A DNA stretch of 64,000 nucleotides from positions 2,357 to 66,356 of the forward strand of contig JBBTTO010000004.1 in the NCBI GenBank assembly GCA_038064195.1, written 5' to 3'. The notes under the pieces are model-generated. The model saw nothing but the letters and a program-made list of their open reading frames with translations, was not told where the DNA came from and did not search any database. Shown here in pieces: positions 1 to 64,000 of the stretch. Source of the stretch: Patescibacteria group bacterium. GTDB lineage: Bacteria; Patescibacteriota; Microgenomatia; Levybacterales; UBA12049. Within the stretch, counting starts at the first letter, position 1; each line of letters opens with the position of its first letter. Both the position numbers and the translations under genes were made by a program.

Positions 1-281
1 AGCTGTTAGGATTCTTGTTTTATATGTTGTCATATATATTTCACCCCCTTTCTTGACTATGATTTCCCCGACTTGCGTCGGGAAGCACTTCACTCCGCTT
101 CATCTTGTCTAAGGCCTGAGCATAGACAAAAAAACGGAAGTCGCCCAATCCTATACAAAATAAGGTTGGGTGATTTCCGTTTTTAATCTTAATATCGTTG
201 TTTTGGTCATGTAAGTTTCCAAAATTATTAGATCGTTACGCAATGATCCTGCCAAAATCTTTTTTAAAACTGTGTCTCAAC

Positions 282-313
282 AAAAAAGCACCACACATAC
301 CTGTGAGGTGCTT
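282..313 (-). terminator. intrinsic terminator downstream of 399..593(-)
   Basis: minus strand GCACCTCACA..TGTGTGGTGC stem (9/10 bp) followed by T6. Confidence 0.45.
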
Positions 314-398
314 CCGTTAACGGCCAGTCGCCTTGCTAGTAAATTTCGATTATTTTTCTGTTAACCTAATCAGACTATAGTAAGCTTTTAAAACCTTG

Positions 399-593
399 TC
401 AAGACCCAATTTTCACAGTTTGTTCAGCTGCGTGATCTGAATTTGTTTTTTTGATATTTCGCTCTGTTATCTGGACCACCTTAAAGTTCTGAACATAGAT
501 CTCGACACTACCCCAACCACGAATATTTTTTAACGCATCTGCGATTTCTTCGAGTAACGCTGGGGAGGTATTTTTTGTTGAATAATCGTTCAT
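399..593 (-). CDS. small hypothetical protein (YezD/DUF2292-like)
   Basis: 64-aa ORF with GSVEIYV-type motif; weak family recall. Confidence 0.4.
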   Translation of the reverse strand: MNDYSTKNTSPALLEEIADALKNIRGWGSVEIYVQNFKVVQITERNIKKTNSDHAAEQTVKIGS

Positions 594-626
594 AAGCTCT
601 CTTCTTCTTGAATGAGAATAAAGGAA

Positions 627-1214
627 CTAGCGCAAGTTGAGCTTGATAGTTTCCTTCTTTCCTTCTAACTCACCGACGAGTAACGTGAGATTTTTATCAC
701 TTTCATTGATAGGGAAGCCAAGGCGTGTTTGTTTGGTTGAGTCTGATTGAACTTCAACCGGATCATTGTGAATATCAGCCGCTAGTTTATCACTACCGTT
801 ATTGACTGTTAAGCGGATGTAATCCCGAGCATTAATAGAAACTGTGCTTTTATAGTCATTTTTTATCTTAACGTTGACGATTAGGAAAGTCCTGCCCGCG
901 ACGGCAATTGCTCTCTTGCCTTTAACGATAATTTCATCTCTTTTCTCAACACTGTAAATTTCATACTTGAACTTACTTACTTCTTTCCCGGTTGCGTCTT
1001 TTAGAGGAAACGAGAATGATTTATCCAGGGTCTGTGACGCGCTCGGAGCTGGAAGAGTTACCTTGCCGGACGAGGTGGTAACTGTCCCTGACTGTTGTGA
1101 TTTTCTCAGAGCAAAAAAGGCAATAATGACAAGAATAATGACAATAGCCGCGAGGGGGATTGTCCATTTACTGAAGTTGACTCTTTTCTGAAAGATGCGA
1201 TTTGCTCCGTCCAT
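627..1214 (-). CDS. membrane-anchored hypothetical protein (DUF4352-like)
   Basis: N-terminal TM helix followed by a Ser/Thr linker and a beta-rich domain. Confidence 0.5.
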   Translation of the reverse strand: MDGANRIFQKRVNFSKWTIPLAAIVIILVIIAFFALRKSQQSGTVTTSSGKVTLPAPSASQTLDKSFSFPLKDATGKEVSKFKYEIYSVEKRDEIIVKGKRAIAVAGRTFLIVNVKIKNDYKSTVSINARDYIRLTVNNGSDKLAADIHNDPVEVQSDSTKQTRLGFPINESDKNLTLLVGELEGKKETIKLNLR

Positions 1215-1303
1215 AGTTATCTATACTAATCTGCGACGGGCAGCGCAGTAAGTGGGATATTAGCAAGAGGTCCAGGCAATGTCAATAGGGGATTTCGTGT
1301 AAT

Positions 1304-1657
1304 TTACTTTTTAGAATGGGGGTGTTTGAATTTGAACCGATCAGGGTACGTTAATCCCTGGAGAATGCTCCCAACGGTTGCACCTGTCGCAACCTTAAAT
1401 GTAGTCAGATGAACAATATTGTCATAAAGAAGAAGCGCGATAGCTATTAAAAGAGGTAGGGTGACCCAGTGGTGGAGGAGGATTCGCGAATTTTTGGTCA
1501 TGATACCAAAACGTGGTAGGACTTCCACCCGACCGAGCTTCATCTCAGGCAGTCTATTGGGTCTTTTCTCGCCGTTTTTAACTATGGGCGTTGTGAAATA
1601 CTTAGAGCCGTAAAAACCCAGAAGACAAGCAATAATAACAAGTATCACAGTTTGCAT
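1304..1657 (-). CDS. hypothetical integral membrane protein
   Basis: 117-aa ORF with several hydrophobic segments. Confidence 0.45.
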   Translation of the reverse strand: MQTVILVIIACLLGFYGSKYFTTPIVKNGEKRPNRLPEMKLGRVEVLPRFGIMTKNSRILLHHWVTLPLLIAIALLLYDNIVHLTTFKVATGATVGSILQGLTYPDRFKFKHPHSKK

Positions 1658-1742
1658 ACAATATAACCTCTCATGAAGCCGATACTAACTCATCGTAAAA
1701 GATCTAAAAAAAAATGTCAAGCTAAGATCACGCCGAAGAGCA

Positions 1743-2981
1743 TCATTGAAAAACCCGACTGAAAATTTCTGAATTACGATAGAGGCGCTGTAACGCTGCC
1801 TTATTTAGGCTTCTGAGGGTAAATCGTTTGCGACTCCGACGGGCTAGCGTCGCCGTATATACCGCCACCATATCCTCAGCAACTTTTTTTGGCTTGAAAT
1901 TCTCTGAAATGATCCGTTTGGAAGCCGCGCCAAATTTGTCGCGTACAGTAGCATTATCAAGAAGATAGAGGACCTTTTGAGCAAAAGCTGAAGCATTAAG
2001 AGGAACCTGATAACCATTCACATCTGTCTTAATAATATGCTTATATGCTCCGTCTTTTACTACCACAAAAGGCAGCCCTGACGAGGCAGCTTCAAGGATA
2101 ACAATCCCTTGCGTCTCAGTAAGAGAGGCAAAAACAAAGATCTCGGCATCCGCGTAGGCTAAAGGGATATTTGCCTGGTCTATTTTACCCGTGAAATGGA
2201 CTCTTTGTGAAAGACCGAGCTTGTCTGCGTAATTTTTGATTGAATTAGCTTCTTCTCCTCCTCCGACAACGACAAGGTGTACTAATTTGTCTTTTTGAGC
2301 AACAATTTGAAAGGCTTTGAGTAAAAAAAGAAAATTCTTCTCCTTGCCAAGCCTTCCTACACTGAGTAGTATCGGTGAATTCTTAGGGATCTTACACAAC
2401 TCATGAAGAAAACCTTTCTTTTCACTTTGAAATTTTTCAGGGTAAATAAAATTTGAGACGACCACCATAGGCTTTTTAATCCGGTAGGAGACCAGTTCTT
2501 TTTTCATTTTTTCTGAAGGAGTAACTACGGTATCTGAAATATTTCCCCAAATTCGTAAAGCAGTAGCAGCCATGCGGGGTGTTATGATTTTACCTTTAAA
2601 GACATAATGCATATATTCTGTGAGTTGTGTATGGAAGGTTAGTACAAAAGGGACTCCTTTCACCTTCGCGACCTGATAGCCCAGAAAAGAGAAAAATCCG
2701 TTTCCATGAGCATGGACAATATCAAAATCATGTTTTTGGATCTCCTTTACCAGTTGATGGGGGAGGGCGATCGGCATATGCACCTCAGGCTCACTTGAGA
2801 TTACCTTGAAAGCCTTGAGACGATAAACATCCTTTTCGGTATCCTGATAATTGTCAAATTTCGGTGCGAAAATATACACCGTATGACCAAGAGCGCGAAG
2901 TTCTTTGGTCAAATTGGCAATCGATACGGTAACGCCGTTGAGCATCGGGTAATAACTATCGGTGAAAATTGCTATTCTCAT
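1743..2981 (-). CDS. glycosyltransferase family 4 (GT-B)
   Basis: C-terminal ILEAASSGLPFVVVKDG (GT1/GT4 E-x7-E region) and N-terminal MRIAIFTDSYYP. Confidence 0.8.
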   Translation of the reverse strand: MRIAIFTDSYYPMLNGVTVSIANLTKELRALGHTVYIFAPKFDNYQDTEKDVYRLKAFKVISSEPEVHMPIALPHQLVKEIQKHDFDIVHAHGNGFFSFLGYQVAKVKGVPFVLTFHTQLTEYMHYVFKGKIITPRMAATALRIWGNISDTVVTPSEKMKKELVSYRIKKPMVVVSNFIYPEKFQSEKKGFLHELCKIPKNSPILLSVGRLGKEKNFLFLLKAFQIVAQKDKLVHLVVVGGGEEANSIKNYADKLGLSQRVHFTGKIDQANIPLAYADAEIFVFASLTETQGIVILEAASSGLPFVVVKDGAYKHIIKTDVNGYQVPLNASAFAQKVLYLLDNATVRDKFGAASKRIISENFKPKKVAEDMVAVYTATLARRSRKRFTLRSLNKAALQRLYRNSEIFSRVFQ

Positions 2982-3063
2982 CAGGGTATATTGAATTGTA
3001 GCAAATTACTGCTCAGATTCAAATTAATGAAGATTTTAGAGATTTAGAATCTAAAAAATTGAG

Positions 3064-3978
3064 TTATATTTTACCGGTGAGATTAAATTTGGCGAGTCTG
3101 ATTTGTTTCATGACCCAGATACCTGTCAAAACAGCTCCGGTCATAAGTGCCGGATATTTATGCTTGTAATGCTTGTTATAAAAGATTTTCATCGCGTCAC
3201 TCCCCGCGATAAGAACTTTTTTCTTTATAGCAGGATCGACCTTTACCTTAACTCCGGGCTTCTGCTCCTTGCCTTTAGCCGCTCCTTTGTAATGAAAAAT
3301 CTTAATCCTTGGCACATACATCAACTTCAATCCCAGTTCTTTTATTTTCCAGCATAAATCAATGTCCTCACCGTTTAAAAAATAATCCTCATCATACCAA
3401 TCAATTTTATCCATCACTTTTTTGGGGGTGAGGAAAAAAGCGCCTTCCAGGACATCTGCTTCTGACTCAAGGTCAGGTGAGAGATATCCGTACCAGTAGC
3501 GAGCAAAGAGTCTGGAGGTGGGGAAAAGTCGATCGAGTTTTGACATATGGGTAAAAGCTACCCAGGGAGTAGGGAAGGATCGCCTGGCATCACGATCAAG
3601 CGTACCGTCAGTCATCTCAATCTTACAGGTCATTGCCCCGACATCAGGATGTTCTTCTAAGTACTTAATTGATTCAGGCAGTGTATCGGTATCGACTCTG
3701 GTATCGGCATTAAGCATCAAAATATATTTGCCGCTGCATTTGTCGCGAACAACATTGTTCCCGGCGGCAAACCCGATATTTCCGTTGCGACGATACATCA
3801 TCTCGGGAAAATCTTTCTCCATCATTTCCTGTGTATCATCCGCACCGTTATCCGAGACTATAACTTCAAAGGTATAGCCCTCCTTTTTCATTGCGGGTTT
3901 GGCCTTTTCAAGAGAGTTGAGACAATCCCGCAAAAGTTCACGAATATTAAAAGTACTGACAATAATTGAAAGAGTCAT
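3064..3978 (-). CDS. glycosyltransferase family 2
   Basis: LSIIVSTFN...VIVSDNGADDT near the N-terminus and a D-x-D type core. Confidence 0.75.
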   Translation of the reverse strand: MTLSIIVSTFNIRELLRDCLNSLEKAKPAMKKEGYTFEVIVSDNGADDTQEMMEKDFPEMMYRRNGNIGFAAGNNVVRDKCSGKYILMLNADTRVDTDTLPESIKYLEEHPDVGAMTCKIEMTDGTLDRDARRSFPTPWVAFTHMSKLDRLFPTSRLFARYWYGYLSPDLESEADVLEGAFFLTPKKVMDKIDWYDEDYFLNGEDIDLCWKIKELGLKLMYVPRIKIFHYKGAAKGKEQKPGVKVKVDPAIKKKVLIAGSDAMKIFYNKHYKHKYPALMTGAVLTGIWVMKQIRLAKFNLTGKI

Positions 3979-4064
3979 CGTCTCTAGTATACAATGCTGT
4001 CGAGTTCAATGCAAAGAAATTTGCCGCTTGCAAAGACTTATTTTATTTGTTTGAATATCTTTAA

Positions 4065-4191
4065 GCATACAGAGAGTCCCGATATTTCGGGACCGGCAAC
4101 CGAGGTATACGGTGCCAAAGTCTTAAGACATATGCGCCCACATAGGTGAGGAAATACAGATCAGATCCTCTCTCTATGAGAGGATTTTTTT
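4065..4191 (+). promoter_or_regulatory. SAM-I/IV-family (S-box-like) riboswitch leader of metK
   Basis: UCCCGAUAUUUCGGGACCGGCAACC..GGUGCCAA core; P4-like GUCUUAAGAC; SD-sequestering hairpin CCUCUCUC/GAGAGGA and U-run before the ATG. Confidence 0.5.
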
Positions 4192-5304
4192 ATGAAAAAA
4201 ACGTGGACATTTACTTCAGAGTCAGTATGCAGTGGCCATCCTGATAAAATATGTGATCAGATAAGCGACGCCATTGTCGATGCCGTTCTGAAAAAAGATC
4301 CCCAGGGAAGAGTCGCTGTTGAGACGTTAGCGGCTAATAACCACCTCGTGCTTGCGGGTGAAGTAACAACGAGTGAGCCGATTGACTTTAGCAAGATTGC
4401 TAAGGAGCAAATTAAACGTCTGGGCTATAGTAGCCCTGATTTTAATTTTTCAGATAAGTCACCAATTGACAGTTACGTTCATTCACAATCTCCTGAGATT
4501 GCCAAAGGGGTTGATAAAAAAGGTGCCGGTGACCAGGGGATGATGTTTGGATTTGCCTGTAAGGAAACGCCGTCTTTCATGCCTATGCCTATCACCTTAG
4601 CGCACGCGTTAACGCAAGCAATTGATACCGCTCGCGAAACAAAAACTCTTGCCTATCTTCACCCTGACGGGAAAAGTCAGGTGACAGTTAAGTACCTGGA
4701 TGATCAGCCGGTAGGGGTAACTAAGGTCGTTATTGCCGTACCGCACAACGAGAATATCTCTTTAGCCCGGGTAAAAGATGATATTTATACTAAAATTGTC
4801 TTGCCTACATTGAAAAAATACAATTTTACAGTCGCTAAAGACGATCTGATCGTCAACGGAACAGGCGTTTGGCACCGTGGAGGACCTGCCTCAGACTGCG
4901 GGCTGACCGGGAGAAAAATTGTGGTTGATACCTACGGCGGGTACGCCAGAGTCGGCGGAGGAGCCTTCAGCGGGAAGGACCCGACCAAAGTGGACAGATC
5001 AGGAGCGTATGCCGCCCGTTACCTGGCAAAAAATATAGTAGCTCACGGCCTGGCTGAAAAAGCCGAAGTAAGCCTGGCCTATTTTATCGGTGCCACAAAA
5101 CCTCTTATGCAGGAGGTAGAAACCTTTAGTACTGAAACTGTCTCGCAAAAAGCAATAAAAGATTTTTGTAAAAAGATACTTGATACATCTGTCGAGGGTA
5201 TATTAGACGGGCTTATGCTACGACGACCTCTCTACCTACCTACAGCAGTATATGGTCACTTCGGCAAAAAAGATCTGCCCTGGGAAAAAATTGCCAAAAT
5301 CTAA
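4192..5304 (+). CDS. metK: S-adenosylmethionine synthetase
   Basis: FTSESVCSGHPDKICDQISDAIVDAVL N-terminus and 370-aa length match MetK. Confidence 0.9.
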   Translation: MKKTWTFTSESVCSGHPDKICDQISDAIVDAVLKKDPQGRVAVETLAANNHLVLAGEVTTSEPIDFSKIAKEQIKRLGYSSPDFNFSDKSPIDSYVHSQSPEIAKGVDKKGAGDQGMMFGFACKETPSFMPMPITLAHALTQAIDTARETKTLAYLHPDGKSQVTVKYLDDQPVGVTKVVIAVPHNENISLARVKDDIYTKIVLPTLKKYNFTVAKDDLIVNGTGVWHRGGPASDCGLTGRKIVVDTYGGYARVGGGAFSGKDPTKVDRSGAYAARYLAKNIVAHGLAEKAEVSLAYFIGATKPLMQEVETFSTETVSQKAIKDFCKKILDTSVEGILDGLMLRRPLYLPTAVYGHFGKKDLPWEKIAKI

Positions 5305-5357
5305 CCTACCCGCTACCCGCTACCCGCTACCCGCTACCCGCTACCCGCTACCCGCTA
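5305..5357. repeat. tandem heptamer (TACCCGC/ACCCGCT), about 7 copies
   Basis: ctacccg repeated head-to-tail immediately after the metK stop codon. Confidence 0.85.
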
Positions 5358-5360
5358 ATT

Positions 5361-6128
5361 TTATGGTCTCCAACCTTCATAGGCGTAATAACTTCCGAAC
5401 TTTGCAACACAGACGTTGGGAGTATCCTGCCGCATATTCTCCGCATGACCTGAGGAATTGATCCACATGGTAACAACTTGCTTATAATCGGAAGTCATCG
5501 CGATATTTTCTGTGACTTTACGATAGGAGGGATAAGGCAGCGTACGCGAATTGATGCGGTTTGAGAAACCGTCATGGTTAAAGCTACGCGTGATCTCCTC
5601 AGCTCGAGTAGCCGCAAACCCGCACGTATAACTGTCTGTTTTGACACCGGCTAGTCCTTGTGAGCTTCGATACTCATTGATCTTTTGCATGAGGTAGTCC
5701 TGGATAGCATTACCGGAAGAGGGTGTAGGCGAGACACTGACATTGACTGGCGTGGGGGTCACAGTCTGAACGGGTAAAGGCATTTTCGTTGGTGTAGGGG
5801 TATTTGTTGGCACTAGGGCTCTTGTCCGAGTAGGTGTAGGAGACTGAGTCGGTATAGCTGTTGGCGAAAAAATAGGCGTCGGCCCCGATTGAACCCCGAT
5901 AGTATCGGGGGAACTCGGGGTTGGTGTGGTCTTAATCGTCAACCTGGGAAAAGATGGTGCTGCAGGAGCTTTGGGGGCAACCGGAGCAGTGAAGGGAAGC
6001 CTAGCAGCCGCAACTTTTTTAACACCGAGAATTGAACGATGATCGGAGCGGGAATCCAGCAGGATAAATGTAATGGAGATGAGGAAGATTATTGCGAAAG
6101 GGTAGGGAAGTATGAGTAATTTTCGCAT
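5361..6128 (-). CDS. secreted CAP/SCP (YkwD-like) domain protein with Pro/Thr-rich linker
   Basis: N-terminal TM, long PTPT linker, C-terminal YKQVVTMW..GHAENM..YYAYEGW CAP-like motifs. Confidence 0.6.
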   Translation of the reverse strand: MRKLLILPYPFAIIFLISITFILLDSRSDHRSILGVKKVAAARLPFTAPVAPKAPAAPSFPRLTIKTTPTPSSPDTIGVQSGPTPIFSPTAIPTQSPTPTRTRALVPTNTPTPTKMPLPVQTVTPTPVNVSVSPTPSSGNAIQDYLMQKINEYRSSQGLAGVKTDSYTCGFAATRAEEITRSFNHDGFSNRINSRTLPYPSYRKVTENIAMTSDYKQVVTMWINSSGHAENMRQDTPNVCVAKFGSYYAYEGWRP

Positions 6129-6187
6129 TATTTACTTAACCTACTGAAATTATTTTTTAATGTCAACCTCAACTGTAAAAAGCGAAG

Positions 6188-6490
6188 TTAGTTTTTACTC
6201 CAGCGTTTGAGTCGGGGGATAAGAAGTGATGATATTTCCCGAGCTTGTACTTCCGGCATTTTAAACCCCTTTATCATGTAGGACGTAGTACTCGCGATCA
6301 TCTGATCTTGCGTTATATCCGGATCGACAAATTCTCCTTTGCGAAAACAAAACTGACAATAATCAATACTTGGAGTCCCGTCTTTGTTGGTCCCATAGAG
6401 CCCGATATTAGTCAGGGGCATTCCGCAACTCTGGCATCGTTTTTTATCTTGATCCACTTTAGTAGTATAGCAACAAACGTTACTGGGCAA
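6188..6490 (-). CDS. zinc-ribbon domain protein
   Basis: CxxC..CxxC pairs (CQSCG...CQFC) in a 100-aa ORF. Confidence 0.5.
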   Translation of the reverse strand: MPSNVCCYTTKVDQDKKRCQSCGMPLTNIGLYGTNKDGTPSIDYCQFCFRKGEFVDPDITQDQMIASTTSYMIKGFKMPEVQAREISSLLIPRLKRWSKN

Positions 6491-7382
6491 AAGGCGGTGA
6501 GGCTAAATCTGTCAGAAGCGCTTCGCCTGTTTTATAGCCCGGCCGGATACGGAAAAGAAAAAAACGATTATCTTTTGATACTTGCAGGCCTGAAATAGTC
6601 GTAACCGCAGTCCTGAAATGGGAAGCCTTGGCCAGGTCAATTGCGCTATTGTCAAAGGCCCCATACGGATAAGCAAAAGACACTACCGGCTTATGAATGA
6701 GATTTTCAAGTTGATACTTACTGTCTTTAATTTCACGCGAGGCAAAAAGCGGCGCAACGTCTTTGAGATAAACATGATGCATCGTATGTGCTCCGAGTTC
6801 AACGTAGGGACTTTTTGCAAGCTGCAAGACTTGTTTGGTTAAAAGATAATTGGTCTGGTCAAAAAATCCCGGCACAACATAGGCAACTGCTTTTATTTTT
6901 TCTTTGGATAAAATCGGGAAAACATCGGTGTAGAAATCTCTATATCCATCATCAAAGGTGAGGACAACAGGTTTTTGGGGCAGAACCTTTTTACCGTCAA
7001 TAATGTCTGCCACCTCACTCATAGTCAGGAATGTATAATAATTGTCCTTTAGCGTTCTTATCTGGGCTGTCAAAACATCCGGTGTCGTGTCAAGAGACTG
7101 TCTGATAGTATCTTTTTTATCCTTCACATACTCTACGTAGTGATACATAAGAATAGGAATTGAAAATGTGGCGGACCGTGTGGCAACGGGATGAGTTTCT
7201 TTGACTTCCTGCGGGATTTTTTTGACTTCGTTCAACCTGGTTTCATCCAGGCCGTGCTTTGGCAAAAATAGATAATAAGGGAAATATATATAAACAAGGT
7301 ACAGCCCAAGGATAGTACAAAAGACTAGCAACATATTTTTCTGCCTTTGATCCAATTGAGATTTTTTGATAGTTCTAGCCAT
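6480..7382 (-). CDS. polysaccharide deacetylase (NodB homology domain), membrane-anchored
   Basis: VVLTFDDGY and HTMHHV motifs; N-terminal TM. Confidence 0.8.
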   Translation of the reverse strand: MARTIKKSQLDQRQKNMLLVFCTILGLYLVYIYFPYYLFLPKHGLDETRLNEVKKIPQEVKETHPVATRSATFSIPILMYHYVEYVKDKKDTIRQSLDTTPDVLTAQIRTLKDNYYTFLTMSEVADIIDGKKVLPQKPVVLTFDDGYRDFYTDVFPILSKEKIKAVAYVVPGFFDQTNYLLTKQVLQLAKSPYVELGAHTMHHVYLKDVAPLFASREIKDSKYQLENLIHKPVVSFAYPYGAFDNSAIDLAKASHFRTAVTTISGLQVSKDNRFFLFRIRPGYKTGEALLTDLASPPFAQ

Positions 7383-7387
7383 AAAGT

Positions 7388-7948
7388 TTAAAGAATGGAC
7401 GTAAGCAGAATCTTACAGCCTAAGAGGATGAGGGTAAAGCCTCCGAGCATGTCTAATCTCCCCTCAAAACGTTTGTTAAGATGACTGGCGAAAAGAAACG
7501 CGGGCCAACAAAGTAAAAACGTTACTACTCCGATAACCGTCACAGAAAGCAATAAAGGCAGCTTGATGATACCCAAGGTAATTCCCACAAGGAACGCGTC
7601 AATACTGGTCGCTATAGCCAGTAGAAAGAGAGTTTTGTTGGAAAGTATGCTTCTTTTTTCTTCTTTAACTTCGTCCCTCGCTTCTTTTATCATAAAAATC
7701 CCGATTGCGACAAGCAGCGACGAAGCGATCCATGGTGCAATAATGGTAACAATTGATCGCAGCTGATTACCGACAAACCATCCCATAAGAGGCATAATCG
7801 CTTGAGCTAGGGCGAAAAAGAGGGCAACCCGGAAAGCGTGTTTGATTTTGGCCTGCTTGATCTCAATACCTCCGGCAATACTGACGCTAACAGCATCCAG
7901 TGCTAAAGACACGGCAATAATAATAATCTGTAATGCACTACCCATCAA
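7388..7948 (-). CDS. mntP: putative manganese efflux pump MntP (DUF204 repeats)
   Basis: 186-aa six-TM protein with ALDAVSVSIAGG and SIDAFLVG repeat motifs. Confidence 0.65.
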   Translation of the reverse strand: MMGSALQIIIIAVSLALDAVSVSIAGGIEIKQAKIKHAFRVALFFALAQAIMPLMGWFVGNQLRSIVTIIAPWIASSLLVAIGIFMIKEARDEVKEEKRSILSNKTLFLLAIATSIDAFLVGITLGIIKLPLLLSVTVIGVVTFLLCWPAFLFASHLNKRFEGRLDMLGGFTLILLGCKILLTSIL

Positions 7949-8027
7949 TTAAGTGTACACACTTTGCTCATTTGAGAAAAGGTGCGCAACCGTCTTTCTA
8001 TCAGGATTATAACAAACGAGGCTAAAA

Positions 8028-9302
8028 ATGCTACAATACTCAGGTATGATTCAATATATTTTTATCTTAGGTCGTTATCCTGACCTTTCAAGAAAAGAAA
8101 TTGAGGCGGTGCTCGACATGCAAAAGATTGTTTTTACTCCTATAGAAAGCACGAATTCTTTGTATCTTATTCAAACTCCGAATGAATTGTCGATTGAGAA
8201 GCTCAATCAAACGCTAGGAGGAACTGTTAAAATCGGTAGAATAATCCATACCTTGCCTTTGCCATGTACTCAGGACGCGCTTGAAAACTATTTAACCTCT
8301 GATGTTCTTTTTTCTGATATTCTCAGTCCACAAGAGGATAAGGTTAATTTCGGTATTAGTTTTTACTCTGCTTCAGAGAAGAGCCCACTGTCAATTTTAA
8401 GTCTTTTGAGAGCAATCAAAATTCACCTTGAAGCGCAAGGATTTCGTGCTCGCTTCCCTGATCACAGGGGACCCGTTCTTTCAAGCGCATCGGTTGGGAA
8501 AAACAAACTTTTGACAACAGGGGCAGAATTACTGTTGATTCAATCTAATAAAGAGTTGCTGATCGGGAAAACACTGGCTATTCAAGAATTTGAAGCTTTT
8601 AGTCAGCGAGACTACGGGAGACCGGCTCGTGATATGGATTCTGGTATCATGCCGCCTAAAATTGCACGTATGATGCTCAATCTAGCTGAAGTCCCGCATG
8701 ATCAATCCATCATCGATCCTTTCTGCGGCAGCGGAACTATGCTCCAGGAGGCAACACTTTTAGGGTACACCGATGTCACAGGAACTGATAACTCTGACAA
8801 AGCTCTTAAGGATACAAAGCAAAATCTCAAATGGCTTAATGAGAAGCAAAAAATTACTGTTCAACCCAGAATTCTTAAAGCAGATGTCACAACGCTAAGC
8901 AAAACTTTTTCAGAAAATACTTTTTCAGCTGTCATTACCGAACCATATATGGGGCCTAATCTCCAACAACGGCCTTCAATTCAACTTATTCAACAAAACC
9001 AAATCGAATTAACTACACTTTATCTTTCTGCTTTGACTGAGTTCATAAAAGTTCTTAAACCTGATGGCGTTATCGTTATGATTTTGCCTGTATTTCATCT
9101 CAACAGGCAATTTTTGTCTTTGGATATATTGAACGATGCCGAAAAACTTGGGCTAATACAGATTCCCCTGAGTAAAGAAAGAAGGCAGACAATCCTCGTT
9201 GGGAATCGCTATGACTTTGTCCTGCGGGAAATAGTGAAGTTTTCAAACCATAAGAAGGACGAAATCCTGCGAAGTTCTGCAAAACAGAACGAAGTAGGAT
9301 AA
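8028..9302 (+). CDS. putative RNA methyltransferase (UPF0020/Trm11-RlmL-like)
   Basis: DPFCGSGTMLQEA motif I and ITEPYMGP motif IV. Confidence 0.6.
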   Translation: MLQYSGMIQYIFILGRYPDLSRKEIEAVLDMQKIVFTPIESTNSLYLIQTPNELSIEKLNQTLGGTVKIGRIIHTLPLPCTQDALENYLTSDVLFSDILSPQEDKVNFGISFYSASEKSPLSILSLLRAIKIHLEAQGFRARFPDHRGPVLSSASVGKNKLLTTGAELLLIQSNKELLIGKTLAIQEFEAFSQRDYGRPARDMDSGIMPPKIARMMLNLAEVPHDQSIIDPFCGSGTMLQEATLLGYTDVTGTDNSDKALKDTKQNLKWLNEKQKITVQPRILKADVTTLSKTFSENTFSAVITEPYMGPNLQQRPSIQLIQQNQIELTTLYLSALTEFIKVLKPDGVIVMILPVFHLNRQFLSLDILNDAEKLGLIQIPLSKERRQTILVGNRYDFVLREIVKFSNHKKDEILRSSAKQNEVG

Positions 9303-9303
9303 A

Positions 9304-10092
9304 ATGGAAGAAAGGAACTCTATGAAAGACAGTCAAGTAATGATCATCGGGCGCAACATGGTGCATGATGCTATAAAGTCGAATAAAACTATCCAAACAA
9401 TTTTCATTGGAAAAAATAGCAGGACAGACCCCCGTATTCAGGAGATACTTAAATTAGCCTATCAAAAAAATATTGAGATATCCTTCGTCGCGCCCGAAAA
9501 AATCAGAGCCATGAGCGGATCTGATGATACGCAAAATGTTATAGCCTATATGCAAAAATATGAAGGTGTCTCACTTCGTGAAGTTATCCAGGCCAAGATC
9601 GACTCAGGCAAAGATCCACTCATCATGCTCTTTAATCACATGGATTATGAGCAGAATTTGGGTGCGATCATCAGAAGTGCGTGGGGAGCTGAGGTGGATG
9701 CAGTTGTCCTCTCTCCGACAGGAGTTCATGAGGTAACACCGATTGTAGCCAAAGTCTCCCAAGGAGGAGCGGCTTATGTGCCGGTATTCTCGCTCTCACT
9801 TTTCCAGGCAATTGATATCATCAAAGACTTTGGCATACCGGTCGTTGGGGTTGAGGTAGGCATGGGAAAACCCTATGATGAGATCACACTTCTCGGCCCG
9901 GTTGCTTTTCTTTTCGGTGGGGAAGTGGCCGGTATCAGTAAGCCCCTGGAAAAACACTGCGATATTTTTATCCACATCCCGATCAATAATGAACTGGCAT
10001 CTCTTAATGTCAGCGTCGCAACGGCACTCATCATCTATGAGAAGCGCCGTCAGGAGAGAGCGGCAAAAAAGCTCCGGGAAAATCCTCAATAG
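9304..10092 (+). CDS. rlmB: TrmH/SpoU-family rRNA 2'-O-methyltransferase (RlmB-like)
   Basis: IGRNMVHDAIKS N-terminal domain; LFGGEVAGIS...NELASLNVSVATALIIYE SPOUT motifs. Confidence 0.8.
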   Translation: MEERNSMKDSQVMIIGRNMVHDAIKSNKTIQTIFIGKNSRTDPRIQEILKLAYQKNIEISFVAPEKIRAMSGSDDTQNVIAYMQKYEGVSLREVIQAKIDSGKDPLIMLFNHMDYEQNLGAIIRSAWGAEVDAVVLSPTGVHEVTPIVAKVSQGGAAYVPVFSLSLFQAIDIIKDFGIPVVGVEVGMGKPYDEITLLGPVAFLFGGEVAGISKPLEKHCDIFIHIPINNELASLNVSVATALIIYEKRRQERAAKKLRENPQ

Positions 10093-10108
10093 AGCTAAAA
10101 TTCAATAA

Positions 10109-11212
10109 TTAAGGGGAGAGGAGGTCAATAAAGTTAGTGATAAATGACTTCTGTACTCCAACAACTTGTCCACTCTCAGCGGAAACAACCGCTTTAACCG
10201 GCTGAGTTACGGGGATAAATGCTAAGAACTTATATTCCTTTGTTCCATTCATCTCATAAACCGGGCTGCCATCAATAATTTGCAAGTCTACCTGCGTACC
10301 GGCACCCGAACTACCATCCGGAGTTGGCGTTGTAGATGTAGTATCAATTTGATCAACTATTTTTGTTGCTAAAAGAGCTTGAACGGCTTCATCAGGTAAG
10401 ATCGAAACAGCTTTACTTCCCGCAGCAGTCGTCACGATGAGCTGGTTAGTCCCTACATCAATAGAAAGAGGAAATTGGGTTGAGGCAACTACTCCATTTC
10501 GCCTGAGCGTTGGTTTACCGCTCTGGGAAGAAATTTCAATCCCTTCATCTTCCAACTCTTGTTCTGCTTCATTCTCCAGTTCTGATTGCTCGTCTTCATC
10601 AAGCTCAACTTCTGTACCATCCTCGTCTTCAATCTTTTTGACAACCTGTCCATTCACAACTTTATATTTAATTTTCAACTCGCCATGCTCTACCTCTATT
10701 TTTGTCGTTCCGTCATCTTCAACTTTTGTTTTGATTTTTTGACCATCAGATGTCTCAATTTCAGTCTCCTGTTTATTTTCCTCAATTTGCGTGTTGGTCT
10801 TAATAGTTCTGGTCGGAGTTACCACCCGTGATGAACCCCTATTTGAAGACTTGATGATAGAAGATTGAGCAGCGGATTTTTCTGCTTCTTTACGCTGTTC
10901 CTCAACTTTTTTCTCTCTTTCTTTTTGTTGTTCCTCAACTTTTTTCTCTTCCTCTTTTTTCTGCTCGTCTTTTTTATCTTCAGAACTATCGTCATCACCC
11001 AACACATATCCTGCTGCTCCGAGAACTTTTGTGGGGGAATCCAGACGTAACGCGGCTCTCTGAGAAAGAGTCTGAACGAGTGCTATCAGCAATAACGAAC
11101 TGAGGATAGCTCCCGAAACATAAACAATCCTTCCTGAGACAAAAAGCCCCTGAGGGTGTCTTTGAGTCTTTTTAATTGTAGAACTTCGCTTTTTGCTTTT
11201 TTTCCTACTCAT
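10109..11212 (-). CDS. hypothetical membrane-anchored protein with K/E-rich repeat region
   Basis: Basic N-terminus, one TM, EEEKKVEEQQKEREKK low-complexity repeats, C-terminal beta-rich domain. Confidence 0.55.
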   Translation of the reverse strand: MSRKKSKKRSSTIKKTQRHPQGLFVSGRIVYVSGAILSSLLLIALVQTLSQRAALRLDSPTKVLGAAGYVLGDDDSSEDKKDEQKKEEEKKVEEQQKEREKKVEEQRKEAEKSAAQSSIIKSSNRGSSRVVTPTRTIKTNTQIEENKQETEIETSDGQKIKTKVEDDGTTKIEVEHGELKIKYKVVNGQVVKKIEDEDGTEVELDEDEQSELENEAEQELEDEGIEISSQSGKPTLRRNGVVASTQFPLSIDVGTNQLIVTTAAGSKAVSILPDEAVQALLATKIVDQIDTTSTTPTPDGSSGAGTQVDLQIIDGSPVYEMNGTKEYKFLAFIPVTQPVKAVVSAESGQVVGVQKSFITNFIDLLSP

Positions 11213-11306
11213 TTATATAGTTCATCATGAATCATGTTGTTTGTCAATATCACTGGAGATTATTAGTCTTATTGACATACTTTCTAAAATCTGAGATTGT
11301 AAGGAC

Positions 11307-12047
11307 ATGGAAGACGAAAATCAACCGCCAACCGGAACTCCAACAGACTATGTACGACCTCCTGATGCTCAACCTGTAAAAAGCACAGACCTTGATGCTG
11401 ATCGCCCCCCAATAGGAAATACGGGAGGTGTTCATTTATTACCTGACTCACCAGCTGTGGCTTTTCCTACATCCGAAGAGCTCCGATCACTTTCAGCTCA
11501 AAAATCCCCTGACGCAACCCAGGTTACTCCTGAAGAAATAACGGCTCTTAATACGACTCCTGAGATACCTCCTATCCCACCAGAATCAACCCATACAGCA
11601 GCTATGCCCTCAGAACAGAGTATCGATCCGACCATTAAGCCCTTTGATCCTACTACTGCTGAAGCACCTAAGGACGACTATGAAGAGATACTTCCTAATG
11701 GAAGGGTTGCCGGGATACGAGAGTTGCTAGGACGTGTTCCTCAAGCAGTTAAAACTATAGATAACGAAATTGCTGATATCCAAGCATTTTTAAATGATCC
11801 GCGATTGAAAAAAGCTGAGGGGATGGGCTTAATTCAAATAATGCCATCGACAAATGAAAATGTATCTCAAGCAGCATTGTCTCTTATTGCAGAAAAATTA
11901 GCTGATATTAACGCGGGTATGGATAGCACTACTGCTGACCTCCTGCCACAAATTGATGCTGCTGTAGCCAACGCTTCAAGTCAGGTAGCTCAGTCTCCCA
12001 CTTCACCTTCGCAAATAGATCCAGCACCTCAAACTAAAAAAGTTTGA
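11307..12047 (+). CDS. hypothetical acidic Pro/Thr-rich protein
   Basis: 246-aa ORF with no TM and a disordered composition. Confidence 0.45.
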   Translation: MEDENQPPTGTPTDYVRPPDAQPVKSTDLDADRPPIGNTGGVHLLPDSPAVAFPTSEELRSLSAQKSPDATQVTPEEITALNTTPEIPPIPPESTHTAAMPSEQSIDPTIKPFDPTTAEAPKDDYEEILPNGRVAGIRELLGRVPQAVKTIDNEIADIQAFLNDPRLKKAEGMGLIQIMPSTNENVSQAALSLIAEKLADINAGMDSTTADLLPQIDAAVANASSQVAQSPTSPSQIDPAPQTKKV

Positions 12048-12577
12048 CAGAGACGGCAGTATCAGAAAAGACTGCTGTTTGCCAGTGTTTGGTCTTCTGA
12101 AGCGCTCGCATGTACTTGCCCCCCGTCTTATCACGTAAAAACATATTGGCAGTTATTAATAATCCACCAATTGGAAGAAGTCTCTCAAATTCCGAAAGAA
12201 ACTTCATTGACGGTGTATATCCGTCAAAAAAAAATAAGATCATACTCAGGTTTGAGTACTGGCAAAATTTCCTCAGCTTTACCAAATAGCGGATTGATGC
12301 GATCTCTGAGATCGAAATCCTCCCAATTATTTTTAGCTAGACTTAGATGAAGTTCATCCCGATCAATAGTATCTATTTCAATAGTATCTGATGCCTGAGC
12401 CAAACAAGCTGCCGTATAGCCAAGACCTGTACCAAGCTCAAGGACTTTTTTGGCTTTGACCAGCGAGACAAAAAGTCCCAGCATATCTCCATGCCGGTAG
12501 GGGTGACCACCACAATGATGTTCTTCTTGATGTTTGAGTGATCTTTCAAAAAGCAACGTTAACGTAGTATTATTCAC
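12034..12577 (-). pseudogene. class I SAM-dependent O-methyltransferase (CCoAOMT-like), frameshifted at an A9/T9 homopolymer
   Basis: VLELGTGLGYTAAC motif I in one frame; ...DLIFF then FDGYTP...LLPIGGLLI continue in the -1 frame; 9-nt homopolymer at 12226-12234. Confidence 0.6.
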
Positions 12578-12620
12578 GAGGATTATTATATAAAAATGTC
12601 AAAGAGACACTCAACCTCCG

Positions 12621-13121
12621 TTAGGCAAGGACCATTTCGTAAGCTCCTGCGCCGTCTTCATAAAGATTTTTAATGACGCGGCTTACTTCGAAGCCGAATT
12701 TGTTCTCTGCTAAGGTCTTCATGGGGTGATTATCCAGCCTGGTATTAATAATAATGCGTGATGCTTTCAACTCTTTCAGTCTTTTAACACCGAAGGTGAA
12801 GAGCTTTTCGCCAAGTCTCTTCCCGCGATAGTTTTTGTCAACGGCAATAGACCCGATTTCGCCAATTCGTTGGATCCGACTGTTACTACCGCGGACTCTA
12901 CGAATTTCGGAGTGGACATAGCCTATAACTCGACCATTGTCCCTAATCACTCTCAGGCAGTCCGGATCCATGGCCAGTTCTTCGAGAAAATCCTCTTTAA
13001 CCCAATAATCCACAGGAAAAGCCTGCTTCTCAAGCTTAACTAACGACGGCAAATCCGCCATCTGAAATGGCTCAAGAGGATAATTATCAAATATTCTGAT
13101 AAAACGAGATCGAATCGGCAT
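12621..13121 (-). CDS. GNAT family N-acetyltransferase
   Basis: RGKRLGEKLF acetyl-CoA binding motif in a 166-aa ORF. Confidence 0.8.
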   Translation of the reverse strand: MPIRSRFIRIFDNYPLEPFQMADLPSLVKLEKQAFPVDYWVKEDFLEELAMDPDCLRVIRDNGRVIGYVHSEIRRVRGSNSRIQRIGEIGSIAVDKNYRGKRLGEKLFTFGVKRLKELKASRIIINTRLDNHPMKTLAENKFGFEVSRVIKNLYEDGAGAYEMVLA

Positions 13122-13305
13122 AAAGGAGGATTATACTAAATCCTGAGCTCAATTACAACCTATAGTTGTAGACAAGTCTTGCATACAGTGATATAATTAC
13201 AGAAGTGAGGATTCTGAGTAAGAGAAAGCTCCCGTAAAGCTGGGATGCTTTTAACGACTTGGATGACTCTTGGTTATTCGTTTTGTAGCTCAACAGGAGG
13301 TTGAG

Positions 13306-13686
13306 ATGGATACACGACGTGAAAAGGCGCTTGCGGATGCGCAGTTGGTAACAGCGCTGCTATTCGGAGTGTTGGGGACTACTTTAGTCCTAAGGATTGT
13401 CAAAACCGCCTATGATGGCGAGCCGATCCGATCACTCTATGTTGGCGCGTTGCTGGTATGTCTGGTGACAGGCGCCAGCGTCTTTCTGGGCGATCGCGTA
13501 CGACGCATCGTCGGGTGGTCTTACATGGCCGTCATGGCGTTGTCGATTCCGTTGTTCATATTCGGAGCAGGACTCGGCAACACCTGGATGCAGGATCACT
13601 CCGTTGACTTTTTGTTCGCCGGTTTTCCTGCGATGATTCTTCTCTGGCCTGACAGCCAAAGAGTCAATCCAAGCACGGTCGAATAA
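13306..13686 (+). CDS. hypothetical small membrane protein on a high-GC insert
   Basis: AGGAGG 5 nt upstream of the ATG at 13306; 3-4 TM segments; local GC far above window average. Confidence 0.5.
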   Translation: MDTRREKALADAQLVTALLFGVLGTTLVLRIVKTAYDGEPIRSLYVGALLVCLVTGASVFLGDRVRRIVGWSYMAVMALSIPLFIFGAGLGNTWMQDHSVDFLFAGFPAMILLWPDSQRVNPSTVE

Positions 13687-13691
13687 CCATC

Positions 13692-13768
13692 AACGGGGGT
13701 ATAAGGACGAACGCTCACGCGTTCACGCCACGGCCTGAGGCCGAGACGTCACTACTTATACCCCGTTT
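13692..13768 (+). terminator. long hairpin (13-bp inverted repeat) closing the high-GC insert
   Basis: AACGGGGGTATAAG...CTTATACCCCGTTTTCGTTTT. Confidence 0.4.
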
Positions 13769-13810
13769 TCGTTTTAAAGAGTCAATAAGAACAAGCTTAG
13801 GAATTATTTT

Positions 13811-14818
13811 TTATGCATTGATCATGTATTGGATGAGCTTTCTATAGAGATTTTTGACAATTTCTTTTTGTTTGGCACCTGTCTCTGCATAGTAATCCAG
13901 CCCGGGGGCGGAATTGATCTCAATAACGGTGTAATCTGAAATGGGCTGATCTATAGGACCTCCTGTCATGATATCGACCCCACAAAACCTCAAACCCATA
14001 TCACGGGTTAACTTTATAGCCATTTTCTTATAATCCTCATGAAGCAAGTCTGTTACATCCTCAGCATCTCCGCCTGATGAAAGGTTGGCATTTGCCAGCA
14101 ATTCCATCGTCTTACCTGACTCCGGGATAGTATCTAATGTTGAATGAAGGTAAGTTAGAGAATGGGCGATACGCGGATCTTCAATAGTGAGTGTCGTATC
14201 CCGCCCGCGAGTTACGAACTCGGCTTGTTTGGCTTGTAATAACTGAGTAACCGTACTTTTACCGTTCCCGACAATTGCGAGTGGTGTACGTCGATACGCA
14301 CAGATGACCTCCCGATCTAACACAACTATGCGATAGTCTTTCCCCACAGCTACTTCTTGCACTATGGCTACGCGATCTTTAATATCCTCAAAAATCATAG
14401 ACATTGCGCCTTTAAGTTCGTCAACATTGTGAACCTTTACAACACCCCTGCCTTGACTTTCACTGTTAGGTTTGACTATGAGGGGGAAGCCAAGCTTTTC
14501 AGCGTACTTGACAGCGGCCATTGTATCTTTGTCTGATTTGACAATTTTGGACCAGTAATCTGAATAGAAAGAATCTCCTTCAGGGACGGGATAACCTAAT
14601 TCCTTCATGAAGTAGGAGGCAAAAGTCTTATCTTTGGCTATTTCACTGGCACCTAGTCCGTTGATATCAAAGCGTGTCGTGTGATAAAAAAGGATTTTTC
14701 CTGTCCTAGTCTTGATACGCCCGACGTAGCCGTAGCTGGGCTCAATGAGGATCTCATAGCCCAACTCGTCAGCAAATTCGGCTAAATAGGCGCTGATCTG
14801 GGGATAATGTTTATTCAT
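13811..14818 (-). CDS. ATP-grasp family ligase (RimK/cyanophycin-synthetase-like)
   Basis: KDKTFASYFMKELGYPVPEG and downstream ATP-grasp-type segments. Confidence 0.6.
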   Translation of the reverse strand: MNKHYPQISAYLAEFADELGYEILIEPSYGYVGRIKTRTGKILFYHTTRFDINGLGASEIAKDKTFASYFMKELGYPVPEGDSFYSDYWSKIVKSDKDTMAAVKYAEKLGFPLIVKPNSESQGRGVVKVHNVDELKGAMSMIFEDIKDRVAIVQEVAVGKDYRIVVLDREVICAYRRTPLAIVGNGKSTVTQLLQAKQAEFVTRGRDTTLTIEDPRIAHSLTYLHSTLDTIPESGKTMELLANANLSSGGDAEDVTDLLHEDYKKMAIKLTRDMGLRFCGVDIMTGGPIDQPISDYTVIEINSAPGLDYYAETGAKQKEIVKNLYRKLIQYMINA

Positions 14819-15345
14819 TGTGCTGAGAGGCTCGGTCTAGAATCTTCTTATCCTTATAGCATTGTATCATCTCCAGACTAAATGAGACAATATAAAAAGA
14901 GGTGTCTTATTTCCTATAATATCCCATAACAACACAACTGATAAATGATATATTTATAAAAGACAACGACAGAGCTTTATGTGTGGCAACAAGTATTTCT
15001 TCGATTTCTACAGTAGTCACCCACGCAAACATTTTCTTGTTATCAAGTCGTAATATCTTCGTGTAACCTGTTGTCTCAATAAGTCTATATGATCCTCGTT
15101 GAATAAATTGAACCACAGCAAAACTATATACCCTAATATTCTGTAAGGCATTGATTTTCGTCACTTCTAATCTTTGATATATATCACTGCATCCTGCCTT
15201 TTAAAGGAGTAAAAATAAGTCATGGAGATTGTATTGAAATCTTGGATGATCATTTTATCCACTCCAGTAGATCTGAGGGAGGAAAAGAATGTGAATTCCA
15301 TAATATTGCACAACATGATCTTGGAACGAAGGAGGTGATAATGCT

Positions 15346-15756
15346 ATGAATGATCTTTTACCAAGAAGCTTTTGGAGATTTCCGATAATTTCTTTTCCAT
15401 CGTTTATGGAAGACATCGAGGATCTCCTCCCAACATCAAATTTCTTAAACGGGTTATCTGTATTAGAAGACGATAAGAATGTCTATATTGAAGCATCAGT
15501 ACCAGGTCTTGACCCGAAAGAGGTAGATGTTACCTTTTCCAAAGGAGTGCTTACCATAAAAGGCGAGAAGAAGGAGGAAGAGAAAGGAAAGACGTTTCAC
15601 AGAAAAGCAACACGGTCTTTCTTCTATCGGGTAACACCAGGTGACGTTGACCCAAAGGCAGAGCCACAGGCAATATGTAAAAACGGAGTGATGACCGTAA
15701 CATTTGCAAAAGTGCATGAGGCAGAACCAAAAAAGATTGCAGTAAAAACTGCATGA
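15346..15756 (+). CDS. Hsp20/alpha-crystallin small heat-shock protein
   Basis: alpha-crystallin domain (VLEDDKNVYIEASVPGLDPKEVDV..GVLTIKGEK..NGVMTVTF); GGAGGTGA RBS. Confidence 0.85.
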   Translation: MNDLLPRSFWRFPIISFPSFMEDIEDLLPTSNFLNGLSVLEDDKNVYIEASVPGLDPKEVDVTFSKGVLTIKGEKKEEEKGKTFHRKATRSFFYRVTPGDVDPKAEPQAICKNGVMTVTFAKVHEAEPKKIAVKTA

Positions 15757-15878
15757 TTACAAAATGCGCTGGCAGGCTCGGGAAAAGGTAGGTGCGAAAA
15801 CGTGTCTACTGACAGTCTGCCAGCACAAAGAGCTTATCAAATTATTGTAAAAATACACTTGAAAGAAGGTGAGCATAC

Positions 15879-16283
15879 ATGAAGAAAATAAGTGTTACAA
15901 CAACAAAAGATAAAGAGGTTGTCGATATAACAGATGAGATAAATACGGTCCTTACAAAAAGCAAGACAAAAGATGGGCTTTGCCATTTATTCCTCCCTCA
16001 CTCAACAGCAGGCTTAACAACCGCGCTTATAAGTAGTGAGAATGAGCTTGATCTGATAGGCGTATTTGATATTGCTCTCCCACATATCACAAACCAACGA
16101 CATGAACATGAACATAGTCATATCATGAGCCGTTTACCCGATCATATTATTTCCTCTTTCCTTGGAACTTCTTTGGCAATTCCGATTAAAAATGGGGTAC
16201 TTGCCCTCGGAGAGTTTCAGCGAGTAGTACTGGTTGAGTTAAACGGACCGAGAAAACGTACTGTTATGTTGTATTACGATTGA
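15879..16283 (+). CDS. YjbQ/UPF0047 family protein
   Basis: HSTAGLTTALISSENE...GEFQRVVLVELNGP pattern typical of YjbQ. Confidence 0.65.
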   Translation: MKKISVTTTKDKEVVDITDEINTVLTKSKTKDGLCHLFLPHSTAGLTTALISSENELDLIGVFDIALPHITNQRHEHEHSHIMSRLPDHIISSFLGTSLAIPIKNGVLALGEFQRVVLVELNGPRKRTVMLYYD

Positions 16284-16295
16284 GAAAGAAGGATT

Positions 16296-17939
16296 ATGTA
16301 TTTTAAAGACAGAACAGAAGCAGGTCGGCTGCTTGCATACAAACTCAAAAAATATAGAGGTAAAGACGTTGTTGTTTATGCATTGCCAAGAGGTGGTGTT
16401 GTAACTGCGCTTGAAATAGCAAAGTATTTGGATGCTCCTTTAGATTTGATAATTACCCGAAAAATTGGCCACCCAGACAATCCCGAATATGCAATTGCAG
16501 CAACAGCTGAAAATGGACACCTTGTCGGGACTAAGGAAGAACTTGAGTCAGTTGATAAAGAATGGCTGAAAAAGGAAGTCTCAAAACAACGCCTTGAGGC
16601 AAGAAGAAGACGGGAACTCTATCTTGCTGGAAGAGCTGAAATCCAATCCCTTGGAAAAATAGCAATTCTCGTCGATGATGGTATCGCAACTGGGCTGACT
16701 ATGCGCAGCGGGATAAAAGAGCTCAAGCACAAAAAGCCCAAAAAAATTATTATCTCAGTCCCCATAATTCCCAAGACAACGGCCAGTATTCTAAATCAAG
16801 AAGCAAATGACGTAGTGGCGCTTGATATTCCTGAAGATTATGAATTCTTAGGTGCAGTAGGCGCGTACTATAGCGATTTTTCGCCAGTTGAAGATGAGGA
16901 GGTCATCGCAATGCTCAAGGCCTATGAAAAACAGAGAAAAGAACCAATTAAACAAAATCAGGCATTTTTCTCACAACCACTAATTGATCCTACACTCTTT
17001 ACCTTTCCCTCACATAGATACATGGTTGAGAAGTTAAAAGAAATACCCAATCTTACTATTGGAAAATTTTCCCTGGAGCGTTTCCCCAATAACGAACTCT
17101 ATATTATGCTGCATACACATGCAACTGAGCGAGAATGTATCGTTGTTGGATCAATTTCTCCTCCTGACACGAACTTGATTTCTTTCCTTCTCCTGTGCCA
17201 CACATTAAAAAAAGAGAATGCGCATAGTATAACAGCAGTACTTCCTTATCTTGCCTATTCTCGTCATGATAAAAAAGAGTATCAAAGAAGTTATGCGACT
17301 GTACTTATCGGCGAATTACTCAGTACGTCAGGGGCAGATCGTGTTGTCACTGTTGATGTCCATAGTCTGCATGTAAAGCAGCTTTTTCCAATTCCGTTGA
17401 TTTCACTCTCTCCAGCCAAATTATTTGCCGAAGAATTGAAAAAGTTAAACTTACAAAACGTAACAATTGTTGCGCCGGATGAAGGAGCAATAAAACGCGC
17501 TGAAGCGGTAAGAAGAGAGGCAGGAATCAAAAAAGAAATTGCGTATGTTGTAAAAAAACGGACAGCTGATGGAGTAAAACTGATAGAGCTTCATGGAAAA
17601 GTAAGTAAAACTGCAGTTATTGTCGATGATATTCTTGATACCGGTAAAACGCTTATTTCCTGTTGCGAAAAACTCAAGGAAAAAGGCGCTCGGGATATAT
17701 ATATCATGGTTACCCATGGACAATTTAACGGCATTGAATGGAAGCAATTATGGAAACTTGGGGTAAAACGCATGTACTGTACAGATACTATTCCTTTACC
17801 AAAACATGCCAAATCGAAAAATATTACCGTTGTTTCAATTATTCCTTTACTTGTCGATGAATTAAAAGAGGAAAACAAGGATATATTTACCGTTGATGCA
17901 AGTCAACGATACAGCTTTTATGATTATGATGAGCGATAG
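16296..17939 (+). CDS. fusion protein: type I phosphoribosyltransferase domain + ribose-phosphate pyrophosphokinase (PRPP synthetase) domain
   Basis: N-terminal half has PRTase motif ILVDDGIATGLTM; C-terminal half has Prs motifs NELYIML...AVLPYLAYSRHDKK and VIVDDILDTGKTL. Confidence 0.75.
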   Translation: MYFKDRTEAGRLLAYKLKKYRGKDVVVYALPRGGVVTALEIAKYLDAPLDLIITRKIGHPDNPEYAIAATAENGHLVGTKEELESVDKEWLKKEVSKQRLEARRRRELYLAGRAEIQSLGKIAILVDDGIATGLTMRSGIKELKHKKPKKIIISVPIIPKTTASILNQEANDVVALDIPEDYEFLGAVGAYYSDFSPVEDEEVIAMLKAYEKQRKEPIKQNQAFFSQPLIDPTLFTFPSHRYMVEKLKEIPNLTIGKFSLERFPNNELYIMLHTHATERECIVVGSISPPDTNLISFLLLCHTLKKENAHSITAVLPYLAYSRHDKKEYQRSYATVLIGELLSTSGADRVVTVDVHSLHVKQLFPIPLISLSPAKLFAEELKKLNLQNVTIVAPDEGAIKRAEAVRREAGIKKEIAYVVKKRTADGVKLIELHGKVSKTAVIVDDILDTGKTLISCCEKLKEKGARDIYIMVTHGQFNGIEWKQLWKLGVKRMYCTDTIPLPKHAKSKNITVVSIIPLLVDELKEENKDIFTVDASQRYSFYDYDER

Positions 17940-17944
17940 AAACT

Positions 17945-18583
17945 ATGGAAAATTTAGTACGCATAAAAATCAACAGTATAACACTTGAAGGGATGTTGGC
18001 TATTCCTAAAAATGCAAAAGGAATTGTGCTTTTTGCGCATGGAAGCGGCAGCAGTAGATTATCTCCGCGCAATAATTTTGTCGCAACTGTTTTACAGAAG
18101 GCAGGGATTGGAACATTGCTCATAGATTTACTCACAGAACAAGAAGATGAGATATACCAAACCCGTTTTGACATCGACCTCTTAACTGATCGTCTCGTTA
18201 CCATAATAGAATGGCTTAACAAAAATTCTGACACGAAGCATCTATCTCTAGGGCTTTTTGGAGCAAGTACGGGTGCTGCATCTGCATTAAAGGTAGCGGC
18301 AAAACTTGGAAAAAAGATAAAAGCAGTCGTGTCCCGGGGTGGACGTCCTGATCTGGCAATGGATGTATTAGATAAAGTTACCTCACCTACTCTTCTTATT
18401 GTTGGAGGTAATGATTTCGGTGTTATTGAGCTTAATGAACAAGCATTTCAGGTATTAGGATCCACAAAAAAGCTAGAGATTGTTGAGGGAGCCACCCATT
18501 TATTTGAAGAAGAGGGGGCTTTAGCAGAGGTAGCACATCTTGCAACAAGTTGGTTTAAGAAGTATTTACCTAAACAAATTTAA
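17945..18583 (+). CDS. dienelactone-hydrolase-like alpha/beta hydrolase
   Basis: GIVLFAHGSGSS and nucleophile elbow FGASTGA. Confidence 0.7.
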   Translation: MENLVRIKINSITLEGMLAIPKNAKGIVLFAHGSGSSRLSPRNNFVATVLQKAGIGTLLIDLLTEQEDEIYQTRFDIDLLTDRLVTIIEWLNKNSDTKHLSLGLFGASTGAASALKVAAKLGKKIKAVVSRGGRPDLAMDVLDKVTSPTLLIVGGNDFGVIELNEQAFQVLGSTKKLEIVEGATHLFEEEGALAEVAHLATSWFKKYLPKQI

Positions 18584-18588
18584 AGATT

Positions 18589-19590
18589 ATGAAATTAGTC
18601 TTAGTTGGTGATGTCATGTTGGGTCGATTAGTTAATGAAGAACTAAAAAGAGAAAGTCCTAAGTTGCCTTGGGGAGATACATTGCCAATCTTTAAAAATG
18701 CGGATCTGAGAATTTGCAATTTGGAATGTGTTTTGTCAGATGTAGGAGAACCTTGGCCCAACAAAACTTTTCATTTTAGAACTGATGAGAAAAATATTCA
18801 GACGCTTCTGGCAGCAGAAATTGGCATGGTTTCGCTTGCCAATAATCATGCACTTGACTATGGCCATGAAGCACTGCTTCGCATGATGAAAATTTTAGGT
18901 GAAAATGCCATTAATTATGCTGGCATCGGACCAAATTTTTTAGAAGCAGCTGAGCCAGCAATCTGTCGTGTTAATTCTCAAAAAGTAGGGCTTCTTGCAT
19001 TTACCGATAATGAGCCTGACTGGGAGGCAAAAGAAAATAAGCCAGGATTATTTTACGTACCAATTGACCCCGATTCAATCGGGGTTGATGCAAGAGACAA
19101 GAGAGCGCAATATCTTTTTGAGCTAATTCAAAAAACCCGTGATGACGTTGATCTTCTTATAGTATCAGCACACTGGGGACCAAATTGGGGATATTCCCCC
19201 CCAAAGGAGCATATCGCCTTCGCTCACCTTCTTATTGACTCTGGTGCCGATATTATCTTTGGTCATTCTCCTCATGTCTTCCGGGGTATTGAGCTCTATA
19301 AAGACAAACCAATTTTCTATAGTTGCGGGAATTTTATCGACGATTACGCCGTAGATGAAATCGAGAGAAATGATGAGTCTTTCGTTTTTCTTCTTGAGAC
19401 AAAAAAGAGTGGAGTAACAAAACTCCAACTATATCCAACGCTCATCGCAAATTTTCAGGCGAAAAAAGCTCATTCTGAGGATGCAAGACGCATTGGCCTG
19501 CTTATGCAAAAACTCTCAAGTGAACTTGGAACACCTTCGCAGTGGAACAGAGCAAAAGAAATGTTAGAGATACAGATGACTATGAATTAA
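18589..19590 (+). CDS. CapA-family metallophosphoesterase (PGA_cap)
   Basis: LVGDVMLGR N-terminus and LANNHALDYG motif. Confidence 0.8.
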   Translation: MKLVLVGDVMLGRLVNEELKRESPKLPWGDTLPIFKNADLRICNLECVLSDVGEPWPNKTFHFRTDEKNIQTLLAAEIGMVSLANNHALDYGHEALLRMMKILGENAINYAGIGPNFLEAAEPAICRVNSQKVGLLAFTDNEPDWEAKENKPGLFYVPIDPDSIGVDARDKRAQYLFELIQKTRDDVDLLIVSAHWGPNWGYSPPKEHIAFAHLLIDSGADIIFGHSPHVFRGIELYKDKPIFYSCGNFIDDYAVDEIERNDESFVFLLETKKSGVTKLQLYPTLIANFQAKKAHSEDARRIGLLMQKLSSELGTPSQWNRAKEMLEIQMTMN

Positions 19591-19607
19591 GGAATTAACA
19601 GAAGCCC

Positions 19608-21047
19608 ATGGAAATAACACATCATATAAAACAAATAAACAATACGCTCTGGAAAGTCCCGGTCTCATTTCTTGACGGAATGCAGGTGCCGGTCTTCTTC
19701 TTTTTGGATGAAAAGACTCTCGATGATGTTTTGAAAACAGAGCTCGTTGACTACTTAGCAACGATTGCCACACTCCCGGGTATAAAACAAGCGGTTATAG
19801 CTTTGCCAAACTTGAGCCGAACAGATGGTGTTCCAAGCGGGGTGGTTATTGCATCAGATGCAATTGATGGATTTATTTTCCCAGCAGCAGTTGGTTATGA
19901 TATCAACTGTGGAGTCAGGATTTTACGAGCTGATTGCACAGAGGATGAGATAAAATCATCTACCCTAAAACTAGCAAGTCAACTCTTTCGCGAGATTCAT
20001 TCCACCATTGGCCATACACCTTCAATCAAGATTGGCACGGATAAGCTTGATAAGGTCTTACAGGAAGGGGCACATCGTCTCATCAAGGATGGTTTTGGAG
20101 AGGAAGTTGATTCCCATTATGTAGAATCGTTTGGCGTGCTTGAAAATGCAGATCCGCAAGCAATTTCTCAACATGCCAAGAAGAAAGGACGCGAACAGCT
20201 GGGTACATTAGGAGACGGAAGCCACTTTATCCAAATTGACAAGATAACTGAGATTTTCGATGAAGATGCAGCAAATGCATATAACATAAACAAGGGCCAA
20301 CTGATTATTCTTATTCATTCAGACTCAAGAGATCTTGGCCATCAGGTAGCAATTGAAGAGATCCATAAGGTCAAAGAGGAAATGACAAGATACTATAAAG
20401 GATCGGTGCCTTTTGAACTCAGCGGTGTTCCTGTCTCTTCTTTGGAAGGACAGAGATGTTTCAATGCCATGGCTGCAGCTGCAAATTTTGCCTTTGCCAA
20501 CAGGCAAATACTAACACATGAGCTTCGAAAGATATGGAAAGATATTCTGGGTAAATCATGCGGGTCGCTTCACGTGCTTTATGACCATGCACATAATCTT
20601 GCCAAACTTGAGTCTCATATGATTGAAGGACGAAAAGAGAGGCTTTTAGTTCATCGCAGAGGTGCAACACGTGCATTTGGACCAGAATCTTCTGAACTCC
20701 CGGCTGATTATCAGCCAGTTGGACAACCTCTCGTGCTTCTTGGAGCAATGGGAACACCCTCATATCTTCTGAGAGGGTCAGGGCTTGAACAGACATTCGC
20801 TTCAAGTAGCCACGGAGTCGGAAGAGTCATATCATTTACTCGCGGAAGAAAAGATATACAGGGGTCAGTTACAGTAGAAAGTCTTACAACAAAAGGTGTT
20901 ACTGTAGAAGTAGAAACACTTGCAGACATAGGAGGAGATGATCCAAAAACATATAAAAACGTCAACTCAGCTCTTCATATTTTGCAAGCGTCGGGCATTG
21001 CGTATCCCGTTGCACGGCTAGAACCAATTGTCATCGATAAAGGATGA
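19608..21047 (+). CDS. rtcB: RNA-splicing ligase RtcB (paralog 1)
   Basis: GYDINCGVRIL, HRRGATRAF, GAMGT.SY and SSHGVGR motifs. Confidence 0.9.
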   Translation: MEITHHIKQINNTLWKVPVSFLDGMQVPVFFFLDEKTLDDVLKTELVDYLATIATLPGIKQAVIALPNLSRTDGVPSGVVIASDAIDGFIFPAAVGYDINCGVRILRADCTEDEIKSSTLKLASQLFREIHSTIGHTPSIKIGTDKLDKVLQEGAHRLIKDGFGEEVDSHYVESFGVLENADPQAISQHAKKKGREQLGTLGDGSHFIQIDKITEIFDEDAANAYNINKGQLIILIHSDSRDLGHQVAIEEIHKVKEEMTRYYKGSVPFELSGVPVSSLEGQRCFNAMAAAANFAFANRQILTHELRKIWKDILGKSCGSLHVLYDHAHNLAKLESHMIEGRKERLLVHRRGATRAFGPESSELPADYQPVGQPLVLLGAMGTPSYLLRGSGLEQTFASSSHGVGRVISFTRGRKDIQGSVTVESLTTKGVTVEVETLADIGGDDPKTYKNVNSALHILQASGIAYPVARLEPIVIDKG

Positions 21048-21921
21048 GGGATTGGAGAAAAGTATGGATTATTTAATATTATTCATCTCAATACTCTTTT
21101 TTGTACAAATACTTATTCCTTTTGTGCAAAAAAGTCTTCTTTGGCGAAGACGACAATCTTTAATACGCACGCTTGAGCAAAAGAGGAAATCCAGAGTGAT
21201 TACACTGATTCATAGACAAGAGACATTGAGTCTCCTTGGAATTCCAATAACACGCTATATTGATATCGAAGATTCTGAGCAAGTTCTCAATGCGATACGC
21301 ATGACTCCACCCCACAAGGCGATCGACATAATTCTTCATACGCCCGGGGGGCTCGTTCTGGCAGCAGAGCAAATTGCATTCGCATTGAAGCTGCATGAGG
21401 GAAAGATAAGGGTCATTGTTCCACACTATGCTATGTCCGGGGGGACAATGATAGCCTTGGCTTCGGACAAGATCATTATGAGTCGTGCTGCTGCTTTAGG
21501 GTCGCTCGATCCCGTGCTTGGAAGTCCAGGCATAGGATATTACCCTGCGGCTTCTATTGTTCATGCCCTAAGCGTTCCCAATAGAAATCGAGAGGATACA
21601 ACCTTAATTTTGGGAGATATAGCTAAAAAAGGGTTAGATCAAATATATAAGTCTGTTTTTAAATTACTAAGTAAGCATTTTGATGAAAAAAAAGCGTCGT
21701 CACTGGCCTTCACCTTGACACAAGGGAGATGGACGCATGACCATCCGCTTTTTTTCGAACAAGTTAAAGATTTGGGATTACCTGTTACAGACAATGTTCC
21801 TAACGAAATTTATGAACTTATGCAACTTTACTCTCAGCCAACACGGATGAGAGGTGGGGTTGAGTTTATTCCCTCACCCTATGTAGCTCCCGCCCAAAAA
21901 CCAAAGGAGAAGAAAGAATGA
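21028..21921 (+). CDS. membrane-anchored Clp-fold serine protease (SDH/S49-like)
   Basis: N-terminal TM; ILHTPGGLVLAAEQIA...HYAMSGGTMIALASDKIIM..LGSLDP motifs. Confidence 0.6.
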   Translation: MSSIKDEGLEKSMDYLILFISILFFVQILIPFVQKSLLWRRRQSLIRTLEQKRKSRVITLIHRQETLSLLGIPITRYIDIEDSEQVLNAIRMTPPHKAIDIILHTPGGLVLAAEQIAFALKLHEGKIRVIVPHYAMSGGTMIALASDKIIMSRAAALGSLDPVLGSPGIGYYPAASIVHALSVPNRNREDTTLILGDIAKKGLDQIYKSVFKLLSKHFDEKKASSLAFTLTQGRWTHDHPLFFEQVKDLGLPVTDNVPNEIYELMQLYSQPTRMRGGVEFIPSPYVAPAQKPKEKKE

Positions 21922-22334
21922 AAACATTTACGATTATTCCACATACCGCAGATGTACGATTGAGGATTGAGGCAGACTCGCTTGAGAAACTTTTTGTAAG
22001 CTCCCTGAAGGGTATGAATAGAATATTGAATAAGGAATATGAGAAATACCTAGATAAGCATCCTATTCTCGAGGAGGTTTCTGTGACATCTTATGACAAA
22101 ACATCACTTTTGATTGATTTTCTCTCTGAAATTTTGACACGTTCTCATATGCATAAAGCAATTTTTCATACCATTGACCATTTCGGGATAGAAGGTAACT
22201 CTCTTCATGCCCATCTATTAGGAGCACCGGTGGATAAATTTACAGAAGACATAAAAGCTGTTACTTACCATGAGGCAGAGGTTAAAAAAAATGACAAAGG
22301 CGAATATGAGACAACTATTGTGTTTGATATTTGA
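21918..22334 (+). CDS. archease (RtcB activator)
   Basis: MKTFTIIPHTADVRLRIEADSLEKLF N-terminus and 138-aa size; 4-nt overlaps with both neighbours. Confidence 0.7.
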   Translation: MKTFTIIPHTADVRLRIEADSLEKLFVSSLKGMNRILNKEYEKYLDKHPILEEVSVTSYDKTSLLIDFLSEILTRSHMHKAIFHTIDHFGIEGNSLHAHLLGAPVDKFTEDIKAVTYHEAEVKKNDKGEYETTIVFDI

Positions 22335-22378
22335 TTTCAGAATACTCGAAAAACTCATCGAATCAGACTGAATATATT

Positions 22379-23827
22379 ATGAGTATCGATAAAAGCAATT
22401 TCAAAAAAATAAATGCTTATACCTGGCAGATACCTCAAACATTTAGAAGTGATATGCGTGTGCCGGCAATAATTTTCGCTAGCGAGAAGATGCTTGACGA
22501 CATTTTACAAGATAGGTCAATAGAACAACTTATCAATGTCACAACGCTTCCAGGTATCCGTAAGGCAGCACTTGTGATGCCTGACGCGCATGAAGGGTAC
22601 GGATTCCCAATTGGAGGTGTTGCTGCAACAAGCTTCCCAAATGGTGCTATTTCTCCAGGCGGTATTGGCTATGATATCAACTGCGGAGTCAAACTGCTTA
22701 AATCAGACCTCGAGGCATCCTCGCTCAATCACCACCAGGGGTTGCTTGCTAGAAGATTGTACGAGGAAATTCCATCTGGCGTTGGGCATGGTGGAAGACT
22801 GACATTGATTGAAAAACGGCTCGATGAGGTATTGGTAAAAGGAGCAGCATGGATAGTTGATAACGGATATGGGGAAAAGGAAGACATCCATTTTATTGAA
22901 TCTGAAGGATGTTTAGACAATGCTGATCCACAAGCTGTCTCAGATCACGCCAAAAAAAGAGGCAAAGATCAGTTGGGAACACTGGGTGCCGGAAATCACT
23001 TTGTTGAGGTTGATGTTATTGATGAAATTTTTGATGAGACTATTGCATCTACTTTTGGTTTGTCTCTCAATCAAGTCGTGGTACTCATCCATACAGGCTC
23101 CCGGGGACTTGGCCATCAAGTCGCAACCGATTATATCCGTATCATGAATCAATCCATGACAAAATACGGTATTAATGTTCCTGATCGAGAACTTGCCTGC
23201 GCTCCCTTATCTTCTCCTGAAGGAACAGCTTACTTCAATGCGATGGCTGCTAGTGCCAACTTTGCCTTTGCAAATAGAGAGTTGATAGCGTGGGAGGTCA
23301 GAAAAGTGTTTAAGGAAATGTTTGGAGAAAGACTCTCAACGCTTTATGACGTTGCTCACAATATCGCTAAAATTGAAGAGCATGTCATTAATGAAAAAAA
23401 ACGAAGCAGAAAAAAAGTAATTGTTCACAGAAAAGGTGCAACACGTGCATTTGGGCCAAATAGTCCTGAACTTATCGACGAATATAGTCTAACCGGTCAA
23501 CCAGTACTGATCCCGGGAAGTATGGGAACAGCATCATATGTTCTTGCGGGAACTACAGAGGCAATGGAGTTATCGTTTGGATCATGTTGCCATGGAGCAG
23601 GGAGAACATTATCCCGCCATGCTGCCAAAGCACAGATTTCAGGGAAAAAATTAAAGATAGATTTAGAAGAACAAGGAATATTTATTCAGGCCGGGTCAAT
23701 TTCAGACCTTGCTGAAGAAGCACCACTGGCCTACAAGAACATCCATGATGTTGTAGATGTCGTTGATAAAGTAGGGATTGCGAAAAAGGTTGCCAGGCTG
23801 AGACCTGCTGTTGTGGTCAAAGGGTAG
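22379..23827 (+). CDS. rtcB: RNA-splicing ligase RtcB (paralog 2)
   Basis: GYDINCGVKLL, HRKGATRAFGP and SCCHGAGR motifs; ORF-track start 22331 is TTG, first ATG at 22379. Confidence 0.9.
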   Translation: MSIDKSNFKKINAYTWQIPQTFRSDMRVPAIIFASEKMLDDILQDRSIEQLINVTTLPGIRKAALVMPDAHEGYGFPIGGVAATSFPNGAISPGGIGYDINCGVKLLKSDLEASSLNHHQGLLARRLYEEIPSGVGHGGRLTLIEKRLDEVLVKGAAWIVDNGYGEKEDIHFIESEGCLDNADPQAVSDHAKKRGKDQLGTLGAGNHFVEVDVIDEIFDETIASTFGLSLNQVVVLIHTGSRGLGHQVATDYIRIMNQSMTKYGINVPDRELACAPLSSPEGTAYFNAMAASANFAFANRELIAWEVRKVFKEMFGERLSTLYDVAHNIAKIEEHVINEKKRSRKKVIVHRKGATRAFGPNSPELIDEYSLTGQPVLIPGSMGTASYVLAGTTEAMELSFGSCCHGAGRTLSRHAAKAQISGKKLKIDLEEQGIFIQAGSISDLAEEAPLAYKNIHDVVDVVDKVGIAKKVARLRPAVVVKG

Positions 23828-23881
23828 TATGAGGAATCAGAACCATCAACCAACGCAGTATAAAAATTACAAGTAGGAAAT

Positions 23882-24115
23882 ATGGGGAAAGCTAAACAAA
23901 TACAAAAATATCTGCCTTATGTTCCTTTGTGGGAGTTAGAGATAGAAGAGCTTACTGGTCATAATATAGAAATGCAAGGAAGGCAGGATGTAAATAAGCT
24001 GCTCAAAGCGGGGTGGATTTTGCTACATATTTACACGCTTCGTTATCAAGAAGACGGGGTATGGAGGGAGCGGCCAATGGCAATCTTAGGAAAACCAAAA
24101 AGGGGCAAACGTTAA
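23882..24115 (+). CDS. small hypothetical protein
   Basis: 77-aa ORF with AGGAAA RBS 4 nt upstream. Confidence 0.35.
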   Translation: MGKAKQIQKYLPYVPLWELEIEELTGHNIEMQGRQDVNKLLKAGWILLHIYTLRYQEDGVWRERPMAILGKPKRGKR

Positions 24116-24223
24116 TTTTATATTTAAACGTCTTAGAGCTTCTCCTGTATACGATGGATTAATTCTCAATCTTTAAAAGACTGGAAAAAATCTGTGACCT
24201 AAATCACTTTCATTCTTTGATTA

Positions 24224-24706
24224 TTGTCAATGCGAAATACCCTCTTCCTAACGTATTATATTATTATGCATTTTACAATTACGACAAAGCTATTCCATAT
24301 TTCAGATAAAGACTGTCAGTATATAGAAAAACTAGTAAAAAAACTTTTGCAGCTCACACCTTGGAAGGAACCAGACTACCCGCTTCTTGACATACTCCTC
24401 CGAAAGCACAGGAAGAAAAGCCTTGATCATATTGAAAAAAGGCTTATTTTGGAAGGTGCTATACAACCCAAACACGGACACGAAACAATTGATAATCCTG
24501 TATATTATGACGGCACTTTAGATCTTATTCTTCCAAAGAAACGTATTGTGGCAAATATGCTGGGTAAAACAGTACATGAGGCTCTCAAAGATGGGTTTGA
24601 CGAGTTGTTCCTGGAACTTGATAAGTATAAGGGACTACATTTTGCTAATGACAGCGAGTATTACAACCATAGGACAATTCGACAAAATAGGAAAGAAATC
24701 TTATGA
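24224..24706 (+). CDS. hypothetical protein, translationally coupled to the eRF1-like gene
   Basis: 160-aa ORF; its stop overlaps the next ATG (ATGA). Confidence 0.45.
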   Translation: MSMRNTLFLTYYIIMHFTITTKLFHISDKDCQYIEKLVKKLLQLTPWKEPDYPLLDILLRKHRKKSLDHIEKRLILEGAIQPKHGHETIDNPVYYDGTLDLILPKKRIVANMLGKTVHEALKDGFDELFLELDKYKGLHFANDSEYYNHRTIRQNRKEIL

Positions 24707-25164
24707 AAACGATGCAAAAACATAACAAATATTTAGTACTTCTAGTAGATAGAAAACGTGCTCGAATGTTTACCATGAGTAATGGCGTTGTTGAGGCAGA
24801 TGAAGAGCTGATCATTAATGACGTTCCGCAGAAGGTAAAGCACGGCGATGATACTTGGGATGCACAGAATAAAATCTTTCGCCATATCGAAGATCATTTA
24901 CACCGACACTTAACGCTTATTGCCCAAAATACGGCTTCTTACGCTAAGAAAAATAATATAAACAGAGTAATAATTGGAAGTCACAAACCGTTATTTTCAA
25001 AAATCAAAAAACATCTTCCCTATCCGCTTAATAAAAAAGTAGAAGGAACATTTGTTACAGAGCTTAAAGCACCGTTTGGTGAGATAGTCAAGCGGGCAAA
25101 AAATTGCATTGAAAGAGTTGAGGGTAGCGAGGAGGTAAAAAGATATGAAAAATACTTTGCTTAG
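24703..25164 (+). CDS. Host_attach / bacterial eRF1-like (baeRF) family protein
   Basis: YLVLLVDRKRARMF N-terminus and mid-region RHIEDHLHRHL...NRVIIGSH...IKKHLP pattern. Confidence 0.5.
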   Translation: MKTMQKHNKYLVLLVDRKRARMFTMSNGVVEADEELIINDVPQKVKHGDDTWDAQNKIFRHIEDHLHRHLTLIAQNTASYAKKNNINRVIIGSHKPLFSKIKKHLPYPLNKKVEGTFVTELKAPFGEIVKRAKNCIERVEGSEEVKRYEKYFA

Positions 25165-25528
25165 AATAGATACTATTCTTTTTTGGTTACCAAAAATTCT
25201 TGCAATATTATTTATAGGCTTTCTTGCTATCTTTGCATTTGATGTTTTTGAACCACGGGAATCTATTGTGTATGTGATCGGAGCATTTCTTATCCACCTT
25301 ATTCCAAATTTTATTCTCGCAATACTATTGTTTATCGCTTGGAAAAAAGAAAAGCTGGGAGGAGCACTTTTTATACTACTCGCGTTCGTCTTTACAATCT
25401 ATTTCCGAACCTACACACACTTCGTAAACTTTTTACTAGTCTCCTTCCCTGTATTTTTAATTGGAGCATTATTTCTCTTGCATACATATCTGATTGAAAA
25501 AAGGGGAGGAATATATGAAAAAGATTAG
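25145..25528 (+). CDS. hypothetical membrane protein
   Basis: 127 aa with four hydrophobic segments. Confidence 0.5.
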   Translation: MKNTLLRIDTILFWLPKILAILFIGFLAIFAFDVFEPRESIVYVIGAFLIHLIPNFILAILLFIAWKKEKLGGALFILLAFVFTIYFRTYTHFVNFLLVSFPVFLIGALFLLHTYLIEKRGGIYEKD

Positions 25529-25599
25529 AGGCGCTCGAACCTGCAATAAAACCCGACTTGACGGGACAAATAGCTCCTCTCGAAGCCATTAGTAAATCT

Positions 25600-25673
25600 T
25601 GGCTGCGGGACATGGATTCGAACCATGGTAAACGGATCCAAAGTCCGTTGTCCTACCTTTAGACGATCCCGCA
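25600..25673 (-). tRNA. tRNA-Gln (anticodon UUG)
   Basis: cloverleaf with U1-A72, anticodon loop CUUUGGA, T-arm CATGG-TTCGAAT-CCATG, 3' GCCA. Confidence 0.85.
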
Positions 25674-25676
25674 AAG

Positions 25677-25916
25677 TTATTTGAGCCTTCGATTAAGATA
25701 AGCTCTTCCAAAACCAGTTTTCAGCTGTTTTTCTCTGTTAATTGCAGCTGATTTCTTCAGACATGCTTCGTAATAAACAAGAGCAAAAGGTATTCTTAGT
25801 CTAGTCGAGCTGACATTCCCTAAATTATGCTCATTTATCCGAGAAACCAAGTCATCAGTCCAACCAATGTATAATTCATTATCCTTTTTACTCTTCAATA
25901 CGTATGTATAAAACAT
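25677..25916 (-). CDS. GIY-YIG nuclease family protein
   Basis: MFYTYVLKS..ELYIGWTDDLVSRINEHN GIY-YIG core; start taken at the internal ATG with AAAGG RBS. Confidence 0.7.
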   Translation of the reverse strand: MFYTYVLKSKKDNELYIGWTDDLVSRINEHNLGNVSSTRLRIPFALVYYEACLKKSAAINREKQLKTGFGRAYLNRRLK

Positions 25917-25934
25917 ACCTTTAGACGACCCGCC
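25916..25934 (-). repeat. duplicated 5' fragment of tRNA-Gln
   Basis: GCGGGTCGTCTAAAGGTA matches tRNA-Gln 5' end GCGGGATCGTCTAAAGGTA at 18/19. Confidence 0.6.
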
Positions 25935-26293
25935 TGCAGCGCTATGCAAGCGAAGCGCACCATTGCGAGCAGGTCCCGCAGTGTACCCAATATTGTAGCA
26001 TACAATAGCCTCAAAATGGAGGTTTTTAGGTATTATGGAGATCAAGTGGCTCATAAATCCACCCCATAGTTTGACCTTGATATCCCTTTTTGTTATTATC
26101 TCCCCACTCAAGATAAGTATTGATGGGCAATTGCGTTCATTTTTTGCTACTTGAGTATATTTTACATATTTCGCTCGTTTACATATTCAGTTGTTTGTAA
26201 TTAGTTCTTCAAGCTGCATCCACGAGGTCTCTCCTAAGGCTTGGTGGGTGCAGCTTGCACCGGGGTAACTTCGTCGTATCCAGGAGGATAAAC

Positions 26294-26827
26294 ATGACAC
26301 GCAGATCCAAGCCCGGTGAGAGTCAGTCTCCAACCGAAACTACGAGTCAGGATGTGGTGGAAACGCCCACAAAATCCGAGGACGACAAGGTCGCTCGTCC
26401 AAGGAGTGTAACTCACTACCGATGCTCTTTCTGCAATAAAGGCCAGGAAGAGGTCCGGCGTCTCATCGCCGGCCCGAATCGGGTCTACATCTGCGACGAA
26501 TGTGTGCAGCTCTGCCGCGAGATTATCGAAGAGGAGGAACCCGCAAAAGCGGTCATTCAAGATGCCCGCCGGCGTGCGCAGCAGAACGTGGAGAGCCTCA
26601 AAACCACACAACGTCTCCTGAGCGCTGCTCAAACCCTGCTGGAACCCGCATCGATGAATGACGGATTCGTTTCCGACGAGCTGCGTAAGCAGCTTGAGAC
26701 ACAATGCGTCCAGGCCATCCAGAAGGCCGGCGCTAGCTTCGGCCTGAAGTTGGTTCCCGTCGAAGACGCAACTCCGACAGCGGACGAGGCGGGCAGCCAG
26801 AATGGCATCGACGATACCACGGAGTAA
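26294..26827 (+). CDS. stand-alone ClpX-type C4 zinc-finger (ZBD) domain protein
   Basis: [31 protein letters not shown] almost identical in pattern to the ClpX N-terminal ZBD; AGGAGG RBS; ~60% GC. Confidence 0.7.
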
Positions 26828-26983
26828 CAGCTGATTCATGCGAGAGAAAGCACCCCACTGATTCCGAAAGGAGTCTCTCCACGAAAGTGGTATTCGAAAG
26901 AGTAGGGGTGTTTTTGCTATTTATATGCAATTGAAAATATATTACGAAAATAAGAACTTCCGACATTGCTAACTAATACTAGC

Positions 26984-28495
26984 TTAGGTTTGAGGGTTTT
27001 TCTCTCTCACAAATATCCCGCTTGAGGCGTCTTCATAGACTTTTTTCCATCTGCCCTCATACACTAATTGATTGAGACGATTGTAAAGCGGCTTGCTTGA
27101 GCTGATAAAGACAGTATCGTAGTCAGAATGATCTATATCAGTGAAATTCTGTTCGTAGTCATAATACTCTTTAAAGGCACTGTGGTCTTTGTCATCCACC
27201 CACAAATGCATCCTGCCGTCCATACTCGGCTTTATGTCCCGATAATTCCAGATCAGCCATCCCCCCCAGCCATAATAGGTATAAAGATGCCCCTTATCAG
27301 GCATTTTTTCTAAAAACCTCGCTGCTTGAGGAGAGCAGTCAGTGGCATAGCCGCAAAAATCATCCCACGTCATCTGCGTATACTCTGTGAACGGATACTT
27401 CAAGTAACTGACAAATGCGATATAAACAATAAAAAGAATAGTCGGGACGATAAAACGAACCCTTCTGGACTCAGGCTTGATAAATGCAACCAACGGCTTA
27501 AGGTAGGGAAAAGCGAAATAGTACGCCGACCAGCTATAGCGTTTAACTGCAAATGACAGAATATAAAAAACACCCCCACCAAGAGTTGTCGGTACTATTT
27601 CTGAGACTTTTTTCTTGAGGATATACCACACCAATCCGACAAGCGTGACAACCAGAATTAAAATATGATTCAGCCAAGGCATTGATAACTCAGCTGCGGG
27701 CACATATTCACTGACAGCTTTAAGTAAAGGATTGCGGAAATGAAGAAAAGCATCCGTATAGACAGCGCTCCCAAACGGGTTGAGAAGGGGAGTGAGTAGG
27801 ACAAGAATACCGACAAGGATGATCTCTCTACTTTGGCTCAAAGTCGCTTTCACTTTGTAGCCTTGCTCTCTGAAGCTAAAGAGGATTCGGGATGCAGCCC
27901 AAAAAGCAAAAACAGCTGTCCCCAAAATATACTGCCCGTGCATATTGGCCCAGATCCAAAAAAGGATAGGGACAAGATAAAGGGCCTTAGTTGACCCGCG
28001 TTCAAATTTACTGAGTAAATACACAAGCAGTCCGAGCAACATCATACTGACCAGCTGACCTCGAAATGAGACGTTATTAATAGAGCGCTCGATGTAGGCA
28101 AGGACGGGGAAAATAAAAGCCTTCTCCCAAAAATCCAGTTCCCATGCAAGAGCAAAGAAGACAAAGGTCAGCATGACAACTACTGAACCCGCAATCGTCA
28201 ACCCCCAAAATCCACCAAGCGCGAAAATCGCATAATAAAAAAGATCTATCCCCCAGGAGATATTCGCCCAGGCAAAGCCGGCCATGTCAGTTGAGAACGT
28301 ATTGGTGCGGGCGACAGAATGGGTCGCAAAGAACTCCTGACCGTATCTCAGATGCCACCCGAGATCAGCATCTACAGGACGGCTCAATGACGCAATAAAA
28401 ATAAAAATACACGGGAGGAGGATTGAAGTAAGCTTAACGATAATTTTTCCCATAAATTCTTTGCGAATTATAGAGGAGAAGAAGCCAGCACGCAA
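26984..28495 (-). CDS. polytopic membrane protein, possible GT-C-type glycosyltransferase
   Basis: More than 10 TM segments with an early-loop PVDADLGWHL acidic motif and a C-terminal soluble domain. Confidence 0.4.
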   Translation of the reverse strand: MRAGFFSSIIRKEFMGKIIVKLTSILLPCIFIFIASLSRPVDADLGWHLRYGQEFFATHSVARTNTFSTDMAGFAWANISWGIDLFYYAIFALGGFWGLTIAGSVVVMLTFVFFALAWELDFWEKAFIFPVLAYIERSINNVSFRGQLVSMMLLGLLVYLLSKFERGSTKALYLVPILFWIWANMHGQYILGTAVFAFWAASRILFSFREQGYKVKATLSQSREIILVGILVLLTPLLNPFGSAVYTDAFLHFRNPLLKAVSEYVPAAELSMPWLNHILILVVTLVGLVWYILKKKVSEIVPTTLGGGVFYILSFAVKRYSWSAYYFAFPYLKPLVAFIKPESRRVRFIVPTILFIVYIAFVSYLKYPFTEYTQMTWDDFCGYATDCSPQAARFLEKMPDKGHLYTYYGWGGWLIWNYRDIKPSMDGRMHLWVDDKDHSAFKEYYDYEQNFTDIDHSDYDTVFISSSKPLYNRLNQLVYEGRWKKVYEDASSGIFVREKNPQT

Positions 28496-28499
28496 TAAA

Positions 28500-28943
28500 C
28501 TATTTCGTCCGCTCGTAAAGACCAGTCAACTCTGCTTGGTCAAGAATATGATTTTTCATGGCTGAAGTAACTTGCTCCAAAACTGCCTTGCCGGGCAAAT
28601 CCAACAGACTGTCAAGTGCGTAGAGCTTGAAATGATAATGATGGACTCCTGACGGGGGACAGGGGCCACCGTACCCGGGCTTTCCAAAGCTTGTGATACC
28701 TTCCTGATCAGACGATAGCCTCTGACTCTCTGTAAAACCTTTTATGTGCGGATCAATGTTATACACCAACCAATGCAGCCACGTTCCGCCCGGTGCATCA
28801 GGGTCATCGACAATAAGTGTCAAACTCTCAGCAGATTGAGGAATCTCCAGGAAAGAAAGGGGAGGACTCATATTCTCTCCGTCACAGGTGTATTGCGAGG
28901 GTATTTTTTGGTTATTTAAGAAAGCCGGACTTGTAATTGTCAT
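28500..28943 (-). CDS. YbhB/YbcL family PEBP (Raf-kinase-inhibitor-like) protein
   Basis: LIVDDPDAPGGTWLHW and HHYHFKLYALD motifs. Confidence 0.8.
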   Translation of the reverse strand: MTITSPAFLNNQKIPSQYTCDGENMSPPLSFLEIPQSAESLTLIVDDPDAPGGTWLHWLVYNIDPHIKGFTESQRLSSDQEGITSFGKPGYGGPCPPSGVHHYHFKLYALDSLLDLPGKAVLEQVTSAMKNHILDQAELTGLYERTK

Positions 28944-29095
28944 TTTATGAGAGTATGAGATAGTGTATCACGACTATATAAGAAAACTGTAAGCAAAAGA
29001 ACTCCAATAGGACAATGCTACAGGAAACCATTTCATAATTAGGTGACAGCCTTTTTTCTTTAAATTGCAACAAGGCATTTCATGCGCGGGCCGCT

Positions 29096-29105
29096 TTTGC
29101 TATAA
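29096..29105 (+). promoter_or_regulatory. extended -10 promoter (TGcTATAAT) for the tRNA-Gly/Phe unit
   Basis: tgctataat lies 10 nt upstream of the tRNA-Gly 5' end. Confidence 0.45.
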
Positions 29106-29115
29106 TAGTGTAGTC

Positions 29116-29187
29116 GCGGGGGTAGTTCAGCGATAGAACGCTTCCTTGCCAAGGAAGAGGTCGCGGGTTTGATTCCCGTTCCCCGCT
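29116..29187 (+). tRNA. tRNA-Gly (anticodon GCC)
   Basis: acceptor GCGGGGG/TCCCCGC, anticodon loop TTGCCAA, T-loop TTTGATT. Confidence 0.85.
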
Positions 29188-29229
29188 CATAATCAGTTCT
29201 CCCACAAAATGTCTTAAGGACACAACTCT

Positions 29230-29302
29230 GCTGAGGTAGCCAAGGTGGTCAAGGCACCTGTCTGAAGAACAGGCCATGTCAGTTCGACTCTGACCCTCAG
29301 CA
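29230..29302 (+). tRNA. tRNA-Phe (anticodon GAA)
   Basis: acceptor GCTGAGG/CCTCAGC, anticodon loop CTGAAGA, T-arm GTCAG-TTCGACT-CTGAC; unusual 3-bp D-stem. Confidence 0.7.
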
Positions 29303-29329
29303 CCCGCTACCCGCTACCCGCTACCCGCT
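29302..29329. repeat. tandem heptamer (ACCCGCT) x4, same unit as at 5305
   Basis: acccgct repeated four times starting at the tRNA-Phe discriminator base. Confidence 0.85.
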
Positions 29330-29346
29330 TATGATATGATAGAGTC

Positions 29347-29607
29347 ATGAGCATACAGGATATCTTTTATTCTCTCGGGATTTTCTTCATGGTACTCGGG
29401 ATCACAATCCTGGTTATGATCATCGCCCTCCTCTGGACCATCAAACAAAAGATAACCTTTATCCATGATCTGGTTGAAAGACAAGTCATCAGACTTACCG
29501 GGAACTCAACCGATGTAGCCATGGAGCTGGGATCTAAAGTCGCCTCAGCCGCTGTTCGAAGAGTGAGAGACGCAATCACGAAGAAAAAGGAAGACTCCTC
29601 AATATAG
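29347..29607 (+). CDS. small hypothetical membrane protein
   Basis: 86 aa with one N-terminal TM and a basic C-terminus. Confidence 0.4.
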   Translation: MSIQDIFYSLGIFFMVLGITILVMIIALLWTIKQKITFIHDLVERQVIRLTGNSTDVAMELGSKVASAAVRRVRDAITKKKEDSSI

Positions 29608-29697
29608 CCTTTTTACGAAAATACTGACCCCTACTTTCCTAAATGTATCTTTTCTCTTATAATGAGCAGACAAATATTGCCTATAGAAGCTACGAAA

Positions 29698-29780
29698 TGC
29701 GGATGTGGTGAAATGGTATACACGCTGGCTTCAGGTGCCAGTGCCCGCAAGGGTGTGGAGGTTCAACTCCTCTCATCCGC
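29698..29780 (+). tRNA. tRNA-Leu (anticodon CAG)
   Basis: long variable arm; anticodon loop TTCAGGT; acceptor GCGGATG/CATCCGC. Confidence 0.85.
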
Positions 29781-29837
29781 ACATAGACCTACTGTAGATA
29801 GTTTCGTAGAGCGTAATTTGGTATAATCGGTGAACTC

Positions 29838-29923
29838 GCGGATGTGGTGAAATGGTATACACGCTACCTTGAGGTGGTAGTGCCCGCAAGGGTGTGGAGG
29901 TTCAACTCCTCTCATCCGCACCA
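29838..29923 (+). tRNA. tRNA-Leu (anticodon GAG)
   Basis: near-identical to the previous Leu apart from anticodon stem-loop TTGAGGT; encoded CCA; TGgTATAAT promoter upstream. Confidence 0.85.
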
Positions 29924-29997
29924 GGGCGATTAGCTCAGCTGGCTAGAGCGCTTCATTTACACTGAAGATGTCGGGGGTTCAAATCCCTCATCGCCCA
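29924..29997 (+). tRNA. tRNA-Val (anticodon UAC)
   Basis: GGGCGAT acceptor, anticodon loop TTTACAC, begins directly after the Leu CCA. Confidence 0.85.
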
Positions 29998-30059
29998 CAT
30001 TTCTTTCTCTCCTCTTGCTTGACAACAAAATGAGAATTTGACATGATGGATGATACTCC

Positions 30060-30638
30060 ATGAGGAAGTTACTTCTGCTCACAACTTTCTTTAGTCTTAC
30101 TCCTGTGATCTTAGTTATCGCACTTGTCGGGCTACTGACACTTTTCCACCATAGTAAGACCTACTTAGCCCTTAAAAGCCCCTATCAGCATACAGTCGCT
30201 TTCGCAGCACTCCCTTCAGCCCAAAATAGTTTCAGCGATACCATCAAAAGTGCTGACGCACGCAGTGAAATCCTCACTCAATTCTTTGCCAAATACAATT
30301 CACCGCTTAAGCCTTATGCCTCTGAATTCGTCAAGAAAGCAGAGGAGTATGAGCTTGACTTCAGACTCCTGCCGGCTATAGCCATGCAAGAAACCAATCT
30401 TTGTCTTAAATCTCATGAGGACTCATATAATTGTTGGGGGTTTGGTGTGCATGGGGGAAAGTATCTCTACTTTGACAGTTATCCTCAGGCTATTGATACT
30501 ATCTCAAAGGCTCTAGCGCAGCGCTACCGTGACCGGCACGGCCTGGTAACACCCGCGGAAATCCAAAAGCTTTACAATCCGACTAATACCAATGCCTGGG
30601 CCTCAAGTGTGGATCACTTCATGAATTCACTGCAATAA
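30060..30638 (+). CDS. secreted glucosaminidase-like (GH73/FlgJ-type) peptidoglycan hydrolase
   Basis: N-terminal TM; LPAIAMQETNL region with catalytic-Glu context, YNCWGFG. Confidence 0.55.
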   Translation: MRKLLLLTTFFSLTPVILVIALVGLLTLFHHSKTYLALKSPYQHTVAFAALPSAQNSFSDTIKSADARSEILTQFFAKYNSPLKPYASEFVKKAEEYELDFRLLPAIAMQETNLCLKSHEDSYNCWGFGVHGGKYLYFDSYPQAIDTISKALAQRYRDRHGLVTPAEIQKLYNPTNTNAWASSVDHFMNSLQ

Positions 30639-30732
30639 TACTTTTTAGCACATAATTTGTGTTCAATCCTCGTTAAATTATTTAGCCTCATATCGAGGCT
30701 AAATAACTTTCTTACAATTTAGTGATAAATAC

Positions 30733-30761
30733 TTGACAAACCTATAGTCATTTGCTATAAT
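30733..30761 (+). promoter_or_regulatory. consensus sigma70-type promoter (TTGACA-17-TGcTATAAT)
   Basis: perfect -35 TTGACA, 17-bp spacer, TATAAT with extended TG. Confidence 0.6.
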
Positions 30762-30816
30762 CCTCGCAGGTCCTGAGGTCAGATATCCAACATCCGACGT
30801 CGGGATCCTTAAGAAT

Positions 30817-30847
30817 CCTAATACAGCAATGTATTAGGTTTTTTTTT
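30817..30847 (+). terminator. intrinsic terminator ending an ~80-nt leader
   Basis: CCTAATAC-AGCAAT-GTATTAGG followed by T9. Confidence 0.65.
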
Positions 30848-30947
30848 GGAATAACAATCTATTCTTTATAGGTCGTCATTCGACTCAATTCACATGAGAA
30901 AAAAGGCTCAGCCAGTTCTTATGCGAATTAAGACGAAGGGAAAACTT

Positions 30948-31511
30948 ATGAAAAATAAAACTATACTTATTCCAATCATCGCAGGACTTCTCCTGACGAT
31001 TTTATCTCCCCAAAAAGCACAAGCTGACGACAAAATTGCTGCTTCTTCTGCTGCTTTTATTCAAACGGCTACCTTATCAGAGAGAACCGATAACCGTGCC
31101 CAGATCCTTAAAGATTACCTGAATCAATATAATTCTCCTTTGTCAGGATCCGCTCAAACCTTTATTAATGAGGCTGATAGATACAATCTGGACTGGAAAT
31201 TCGTTGCCGCTATTTCAGGACTTGAATCAAGCTATGGAAAGCACATCCCTCCTAACTCATATAACGGATGGGGATGGGGGATCTATGGTGACAATGTCAA
31301 ATACTTCACGTCCTGGAATGAGGCTATCGCGACTATCTCAAAAGGCCTTCGTGAACAATATATGGATAAATGGGGAGCTCAAGACGTCTACAGTATCGGT
31401 CATATCTATGCCGCCAGCCCTACTTGGGCAGAACGTGTAAGCGGTATCATGGCTAATATGGAAAAATTCCAGCTCAACTGGACTGATACCTCTCTTTCCC
31501 TTTCACTATAA
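30948..31511 (+). CDS. secreted glucosaminidase-like peptidoglycan hydrolase (paralog of 30060..30638)
   Basis: signal-peptide start MKNKTILIPIIAG with AAGGGAAAA RBS (ORF track starts at 30894); AAISGLESSYGK, YNGWGWG. Confidence 0.55.
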   Translation: MKNKTILIPIIAGLLLTILSPQKAQADDKIAASSAAFIQTATLSERTDNRAQILKDYLNQYNSPLSGSAQTFINEADRYNLDWKFVAAISGLESSYGKHIPPNSYNGWGWGIYGDNVKYFTSWNEAIATISKGLREQYMDKWGAQDVYSIGHIYAASPTWAERVSGIMANMEKFQLNWTDTSLSLSL

Positions 31512-31613
31512 TTACCTTATAATAGCTTCCACACCTCTTAACCCTCTCGGTAGGAGAGGGGGGACTACCTTTTGGTAGTGGATGAGGTATTACATTCGTA
31601 AACGTTTTGACGA

Positions 31614-31696
31614 GCCCAGGTGGTGAAATGGTAGACACGATAGGTTTAGGACCTATTGCTCGTAAGAGTATGGGGGTTCAAGTCCTCTCCTGGGCA
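31614..31696 (+). tRNA. tRNA-Leu (anticodon UAG)
   Basis: acceptor GCCCAGG/CCTGGGC, anticodon loop TTTAGGA, long variable arm. Confidence 0.85.
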
Positions 31697-31700
31697 CAAT

Positions 31701-31825
31701 TCATTGGTGGTGAAATGGAGCGGAGGCAGCAGGCCGAGCTCGCCTGCTTGACAGGCGCGGAATGACACGCTGGCTTTAGGAGCCAGTGCCTAAAAAGCAT
31801 GGGGGTTCGAGTCCCTTCATCCGCA
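31701..31825 (+). pseudogene. aberrant tRNA-Leu(UAG)-like element with a ~45-nt GC-rich hairpin insertion and no proper 5' acceptor strand
   Basis: 3' two-thirds (anticodon arm CTGGC-TTTAGGA-GCCAG, variable arm, T-arm, CATCCGC-A) is tRNA-Leu-like; D-loop interrupted by GCAGGC-CGAGCTC-GCCTGC hairpin; 5' TCATTGG cannot pair. Confidence 0.5.
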
Positions 31826-31897
31826 CTAGATAGGACGTTCTCTTCAAATGAATGAATAGCTTGATAGGTAGAGCCAATGTGGCATGTTGTAGAGGAT

Positions 31898-32398
31898 TTA
31901 TGTTGTAGATAGATTGCTCACGGATGATCTCCCCAGACGCTTTAGAGTCCTTTTTTGCGTATCATTAAATTGGTCTACAATAGTTCTGTTTAATGCTCCG
32001 TTAATATACCCATCAGAATTTCCGCCCAATTTTCGTCTTCTATTAGGCGTTGTATTTGCTGATCCATCAAGTTCTGCCTTAATATTTCTCCAAGCGTCAT
32101 CTTCATAATCTGATCCTGGCAGAAGATCCGGCGTATATAGAGTGACTGTAGTTATAGCTTGAGGCGATACTTTTCTATTCACGGATTCTGAGGGAGCATC
32201 ATGACCATTATTACCCAAGGTCGGGAGGATTACCCGGAGTTCCTTAATAATTTCATTCGCTCTGTTAATAGCTTGCTCACGATTCATCCAATGATTGTAT
32301 CCTATAATATTCAACCTGTCAAGAAGAAACATAGGAGTTACAAATAGAGAGAAAAAGAAAAAAATAAAATAACACTCTAAATCTTGACATATTAGCAT
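31898..32398 (-). CDS. hypothetical secreted/membrane-anchored protein
   Basis: 166 aa with an N-terminal hydrophobic segment. Confidence 0.4.
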   Translation of the reverse strand: MLICQDLECYFIFFFFSLFVTPMFLLDRLNIIGYNHWMNREQAINRANEIIKELRVILPTLGNNGHDAPSESVNRKVSPQAITTVTLYTPDLLPGSDYEDDAWRNIKAELDGSANTTPNRRRKLGGNSDGYINGALNRTIVDQFNDTQKRTLKRLGRSSVSNLSTT

Positions 32399-32435
32399 TT
32401 TATAGATATACTTTAGATATTAAATAGGTATATTT

Positions 32436-32696
32436 ATGAGTACACAACAAGTACAACTAAAGGTTAGTCTCTCCGATCAGCTTAACGACTTGCTACAGTC
32501 TAAGGCACAACGTCTTGGTATTCCTGTGACTCAATTTGTCAAACATCTTATTATCAAAGAAGTAGAGACTGAAGAATATCCTACTTTTCCCATGTCAAAG
32601 AGGACAGAGACGAAGGCAAGAGAAGCTTTACAAGAGTATGAGTTAGGCAAAGCAGTTGACACATCAGACTTCTTCAAAAAACTGAATGAGAGCTAA
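32436..32696 (+). CDS. RelB/DinJ-family antitoxin
   Basis: N-terminal RHH-like KVSLSDQLNDLLQSKAQRLGIPVTQFVKHLI; C-terminal DTSDFFKKL like DinJ. Confidence 0.6.
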   Translation: MSTQQVQLKVSLSDQLNDLLQSKAQRLGIPVTQFVKHLIIKEVETEEYPTFPMSKRTETKAREALQEYELGKAVDTSDFFKKLNES

Positions 32697-32958
32697 ACTT
32701 TCTCCTTTTATCCAGAAAGAAATTGCCCGGATCTATAAAAAGGACAAGAAATTAGCCACTAAAATAGAAAAACAGATACTTCTTCTTGAAACAAACCCAA
32801 AGCATCCTTCTCTCAGGCTACATAAACTTTCAGGTAGATTAAATAACTTATGGAGTATTTCTATCACAACGTCAATTTGAATGATATATCGTCTTATTGA
32901 TCAAGAAAATGCCTATTTTATTGACATAGGCACACATGACGAGGTCTATAATAAGTAG
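32686..32958 (+). pseudogene. RelE/YafQ-family toxin interrupted by an in-frame TGA
   Basis: ...HPSLRLHKLSGRLNNLWSISITTSI-TGA-MIYRLIDQENAYFIDIGTHDEVYNK is contiguous in one frame; 11-nt overlap with the antitoxin. Confidence 0.55.
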
Positions 32959-33049
32959 TTCTTTCTTCATTCCTCAAGGCTTGATATAGCTCCATCCTTC
33001 CGCACATTTTCTTCTCGACTCCTCGATCTAAGCGTGCTATAATAGCCTC

Positions 33050-33877
33050 ATGGCAACTACCATTAACAGACTCCCAGACGGCACTATTGAACTGAAAGTC
33101 ACTATCCCCGCAACCCTTATCAAAAAAACTCGCGAAGAGGTCATGGCTCAGGTGGCCAGTACCGCCAAAGTCGCCGGCTTCAGACCAGGTAAAGCTCCCA
33201 AAAAAGTCGTTGAAGAGACGGCTGATAAAGCAAAGGTACGAGAGGAAGTCCTCAGAGTACTTATCCCCCAGACCTACATCGAAGCAGTCCAGGAGCATAG
33301 CCTCAAACCCATAGTCAATCCTAAAATTCACGTCGATGAGCTTGAAGATGATAAAGACTGGTCTTTTAGCGCAACCACCTGTGAGATGCCTAAAGTAGAC
33401 TTAGGTAACTACAAAGATGCCGTAAAAGGTGTCACAGCCAAAAGTAAAATAGTCGTACCAGGCAAAGAACAGACCAAGCCTGACCTGGATACGATTGTCA
33501 AAGAATTAGTCGGTGCAGTCACTGTCACCATTCCGTCAATCCTTACAGACTATGAGGCAGATCGTCTTTTATCCCAGACTTTAGACGAAATCAAGAAATT
33601 AGGTCTCTCACTTGATCAATATCTGTCATCAACAGGCAAAACTCCCGAACAATTACGTGAAGAATATGTCGCTAAAGCGACCATGGATATGAAGCTCGAG
33701 TTTGCTCTGCAGCAAATTGCAGATAGCGAAAAAATAATTGTTGATCAAAAAGAAATCGAGGAAGCTGTCAGTCGCGCCAAAGATCCCGCTGAGAAAACCC
33801 ATTTAGAATCCAATAAATATCTCCTGGCTAATATTATAAGACAACAAAAAACGCTTGATTTCCTGCAAAATCTGTGA
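33050..33877 (+). CDS. tig: trigger factor, short form
   Basis: N-terminal ribosome-binding domain with the GFRPGKAPKKVVE signature; only 275 aa (no PPIase-sized middle domain). Confidence 0.7.
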   Translation: MATTINRLPDGTIELKVTIPATLIKKTREEVMAQVASTAKVAGFRPGKAPKKVVEETADKAKVREEVLRVLIPQTYIEAVQEHSLKPIVNPKIHVDELEDDKDWSFSATTCEMPKVDLGNYKDAVKGVTAKSKIVVPGKEQTKPDLDTIVKELVGAVTVTIPSILTDYEADRLLSQTLDEIKKLGLSLDQYLSSTGKTPEQLREEYVAKATMDMKLEFALQQIADSEKIIVDQKEIEEAVSRAKDPAEKTHLESNKYLLANIIRQQKTLDFLQNL

Positions 33878-33892
33878 TAGAGTCACGCCAAG

Positions 33893-34570
33893 ATGGCTAA
33901 TTCTAAGCTCACTACACAGCAACGCACGCGGATTGCGTCCTCTAATACCGTTGAAACGGGTAAGTCCTCAGTTGGTAATTTCACACGGGAGTTCGGTGAT
34001 GCCGTCAAACAGAGCGTAGCACCCATCCCCGATACATTTCTCAATCAGTTACTGGGGATGGATTCTCCCGACACCCGGTCTCATCAATCGGGCCAACCTA
34101 TTGACATGAAAGCGGGGGAGGAGTTCACCCTCCCTAAGGCGCAGAAAAAAGAACTGCACCAGATCGAACACCGACCGCATATTGAGGCAGGCATCAGTTA
34201 TCACAGGGATATCGTCCACAACCGTGAGCGCATGAGCGGGCAGGAGTCACAGGAAACCAAATATCAAATCCAGCAGATCATGGAGGAATTACAGCGCCTG
34301 GTCTCAAGCTCAGACAAGATCATCCAGATGACCTTTGGTGACATCAGTGTCGCCTCGGCTCCGACTGTGGTCGGGAAATATCACACCAATTTTTTCTCCT
34401 GGATGTTAACAGTTATCCGTACTGCCAGACAAAAAGTGGAGGAGTCAGGGGCATGGCTTTCTGTTGCTAAAAGCAAAGGAAGCAGGAAAGGCTATCAAAA
34501 TATGTCCAAGAAGCATGGCACATCATTTAGCATGTCCAACGAACGAACTACAGCTACGCAGTCAGGATAA
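33893..34570 (+). CDS. hypothetical protein
   Basis: 225-aa ORF with no recognisable motifs. Confidence 0.45.
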   Translation: MANSKLTTQQRTRIASSNTVETGKSSVGNFTREFGDAVKQSVAPIPDTFLNQLLGMDSPDTRSHQSGQPIDMKAGEEFTLPKAQKKELHQIEHRPHIEAGISYHRDIVHNRERMSGQESQETKYQIQQIMEELQRLVSSSDKIIQMTFGDISVASAPTVVGKYHTNFFSWMLTVIRTARQKVEESGAWLSVAKSKGSRKGYQNMSKKHGTSFSMSNERTTATQSG

Positions 34571-34712
34571 TCTTGACAGAAAATAAAAGGGTCGTTACAA
34601 TCTAAATACATGTACAGTCGAAATCTTATTCTTAATGTCGTTATTGTCCTCCTTAGCGAGGGCGGTAACGGTGTGGTAAGAAAGTAAGACTTACAATTTA
34701 AAGACACCCGAA

Positions 34713-34742
34713 ACCGCCTCCTCACAAGGGAGGTTTTTTTTG
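34713..34742 (+). terminator. intrinsic terminator
   Basis: CCTCC-TCACAA-GGGAGG followed by T8. Confidence 0.65.
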
Positions 34743-34752
34743 TGAAAAAAAT

Positions 34753-35553
34753 ATGAAAGAATTTATACAACAAAAATTTTGGGTACACACACGCGGAATT
34801 GAGATGCTTCTACCACCATCATTCCCTCACGCAGAAAATGAAAGTGAACGTTTAAGACAGATCACAAACGACGGCACACTCAGAAGACGCTATCCCGACC
34901 CTGATGAAGGAAGGGATTTTATGGACGAAATTGACTTTGATCGTAGGAATAAACTTCTAGGTATGGCTCAAGAAGCTAACCATAAAATAATTGAGGAATG
35001 GAAAGGAATTAACCCTGACAAGAATATAGCAGTTATCCTCTTCGGCTCTGTAGCAAAAGGACTTGTAAAAAAATCCGATCATAAAGACCCAAGCAATATT
35101 GATATGGCGGTGATAGGAGATATAACAGATAACGAATCTGAGAGATTATTCGATGCGATTAGACCCTATAGAACAGCTATTCAAGAGAAAATTCTGAGTG
35201 ATTGTGATAAGGTCGAGAGTGATGATACAAATCCTGGCAATTTAGGAATACTTATACAGCATACCGATAAATTGACAAACGGACACTATTCAGGTGCTGC
35301 TGCGCATATCATGGCCGGAGCTTTTTCACTTTATGACCCACAGGATATCTGGACGGAAATCGAACAGTATGCATTGGAAAAGATGGCGGAAGAACAAAAG
35401 CACAAACGTCAACACAGACAAACTTCTGTAATCCCGGAATGGAAAAGCTTTGAACGAAGAATTAGATATGCGGAGAAACGAGGAGTGGAGAAGCCAATTC
35501 TTGAGCCGCAAGGAGTTATTTTTGAACAACTACCCTTGACTGATTTGCAGTAA
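34753..35553 (+). CDS. nucleotidyltransferase (Pol-beta superfamily) domain protein
   Basis: ILFGSVAKG...SNIDMAVIGD (GS...DxD-type NTase motif). Confidence 0.5.
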   Translation: MKEFIQQKFWVHTRGIEMLLPPSFPHAENESERLRQITNDGTLRRRYPDPDEGRDFMDEIDFDRRNKLLGMAQEANHKIIEEWKGINPDKNIAVILFGSVAKGLVKKSDHKDPSNIDMAVIGDITDNESERLFDAIRPYRTAIQEKILSDCDKVESDDTNPGNLGILIQHTDKLTNGHYSGAAAHIMAGAFSLYDPQDIWTEIEQYALEKMAEEQKHKRQHRQTSVIPEWKSFERRIRYAEKRGVEKPILEPQGVIFEQLPLTDLQ

Positions 35554-36012
35554 TTCCCTTAATCTGGCTGCCTGAATATCCAAATCTTCACGATCAACTG
35601 TAGCCAACCTTTGAAAACGAACACGATTGTCCTGATTAAATCGTGGCATAACATGAGTATGGACATGAGGTATTTCCTGTCCGGCCGCTGTTCCAAGATT
35701 GGTCACTAAATTAACACTATCGGTAGCAAAAGCTTCATATACCAATGGTACAAGACTCAAAGCTACTTTGTTCACTTCAGCTAAGAGATCGGTGTTATGA
35801 GCTAAACTATCGGGTGTGCTATCTACATGCTCAATAGGACAGACTAACGGATAGCCTTGTAAATCCATAAATGATATAACGCCCTTTTCATCATCTCTTA
35901 GTATAACGCTGGCTTCAGCCTGACCTCTTATAATTTTACAAAAAACACACTCCTTAGGGGAATTCTCATGATCAAATCCCATAGATGTAACTCGATCTCT
36001 TTCTGTAGTCAT
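35530..36012 (-). CDS. HIT-family (histidine triad) hydrolase
   Basis: HVHTHVMPR histidine-triad motif and CVFCKII N-terminus. Confidence 0.8.
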   Translation of the reverse strand: MTTERDRVTSMGFDHENSPKECVFCKIIRGQAEASVILRDDEKGVISFMDLQGYPLVCPIEHVDSTPDSLAHNTDLLAEVNKVALSLVPLVYEAFATDSVNLVTNLGTAAGQEIPHVHTHVMPRFNQDNRVRFQRLATVDREDLDIQAARLRELLQISQG

Positions 36013-36094
36013 AGTAAGATATTATATCACACCCTATAATATTTATTGCTGGGTTGTGTGTGATTCAAGAATTTGCTAAAATGAACGAGGATTT

Positions 36095-36168
36095 GGGCTC
36101 GTAGCTCAGTTGGTTAGAGCGCGTCATTGACATTGACGAGGTCAGAGATTCGAGTTCTCTCGGGCCCA
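36095..36168 (+). tRNA. tRNA-Val (anticodon GAC)
   Basis: GGGCTCG acceptor, anticodon loop TTGACAT, T-arm AGAGA-TTCGAGT-TCTCT; TGcTAAAAT promoter upstream. Confidence 0.85.
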
Positions 36169-36197
36169 CCCAAAGTACGCTGTGCTATCATAGTTTT

Positions 36198-36818
36198 ATG
36201 GATAAGCCGCAAGTCTCCCAAACCCCGTATGTTTTTAACCGCGATGAGGCCTACAAAATCCTCATTAAATACCTCAAAAATCCCAATCTGATCAAACACT
36301 GCCTCGCAGCTGAGGTAGTCATGCGCGCACTCTATCGCAGGTTTTATAAGAACTCACCGGAATACTCTCAAGCAGGGGAGGATACCTGGGGCATAACAGG
36401 ACTCCTGCATGACGCAGATTACGATCTCTGTAAAGGCAATCCTGAAATCCACGGTGTCCTCTTGATAGACAAGGAAGGGGATAAGATCCCGTCAGATATC
36501 GCCTATGCCATCAAAGCTCATAATTATGAACGGACTCTTGTGCTCCCGAAATCACTCCTTGATTGGTCTATCGCATGCTGTGACCAACTGACAGGCCTTA
36601 TCGTCGCGGCAACTCTGATAAGCCCTGATAAAAAAATCTCTCTTATAACAGTCGACTTTCTCATGAATCGCTATAAAGAAAAGTCCTTTGCCCGTGGAGC
36701 GGATAGAAAATCGATAGAAAAATGTGAAGAAAAACTCAATATCCCTCTGACTGAATTTCTAGCCCTGACACTGACTGCTATGCAAAGTATTGGTAAAGAG
36801 TTAGACTTAGAGAAATGA
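36198..36818 (+). CDS. HD-domain phosphohydrolase
   Basis: H...GLLHDADYD motif. Confidence 0.6.
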   Translation: MDKPQVSQTPYVFNRDEAYKILIKYLKNPNLIKHCLAAEVVMRALYRRFYKNSPEYSQAGEDTWGITGLLHDADYDLCKGNPEIHGVLLIDKEGDKIPSDIAYAIKAHNYERTLVLPKSLLDWSIACCDQLTGLIVAATLISPDKKISLITVDFLMNRYKEKSFARGADRKSIEKCEEKLNIPLTEFLALTLTAMQSIGKELDLEK

Positions 36819-37057
36819 CAGAAAATACTCAGCCATTTGAAAAGGGCACTCATCGCTACACAAAGCGCCAGATTATTACCAATAATTTCCTGGGAGGGAT
36901 TTTTTGGGCAGTTGGTGTAACCATCGGCTTTTCACTCCTTGTCGCACTTCTGACTCTTTTTTCCAAATATATCAATCTTGTACCGATTATCGGAGTTTTT
37001 GTCTCCGATATCCTGGACTTTGTCCTGTCCTATAATCAGCATTTCCCCAAACCTTGA
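36815..37057 (+). CDS. small membrane protein coupled to the HD gene
   Basis: 80 aa with two TM segments; ATGA overlap with the upstream stop. Confidence 0.45.
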   Translation: MTENTQPFEKGTHRYTKRQIITNNFLGGIFWAVGVTIGFSLLVALLTLFSKYINLVPIIGVFVSDILDFVLSYNQHFPKP

Positions 37058-37185
37058 CGCTACGAGAGCGGACGCTAGCTGCTTTATTGACACTGCATCA
37101 AGAGTTTGTTAGAGTGGATGTATGAAAAGATATTACGTCATGTCTATTAAGACCACCACTTCCTAACGGAGGTTGTAGTTTTTGT

Positions 37186-37222
37186 GGACAAAAACCAACC
37201 TCCTGAAAGGGAGGTTTTTTTG
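37186..37222 (+). terminator. intrinsic terminator with an alternative upstream hairpin sharing CCTCC
   Basis: GGAGGTTG...CAACCTCC stem competes with CCTCC-TGAAA-GGGAGG-T7. Confidence 0.55.
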
Positions 37223-37270
37223 TATACCTTGACTATTTTTAAATCTAGAAGTATACAATCCGCCAAAGAC

Positions 37271-37380
37271 CCCTGCCCGCAATGCTCTCGCATAAGCGAG
37301 GCAGGTGGGGCTCTTTGAGCCGCGCTACGAATAGTAGGCCTGCCCGCATTGCTTTGCAAAGCTTATGCAGGCGGGTAAGG
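37271..37380. repeat. two related GC-rich structured elements (CCTGCCCGCAWTGCT...)
   Basis: cccctgcccgcaatgctctcgcataagcgaggcaggtgggg and ggcctgcccgcattgctttgcaaagcttatgcaggcgggtaagg; both fold into hairpins. Confidence 0.5.
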
Positions 37381-37402
37381 CGAAAAGGAAGATCTGGCGG
37401 AT

Positions 37403-38068
37403 GTGGCTGTAGCTAATGAATCTATGAAAGCCAAATTTGATGTTATTTGTTTTGATGTCGACAGTACGCTGGTAACCTGCGAGGGCGTGGACTGGCTGGC
37501 CAAGCAAAAGGGAGTAGGGGAGCAAGTTAAAAGGCTCACCGAGCTTGCTATGACCGGTAAGGTTCCAATGGAGGAAGTCTTTTGTCAAAAAATAGACATA
37601 CTTAAGCCTAGCCAAAAAGAAATGCAAGCTTTGGGAGAATATTATTGCTCCAAACTGACTAAAGGGGCCTTGGATGTAATCAAAGATCTCAGAAAAGTGG
37701 GAGTTGAAATATTCTTGGTGACGGGAGGTTTTTTACCGGCTATCTTACCACTGGCTGCGAAATTGAAAATCCCACCGGCGAGGGTTCATGCAAATGATGT
37801 TTATACGAACAAAAATGGACACTATAAAGGAATTAATCGGGAATGCTCACTCACGACATCAAATGGTAAAGCGATCTGTGCAAAAAATATCGCCCAGGGA
37901 AGAAAGATCGCTTTTGTCGGTGATAGCGTGACTGATTTGGCGACCCAACCCGTCGTGACGACTTTTATCGGCTTTGGTGGAGTAGTAACGCGGAAGAAAG
38001 TAAAGGAAGAAGCTGATTATTTTATCAAAACTGAAAGCCTTGAGCCTTTACTATGGCTTGTGGTCTAG
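37403..38068 (+). CDS. HAD-IB family phosphatase (SerB-like)
   Basis: FDVDSTL (DxDxT) and FVGDSVTD motifs; alternative start at 37424. Confidence 0.7.
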   Translation: MAVANESMKAKFDVICFDVDSTLVTCEGVDWLAKQKGVGEQVKRLTELAMTGKVPMEEVFCQKIDILKPSQKEMQALGEYYCSKLTKGALDVIKDLRKVGVEIFLVTGGFLPAILPLAAKLKIPPARVHANDVYTNKNGHYKGINRECSLTTSNGKAICAKNIAQGRKIAFVGDSVTDLATQPVVTTFIGFGGVVTRKKVKEEADYFIKTESLEPLLWLVV

Positions 38069-38172
38069 CTATCTTTATTCACGAGTTCATTTCTGATATA
38101 GTAAGGCAGTGATATAAGGGGTGAATCCCCTAGAAACAAATTGATATTAGGGGTTTCTCCCCTGAAGAGAAT

Positions 38173-40044
38173 ATGGAAAATAAAGAACAATTAGAGCGCC
38201 TTCGTCATTCGACAGCGCATCTCCTGGCTGCTGCAGTACTTAGGCTGTGGCCTGATACCAAATTAACGATAGGTCCGGCTATTGAAAACGGCTTTTACTA
38301 CGACTTTGACTTTACCAGTCCCATCAGTGAGGCTGATTTGCCAAAAATCGAGAAAAAGATGTCAGATACACTCAAGGACTGGAACGAATTTACTCACCGC
38401 GAAGTAACAGAGACAGAAGCAAAAGAATTCTACAAAGATAATCCCTACAAGCTTGAACTTATTGATGAAATAGTCGCTAAAGGCGAAAAAATTACCTTTT
38501 ATAAAGTCGGCCGATTTGAAGATCTTTGTCGAGGAGGACACAGTGAGCACCCCAATCAGGATATCGGTGCATTCAAACTTCTTTCTCTTGCCGGGGCTTA
38601 CTGGCGGGGAAGTGAAAAAAATAAAATGCTTACCCGTATTTACGGAACATCTTTTCCAACGCAAGAAGAACTTGATGATCATCTCAACATGCTTGAAGAG
38701 GCAAAAAAACGTGATCACCGGAAATTGGGGCAAGAACTCGATTTCTTTTCTACTAATCCATTAACCGGTCAAGGGTTAATTCTTTGGCACCCTAAGCTAA
38801 GTATTACCCGTAATGAGGTTGAGAAATTTTGGAAAGACGTACACTACCAAAGAGGCTACCAACTAGTCTATACGCCTCATATTGCGACCATGGAAATGTT
38901 TGTCAAAAGCCGCCACTTAAGTAAGTATATTAACTCAATGTTCCCAGTCATGCTTCACCAATATATTGAGGGTGAAAGCGCTCCCGACTACCAAACCGAT
39001 GAAGTCCTCAAACCAATGAACTGTCCTAATCATATTCAGATCTTTAAAGCGAGATTAAGAAGTTATAAAGAACTTCCTCTTCGTATTGGTGAGCTTGGGA
39101 CAGTCTACCGCTATGAACGCGCTGGCGTACTTCACGGTATGACCAGAGTTCGTGGCTTTACCCAAGATGACTCGCATATTTTCTGTACCACCTCACAGGT
39201 GATTGATGAGGTGAAAAATGTTTTGGATTTAACTAAGTACTTCTACGATATCTTCGGCTTTAATGATTTTCAAGCCTATATCTCAACTCGTCCGGAGAAA
39301 TATCTGGGAACTATAGCGATGTGGGATTTCGCCCAGGAGAGCCTAAAAAAAGCTTTAGAGGACAAGAATATCAGTTACAAGATTGATGAAGGAGAAGGAG
39401 TATTCTATGGACCTAAAATTGATATCAAAGTTAAGGATTCACTTGGTCGAGAATGGCAGCTAGGAACAGTTCAATTTGATTTTAATCAACCTGCAAAAGA
39501 AGAAACTACTGAAGAGGAGATAGATGAGTTCTGGAAACTAAAAACTTTTAAAGAGAAGTTCAAAACAAGAGAGAAACTCGCTGATTACCTAAAAAAATTG
39601 GGACGCGGGTTTGATGTAACATTTATTAATAGTGAGGGTAAAGAAGAGCGAGTTGTCATGATTCATCGAGTTGTTTTAGGCTCGATTGAAAGGTTCTTTG
39701 GCATTTTGATAGAGCACTACGCCGGAGCCTTTCCCGTATGGCTAGCACCGGTTCAAGTCGCCCTTTTGCCAATTGCTGATCGACACCAAGAGTATGCTGA
39801 GAAAGTAGCTCAAGAGCTACGCCAAACCGGCATCCGTGTCGAAGTCAACAGCAAAGCAGAAACTCTTCAGAACAAAATCCGCGAGGCTACTTTACAAAAA
39901 GTACCCTTTATGGGTATAATAGGGGACAAAGAAATAGCAGATAATGCTATTTCTGTTCGTTTGCGGACAGGAGAGGATCAGGGAAGCCTGACACTCTCTG
40001 AGTTCCGGCAAAGGTTAAAAGAAGACATTGATAAAAAGAAATAG
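38173..40044 (+). CDS. thrS: threonyl-tRNA synthetase
   Basis: HSTAHLLAAAV editing-domain motif, class II catalytic core and C-terminal anticodon-binding domain; 623 aa. Confidence 0.9.
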   Translation: MENKEQLERLRHSTAHLLAAAVLRLWPDTKLTIGPAIENGFYYDFDFTSPISEADLPKIEKKMSDTLKDWNEFTHREVTETEAKEFYKDNPYKLELIDEIVAKGEKITFYKVGRFEDLCRGGHSEHPNQDIGAFKLLSLAGAYWRGSEKNKMLTRIYGTSFPTQEELDDHLNMLEEAKKRDHRKLGQELDFFSTNPLTGQGLILWHPKLSITRNEVEKFWKDVHYQRGYQLVYTPHIATMEMFVKSRHLSKYINSMFPVMLHQYIEGESAPDYQTDEVLKPMNCPNHIQIFKARLRSYKELPLRIGELGTVYRYERAGVLHGMTRVRGFTQDDSHIFCTTSQVIDEVKNVLDLTKYFYDIFGFNDFQAYISTRPEKYLGTIAMWDFAQESLKKALEDKNISYKIDEGEGVFYGPKIDIKVKDSLGREWQLGTVQFDFNQPAKEETTEEEIDEFWKLKTFKEKFKTREKLADYLKKLGRGFDVTFINSEGKEERVVMIHRVVLGSIERFFGILIEHYAGAFPVWLAPVQVALLPIADRHQEYAEKVAQELRQTGIRVEVNSKAETLQNKIREATLQKVPFMGIIGDKEIADNAISVRLRTGEDQGSLTLSEFRQRLKEDIDKKK

Positions 40045-40609
40045 ATTTCAACAAAACCCAAGGTATCAATACCGAATTAATGAGCGTATAACTGCTCCGC
40101 AGCTTCGTGTTTTGGATACTGAAGGCAAGCAAATTGGCATTCTGACCCGCCAAGAAGCACTTACGCAGGCACGTGAACAAGGACTGGACCTCGTTGAGAT
40201 TGCAGGGATGGCCAAGCCGGTTGTAGCAAAAATTATTGATTTTAATAAATTTCTTTATCAGCAAGCCAAGAAAAAACAGGAAGAAAAACGGAAAGCTAAG
40301 GTCTCAGAGACAAAAGAGATACGACTTGGACCATTTATGTCAGATAATGATCTGATGGTCAGTGTCAAACGAGCTCGCGAATTTCTGGAAGACGGTAATA
40401 AAATCAGATTTGTTCTCAAATTCAGAGGACGGCAAATTACCCATCCTGAATTCGGACATGCTATAATACGCAAAGTCGTAGAGAGTCTTGCAGATATTTC
40501 AAAAGTTGAGAGAGAAGCACATTTGGAAGGAAAGCAACTCTTAGCTTTAATATCACCAGAAAGGAAAAAAACTCATCCACAGGATGATCAGCCTCTGGCT
40601 GAAAAATAA
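40028..40609 (+). CDS. infC: translation initiation factor IF-3
   Basis: RINERITAPQLRVLDTEGKQIGILTRQEALTQAREQGLDLVEIA aligns with IF3; non-ATG start overlapping the thrS stop. Confidence 0.85.
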   Translation: MIKRNRFQQNPRYQYRINERITAPQLRVLDTEGKQIGILTRQEALTQAREQGLDLVEIAGMAKPVVAKIIDFNKFLYQQAKKKQEEKRKAKVSETKEIRLGPFMSDNDLMVSVKRAREFLEDGNKIRFVLKFRGRQITHPEFGHAIIRKVVESLADISKVEREAHLEGKQLLALISPERKKTHPQDDQPLAEK

Positions 40610-40612
40610 ATT

Positions 40613-40810
40613 ATGCCGAAGAAAAAAGTCAAACACTCAGTATCGAAACGCTTTAAGGTTACCAAAACCGGAAAAGTGTTATTTGCCCATCAGTACGGAA
40701 GTCATAAAAAACTTCTGAAGACCAAACGCCGCATTCGTCGTCAAAAAGAAACAGGAGTACTCGAGGGAGCATTTGCTAAAAAAATCAAACAGATGCTGGG
40801 TGCAGCATAG
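40613..40810 (+). CDS. rpmI: 50S ribosomal protein L35
   Basis: MPKKKVKHSVSKRFKVTKTGKV... Confidence 0.9.
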   Translation: MPKKKVKHSVSKRFKVTKTGKVLFAHQYGSHKKLLKTKRRIRRQKETGVLEGAFAKKIKQMLGAA

Positions 40811-40912
40811 CTCACAAAACTCGAAGTACGAATTTCGAAACTCGAAACAGACACAAAATATTTCGGATTTCGATATTTGAATTTCGGATTTCTTTTCTGA
40901 AAGGAAAGTTAT

Positions 40913-41263
40913 ATGGCTAGAATTAAACGAGGCGTCGTCTCACGCAGAAAACATAATAAATTACTCGGCCTGACCAAGGGCTATCGCGGTACACGCTCAC
41001 GCCTAATTAAAGTCGGTCATGAGTCAGTCCTGCATGCAAATGCCTACGCATTTCACGGCCGTAAGCTGCGCAAAAGAGATTTCCGTACACTCTGGATCAC
41101 CCGTATCAGTCAAGCAGCTAGTCTGCAAGGTATATCATATAGTGCATTCATGAATAAAATGAAAAAAACTAATATGGAACTGGATCGTAAGATCCTCAGC
41201 GACTTGGTCGTCAATGATCCGACAGTCTTCAAACAATTAGTTGACAAAGTAAAATCCGTATAG
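40913..41263 (+). CDS. rplT: 50S ribosomal protein L20
   Basis: MARIKRGVVSRRKHNKLL...RDFRTLWITRI. Confidence 0.9.
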   Translation: MARIKRGVVSRRKHNKLLGLTKGYRGTRSRLIKVGHESVLHANAYAFHGRKLRKRDFRTLWITRISQAASLQGISYSAFMNKMKKTNMELDRKILSDLVVNDPTVFKQLVDKVKSV

Positions 41264-41305
41264 TATTCTCACAACATGCATAAGACAGCACAATCATTTT
41301 TCTTT

Positions 41306-41395
41306 TTTGCCTTCGCTTAAGCGGAGGTAAATTGCGTTAAATATATACCTCCGCATCCCAGATGGCTGGGATGAAGCGGGGGTTTTTTATTATTT
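41306..41395 (+). terminator. tandem hairpins and terminator after rplT
   Basis: GCGGAGGTA...TACCTCCGC then CATCCCAG-ATGG-CTGGGATG followed by GGGGG TTTTTT. Confidence 0.55.
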
Positions 41396-41400
41396 ACAAT

Positions 41401-41850
41401 ATGTCAACAGAAAACGAACATAGAGAGGTAAAAGATCCGTTAAAAACGGCTGGATTAACTGATATTTCAGGTGCAATCCTACAAAGAGTAGAGATGGAGA
41501 CAGGTGAGTCTGAAGTACAGATCCTTCATCCGCTTAATACTTACGAGGGTTATAGTGAGGCAGAGAATCACAAATACAGTTATCAGACTCTAGTTGAAGA
41601 AAGTGCGCTAAGGCTTAACGACAATCATTTAACTGAGCCTCAACTTGTCAAAACACTGACGGATATACAGGGCAGTCTTCAGGCAATCGGTACTCAGGAA
41701 AAACTCTCAGACGTTCATGCAGCTCTTGGAGTAGGGCTTGGACTACTCAGTTTTCAACTGCAAGAACATCGTCTTCAACTAGCTCTTAGACGAACTCAGA
41801 GCGAATCGATAACAAAAGCTATTTCAACCCATGTCCCAGGGCTTTATTAA
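41401..41850 (+). CDS. hypothetical protein
   Basis: start trimmed to MSTENEH because the ORF-track start lies inside the terminator hairpin. Confidence 0.4.
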   Translation: MSTENEHREVKDPLKTAGLTDISGAILQRVEMETGESEVQILHPLNTYEGYSEAENHKYSYQTLVEESALRLNDNHLTEPQLVKTLTDIQGSLQAIGTQEKLSDVHAALGVGLGLLSFQLQEHRLQLALRRTQSESITKAISTHVPGLY

Positions 41851-41895
41851 GAGATATAGCTTCCTCTGGAAGCAATTCTATGCTAGAGTAATCTT

Positions 41896-42927
41896 ATGGA
41901 AAATGAATTAATGAACATCAAAAATAATGCGGTTTCGCTTATTTTGGATGCCGGATCAGAAAAAGAGTTAGAAGAAATCAAACTGCAATTCCTTGGGAAA
42001 AGCGGTAGCTTTACCTTGCTAGTCAAAGAAATTGCTAAGCTGCCACTTGAAAAACGGCCAGAGATAGGAGTTCTCGCAAATGAAGTAAAGAAAATTATTG
42101 AAGAAGCCATCGACAATGCTACAACGCAATTCACAAGTAAAAAAATTGAACGGATTAAGAAAATCGATGTCACAGAACCGGGGATCAAACCGCCTCTCGG
42201 GCATCTGCATTTAGTTACGCAAGCAATTGAAGAGATTACGGCAATTTTTGAAAAGATCGGCTTTACCCGAGTCCGTTATCCCGAAATTGAATTTGACTGG
42301 TATGCTTTTGAGGCTCTCAATTTCCCTGAAAATCACCCGGCTCGAGATGACTGGGAGACATTTTTTATCGACCAGGAACCTGATCCTAAAAAAGGCCCTG
42401 TATTACTCACGCCTCACACCTCAAGCGGCCAGATCAGGGAGATGGAAAAAGGTAAGTTGCCTATTAAAATGCTTAATATCGCCAAAACATATCGCAGGCA
42501 GTCCGATGCGTCACACGTCCCGATGTTCCATCAATTTGAGACGTTAGTCGTTGGTGAAAATATTTCAATTACTCACCTTAAAGGAGTCCTGGACTACTTC
42601 GTCAAATCATATTTCGGCGAGGAGAGAAAATCACGTATCAGGCCCTACCATTTTCAATTCACCGAACCGTCATTTGAGACAGATGTCTCCTGTGGAGTAT
42701 GCAACGGAAAGGGATGCAAACTTTGCAAGGAAGGCTGGTTGGAACTTGGTGGAGCCGGTATGGTTCATCCTAATGTCCTCAGAAATTGCGGGCTTGATCC
42801 GCAAAAATACTCCGGCTTTGCCTCAGGTTGGGGAGTAGAGAGGGTTCTGACTATGAAGGAAGGACTTGAAATAGATGATATCAGACTTTTGTACTCTAAC
42901 AAATTAGAGTTTTTGGAACAGTTTTAA
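41896..42927 (+). CDS. pheS: phenylalanyl-tRNA synthetase alpha subunit
   Basis: class II core with FQFTEPSFETD motif 2/3 region; 343 aa. Confidence 0.9.
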   Translation: MENELMNIKNNAVSLILDAGSEKELEEIKLQFLGKSGSFTLLVKEIAKLPLEKRPEIGVLANEVKKIIEEAIDNATTQFTSKKIERIKKIDVTEPGIKPPLGHLHLVTQAIEEITAIFEKIGFTRVRYPEIEFDWYAFEALNFPENHPARDDWETFFIDQEPDPKKGPVLLTPHTSSGQIREMEKGKLPIKMLNIAKTYRRQSDASHVPMFHQFETLVVGENISITHLKGVLDYFVKSYFGEERKSRIRPYHFQFTEPSFETDVSCGVCNGKGCKLCKEGWLELGGAGMVHPNVLRNCGLDPQKYSGFASGWGVERVLTMKEGLEIDDIRLLYSNKLEFLEQF

Positions 42928-42989
42928 GGTAATGGGGGGGGTGTCTCCCCGCCATACAAACTGATGCGGGGTGACTCCCCTGGACAAAT

Positions 42990-44939
42990 ATGAACATAAA
43001 AATACTTGATAGTTGGCTCAAAGACTATCTCAAAACTAAAGCTAAAGCTCGCGATATTGCCCGTGAAATGTCTTTGACCAGTATCTCAATTGAACGGGTC
43101 GAGCCACATAAGGATGATTTCCTCTACGATATTGAGGTCACGACCAACCGACCTGACCTGATGTCTGTTGTCGGCTTAGCACGAGAGGCAGCAGCAGTCC
43201 TGCCGCAAGCTGGAGTCGAGGCCACGTTTGCCCCCCCAAAACTTGAAGAACCAAACAAACCGACAGATAAAACTCCTTTGACAATTATTAATGATGATAA
43301 GCTGGTTTATCGTATCTGTGCGGCTGTCATGGAAGTAACGGTCAAAAAATCCCCTCAAGAGATTACCGAGAGACTGGAAACCTCAGATATCCGCAGCCTT
43401 AACAATGTGATTGATATTACCAACTACATCATGCGCACGATCGGTCACCCGGCGCATGTTTTTGATTATGATCGACTACAAAACCACACCATTCGAGTAA
43501 GGGAATCGAAAAAAGGCGAGATGATCACAACACTTGATAATAAAACTTATGCGCTTTTAGGTGGAGACATCGTGGCAGATGACGGTGAGGGCACTATCAT
43601 CGACCTCCTCGGTGTCATGGGACTTGCAAATAGTGTGGTCACGGACGATACAAAGCGAATTATTCTCTTCATCGACAATATTGATCAACATAAGATTCGC
43701 AAAACATCCATGGGGCTCGGAATCCGGACTGAAGCTGCGCAAATGAATGAAAAGGGGATTGACCCTGAGCTGGCAATGGATGCATTACTCTTTGGCATAG
43801 GACTATACGAGAAATATGCAGATGGTAAACTGATAGCCCCCATCATCGATATTTATCCTAAGCCATATAAACCCAATACGGTGAGTGTCAGTCTGACTAA
43901 AATTCAGCAAGTACTCGGAGTTCCCGTTACTCTCAAAGAGTCAGTACGCATTCTTGAGAAATTAGGTTTTGCAGTGACAGTAATAGATGACCTCATTGAG
44001 GCAGTTGTGCCGTCATTTCGTGCATCAGATATCTCCATTCCTGAAGATTTAGTCGAAGAAATAGCCCGCATTTATGGCTATCACAATCTCCCAAGTGAGC
44101 TTCCAGGAGTAACCACCAGTAGCATTACCCAGTTTGGGACAAATCCTTATTACTGGGAAACTCGCGCCAAAAATGCTTTCAAATACTGGGGATTTACGGA
44201 AGTGTATAGCTACCCTATGGTCAGTGAAGAAATGTATGAGGGTCCCACGGATGAGGCTGTCAAACTCGCCAATCCGCTGGGGGAGGAGTTCGTCTATATG
44301 CGACGAACGTTGGTCCCAAGCTTACTTAAAGTCATGCAGGATAATAAACAAAGTGAAGAATTTCAAATTTTTGAAATTGCGAATGTTTATGAAAAAGACG
44401 GCAAAAACTTGCCTAAAGAGACACGTATGCTCGGGGGGCTTGTCAAAAACCCGCATTCGAACTTCTTTAAAATCAAAGGACTTCTTGAACAACTCGCGAC
44501 TGAGTTCGGCATTACCAACCTCGGATTTAAGACAACAGGAAGCGGGTTGGAAACTGATATTTTACTCAACAAAAAAACAATCGGCACAGTCGAGGTTCTT
44601 GATGAGGATCTCGTTAATTTTGAATTGAATTTTGAGGAATTAATCGAACATGCTTCATTGCATAAAACATACAAGCAGTTGGCAAAACATCCGCCTGTTG
44701 TAGAAGACCTGTCTATAATTGTTTCGGAGACTATAACAACCAGGGATATTATTGAACATATCCAAAAAATCAGTCCACTTATCAGCTCTGTTTCGCTCAT
44801 AGATAAATACGATAACTCTCGAACGTACCATATTGAATATCAGGATCCAAATCAAAATCTTACTACAGTAGAGACAGCAAAACTCCACGACAAAATCGTA
44901 AAAAGCCTCAAAGAGAAATTTAATATTACAGAACGCTAG
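42990..44939 (+). CDS. pheT: phenylalanyl-tRNA synthetase beta subunit (short form)
   Basis: position after pheS; B3/B4 and B5 style regions; 649 aa, lacking the N-terminal tRNA-binding domain. Confidence 0.8.
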   Translation: MNIKILDSWLKDYLKTKAKARDIAREMSLTSISIERVEPHKDDFLYDIEVTTNRPDLMSVVGLAREAAAVLPQAGVEATFAPPKLEEPNKPTDKTPLTIINDDKLVYRICAAVMEVTVKKSPQEITERLETSDIRSLNNVIDITNYIMRTIGHPAHVFDYDRLQNHTIRVRESKKGEMITTLDNKTYALLGGDIVADDGEGTIIDLLGVMGLANSVVTDDTKRIILFIDNIDQHKIRKTSMGLGIRTEAAQMNEKGIDPELAMDALLFGIGLYEKYADGKLIAPIIDIYPKPYKPNTVSVSLTKIQQVLGVPVTLKESVRILEKLGFAVTVIDDLIEAVVPSFRASDISIPEDLVEEIARIYGYHNLPSELPGVTTSSITQFGTNPYYWETRAKNAFKYWGFTEVYSYPMVSEEMYEGPTDEAVKLANPLGEEFVYMRRTLVPSLLKVMQDNKQSEEFQIFEIANVYEKDGKNLPKETRMLGGLVKNPHSNFFKIKGLLEQLATEFGITNLGFKTTGSGLETDILLNKKTIGTVEVLDEDLVNFELNFEELIEHASLHKTYKQLAKHPPVVEDLSIIVSETITTRDIIEHIQKISPLISSVSLIDKYDNSRTYHIEYQDPNQNLTTVETAKLHDKIVKSLKEKFNITER

Positions 44940-44948
44940 AAGTCACTT

Positions 44949-47222
44949 TCATGGAGTAGGTGTCGGGGTATCAGTCGGTGAACCCTCTTGATTTTTATTT
45001 TTGAGCTCCCCGGGTGGATTATACCTTTCCTCATCTTTGTGATACTGCGCAATCCACGCATCAATTCCTGCCTGCCAACGGTTCTGACCGTCAGTTGAAA
45101 CAGGATCTTTTTCTGTAAGTACCCAATAATCCTTGCCGTCTTTACTCTGATAAATAGGGGAGATGGTTGTGGGCTCTGTACCTTTAATAAAAAATTCAGA
45201 ACGAGTCGGCTGTCCATCTCTTGGCAATCCTCCCGTCAGAGGATCTATTTGTAAAGCAATCACATTGCTTGGCTGCTTAAACTCCACATCACTTTTTCCC
45301 TTAAGCGCCATCACCATCAGTGCATGCCAGATCGGAGCAGCTCCCGTGATACCTGAGGCAAGAGAGGGATTCATCGGGCTATTGTCGTTATTCCCGACCC
45401 ATGTTCCGACCACAACAGTCGGGGTATACCCATAAGTCCAGTTGTCACGCTTTTCGTCCGTTGTTCCTGTCTTTGCGGCAACTGTTTTACCCAGTATACG
45501 AAGCGCTGAGTTGGCACCGAATTCGTCTATACGCGCATTGTTATCAAGTAGGATATGGGAAATAAGGAAAGCCACCTCCTCAGGCATTACTCTTTTACCT
45601 TCATGAGGTTTGTATTCGTAAAGCTTGTGACCCTGGCTATCAGTAACTTTCAAAATCGCCACAGGGTCTTGCTTGACACCCGCATTCGCAAAGGTGCTGT
45701 ATGCAGTCATCTCATCAATCATATGTACCTCTTTGCCCCCTAAGACAAGCGACAGGCCGACATTCTTCAGATTTTCATCCGTTGGCTCCCAGGATTTGAC
45801 ACCCATATCATAGGCCAGCTGCATACTGTCTTTTATACCGACCAACGCGACCATCTTGACTGCAGGAATATTAAAGGAATTGCCTAAAGCAAATCGGATT
45901 TGGACAGGGCCCCTGAATTTACCGTCATAGTTGACAGGCGTATAGGTAGGATTACTCAAATCACCGGTCGGGAACTCAGTCTTCACATCCATGAGCATGG
46001 TTGATGGCGTATAGCCTTTTTCAAAAGCTTTGGCATAGATAATAGGTTTCATCGACGATCCGGGCTGCCGACTACCTTGTGTCGTGACATTGAAATTACC
46101 ATCAATATCCGTACTGAAATAATCTTTGCTGCCGACCATCGTCAGAATCTCGCCTGTTTTGGGATCTTCGATCATAGCCGCCCCGTTACTGACATCATAT
46201 TTTTTGAGGCCGTCAACTTGATCTTTAACAATTTTTTCAGCCTTTTCCTGCATTTTGTAATCAAGAGTCGTGGTAACCTGTAACCCTCCCGTTTGGACGG
46301 CCTGATCTCCGAATTGATCTGCTAAAAGCTGCCTGACATACATCACAAAGTGACCTGCTTTCAAATTGGCTGCGTGCTGGGTAAATTGATAGTTCTTGAT
46401 CTCAATCAGAGCTTTGTCTGCCTGGGCTTTGGTGATGTATTTGTCAGCTACCATTCGTTTGAGGACGGCGTCAGTTCGGGCAATATAATACTTATTGCCG
46501 CTAAATGGCGTGTAAAGTGAAGGAAGCTGGGGGAGACCTGAAAGAAAAGCAGACTGTGCAAGATCCAAATCTTTAACACTCTTACCGAAATACTGTTCGG
46601 CTGCTGCTTCGACACCGATGGCTGTCCCGCCGTAGGGGATATTATTCAAATACATTTCCAGAATCTGGTCTTTAGAAAAACGATTATCCACCTGTATTGA
46701 GAGAATCAATTCTTTAATTTTACGTGAGAGAATTTGTTGATTGGTTAGAAGAACATTTTTAACAAGCTGCTGCGTAATCGTCGAACCCCCGCCCGCAATC
46801 CGCCCTGCAAGAATCGAACGTGCGAAGGCTCTGACTATACCTAAGAGTGAAAATCCGTTATTTTTGTAAAAATCCTTATCTTCAATTGCTATTGTTCCCT
46901 CACGCAAATACTTAGGAATATCATTAATCTTCGTATAGGTTCGATTTTCGTCTTGAAAAACCGAATAGAGAAGATCACCGTTCCTGTCATAAATTCGTGT
47001 GGCGTCTTTGTATTTTGAGGTCACTAATTTACCGGGCGTTGGCAGATCCCGGCTATACCATAAAAAAAGAAGAGGAACTGCAATAATACCTACAATAAAG
47101 GCATAAAGCATAAGGCGAGTGACTCTACTCCAAAAGGAAACGTTAGTAAAGGAAAGAAACCCCGGCAGCGATAGACCCTGATGCAGTCTACTGCGACGAC
47201 GTCTGGGACGGTAGTCGACCAT
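44949..47222 (-). CDS. class A penicillin-binding protein (PBP1a: GT51 transglycosylase + transpeptidase)
   Basis: GGSTITQQLVKN GT51 motif, SRQPGSSMKP (SxxK) transpeptidase motif; N-terminal TM. Confidence 0.85.
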   Translation of the reverse strand: MVDYRPRRRRSRLHQGLSLPGFLSFTNVSFWSRVTRLMLYAFIVGIIAVPLLFLWYSRDLPTPGKLVTSKYKDATRIYDRNGDLLYSVFQDENRTYTKINDIPKYLREGTIAIEDKDFYKNNGFSLLGIVRAFARSILAGRIAGGGSTITQQLVKNVLLTNQQILSRKIKELILSIQVDNRFSKDQILEMYLNNIPYGGTAIGVEAAAEQYFGKSVKDLDLAQSAFLSGLPQLPSLYTPFSGNKYYIARTDAVLKRMVADKYITKAQADKALIEIKNYQFTQHAANLKAGHFVMYVRQLLADQFGDQAVQTGGLQVTTTLDYKMQEKAEKIVKDQVDGLKKYDVSNGAAMIEDPKTGEILTMVGSKDYFSTDIDGNFNVTTQGSRQPGSSMKPIIYAKAFEKGYTPSTMLMDVKTEFPTGDLSNPTYTPVNYDGKFRGPVQIRFALGNSFNIPAVKMVALVGIKDSMQLAYDMGVKSWEPTDENLKNVGLSLVLGGKEVHMIDEMTAYSTFANAGVKQDPVAILKVTDSQGHKLYEYKPHEGKRVMPEEVAFLISHILLDNNARIDEFGANSALRILGKTVAAKTGTTDEKRDNWTYGYTPTVVVGTWVGNNDNSPMNPSLASGITGAAPIWHALMVMALKGKSDVEFKQPSNVIALQIDPLTGGLPRDGQPTRSEFFIKGTEPTTISPIYQSKDGKDYWVLTEKDPVSTDGQNRWQAGIDAWIAQYHKDEERYNPPGELKNKNQEGSPTDTPTPTP

Positions 47223-47253
47223 AAGCTAAGTTATTATAGCAAATGGCAAATCA

Positions 47254-48474
47254 ATGAGTAAAATATGCTATACTTTGGCTATGGATCAGATTGATGACAT
47301 ACTGGCTAGGGGTGTAGCTAACATTATTCCGGGTAAGACCGAACTCCTCAAAGTCCTCTCTTCAGACAAAAAATTAAATGTTTACCTAGGAATTGATCCA
47401 ACCGCCACCAAAATTCATGTCGGACACGCTGTCCCACTTCGCAAACTCCAAGCATTAGCCGATCTCGGACATCATATTACTTTTCTCATAGGCGATTTTA
47501 CGGCTCTCATTGGAGACACATCGGATAAAGATTCGGAACGTCCTATTTTAACTAAAGAAGAAATAGAAGCCAACTTTCAGACCTATAAACGCCAGGCTGA
47601 GAAAGTCCTTGATTTTTCAAAAGTAACCGTGCGACATAACAGCGAATGGTTAGCTAAACTTACCTTTGAAGATATTGTAAAACTATCACAACATTTTTCA
47701 GTAGGTGATTTCACGAGTAGGGAACTAATACGTCGACGACTTGATGAAGGCAAACATGTTCGACTTGATGAAATGCTTTATCCTGTAATGCAAGGCTATG
47801 ACAGTTACTTCATGGACACTGATCTTCAGCTTGGTGGGACGGATCAAACATTTAATATGCAAGCAGGACGCACTTTGCAAAAAAACCTGCGTAATAAAGA
47901 ATCTTTTGTCATGTCGAATATATTTCTTGAAGGAACAGACGGGGAAAAAATGAGTAAAACCGGTGGCAACGCTATTTGGCTGGAAGATACTCCCGAAGAC
48001 ATGTATGCAAAGGTGATGGCAATTCATGATGATTTCATCATCAACTATTTCACCCTTGCAACAGATACACCACTACGGGAGATTGAAGAGATTAAAAAAG
48101 AACTATCCAGCTCATCTAATCCAATGAGTATCAAAAAACGACTGGCTCTTAAAATTGTTGAAGAATTACATGGAGTAGAGCCATCGAAATCAGCAGAAGA
48201 GGCATTTGCACGAACAGTTCAAAACAAAGAGTTACCTCAAGAAATCACGGGATTTCATATAACTTCTGCCTTAACTTCTGTAGGAACGGTTTCAGACGCA
48301 TTAGTAGAACTACAATTAGCAGAAAGCAGATCTGAGGCAAAAAGACTTATTACTCAAGGGGGTACTGTCGTTTATGGGGAAGTTGTCCGTGACCCAAATC
48401 AAGCCTTTGTTCCCCAAGAAGACGGAATTATTAGAGTCGGCAAACGTAAAATTGTCAAACTCCTCAAGCCCTAG
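47254..48474 (+). CDS. tyrS: tyrosyl-tRNA synthetase
   Basis: GIDPTATKIHVGH (HIGH), KMSKT (KMSKS) and a C-terminal S4-like domain; 406 aa. Confidence 0.85.
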   Translation: MSKICYTLAMDQIDDILARGVANIIPGKTELLKVLSSDKKLNVYLGIDPTATKIHVGHAVPLRKLQALADLGHHITFLIGDFTALIGDTSDKDSERPILTKEEIEANFQTYKRQAEKVLDFSKVTVRHNSEWLAKLTFEDIVKLSQHFSVGDFTSRELIRRRLDEGKHVRLDEMLYPVMQGYDSYFMDTDLQLGGTDQTFNMQAGRTLQKNLRNKESFVMSNIFLEGTDGEKMSKTGGNAIWLEDTPEDMYAKVMAIHDDFIINYFTLATDTPLREIEEIKKELSSSSNPMSIKKRLALKIVEELHGVEPSKSAEEAFARTVQNKELPQEITGFHITSALTSVGTVSDALVELQLAESRSEAKRLITQGGTVVYGEVVRDPNQAFVPQEDGIIRVGKRKIVKLLKP

Positions 48475-48603
48475 TATAATGACCTTATGAATTATATGCG
48501 GGGGCATGAAAAAATCTTTAAGATCGTCGTTGTCGTCGCACTCGTTGCCTTAATTGTTTCATCTTTTCTGCCGTTTCTGGTTTACCTCTTTCAGTAGTTA
48601 ATT

Positions 48604-50676
48604 ATGGATTTGGACGCACCTCTCACAACGGGCAACCGCAGTCTCAAAATGTACGCAAAGCGTCTAACCAAGCTTGATATTTACACCTTTCGTGATCTGC
48701 TTTACCATCTCCCGTCCCGCTATGAAGACTACTCCCTTGTCTCCAAAATTGCTCAGCTCCAGGAAGGTGAAAAGGTCACAGTAAGGGGAGAAGTCCTTGA
48801 AGCAAAAACGAGTTATACACGATCTCGTAAAAGCATACAGAAGGTCAATATTAAAGACGAAACCGGGATACTAACCCTGCATTGGTTTAACCAGCCCTAT
48901 ATTGTTCAAAATCTCAACAGAGGGGACATCCTTTCGGTATCGGGAAGAGTAGATCTTTTCTCACGAAAAATTTCTATGATTGCTCCCGATTTTGAAATAG
49001 TCCGTGACGGCCAGCTTATCCATACTGGAAGGATAGTACCTGTCTATCCTGAAACTGCAGGAGTCTCATCAAAGTGGCTCAGACGCCAAATCATACTGCT
49101 TTTAACCGATGCTCTGCCTCATCTCACAGATTATCTCCCGAACACAATACAAAAAGACTACCAACTTCTCCCGCTCAGAGACGCGCTCCAAACTATTCAT
49201 TTTCCGCCATCAATTGAATCAACGATCAAAGCACGCCACCGCCTAGCATTTGATGAGGTTTTTCTCATTCAAATCATGACTCTCGTTCGTAAACAGCAAT
49301 GGCGCTCGCTGAAAAAAGGTCATAGCATGACAATTTCTGAAAAATCTAAAAAGGAATTCCTGACGTCACTTCCTTTTATGCTGACACCCTCACAATTAAG
49401 GGTGTGTCAAGAACTCCAACATGATATGAGTCTTACCAGACCTATGAACAGACTCTTACAAGGCGACGTAGGCAGCGGGAAAACGGTAATTGCAGCATTG
49501 GGAAGCTTCATTGCCTACAAAAACGGATTTCAGTCAGCGATTATGGCTCCGACTGAAATCCTGGCCCAGCAACACTACAACACTCTTACAAGCCTTTTAT
49601 CTCCATTTGGAATTAAGGTTGGCTTAGTAACAAGCAGTAGCAAGTATGATGCATCAGGTAGTAAGGGTAAAAACCAAAAAGAGAAAAAAATACTTAATAC
49701 AAAATACAAGACACATGATACTGACGTAATCGTCGGAACACATGCGCTTGTTGCAGCTGCTCTTGATTTCCAAAGACTCGGTTTTATCGCAATTGACGAA
49801 CAACAGCGCTTCGGTGTGGCACAACGGGGGATTTTACGTGAGAAAGGACTCAACCCGCATCTTTTGACCATGACTGCGACGCCTATCCCGCGTACTATGG
49901 CACTGACTCTTTATGGAGAACTCGATGCCTCCTATCTGACCGATATGCCTACGGGTCGAAAATCTGTCAAAACCTGGCTGGTGCCGGCTGTAAAAAGAGA
50001 CGGAGCCTATGACTGGATACATAAACAAATTAATCAGACTCATTCACAGGTCTTTATTATTTGTCCGTTCATTGAAAACTCTGAGAATATGCAGACAGTA
50101 AAAGCTGCCAGTTCGGAATTTGAGAGGCTTAAGAGAGAGGTATTCCCTGACGTAAGGCTTGGATTATTACATGGCAAGCTTAAGTCCAAAGAAAAAGACA
50201 CGATCCTCAGCGCCTTTCGGAGTAATGATTACGACATCTTAGTCGCAACACCTGTTGTTGAAGTCGGCATTGATATACCTAATGCGACTATTATTCTTAT
50301 TGAAGGTAGTGAGCGCTTTGGCCTCTCACAACTCCATCAACTCAGAGGCAGGGTAGGGAGGGGAGACCAGCAATCATATTGTCTGTTATTTACAACTGCC
50401 GAGTCACCGACAAGTCTTAAAAGGCTCGCTGCCATGGAGACAATGTCCCAAGGTGCAGCCCTGGCGGAATTTGATCTCAACCTCCGCGGTCCGGGGGAGC
50501 TCTACGGACAAAAACAATCAGGTGCGAGAATGCTCAAAATTGCTTCTTTCTCAGACATTGAGCTGCTCAGTGAGGCCAAGCAAGCTGCTGCTACTATATT
50601 CCCAATGCTCAATTCCTATCATGAGCTCAAAGAAATAATCTTAAAAATCGGCTCCGACACCGTAGTCCCGGATTAG
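48604..50676 (+). CDS. recG: ATP-dependent DNA helicase RecG
   Basis: wedge/OB N-terminal domain, DVGSGKT Walker A, QLHQLRGRVGRG motif VI. Confidence 0.85.
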   Translation: MDLDAPLTTGNRSLKMYAKRLTKLDIYTFRDLLYHLPSRYEDYSLVSKIAQLQEGEKVTVRGEVLEAKTSYTRSRKSIQKVNIKDETGILTLHWFNQPYIVQNLNRGDILSVSGRVDLFSRKISMIAPDFEIVRDGQLIHTGRIVPVYPETAGVSSKWLRRQIILLLTDALPHLTDYLPNTIQKDYQLLPLRDALQTIHFPPSIESTIKARHRLAFDEVFLIQIMTLVRKQQWRSLKKGHSMTISEKSKKEFLTSLPFMLTPSQLRVCQELQHDMSLTRPMNRLLQGDVGSGKTVIAALGSFIAYKNGFQSAIMAPTEILAQQHYNTLTSLLSPFGIKVGLVTSSSKYDASGSKGKNQKEKKILNTKYKTHDTDVIVGTHALVAAALDFQRLGFIAIDEQQRFGVAQRGILREKGLNPHLLTMTATPIPRTMALTLYGELDASYLTDMPTGRKSVKTWLVPAVKRDGAYDWIHKQINQTHSQVFIICPFIENSENMQTVKAASSEFERLKREVFPDVRLGLLHGKLKSKEKDTILSAFRSNDYDILVATPVVEVGIDIPNATIILIEGSERFGLSQLHQLRGRVGRGDQQSYCLLFTTAESPTSLKRLAAMETMSQGAALAEFDLNLRGPGELYGQKQSGARMLKIASFSDIELLSEAKQAAATIFPMLNSYHELKEIILKIGSDTVVPD

Positions 50677-50713
50677 AATTGACAAGTCACAAGCTTCTTC
50701 TTACACTAAGATT

Positions 50714-51850
50714 ATGCCCGAACAATATGTACTGCAACAAAAGCCTCTTCCACCAATGCCCGATGAAGTCGAAACGAAAAAAATCTCCCGTCCTTTGCTC
50801 ATCGGAGGAGTTTTAGTCGTTCTATTAATCGTATTTCTACTCGGCCTTTTTTTAGGCCGCACACCTCAAAATAAAAAGCCCTCTCAAGTTGTCTCAATAT
50901 CTCCGACCACTGCACCTAGCGAGACAGTTGATGGGGAGTCATCACTGACTCCGACACCGGTATCTGAGGTACCACATGTGCAATTCTTGCCAAACAAACA
51001 ATACTTTGACGATACCTATGTCGCAATCCAGCAGGATTCTCCGCATGCGGCAATTGTCGTTTCAACTTCGCGGGTCGAGCAACAACAGAATTTTGTGGAG
51101 TATACAAAAGTTAACTACTTTGATGGGCAGCTCTGGAATCGTAAAACAGTAACCACTACGATCCCCTCATCAGACATTAAAACTAATTCATTACTCAGAT
51201 CATGGACTAACGGCCTCAATGTAAAACAAAGTCAGTATTCTCTTCCTCTTGCAAAAGTACAGCTGCCAACAGGCCCTATTACGTTCACATCAGCCAATCT
51301 CCAAAACGAAATAAGCCTGCAAAGTCTTCCCGGCTCAACTAAATTTATTTATCAAGGCTTGGGAACCATAACTATCAAAGATGACACAACTCCTGCGTAT
51401 GTTTTTTATAGCAGGACGTATTCGTTCAACGCGATTGACCTAGCATTTTTAGCCCACCCTGAAAATTTGACCTCAAATTGGTTTTTGTTCTGGGATAAAG
51501 AGAATACTTTTTATTACTTAGATAATCATAGCGTACCCGGATCAGAAAATCCGATCCAAAACTTCCAGATCGGCGTAAGAGAAAGCTTTGATCACAGCGT
51601 CGTACGTACTCCCGAGGTAAATACGAGCTTTCAGAAAGATAACCAGCTCAGTAGTTACGAAGCTACTTTCAATACTCCTGTTAACGAAAGAGTCCTCCTA
51701 CCGGAACAAAACGTAGTTAATAAAGCGAATAGCAAAGCATATCAATGGATTATGGGGCTTGGGGAAGGAAAAGTTATTAAACGGGAGGGAAGAAGTGTCT
51801 CAGGGGTAGGACTTGTGGAGTACATAAGACAGGGATCACTCAAACAGTAA
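50714..51850 (+). CDS. hypothetical membrane-anchored protein
   Basis: single N-terminal TM and a large extracytoplasmic domain. Confidence 0.45.
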   Translation: MPEQYVLQQKPLPPMPDEVETKKISRPLLIGGVLVVLLIVFLLGLFLGRTPQNKKPSQVVSISPTTAPSETVDGESSLTPTPVSEVPHVQFLPNKQYFDDTYVAIQQDSPHAAIVVSTSRVEQQQNFVEYTKVNYFDGQLWNRKTVTTTIPSSDIKTNSLLRSWTNGLNVKQSQYSLPLAKVQLPTGPITFTSANLQNEISLQSLPGSTKFIYQGLGTITIKDDTTPAYVFYSRTYSFNAIDLAFLAHPENLTSNWFLFWDKENTFYYLDNHSVPGSENPIQNFQIGVRESFDHSVVRTPEVNTSFQKDNQLSSYEATFNTPVNERVLLPEQNVVNKANSKAYQWIMGLGEGKVIKREGRSVSGVGLVEYIRQGSLKQ

Positions 51851-52634
51851 TGTCAATCCTAAGCCCGAAATGATCCGAAAGATCAGGGCTATCAACTAAC
51901 ATAAAATTTTCGGCTACTAAGAGTGGACTTGTATAAATATAATCGACTGCGTGTCCGGACGGAAAAAGTTCTTTAGCTCTATGCAGATGGGGATTTAGGG
52001 TATTGGTAAGTCCCGCATTGACACTATGATTGACGGCTAGGCCGTCAATCATCTTCACTACCCGGGATTCACTTGTAACATTAAAATCTCCTGAAAGTAA
52101 AAAGGGGGAATCAAGCTCTCGTAGGAAGTTGTAAAGAATCCTCCCCTGGTCAACTTTATATGGCTCGTCTTTAGGATTTGGGCCCCAGCTCAAATGAGTA
52201 TTAACAAACCACACACTCTTTTCATCAAGAAGAAATTTCAGCGCCAGAGCATTACGGGGAAGACTCTTGATAAAAGCACTATCTTCAGTATTATAACGCG
52301 CCACCTCCCTAAATGGTTTAAGCCAAATTATCTTCTCATCAGTTTTACTCAATGAAGGCTTGAAAAAAGTCGCGTTACCGAAATATGAATCAGGCTGATT
52401 GGTAATATGCCAGGTCTTGGTAAGTGAAGCTGAGTACCCCAGTCGCTCCTGTAATTTTATGAGATTGTCTATTCCTTGATCCTTACTAAAATAACCGCCT
52501 GCCACTTCCTGTAAATGGATAATATCAAAGTCGTTTTCTAACACATAGGCAATAACATCGTCTAATTTGCGACCGCCTTCAATATTGAGATGAAAAAACT
52601 TTATTTGCATGAGACGATTATAACAAATGGTCAT
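51840..52634 (-). CDS. endonuclease/exonuclease/phosphatase (EEP) family protein
   Basis: DIIHLQEV motif and C-terminal SDH catalytic context. Confidence 0.65.
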   Translation of the reverse strand: MTICYNRLMQIKFFHLNIEGGRKLDDVIAYVLENDFDIIHLQEVAGGYFSKDQGIDNLIKLQERLGYSASLTKTWHITNQPDSYFGNATFFKPSLSKTDEKIIWLKPFREVARYNTEDSAFIKSLPRNALALKFLLDEKSVWFVNTHLSWGPNPKDEPYKVDQGRILYNFLRELDSPFLLSGDFNVTSESRVVKMIDGLAVNHSVNAGLTNTLNPHLHRAKELFPSGHAVDYIYTSPLLVAENFMLVDSPDLSDHFGLRIDITV

Positions 52635-52674
52635 CAGTCTTGCGATTGAATGTCAAATAAGATACAATACACCC

Positions 52675-52875
52675 ATGGCACAAGAACCGAAAAAACGTCA
52701 TTCCAGGCAACGTCAGGGGAAAAGAAGAGCTGCTCTATCCTTAGCAGTTCCGCGTACTGTACGTTGTGATAACTGCGGCAATCAACACATTCCTCATCTG
52801 GTTTGTCCGCACTGCGGCTATTACCGCGGAGTAGACATAGTCAGCAAATCAACAACTACCAAAGACATTCAGTAA
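52675..52875 (+). CDS. rpmF: 50S ribosomal protein L32
   Basis: MAQEPKKRHSRQRQGKRR...CDNCG...CPHCGYYRG zinc ribbon. Confidence 0.8.
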   Translation: MAQEPKKRHSRQRQGKRRAALSLAVPRTVRCDNCGNQHIPHLVCPHCGYYRGVDIVSKSTTTKDIQ

Positions 52876-52881
52876 TCCACC

Positions 52882-53247
52882 ATGAAGACGTCGCAAGACC
52901 CCCGTCATATAAAACGTCAGCACGTCGTGCAGGAATTATTTAAAATCCAGTTCCACATTCAACCGGTCTCTGAAAGAGCTCAAGAGATAGTAAGTAATCT
53001 GGAATCAATTGACGAAAGAATACACCGGGCCGCACCCGAATTCCCGGTTGATAAAATCAATCGGATCGATCTCTCAATTTTACGGCTGGCTGTCTTTGAA
53101 TTAGTGATTGAAAAAAAAGAGCCCGTGAATGTTATAATAGACGAAGCGGTGGAACTCGGTAAGGAGTTCGGCGGTGAAGCGAGCCCAAGCTTTATTAACG
53201 GGGCATTAGGTAATATCATTTCTCATGAGCAATCTTCCAAAAATTAA
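52882..53247 (+). CDS. nusB: transcription antitermination factor NusB
   Basis: LAVFELVIEKKEPVNVIIDEAVELGKEFGGEASPSFINGALGNI. Confidence 0.8.
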   Translation: MKTSQDPRHIKRQHVVQELFKIQFHIQPVSERAQEIVSNLESIDERIHRAAPEFPVDKINRIDLSILRLAVFELVIEKKEPVNVIIDEAVELGKEFGGEASPSFINGALGNIISHEQSSKN

Positions 53248-53908
53248 CAATCAAGCACTTTTTGAACAGGCTTTTACCCATAGGTCTTATCTTAATGAAG
53301 CAAAAAAAGAACTCGAATCCAATGAGCGACTTGAGTTTCTGGGTGACAGTATTCTTTCCTTTGTAGTCTCTGAGCATCTTTACAAAAATTTCCCTGACTT
53401 TGATGAAGGAATTCTTACTAATTTACGATCACTCCTTGTCAATACAAAAAGTATCGCTCTGGCAGCCAAAACACTTGATTTCGGAAAATACCTCAAGCTT
53501 TCACGCGGAGAGGAAGAGTCAAAAGGACGGGAAAACGAGTCACTTTTAGCTAATTCTTTTGAAGCCTTTATCGGCGCACTCTACCTGGATCAGGGGATTG
53601 AACAAGCCAGAGAATTTATAGGAGGAATGCTTTTTGCACAAATTGACGACATTGTTGCCAATAAAGCATTTAAAGACCCCAAAAGTCTCCTGCAGGAATT
53701 TGTTCAGGCACGCAAACAAAACTCACCGGTTTATAAAGTACTCCACGAGGAAGGTCCGCCACACGCAAAGACATTCACCATCGGTGCTTTTGTTAATTCA
53801 TCTCAGATAGGCGAGGGAGTCGGCCGGTCTAAGCAGGAAGCCGAGGAACAAGCGGCGCAAAAAGCACTTGCATTTCTCCAAACTCAGGCTATCCCGTCCC
53901 AGGAGTAA
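53225..53908 (+). CDS. rnc: ribonuclease III
   Basis: ERLEFLGDSILSFVVSEHLY signature and C-terminal dsRBD. Confidence 0.9.
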   Translation: MSNLPKINNQALFEQAFTHRSYLNEAKKELESNERLEFLGDSILSFVVSEHLYKNFPDFDEGILTNLRSLLVNTKSIALAAKTLDFGKYLKLSRGEEESKGRENESLLANSFEAFIGALYLDQGIEQAREFIGGMLFAQIDDIVANKAFKDPKSLLQEFVQARKQNSPVYKVLHEEGPPHAKTFTIGAFVNSSQIGEGVGRSKQEAEEQAAQKALAFLQTQAIPSQE

Positions 53909-53964
53909 ATGTTACCCGCGGGCAGGCTTGAGAATCTGGTGAATTCATGATACAATGAACCTCT

Positions 53965-54192
53965 ATGGCAGTTGTAATACGTCTTAGCCGAACCGGTAAA
54001 AAAGGTGAACGGAAATTCCGTATCGTCGTTAAAGAAAAACGCAGTCGTCGTGACGGTGATTCCATTGAAAGCTTAGGCTGGTACGAAAAAGGCAAAAACG
54101 GCGGTAAAAAAGAATTGAATATGGAGAGATATAACTACTGGCTCTCCCAGGGCGCTCTCCCATCCCCGACAGTAGCGAAGCTCGCGAAATAA
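53965..54192 (+). CDS. rpsP: 30S ribosomal protein S16
   Basis: MAVVIRLSRTGKKGERKFRIVV. Confidence 0.9.
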   Translation: MAVVIRLSRTGKKGERKFRIVVKEKRSRRDGDSIESLGWYEKGKNGGKKELNMERYNYWLSQGALPSPTVAKLAK

Positions 54193-54193
54193 C

Positions 54194-54436
54194 ATGAAAG
54201 ATACACTCCACTTTATTGTTTCATCTATTGTTGAAAAAACCGATGCGGTAGCTATTGATGAAATTGAGGAAAATGGAGTTATCAATCTCGTCATTCATGT
54301 GGATCCGACAGAAATCGGCAAGGTCATAGGTAAAGAAGGCAAAGTCATTCGAAGTATCCGTAACCTCATGAAAGTAAAGGCGATGAAGCATGATGTACGA
54401 ATTATGGTCTCCCTCGCTGAAATCCCCCAAGAGTAA
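54194..54436 (+). CDS. KH-domain RNA-binding protein (YlqC/UPF0109-like)
   Basis: IGKVIGKEGKVIRSIRNLMKV KH motif; conserved position between rpsP and trmD. Confidence 0.75.
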   Translation: MKDTLHFIVSSIVEKTDAVAIDEIEENGVINLVIHVDPTEIGKVIGKEGKVIRSIRNLMKVKAMKHDVRIMVSLAEIPQE

Positions 54437-54454
54437 TAATCAATATAAATACGA

Positions 54455-54572
54455 ATACCAAAGCACGAAATCCGAACCAATATCTAATTTCACAATCTAA
54501 CAATTTAAACTATTGAGCTTTAAACATTTGAATTTGTTTCGAATTTCGATATTCGTATTTCGAATTTAATAT
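54455..54572. repeat. intergenic TTTCGA-type repeat cluster (related to 40811-40912)
   Basis: cacgaaatccgaa ... tttgaatttgtttcgaatttcgatattcgtatttcgaattt. Confidence 0.6.
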
Positions 54573-54574
54573 TT

Positions 54575-55279
54575 ATGAAGATTTCTATTCTTACACTTTT
54601 CCCGCAGATGTTCCAGGGCCCATTCAGTCAATCAATAATCAAACAGGCTGTTGCGAAACAGGCAGCCACTATCAATTTTATTAACATTCGGGATTTCGGT
54701 ATAGGCAGACACCGGGTAGTCGATGATACCCCATACGGAGGCGGTATCGGCATGGTAATGCGTGTTGATGTCTTAAAGAGCGCGCTTGATGCTACTCGCG
54801 ATCATAATCTGAAACCGCAGGAAGAGAAAGTCATCCTGATGACAGCTGACGGAAAAACTTATAATCAGCGTATCGCGGAAAGCTATACGAAAGTAAAGCA
54901 CCTTATTATTATTTGCGGTCACTATGAAGGAGTCGATGAGAGGATGCGGACATTTGTTGATGAGGAAATATCACTTGGGGACTTTGTCTTGACAGGCGGT
55001 GAAATTCCGGCAATGCTTATCGTAGATTCTGTTATCAGACTAATACCTGGAGTTCTCAAACCCGGCGTAACTTCTGCCGAGTCATTCTCACACAAAAAGG
55101 ACGGCTCGTACCTGCTTGAATACCCGCTTTATACCAAACCGCAAAGCTTTGTGGGGATGGATGTGCCTGACATATTATTATCAGGCAATCACAAAAAAAT
55201 TGATGAGTGGAGGGAAGCCCAGACACTGAAGCGGACCGGAACACGACGTCCTGACTTGATTAAAGATCAGAACCGGTAA
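54575..55279 (+). CDS. trmD: tRNA (guanine37-N1)-methyltransferase
   Basis: MKISILTLFPQMF N-terminus; SPOUT fold; 234 aa. Confidence 0.9.
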   Translation: MKISILTLFPQMFQGPFSQSIIKQAVAKQAATINFINIRDFGIGRHRVVDDTPYGGGIGMVMRVDVLKSALDATRDHNLKPQEEKVILMTADGKTYNQRIAESYTKVKHLIIICGHYEGVDERMRTFVDEEISLGDFVLTGGEIPAMLIVDSVIRLIPGVLKPGVTSAESFSHKKDGSYLLEYPLYTKPQSFVGMDVPDILLSGNHKKIDEWREAQTLKRTGTRRPDLIKDQNR

Positions 55280-56012
55280 CTGCAGATCCGCTGGCCTGAG
55301 GTATCTCCGGAGTTGTAGGGATCTCCATAAGTGATTGCTGCTTCCATGTCCCCAAAGTCTTAAGTAAAGTAATTTGTGGCTGATTCAATGTCTTAACAGG
55401 ACGTGTATAAAGAATCTGCAAATTATCAGGTAAGAATTTATAGAAATAGATAAGACCGATAGTCGCTCCGTCGTTACCAAATGATACCGTCACCACCTCA
55501 GATAATGGTAACTTTTTGTTGATATCATGTAAGAAATGCTGCATTTGTCCGACTGTACCTTTAAGAGAGATTTTGACCGGAAGTGATGTCTCAGACGCAA
55601 GTTGAGCCGATTTTGTTGATAAATCGCCTATTTGGAGTGAGTAGTCATCACGCCGCACGCCTGCCAGAATAGTCGCGTCATCAATACTGCTGATAATACC
55701 GGCATAATCTTTAGCGTAGGGAAGGGCTGTCGTGGCAACGGCAAATTGATCTTCAAGCTGGCTATCATTTAATCCTGCCAAAATCGTCTGGTTGGCTTTA
55801 AGCAAACTAATGTTCTCATTGGTTTTTTTAACCTCTTCTTGAAGAGAAAACCAGCTCCCTACCTGAGGAAGAACAGCTTTCCAGAGAAGAAGTATTGCTA
55901 TGAGTCCGACAATACAAACTACCGCCAAAGAAAAATATGGCGTATCTTTATACTTAAAATAGAGAAGTCGAATATCTCCCAAGGTGCGAACCGAATTTAA
56001 TTCGTTCATCAT
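55260..56012 (-). CDS. pilO: type IV pilus assembly protein PilO-like
   Basis: N-terminal TM, coiled-coil, position after pilN. Confidence 0.55.
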   Translation of the reverse strand: MMNELNSVRTLGDIRLLYFKYKDTPYFSLAVVCIVGLIAILLLWKAVLPQVGSWFSLQEEVKKTNENISLLKANQTILAGLNDSQLEDQFAVATTALPYAKDYAGIISSIDDATILAGVRRDDYSLQIGDLSTKSAQLASETSLPVKISLKGTVGQMQHFLHDINKKLPLSEVVTVSFGNDGATIGLIYFYKFLPDNLQILYTRPVKTLNQPQITLLKTLGTWKQQSLMEIPTTPEIPQASGSAVTGSDL

Positions 56013-56016
56013 AGCG

Positions 56017-56568
56017 TTATAAAAGTGTTAGCAAAACAACAGCTTCAAAATGAGTAGTAACATTTTTATCATTCACTTTTGCCTCAAGGGAAGTCAGATA
56101 AACCCGTGACAGTACTTTCTTACTCTGTGTAAGTTTTTTTAGTTTATCAAAATAGGTTTCTAAATCCTGCAAGCTTTGAGAAGTTACGGTAATACTCATG
56201 TCTTTTTTTTCAACCGAAAACGCGGTTATCTCAGAGCCTGAAGGCAACTCATTACGCAACATCTCCAGATCATCACCATAATGAGATCTTTTTGCAGTAA
56301 TTAATGCTATGTCACTTAAACGCCCGGAAAGAAGCGTTTGTTTAAGCAACTTTTCATGTGACTGAGCTAGGGATCCGGTCAGACTTTTCTCGGTACTCTT
56401 AAGCTGAGGAAGCGGGGAGGCAATAAGCAATAAAAAAAGAATTATAGAGACTCCTCCGACAAGAAAGAGCGCCCCGAGAGCAACCCATCTGAAAAGCTTG
56501 ACACGAACTGTCAGCTCATTAAGACTCTGTTGTTTTTTACTGTAGAGAAGGTTGATATCTTTATTCAT
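56017..56568 (-). CDS. pilN: type IV pilus assembly protein PilN-like
   Basis: short cytoplasmic N-terminus, TM, periplasmic domain; follows pilM. Confidence 0.55.
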   Translation of the reverse strand: MNKDINLLYSKKQQSLNELTVRVKLFRWVALGALFLVGGVSIILFLLLIASPLPQLKSTEKSLTGSLAQSHEKLLKQTLLSGRLSDIALITAKRSHYGDDLEMLRNELPSGSEITAFSVEKKDMSITVTSQSLQDLETYFDKLKKLTQSKKVLSRVYLTSLEAKVNDKNVTTHFEAVVLLTLL

Positions 56569-57589
56569 CTGAACGCATCGCCAATCCTATGGCAACTGCA
56601 AAACGAGGCCCCTGGTCCATTAAATCAGGCGTAACACCGGTAATAGAGAAGGTTTTCCATGGATTGCCGATGAGGGTTTCAATACCGGCATTTTTGACAA
56701 AGAACAAATCAATCCCAGGAAGAAGCGACGATCCTCCGGTAAGAAGAATCTGTGAGATAGGAGCATCATTTTTGTATTTATCCACGTAGTAGGCTATTGC
56801 TTTCTTAACTTCAGTCAAAATACTCATAAGAATTGGCTGAAGAGTCAGGCTGATTTTACCTCCCAAACTCTGATCATTAATACCGTACGTTTTTTTATAT
56901 TCTTCTGCCTGCTGCGGTGTAAATCCGAAATTAGAGGCGATAGCCCGATCCATCGCCGCACCCCCCAGGGGTATTGAATAGGTGAAAATAATAGTACCCC
57001 CTTGAACAATTGCGAGGGAAGTGCTGAGAGCGCCAATTGTAATAATCAAAATAACCGCAGTTGAGTTCGCGGGGACAAGTGACCGTACTATTGAGATAAC
57101 CTCTGTCTCGACCGCGGCAATAGACAGTCCGGTCATTTCCAGAATTTGCTGATAGCGATGGACAAGGACTGTCGGAGCCCCAACCAGGAGAACCTGCATC
57201 TTTGGACTGACTTCATTATTAATATTTCGTCTCACCACTTTATAGTCAATGGCCATCGTATTCAGGGGAGCGGGGATATGTTGCTCTGCCTCCCAATAAA
57301 TAGCACTGGAAAGTTCTTTGTCTGAGAGATCAGGCATTTCAATAACTTTAGTAAAAACCTGATTCTCAGGAAGAGCGACATTGATATTTTTGGTCGTGAC
57401 TTTTGCGTCCACTACTAATCGCTGGATTGCCTGAGCCATAGCTTGCTGGTCAAAAGGTGACTCTGAAAACATACCTTTGGCGGGAGTAACTGTCATCAAA
57501 GAGGATTTAAGCACAAAACCTGTTTTGGCCTTTTGTAACCAGACCAGTTTCATTGAGGTAGCGCCAATATCAAGACCGAATGTAATCAT
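56561..57589 (-). CDS. pilM: type IV pilus assembly ATPase-fold protein PilM
   Basis: MITFGLDIGATSMKLV actin-like N-terminus; start trimmed from the ORF track. Confidence 0.8.
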   Translation of the reverse strand: MITFGLDIGATSMKLVWLQKAKTGFVLKSSLMTVTPAKGMFSESPFDQQAMAQAIQRLVVDAKVTTKNINVALPENQVFTKVIEMPDLSDKELSSAIYWEAEQHIPAPLNTMAIDYKVVRRNINNEVSPKMQVLLVGAPTVLVHRYQQILEMTGLSIAAVETEVISIVRSLVPANSTAVILIITIGALSTSLAIVQGGTIIFTYSIPLGGAAMDRAIASNFGFTPQQAEEYKKTYGINDQSLGGKISLTLQPILMSILTEVKKAIAYYVDKYKNDAPISQILLTGGSSLLPGIDLFFVKNAGIETLIGNPWKTFSITGVTPDLMDQGPRFAVAIGLAMRSDE

Positions 57590-57590
57590 G

Positions 57591-58400
57591 TCAGTGTGAG
57601 AATATAAGAGACGGGTAAAGCTCAACGGGTAACCGCGGAAATCCTTTAAATACTGAAACTTTTCGTTTGGTCTGACCCGATGTCCCGGTCGACTCAATTA
57701 CCTGCCCCTGAGCCGGAAGCGCAGTACCATTACCCGATACGCCTATAATTGAGGAATGATAAAGAGGGATAACACGCATCAAAAGACCGTTGGTCATACC
57801 GTTAATCGTGAATCGATGCGCAAAAGTAACCCCATTTAATGTTGCACTTCCTTGCATTGATGTAGAGAAATTATTAGCACTTGCCCGCGCCGCGCAAGGA
57901 TCGAGGTTATAATGAGTAATAACCGGAGCGCTGACAAGCCCGGTTATAGTAACAATTTCGATTGCTACCTGAGTGTTGGTCGATCCCGCGGCGCAAACCT
58001 CATTTGGCTGTCCCCAATAAACAGTAATATTGCCATTAAAAGGGGAGGCATAGCTGGGGTATGTCGACAACCATACATCCGCTCCGTCATCCTGAGAAAC
58101 AGCATTACCGTTATTAATTAAAAAAACAGATCCCGGAGAGGCTAATGCAGTAATTGAGGTGGTATAGCTTGCATTATTGGTGAGCGTACCGGAAATTGAA
58201 CTATTAATGGAACTGATTATTTTCTCGACTCCCGCTTCAGCCGCTGAAAAAGCAAGCTGGGAAGTCTGATCTTCCTTGCTTGTACGCAGACTGGTAATTG
58301 AATGAGATACTACAGACAATCCGACGGTAATAGTAACTACCATCACTAAAATCACAATTAAGAGGACCTGACCCTTTTGAGCTTGATGAGGAACCGGCAT
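57591..58400 (-). CDS. PilX-like minor pilin / pilus-associated protein
   Basis: QKGQVLLIVILVMVVTITVGLS N-terminal segment like PilX_N; start uncertain. Confidence 0.45.
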   Translation of the reverse strand: MPVPHQAQKGQVLLIVILVMVVTITVGLSVVSHSITSLRTSKEDQTSQLAFSAAEAGVEKIISSINSSISGTLTNNASYTTSITALASPGSVFLINNGNAVSQDDGADVWLSTYPSYASPFNGNITVYWGQPNEVCAAGSTNTQVAIEIVTITGLVSAPVITHYNLDPCAARASANNFSTSMQGSATLNGVTFAHRFTINGMTNGLLMRVIPLYHSSIIGVSGNGTALPAQGQVIESTGTSGQTKRKVSVFKGFPRLPVELYPSLIFSH

Positions 58401-58445
58401 AGTACATCTATCGTAACAATCCAGGAATACCCGTGTCAACCAAGG

Positions 58446-58985
58446 CTATCTGATATTACGTAAGGTGATACTGGTCTGAAACTGTTGGGATGAGTTGTTT
58501 TCTACCAGATTGTTACTATTCTTCTTGCCTAAGGTAAATGATACTGTCATCGTAGGTTGATCGTATGGGGTAAGTTGAGTACAGCTGAACGAACACGCCG
58601 TGACTTTTACATCGTTTGGATCAAGGAGCGCTGCGCCATTTGAGGCAATGGTACCCGCCCCCAAATCGCAACTGAAGGTCGTTATATTATTATCTACATT
58701 CAGAATGCTGATACTTGACTGCTGGACCGGAGTAGGTGTCGGAGCCGTATAACAGGTTGTGGGATCCAGAATATCTGTTGAATATCTCACCATCTTTGTT
58801 ATCTGACCGAGAGCAAAATTGCCATTCTGCTGAATAATCCCGAGTGATTCGGACTTGTTGGCACCTTGCAGAGTTGAAAATAAAATACCAAACATCATTG
58901 ACCCTACAACCCCTGTAATAGCTATAACCGCCAATAGTTCGATAAGAGTAAATCCGGAGAATTGTGAAAATTTACTATGTTTCAT
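58446..58985 (-). CDS. prepilin-type N-terminal cleavage/methylation domain pseudopilin
   Basis: FSGFTLIELLAVIAITGVVG class III signal. Confidence 0.65.
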   Translation of the reverse strand: MKHSKFSQFSGFTLIELLAVIAITGVVGSMMFGILFSTLQGANKSESLGIIQQNGNFALGQITKMVRYSTDILDPTTCYTAPTPTPVQQSSISILNVDNNITTFSCDLGAGTIASNGAALLDPNDVKVTACSFSCTQLTPYDQPTMTVSFTLGKKNSNNLVENNSSQQFQTSITLRNIR

Positions 58986-59482
58986 GGTGTAGGTCTGGCT
59001 GTGTAATTTGAGAGACATGACTCAATTTGTAAACTATGACAATTAGTTAACGAGCTTACGCATTTGCTGTCTGTCCAGGCAACGGTAAGGGTAGCTTTTG
59101 TATAACGGGCACCTGCTACGGGAGTTGAGGGTCTGCAGGAGCTGTCATTTTGAGAGATTGCTACTTCGCGCGAAAATTTACTGGCTACATTGGCTCCACA
59201 GGCACTGTTTTTAGGTCCACATGATCCTGACTGTGACGTTACTACTGAGCATGTATCCGCCAGGCAATAGTTGCCCGAGAGTGCTGAAAAGGCAGTAAAA
59301 TCACTGTCTCTGGTATGCCTGACGATCTCAAGTCCTGACTGGGCAGTATCAGTCCCCGAGTTGATAGCCGCTCCCTGTTGTGAATTAGTAAGTGAGGTAA
59401 TGATAATCAACGTGCTCGCAGTCAGGATAATCACTCCTATTCCTAACGCGACCGCGACCTCAACAATTGTTTGACCTTTCAT
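58982..59482 (-). CDS. pseudopilin-like protein
   Basis: MKGQTIVEVAVALGIGVIIL prepilin-like N-terminus. Confidence 0.5.
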   Translation of the reverse strand: MKGQTIVEVAVALGIGVIILTASTLIIITSLTNSQQGAAINSGTDTAQSGLEIVRHTRDSDFTAFSALSGNYCLADTCSVVTSQSGSCGPKNSACGANVASKFSREVAISQNDSSCRPSTPVAGARYTKATLTVAWTDSKCVSSLTNCHSLQIESCLSNYTARPTP

Positions 59483-59486
59483 AGCT

Positions 59487-60017
59487 TTAATGTACCGTCA
59501 CAGAACCCGATTGACCGACTGTAATAGTGACCGGAGGTGGCGTATTACCGTTTTTCATCCCGACAACCACATCACCATCCCCGATCACTCCATTCGTCAG
59601 AACTTTAAAAGTAAAGCCGACCGATGTCGTACCACTTTGTCGAAAGGAGGCGGTTGAGGGAAGTTTTTTAGTTACAAGCACTGTTCGTGTCGAAGAGCAG
59701 ACCATTGATAGGGTATAGGTGTCCTGGGTGGCACACGTTGACCCAGTTAGTCCACAGATATCAACTCTATACCCATCAAGCGTCCCTGAACAATTTGAGG
59801 GCTTGACTTGAGAGAGGGTACGGGATTTTGCGTCACGCAAAAGATTGCCAACATCTGAGGAACCCTGCTTAAGAGTCGAACTCTGACTATACGAAACAAA
59901 TGAGGCAACTGTTACCGTTGAGACGATCGCAATAACAGACATTACCACGAGTAATTCAATCAGCGTAAAACCTCTAACAGCTCTAAAAGTAAGGCAGTAA
60001 TAGAAAAGACCTTTCAT
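59487..60017 (-). CDS. prepilin-type pseudopilin
   Basis: RGFTLIELLVVMSVIAIV. Confidence 0.65.
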   Translation of the reverse strand: MKGLFYYCLTFRAVRGFTLIELLVVMSVIAIVSTVTVASFVSYSQSSTLKQGSSDVGNLLRDAKSRTLSQVKPSNCSGTLDGYRVDICGLTGSTCATQDTYTLSMVCSSTRTVLVTKKLPSTASFRQSGTTSVGFTFKVLTNGVIGDGDVVVGMKNGNTPPPVTITVGQSGSVTVH

Positions 60018-60493
60018 GGATTGGTAACGACATAATACTTCCCTGATGAACAGGTCCCACCTGAAGGAGAAGGAGCTGATTGAGTAGTATTGGTATCGCT
60101 ATCGTTCCCGTTCTCAAGGCAGGTAGCCAACGTATATGTCGTACCCGTAGCATCTGTATAGAAATAATAGTTACCCGAGTTATAGCCTGATGTTCCCAAA
60201 GGGTCACAAGGAACTTTTTTCGCATAGGTCGTATTGTTATAAGTAAAAGCCTGTGAGGTCGTACACGCTGACGTATCATTGAGTCTATAGGTGCTTTGAC
60301 GGACAGGATACACCCCGTTATCTGACCGGTAAAGCTCGAGTGCGGACTGAATTTGTCTGATATCTGATTTGCGTTGCGCGTCCCGGGCACGCTGCCTCAC
60401 GCCGACAAAGTTAGCCGTCAGTAAAGCAGTCAGAATCCCGATAATTGAGATAACTATGAGAAGCTCAATGAGGGTAAACCCTCCCCGCCTCAA
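60014..60493 (-). CDS. type IV pilin, GspG/PulG-like
   Basis: TTG-initiated MRRGGFTLIELLIVISIIGIL...RKSDIRQIQSALELY; ORF-track extension runs through the repeat tract. Confidence 0.65.
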   Translation of the reverse strand: MRRGGFTLIELLIVISIIGILTALLTANFVGVRQRARDAQRKSDIRQIQSALELYRSDNGVYPVRQSTYRLNDTSACTTSQAFTYNNTTYAKKVPCDPLGTSGYNSGNYYFYTDATGTTYTLATCLENGNDSDTNTTQSAPSPSGGTCSSGKYYVVTNP

Positions 60494-60590
60494 GCAGGAA
60501 TTTTCAATTTTCAATTTCCAATTTCCAAAAAAAGTTGAACTACCTAAAATTTGACATTTTAGATTTGACATTTGACATTTATCAGGGGGT
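60494..60590. repeat. short tandem repeats (TTTTCAA)n/(TTTCCAA)n and (TTTGACA)x3
   Basis: aattttcaattttcaatttccaatttccaa ... atttgacattttagatttgacatttgacattt. Confidence 0.8.
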
Positions 60591-61079
60591 AATATCCGGG
60601 CTGGCAATTCCATAATTACAAGTGGTTCCGCAAGCTGTTTGGGTAACAGAATAGGTACTCAACGATGTACAGGCATTCCCTCCGTTACACGCTTGCGGAT
60701 CTTTACCTCCTCTCTCCAGACTAGCATAGAGAATATAACTTTGTCCATCGGCTGAAGCATAGTAAACATAGTTGTGTGTGGACACCGGATCCTTAGGCAA
60801 AACATTCATGTACGGTTGCCACGAAGTACCCCAATTAATACTTGAGGTGGTAAAGATTTTATTGGCTGATGCAGTCGGATAACGGCCGTTATCCTGATAA
60901 TATGCCTCGAGAGCTCTCTGTATTTGACCGAGATCAGATTTACGCCTGACGTCATTAGCTTTGAGAACCTGCTGCCCGGGGCTGAGAACAGCCAGAACTC
61001 CCGCCGCAAAAATACCGATAACTCCGGTCACAAGGATAAGCTCAATCAGGGTAAAGCCCCGCGAACGTACAAAAGTCAT
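60582..61079 (-). CDS. type IV pilin, GspG/PulG-like
   Basis: RSRGFTLIELILVTGV...RRKSDLGQIQRALEAYYQDNGRYP. Confidence 0.75.
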   Translation of the reverse strand: MTFVRSRGFTLIELILVTGVIGIFAAGVLAVLSPGQQVLKANDVRRKSDLGQIQRALEAYYQDNGRYPTASANKIFTTSSINWGTSWQPYMNVLPKDPVSTHNYVYYASADGQSYILYASLERGGKDPQACNGGNACTSLSTYSVTQTACGTTCNYGIASPDITP

Positions 61080-61120
61080 ACACTCATGATAGATCGTTAT
61101 CCTTATCTTTTACAAGTAGC

Positions 61121-61822
61121 TCAACATGCGCCGCCGCAGGCAGGAGTACAGTACTGTCCGGTACCTGCCGGCACGACATTACAGCGTGACGGACTCCCGC
61201 TACACGAATAGTCAGGTGATGCACAAGGAGGAGTAGGGGTAGGGGTTGGAGACTGCGGGACAGGTGACGTACTGGGGGTAGGTGATGGGCTGGGAGTCGC
61301 GGTTGGAGCAGTTACAATAGTGGTTGATGAAATAAAACTGCAATCAACTGCCCCCGAGACTGTACACGCCCAACTGGAGCTGAAATCTGCCGGCACACAA
61401 CCTGACAACGAACTCAACTGGCAAGCACCCGAATCACTTTTAGATAATTGAGAGAAAACTACATTCCACTGCGGACAAGCACTGGTAGCCAAATTTTTAT
61501 AGGTATAACAACTTCCGGGTGTTGATGAACAGGTAGGGTCCTGCGGAACTTTTCGCATATACACCGTTCCGTTTTCCGTCCATGGAGAGCCAAAAGGCAG
61601 CGTCTGAGGATAACAACTGTGATCGTTATAATAAAGGTCAAGCGCTGTCTTTATCTCCTGAAGATCTGATTTACGCTCTGCGTCATCAACTTTATTGAGC
61701 TGGGCGACAGGATTAATAAAAAGCAAACTGAGTGACAACAGCGTTGCCAGAATTCCAATAACCACCAGGAGCTCGACTAAAGTAAAGCCCGCGCTAAGCA
61801 CGTAGTTGGATTTTGTTTTCAT
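61121..61822 (-). CDS. type IV pilin, GspG/PulG-like with Pro/Thr/Cys-rich C-terminus
   Basis: SAGFTLVELLVVIGIL...ERKSDLQEIKTALDLYYNDHSCYP then TPSPSPTPSTSP tail. Confidence 0.75.
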   Translation of the reverse strand: MKTKSNYVLSAGFTLVELLVVIGILATLLSLSLLFINPVAQLNKVDDAERKSDLQEIKTALDLYYNDHSCYPQTLPFGSPWTENGTVYMRKVPQDPTCSSTPGSCYTYKNLATSACPQWNVVFSQLSKSDSGACQLSSLSGCVPADFSSSWACTVSGAVDCSFISSTTIVTAPTATPSPSPTPSTSPVPQSPTPTPTPPCASPDYSCSGSPSRCNVVPAGTGQYCTPACGGAC

Positions 61823-62634
61823 GGTCTTCCTAACAGTAACTTCAAAGCAACATTCATCAGCTTATCTCCCCACATTATCATAGTAAAAGTCCCAAGGACA
61901 AGAAAAGGACCAAATGGTATAGTGCCGCCATGCAGCTTCTTTTTCTTCAGCAAAACCAGCCCCAGGGCAACTATCGCTCCTGTTATAAACGCTATATAAA
62001 TACCCAGAATAATCTTAGGAAATCCGAGGAGTACTCCCATACAGAAAGCGTAGATCACATCGCCAAATCCCATCCCGCGACCTTTTGTTAAAAAAAAGAT
62101 AGCAAAGAAAAAAAACGCTACGCCAAAACCACTCAAAATTGCCAGAGGCAAGAGAGTGGGGGAGGTGATTACCAGGAGAATTAGTGATGCTATTGTAACA
62201 ACAGCTACAACAGGAAAAGGTATTATTTCATATTTTAAATCTGAAAAAACGATGATCAGCAGACAACAGCTAATAAAGAGCAGCAAAAAAAGTACTTCCA
62301 AAGGTTGTGAAATAAAACTGAGAGTCACTAGAGACAACATAAGCCCGGCTATAAGCTCAGAAAGCGGATAAAACCTGGATAGGTGATGGTGACAATGCCG
62401 GCATTTCCCCTGCTGGAGTAAATACGATACCACCGGTATAAGCTCGTACCAGCTTAGTTCTTTTTTACAATGGTCACAGTGAGATCTCCCTAAAAGAAAT
62501 GACTCGTGTCTTTGGAGTCTATCAGCAATCACATTCAGAAAACTTCCTATAAAAAGCCCTCCGAAGAAAACCAGCAAAGCGATGAGCAGCATATATCTAT
62601 TATAACCAGTTAGAGGCTGAGTTGAGAAGAGCAA
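61819..62634 (-). CDS. pilD: prepilin peptidase (A24 family)
   Basis: CDHCKKELSWYELIPVVSYLLQQGKCRHC zinc-binding region, multi-TM, MGFGDV catalytic motif. Confidence 0.85.
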   Translation of the reverse strand: MLFSTQPLTGYNRYMLLIALLVFFGGLFIGSFLNVIADRLQRHESFLLGRSHCDHCKKELSWYELIPVVSYLLQQGKCRHCHHHLSRFYPLSELIAGLMLSLVTLSFISQPLEVLFLLLFISCCLLIIVFSDLKYEIIPFPVVAVVTIASLILLVITSPTLLPLAILSGFGVAFFFFAIFFLTKGRGMGFGDVIYAFCMGVLLGFPKIILGIYIAFITGAIVALGLVLLKKKKLHGGTIPFGPFLVLGTFTMIMWGDKLMNVALKLLLGRP

Positions 62635-62642
62635 TATTAGGC

Positions 62643-64000
62643 TTATTTATCTTTTATATCCTTCAGGAGATCAGTGTTGAATCGCTCCTTATAGGCATCG
62701 CGAAGGCTTTTTTGCTGCTTCTCTGGAGCCTTACAGCTTTTCAGCGCTATGTAGAGAACTTGATAAAATCTGGCTTGGGTAGGATTAAGATCAATTGCTT
62801 TACTGATGGTTTTAATCCCGAGGTCGCAATTATTTTGCTTTGACCAATACATCGCGCCCAGCGCAAAATAAGCATTCTCATAGTCAGGTTGAACAGCGAT
62901 CGACTTTTTATAGTATTCTTCCGCAGTCTTTTGATCATTATATTTGTCTACCAGGTAATTACCTAGACGCAACAGGCCATTAGCATAGTTATTCGGAATA
63001 TCAGCAATAGTTAAATTACCCTCGGCAATAGTCGCATTCCTTTTTATCGGAACATGTAAATTCGCCCATAGAGAGGAAGAATCATTTTTAAAGGAAGTCA
63101 AAGTCGGCAGAGCTGTTTTATCCCGAATCAAACGTGATGTAAGACCACTGGGGACCCAATTGAAAGTTACTTTGTGACCTTTCATCTCAATATCGGAATA
63201 AATATCATATGTTTTGGCTAAATCCCAAATGTTTTGCTTCATCGCAATTATCCCTTCGTTAAAAGACAAGGCTTGTCGTATACCCTTAAATCGTTGACTC
63301 AGGATCTTATTTGACTGCAGGGGGTCAAGGCTGTTAAGAACTGTCACATCGGGTCTGATATTGAGTGCGTAATTGACATACCATGTATTAAAAAGACTTG
63401 TATCTCCTGAGAGAAAAATGATCGAGTCTTCTGGCAAGAAATTTATATAGTCACTCCCGAAATTATCTCCTGTCCAGACATTGGACAGGTTGGTTTTAGG
63501 AAAATTATGAACAAATAATATCATCGGGATAATAAGAAAAACTCCCATGACAAGCGGGAGGAACTCACGTCTGACAACTTTTGCGATCAATTCTTTAAAG
63601 AAAGAAAGGCCAAGGGGGAAGAGGAGCATGAGCATAATAGCTGAGAGTGAGATGAATCTCTCAGAAATACCAAAGCGAAAAACACTTAAGAGAGGAAACC
63701 CGGCATAAGCAATAAAAAAAGGACCAGTGAACACAAAAGCAAGGACTACCGCGAGCGCAAAGGTACTATTTTTCCTTATAGACTGAATCAAGCCTAACAA
63801 ACATACTGCAATCACCGGTAAGGTTAATTGCAATCCGACTGTAGTAGCGTAGTACTTTAAAATGATCAGCCTTTCAGTCATATTAGGAGGATCAAAAGCT
63901 CCGGCTTGAAAAGTTCCGTATCTTTTACGCAGAATAAGATCAGAAAAAGCTTGAAAATCCCACACATTCTTTAGATTCGCCCAGTCAAAAACCGGATGGA
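62643..64000 (-). CDS. polytopic membrane protein with C-terminal TPR repeats (TMTC/PMT-like?), 5'-partial at the window edge
   Basis: many TM segments then YENAYFALGAMYW..AIDLNP TPR-like repeats; the reading frame stays open to position 64000. Confidence 0.5.
   Translation of the reverse strand, partial: HPVFDWANLKNVWDFQAFSDLILRKRYGTFQAGAFDPPNMTERLIILKYYATTVGLQLTLPVIAVCLLGLIQSIRKNSTFALAVVLAFVFTGPFFIAYAGFPLLSVFRFGISERFISLSAIMLMLLFPLGLSFFKELIAKVVRREFLPLVMGVFLIIPMILFVHNFPKTNLSNVWTGDNFGSDYINFLPEDSIIFLSGDTSLFNTWYVNYALNIRPDVTVLNSLDPLQSNKILSQRFKGIRQALSFNEGIIAMKQNIWDLAKTYDIYSDIEMKGHKVTFNWVPSGLTSRLIRDKTALPTLTSFKNDSSSLWANLHVPIKRNATIAEGNLTIADIPNNYANGLLRLGNYLVDKYNDQKTAEEYYKKSIAVQPDYENAYFALGAMYWSKQNNCDLGIKTISKAIDLNPTQARFYQVLYIALKSCKAPEKQQKSLRDAYKERFNTDLLKDIKDK

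Follow-up and report, generated by a model that had tools for sequence, protein, structure and literature searches.

A tRNA-Leu(UAG) pseudogene in Levybacterales carries one copy of a dispersed GC-rich palindromic repeat of groundwater CPR bacteria

Results

The tRNA-Leu(UAG) locus

The window, by which we mean the whole 64,000-nt stretch analyzed here (Patescibacteria group bacterium, Levybacterales; assembly GCA_038064195.1, contig JBBTTO010000004.1, positions 2,357 to 66,356), contains an intact tRNA-Leu(UAG) and, beginning 3 nt downstream, a second tRNA-like element at 31701-31825, placed as a preliminary description made from the sequence alone had it. The features of the region are as follows.

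31614-31697, + strand: intact tRNA-Leu(UAG), acceptor type GCCCAGG (ARAGORN; Rfam tRNA, 54.5 bits)
31698-31705, + strand: junction sequence (CAATTCAT) replacing the first ~5 nt of the pseudogene; tRNA similarity starts at 31706
31706-31718, + strand: 5' tRNA-Leu fragment (GGTGGTGAAATGG) running from the last part of the acceptor strand through U8-G9 and the 5' D-stem strand into the D loop as far as G18-G19; 13/13 identical to 31619-31631
31717-31760, + strand: one copy of a dispersed GC-rich palindromic repeat, here called E, placed in the D loop between G19 and position 20 (nhmmer, E = 2.2e-8)
31729-31747, + strand: alternative hairpin GCAGGC-CGAGCTC-GCCTGC, present in the sequence of the window copy only
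31761-31825, + strand: 3' three-quarters of a tRNA-Leu(UAG) of GCGGATG acceptor type, from the rest of the D arm to the discriminator A (homology to relative L008, aligned to the window's own tRNA-Leu genes)
31827-32998, no strand: inserted DNA of about 1.2 kb between the pseudogene and tig (from the gene spacing of relatives)
31898-32398, - strand: 166-aa ORF in this insert, no Pfam match
32436-32696: 86-aa ORF in this insert, weak DUF6290 match
32686-32880: 64-aa ORF in this insert (ORF list)
32999-33005, + strand: TCCGCAC, a repeat of the pseudogene's last 7 nt plus one base (31820-26), read from the sequence

The tRNA-Leu(UAG) at 31614-31697 is the functional gene of the locus. It is directly preceded by a conserved leader (...TTTGACGA), as in relatives L001, L002, and L004; its acceptor type is common to relatives L003, L004, and L006; and the order of a glucosaminidase-like gene followed by tRNA-Leu(TAG) is kept in 49/52 related loci. 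Remnants of the 3' end of a tRNA-Leu directly follow tRNA-Leu(TAG) in many relatives as well (L030, L013, L024, L034, L042, L043, and L046).

The second element is a tRNA-Leu(UAG) pseudogene with two discrete lesions

The 3' part of the second element is well preserved. The features read in the preliminary description are all present, namely the Leu(UAG) anticodon arm (stem CTGGC 31770-74/GCCAG 31782-86, loop TTTAGGA, anticodon TAG 31777-79), the long variable arm (31787-31800), the T arm (GGGGG-TTCGAGT-CCCTT, 31801-17), and the 3' acceptor strand CATCCGC (31818-24) followed by A31825. The suggested comparison with orthologous loci showed that the 3' 62 nt share 95.2% identity with a genuine tRNA-Leu(tag) occupying the orthologous locus of a related member of the Levybacteria (L008), and TGGTGAAATGG of the 5' fragment is also identical to that tRNA. 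The 5' end, on the other hand, cannot pair with the 3' acceptor strand, as had been noted: the heptamer TCATTGG (31701-07) matches the GCGGATG expected from CATCCGC at 2/7 positions. Because this heptamer is so divergent while hardly any change affects the neighboring 11 nt or the 3' 62 nt, the sequence at 31698-31705 points to a recombination junction rather than to decay by point mutation.

The tRNA searches proposed at the outset, including intron and low-stringency modes, did not reveal a canonical fold. ARAGORN with default settings, with or without intron mode, called only the upstream tRNA-Leu(tag) at 31614-31697, and lowering the threshold to 80% gave only a badly mismatched 80-nt call on the second element. 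The Rfam tRNA model (RF00005) scored 21.0 bits against a gathering score of 29, through a D-armless alignment of 31757-31825, so that the element has neither the paired 7-bp acceptor stem and D arm nor the above-threshold score of a functional tRNA, and neither the ARAGORN intron and low-threshold modes nor Rfam at E <= 10 returned a canonical tRNA. The predicted fold of 31698-31828 was no better than that of shuffled sequences (z = -1.5). Excision of the insert in silico, with five choices of boundary, yielded no ARAGORN call at default settings, whereas an intron-containing tRNA would be restored by excision; when the insert was removed and GCGGATG was also restored, a canonical tRNA-Leu(tag) was called. 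No intron family was matched in an Rfam scan of 31400-32000 at E <= 10, and no bulge-helix-bulge motif was seen by eye at the junctions of the insert, which is only ~44 nt long; neither a group I/II ribozyme core nor a bulge-helix-bulge thus marks the element as intron-bearing. Because a canonical tRNA returns only on removal of the insert and repair of the first 7 nt, the second element is a tRNA-Leu(UAG) pseudogene with two discrete lesions, recognizable as such from its homology to the L008 tRNA and from the functional copy at 31614-97. Among the three options originally offered, a decaying duplicate came closest, in that a non-functional second copy does stand beside an intact one, but the damage consists of two discrete lesions and not of point mutations. 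A tRNA-derived regulatory RNA had also been proposed, and nothing was found in its support.

The D-loop insert is a copy of a palindromic repeat

A GC-rich insert of ~45 nt had been described in the D loop; it is present, measures about 44 nt, and is better bounded at 31717/31719-31760/62. The perfect 6-bp hairpin assigned to it, GCAGGC (31729-34)/GCCTGC (31742-47), can indeed form but is specific to this copy and is not the conserved fold, its GCAGGC arm falling in a variable hairpin-1 segment that differs in the other 61 distinct copies of E. The family consensus reads GG-AGCGGA-(variable hairpin)-GAGCTC-GCCTG-loop-CAGGCG-YGG with a length of 38-61 nt, and the window copy, of 42-46 bp depending on boundary choice, consists in order of GGAGCGGA, hairpin 1 (GGC-AGCAG-GCC, 31725-35), GAGCTC (31736-41), hairpin 2 (GCCTG-CTTGA-CAGGC, 31742-56), and GCGG. 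Three pairings are found across the family: GAGC/GCTC (31718-21/31738-41), GGC/GCC (31725-27/31733-35), and GCCTG/CAGGC (31742-46/31752-56). Hairpin 1 covaries, its outer pair being CG in 21 copies, AU in 6, GC in 3, and GU in 3; the observed covariation score was reached in 0/500 shuffles, and slid controls scored far lower. An internal loop GGA/GA, with C-GA...GA-G variants, occurs among the copies. The search pattern for E fixed AGCGGA, GAGCTCGCCTG, and CAGG; ascertainment thus accounts in part for the invariance of these blocks and for how tight the family looks.

The ends of E (GGAGCGGA... and ...CAGGCGYGG) form no terminal inverted repeats, E likewise lacks the target-site duplication of a MITE, and the consensus GGAGCGGA...GAGCTCGCCTGCTTGACAGGCGTGG bears no GTAG or CGTC terminal tag of the REP kind. 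A promoter role for the TTGACA of hairpin 2 was considered and rejected, there being no consistent -10 box at the right spacing and many copies without TTGACA (by eye). A canonical k-turn was considered as well but is not claimed, the bulge being 1 nt and not 3.

E is dispersed through tRNA genes and protein genes

E was found in 78 metagenome loci and in 3/52 related genome loci (L025, L032, and L034, with two copies in L034); the 82 matches represent 62 distinct element sequences in 63 distinct flank contexts. In many groundwater CPR (Patescibacteria) bacteria, E turns up both in tRNA genes and in essential protein genes; it occupies tRNA D and T loops, the hairpin loop of a tRNA leader, gene ends, and in-frame positions within conserved proteins, on either strand. 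Its copy number appears to be low, at about 5 in ~350 kb of Levybacteria loci and a single one in the 64-kb window, in which a 3-mismatch pattern, blastn-short, and nhmmer found no other. A scan of viral contigs for the motif returned 0 matches, Rfam scans of E-bearing related loci at gathering and E-value thresholds identified tRNAs only and no family for E, and our literature searches on the motif, on tRNA introns or insertions in CPR, and on CPR REP, MITE, or RAYT sequences found no description of it.

Filled and empty orthologous sites exist alongside these many unrelated contexts, as expected of a dispersed repeat. For example, the tRNA-leader hairpin loop contains E in L067, L056, and L034 but lacks it in L036, L008, L033, and L027, and a conserved protein of 195 aa with E (L073) has a counterpart of 173 aa without it (L104). 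From this distribution and from the filled versus empty sites we infer that E is mobile. The flanks are highly constrained, with G at -2 in 61/63 contexts, G at -1 in 60/63, and a purine at +1 in 55/63, and no repeated flank indicative of target duplication was seen in the flank profile of the 63 contexts. Roughly a dozen of these contexts, by hand count, involve tRNA sequence, far over the genome share of tRNA genes. All other tRNA-associated copies lie in fragments adjoining intact tRNAs (L032, L053, L115, L128, L130, L077, L107, L063, and L108), and no complete tRNA gene with E was found among the dozen or so; E is also present in 5' leaders or 3' trailers of tRNA transcripts (the window, L025, L032, L034, L053, L056, and L067).

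Within protein genes, 15-23 copies lie in uninterrupted ORFs, on either strand. When at least 60 open codons were required on each side, 15 copies were read through in frame and 4 had open frames on both sides that were not continuous. The E-bearing proteins are, in our own reading, presumably CarB-, G6PD-, DinB-, FolD-, IF-2-, and DnaX-like; the CarB-, G6PD-, and FolD-like genes are those of L113, L094, and L084. The predicted insertions in conserved proteins are of 12-20 residues, charged or Ser/Ala-rich, and include the peptides GADERSEGARLLDRRG and STPVKQASS. Since the reading frame is kept inside protein genes, E is apparently not removed from RNA; ribosomal bypassing or RNA splicing, which were also considered, find no frame-breaking intragenic copies needing either (<=4 possible breaks).

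E adjoins displaced gene ends

At several sites, the gene end in use adjoins E and a displaced, older copy of the same end lies on the other side, with differences that are almost only synonymous (rpsJ and FolD); the same layout was seen at the start of another ORF and at 5' parts of tRNAs. The rpsJ loci of five lineages are the clearest case: E and the last ten codons in use are nearly identical between lineages (0-2 nt differences), E being more conserved than the adjacent coding sequence, whereas the displaced native ends differ at 2-11 nt, nearly all synonymous. Within a locus, the in-use and displaced copies differ at 6-9/30 nt, again almost all synonymous. Because the copies within a locus are this different and the in-use copies nearly identical between loci, target-site duplication is excluded as the source of the doubled rpsJ ends.

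Discussion

The second element is most probably a dead second copy of tRNA-Leu(UAG), truncated and junctioned at its 5' end, with the mobile repeat E lodged in its D loop. The pseudogene is a second copy of the GCGGATG acceptor type, which works as tRNA-Leu(UAG) at the same locus in related Levybacteria, and it carries two lesions, the replacement of its first ~5 nt by junction sequence, leaving no acceptor stem, and the insertion of E into the D loop directly after G19. The pseudogene is probably transcribed together with the intact tRNA, as its trailer, and probably escapes maturation, because RNase P requires an acceptor stem. For E itself, the reading that fits best is that of a selfish, non-autonomous piece of mobile DNA in CPR/Patescibacteria genomes; it would fold, as DNA or RNA, into two adjacent hairpins and would insert directly 3' of GG, in many cases where a hairpin loop already exists (D loop, T loop, or leader hairpin), without target duplication. 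It may persist where it is harmless, that is in redundant or fragmentary tRNA copies, between genes, or as in-frame hydrophilic insertions in proteins.

How E moves is a matter for more tentative views. It may use a single-stranded hairpin intermediate and an HUH/Y1-type enzyme acting in trans, a guess that is more probably wrong than right. At three loci (L056, L070, and L105), an IS200/RAYT-like ORF (YHVYNRG...LMPNH) is found at a distance of 1.3-1.6 kb from E, compared with 0 in 442 kb of control loci; where such Y1-like ORFs occur, E copies were not seen to flank a Y1 gene, and no transposase or other partner enzyme of E was identified. A different and rather unlikely possibility, for which rpsJ would be the strongest evidence, is that E is the recognizable part of a new kind of homing cassette, which would carry along a short substitute for the end of its target gene as it moves from one CPR genome to another. 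The target gene would stay intact and its native end would be pushed aside; the route could be a one-ended (rolling-circle or nick-initiated) transfer, joined at the fixed 5' end of E by homology-facilitated illegitimate recombination, and the window element would be one product of this process at the tRNA-Leu locus.

Among the alternatives to a pseudogene bearing a mobile repeat, it is improbable, though worth considering, that the locus is an integration scar, in which site-specific integration of the DNA at 31827-32998 duplicated or displaced a tRNA copy and the GC-rich insert is part of the attachment region. The 1.2-kb DNA does part the tRNA locus from tig, which starts at 33050 in the window (Trigger_N/C) and roughly 10-60 nt after tRNA-Leu(TAG) in most relatives (by eye); the 3' tRNA-Leu remnants that follow tRNA-Leu(TAG) in many relatives would fit such events; and TCCGCAC at 32999-33005, matching 31820-26, may be a degenerate right-hand att-type repeat, a 7-nt match that we estimate to arise by chance in a ~200-nt region in about 1% of cases. 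However, neither the ORF list nor Pfam revealed an integrase or recombinase in the 1.2-kb insert, the remnant covers tRNA positions ~6-76, far beyond the usual att core, and the GC-rich insert occurs alone in dozens of contexts unrelated to tRNA or to the 1.2-kb DNA. Integration may explain the second tRNA copy but does not explain the GC-rich insert, and it is compatible with a pseudogene carrying E.

It is very improbable that E is a functional RNA module of tRNA precursors (a processing or protein-binding signal with tandem G·A pairs, k-turn-like) and that the apparent pseudogene is a structured trailer for maturation or regulation of the upstream tRNA. This idea draws on the copies in tRNA leaders and trailers, on the excess of tRNA-linked contexts, on the conservation of E relative to the neighboring coding sequence at rpsJ, and on the GGA/GA internal loop and its C-GA...GA-G variants, which resemble G·A-rich protein-binding motifs. 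However, the recurrent GCGAAGC or C(GAA)G mini-hairpins fit single-stranded DNA no less than RNA, E can run with or against the host gene, antisense cases being found within ORFs and after rpsJ, the orthologous tRNA leaders that lack E work, and no Rfam family was matched.

The proposal of an intron-containing or processed tRNA fares worse, and a functional non-canonical tRNA is scarcely credible, whether the D loop loses an intron-like insert or the insert itself provides the 5' acceptor strand, to give a tRNA-Leu(UAG) that is oversized or lacks a D arm. In its favor, the arms for anticodon, variable region, and T loop are intact, GCGGAGG (31720-26) pairs with CATCCGC at 6/7 positions, GCGGA-A-TG (31757-64) does so at 7/7 with one bulge, and both the D-armless Rfam alignment and the minimum free energy fold, which pairs the GCGGA of E with the UCCGC of the pseudogene 3' strand in what might be a tRNA-like acceptor helix, are in keeping with it. 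Yet the Rfam score is below the cut-off, ARAGORN makes no default call, an intact tRNA-Leu(UAG) lies 3 nt upstream, and AGCGGA is invariant in every E copy whatever its context, protein genes included and subject to the ascertainment described above, so that its complementarity to the pseudogene 3' end is incidental to the repeat. Excision alone restores nothing, the other tRNA-linked copies sit in fragments and never in a complete tRNA gene, the frame kept in ORFs argues against removal at the RNA level, and we know of no bacterial endonuclease for D-loop introns. An assembly or chimera artefact joining reads of two tRNA-Leu alleles, which a metagenome source and a 5' fragment resembling the upstream tRNA type beside a 3' part of another allele type might suggest, can be set aside, for three other assemblies, a 1.08-Mb ENA contig (ERZ1292617, ~64x coverage) and two Logan runs (L131, L132, and L134), have 0 mismatches to the window across the 215 nt that begin with the intact tRNA; the tandem arrangement is not an artefact.

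With known tRNA introns the pseudogene shares an intervening sequence in a tRNA gene, in this case a tRNA-Leu interrupted in its D loop, and archaeal bulge-helix-bulge introns also occur at D-loop positions. The group I introns of bacterial tRNA-Leu, however, are located in the anticodon loop and exceed 200 nt, and bulge-helix-bulge introns depend on an endonuclease of the archaeal or eukaryal kind and on a complete tRNA body, whereas the pseudogene has no acceptor stem and the repeat inserted in it also occurs in proteins. The replacement of gene ends by integrative elements, such as tRNA-targeting islands or phage 21 and e14 in icd, resembles the E sites in that the end in use lies beside E and the displaced older copy opposite (rpsJ, FolD, and tRNA 5' parts); at E sites, however, the "island" is the ~50-nt repeat alone, with no recombinase. 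The mobile GC clusters of yeast mitochondria and the byp elements derived from them are 30-55-nt GC-rich palindromes, and the clusters are, like E, dispersed in an AT-rich genome at intergenic, RNA-gene, and coding sites. These mitochondrial elements are eukaryotic-organellar, and the byps break the frame and are bypassed by the ribosome, whereas E within ORFs keeps the frame (15 copies versus at most 4 possible breaks).

The closest analogues of E are Rickettsia palindromic elements and REP-like repeats. Rickettsia palindromic elements (Ogata et al. 2000/2002, summarized in PMC10969869) and E are both short palindromic repeats of reduced-genome bacteria, located between genes and in frame in unrelated housekeeping proteins, to which they add a translated peptide segment, without an encoded transposase; E can be said to share the defining behavior of the Rickettsia elements, its translation being predicted from open frames. 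The Rickettsia elements are ~100-150 bp long and restricted to Rickettsia. E differs in its length of 38-61 nt, its GC richness in an AT-rich genome, and its occurrence on either ORF strand; the two are presumably unrelated in sequence, and we do not claim that E belongs to the Rickettsia family, given that its hosts are Levybacteria and other CPR bacteria and that its length differs. E is moreover strongly linked to tRNA loops and displaced gene ends, and we know of no such link for the Rickettsia elements. REP/REPIN-RAYT and IS200/IS605-derived palindromes resemble E in being GC-rich imperfect hairpins of 20-60 nt that insert beside a short fixed sequence (GG in the case of E) with no target-site duplication. 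On the other hand, REPs lie outside genes, usually in many copies, and in most cases bear a GTAG or CGTC tag (PMC3733652), whereas E is untagged, often intragenic, and apparently low-copy. E is an apparently undescribed family of compact repeats that is widespread in groundwater CPR/Patescibacteria.

From a practical point of view, the second element is ordinary; annotations should mask it as a pseudogene instead of listing it among non-canonical tRNAs. The repeat itself deserves attention for its place in essential proteins, in both orientations, and in tRNA loops, and for the annotation hazard that this creates, including spurious tRNA-like calls, gene fragments, and extra residues in conserved proteins. 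E is relevant to the rearrangement of ultra-small genomes with few recognized mobile elements and may help to mark where CPR lineages have recombined; should the replacement of gene ends prove to be the repeat's own mechanism, it would represent a new way for selfish DNA to enter essential genes without killing them. A separate observation concerns the recurrent context GGGGTG...GGAAGG-E-...GAACAGGACCCC, in which E was considered as the apical domain of SRP (4.5S) RNA. This idea was dropped because there was no Rfam SRP match and because the opposite strand carries a long in-frame ORF, in which the ~90-nt composite reads in frame in DnaX-like and ligase-like sequences.

A tRNA-Leu(UAG) pseudogene split by a repeat

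The element at 31701-31825 is a tRNA-Leu(UAG) pseudogene interrupted by one copy of a repeat, here called E; the E family appears to be undescribed. The disrupted gene is in itself ordinary; what is worth pursuing is E and its links to tRNA loops, to essential proteins, and to gene ends that have been displaced. When positions 31201-32400 were read, every detail of the layout given in the preliminary description was borne out, including the normal tRNA-Leu(UAG) just upstream.

31614-31697: intact tRNA-Leu(tag) (ARAGORN; Rfam, 54.5 bits)
31701: start of the second Leu-like unit, 3 bases after the intact gene
31706-31718: D-arm 5' half of the pseudogene, GGTGGTGAAATGG, followed by a GC-rich stretch of ~44 nt (E)
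31777-31779: anticodon TAG, in the anticodon arm that follows ACACG after the GC-rich stretch
31818-31825: 3' acceptor strand CATCCGC-A, after the long variable arm and the T arm

The first seven bases (TCATTGG) indeed cannot pair with CATCCGC, and the perfect hairpin described is formed by GCAGGC (31729-31734) and GCCTGC (31742-31747). No canonical fold had been overlooked: ARAGORN with introns allowed gave nothing new at the element, and at an 80% threshold it yielded only a badly mismatched call for the pseudogene. A D-armless Rfam alignment scored 21 bits against a cut-off of 29, and the fold of the whole pseudogene region was no better than that of shuffled controls (z = -1.5). The element is real, because the 215 nt counted from the intact tRNA start recur with 0 mismatches in three other assemblies, L131, L132, and L134, which include a 1.08-Mb Hainich groundwater contig.

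A search with the neighboring glucosaminidase-like protein retrieved 52 related loci at up to 63% identity, most of which have Levybacteria or Patescibacteria in their titles, and in 49 of them a single tRNA-Leu(tag) follows the glucosaminidase-like gene (handles of the form L001 denote related-genome or metagenome loci). Over its 3' 62 nt, the pseudogene shares 95% identity with a relative's (L008) genuine tRNA-Leu(tag), whose acceptor is GCGGATG...CATCCGC; within the window, its closest matches are tRNA-Leu(CAG) and tRNA-Leu(GAG), both of the same acceptor type. The acceptor of the intact upstream tRNA differs (GCCCAGG, found too in L003, L004, and L006), and this gene is placed directly 3' of a conserved leader (...TTTGACGA). 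The element is therefore an additional copy of a tRNA-Leu(UAG) gene and not a mutated twin of its upstream neighbor. When the insert was deleted in silico, no tRNA was called at the ARAGORN default threshold; deletion together with rewriting of the first seven bases to GCGGATG restored a canonical tRNA-Leu(tag). The damage is thus two discrete lesions. Changes affect 5 of the 7 acceptor bases but hardly touch the next 11 nt or the 62 nt at the 3' end, a pattern that we take as the mark of a recombination junction at the 5' end and not of slow decay. The insert does not qualify as a tRNA intron of any known type, and no function can be inferred for the pseudogene. A TATAAT at 31517-31522 lies upstream of both units and no terminator was seen in the 3 nt between them; the pseudogene would probably be transcribed as a trailer of the intact tRNA and then trimmed away.

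Copies and predicted fold of E

The motif common to the insert and related loci consists of AGCGGA, 7-13 nt, GAGCTCGCCTG, a loop, CAGGCG, and YGG. In the search of related loci, L034 had part of the insert 5' of tRNA-Gly, and L032 had pieces of it 5' of tRNA-Leu; the motif also occurs in L025, and a variant lies 3' of tRNA-Leu in L034. One pattern scan of a metagenome collection gave 78 loci with E, and a viral scan with the same pattern gave no match. Window, Levybacteria loci, and metagenomes together hold 82 matches (62 distinct sequences in 63 distinct flank contexts). The 64-kb window has one copy, ~350 kb of Levybacteria loci chosen by synteny and not by motif have about five, and in a few loci two copies lie within ~1 kb. 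No Rfam family matches E in any context scanned, and our literature search found neither the motif string nor such repeats described in CPR bacteria.

The consensus is GG-AGCGGA-(variable hairpin)-GAGCTC-GCCTG-CTTGA-CAGGCG-YGG, 38-61 nt long with the leading GG. In the predicted fold, a GAGC/GCTC helix surrounds the variable hairpin and an internal GGA/GA loop, and a GCCTG/CAGGC hairpin comes next; in some copies the second loop is enlarged to form an extra small hairpin, in many cases a GCGAAGC-type one. The variable hairpin covaries, with an outer pair of CG (21), AU (6), GC (3), or GU (3) and a next pair of GC (7), UA (4), or CG (3); none of 500 shuffles reached the observed score, and slid controls were far lower. 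The other two helices are invariant but fixed by the search pattern, and hence uninformative either way. The hairpin of the preliminary description exists but is confined to the window copy, because it is drawn from the 3' part of that copy's variable hairpin.

Insertion sites of E

Within tRNAs, E follows G18-G19 of the D loop (window, L032, L053, L128, and L130) or G10 (L115), or sits within the T arm or loop of 3' tRNA remnants (L077, L107, L034, L063, and L108), and every E-bearing tRNA is a fragment with an intact tRNA nearby. E also fills the loop of a conserved tRNA 5'-leader hairpin in L034, L056, and L067, and the same hairpin is found without E in L008, L033, L036, and L027. Empty L036 (TTGG-GAAA-ACCGTGAGG) and filled L067 (TTGG-E-ACCGTGAGG) are a clean filled/empty pair without duplication. 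The leader motif (...CCTTAAAGGGAAATCGTTGGGAAAAACCGCGAGGTTTGTCCCA...), which has no Rfam match, occurs in 5' leaders of different tRNA genes (Leu, Gly, Val) on Levybacteria/CPR contigs: L008 1520-1584; L033, L036, and L027 upstream of tRNA-Leu(TAG); L034 3060-2956 (- strand); L056; and L067.

E also lies in ORFs, in either orientation, and preserves their frame. When 60 open codons were demanded on each side, 15 copies are read through and only 4 have open but non-continuous frames on both sides, the latter looking like gene junctions; with 40 codons, 23 copies lie in continuous ORFs. By our own reading of the sequences, the host proteins would include CarB, glucose-6-phosphate dehydrogenase, DinB, FolD, IF-2, DnaX, and others. 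One orthologue pair displays the insertion directly, with 195 aa in L073 (E after ...GAAAAATGG) versus 173 aa in L104. Of the 63 flank contexts, 61 have G at -2, 60 have G at -1, and 55 have a purine at +1; no duplicated flank was found.

Some copies lie in a ~90-nt composite, GGGGTG..GGAAGG-E-..GAACAGGACCCC, whose ends pair (L097, L110, L116, L099, L068/L072, L065/L092, L078/L104, L071, L111, and L124). An SRP-like RNA, first suspected here, was rejected; long ORFs (DnaX-like, ligase-like) run through the composite in frame on its opposite strand.

Displaced gene ends beside E

In five loci, E lies antisense one base past the rpsJ stop codon and is followed by a second, displaced copy of the last ten codons.

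L087 1130-1250: E at the rpsJ end (...AGVNIEIRM, stop)
L061, L060, L066, and L098: E at the same site

The in-use ends differ by 0-2 nt between the five loci, and the displaced copies by 2-11 nt, nearly all synonymous. Between the in-use and the displaced copy of one locus, 6-9 of 30 nt differ, and four of the five loci show no change in amino acids. Compared across loci, E and the adjoining rpsJ end are 93-97% identical and the gene body is 81-86% identical; past the displaced copy identity falls to noise, and the sequence is unalignable. By these measures, the displaced copies behave like native ends recently still under selection, and E plus the in-use end like a shared unit.

A FolD-like gene (L086), another ORF (L075), and tRNAs (L032, L053, L115, and L128) likewise have, at their 5' ends, a displaced fragment, E, and an in-use copy. 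Further cases of this layout are a protein gene start in L070 and, alongside L115, a tRNA 5' part in L121. In the 5'-end cases, the displaced copy is a short stretch of the gene start lying directly 5' of E, and the full gene begins 8-90 nt past E; the copies differ mostly synonymously (e.g. MKIDG in the FolD-like gene). Simple target duplication cannot account for the layout. Related genomes exchanging E-bearing DNA by homology-facilitated recombination could give rise to the displaced ends.

Nature and mobility of E

E is best explained as selfish, non-autonomous DNA, because it occupies many unrelated contexts, has filled and empty sites, lies in both orientations in ORFs with the frame kept, and forms GC-rich hairpins in an AT-rich genome. 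It resembles the GC clusters of yeast mitochondria. Its behavior is most like that of the Rickettsia palindromic elements, which enter housekeeping genes in frame (PMC10969869). By size and form, REP-type palindromes are the nearest match, but these have a GTAG/CGTC tag and an extragenic habit (PMC3733652), and E has neither.

The fixed GG on the 5' side of E, the lack of target duplication, the bias toward pre-existing hairpin loops, and the GCGAAGC-type mini-hairpins would fit single-stranded hairpin transposition of the IS200/IS605-RAYT type, a route we consider rather unlikely. IS200/RAYT-like Y1 ORFs (YHVYNRG...LMPNH) lie 1.3-1.6 kb from E in L056, L070, and L105, compared with none in 442 kb of control loci, a difference of 3 versus 0 that is too small to judge, and none of the three is flanked by E. 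A transposase of this kind is a possible partner enzyme.

The tRNA-Leu locus

The start of tig lies no more than a few tens of bases from tRNA-Leu(TAG) in most relatives; in the window, 1.35 kb separates the two, including the pseudogene.

31827-33005: 1.2-kb insert between the tRNA locus and tig
within the insert, - strand: 166-aa ORF, no Pfam hit
within the insert: 86-aa ORF, weak DUF6290 hit, overlapping a 64-aa ORF

The 86-aa and 64-aa ORFs are possibly a toxin-antitoxin pair. The TCCGCAC at the pseudogene end is repeated at 32999-33005, and thus stands at both ends of the 1.2-kb insert. In many relatives, 3' tRNA-Leu remnants follow tRNA-Leu(TAG). Integration and recombination have evidently affected this locus repeatedly, a history that probably supplied the second, dispensable tRNA copy for E to hit.

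Remnants of a different tRNA-Leu allele, all 3'-terminal, lie less than ~130 nt past the intact tRNA-Leu(TAG) in L030, L013, L024, L034, L042, L043, L046, and L037; Gottesmanbacteria loci carry allele A and then a remnant of allele B, and vice versa, and the acceptor-stem type of tRNA-Leu(TAG) switches repeatedly among close relatives. Just upstream of the locus in the window, two tandem paralogous genes encode secreted glucosaminidase-like proteins (30060-30638 and 30894-31511), of which only the second has a weak Pfam Glucosaminidase hit. A further tRNA fragment adjoins an intact tRNA at L013 8069-8125, where a partial tRNA (Rfam, 31 bits, model positions 8-63) directly follows tRNA-Val(GAC). 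At L022 2811-3044, an ARAGORN "tmRNA" exactly covers two adjacent tRNA genes, Val and Leu, and is almost certainly a false positive.
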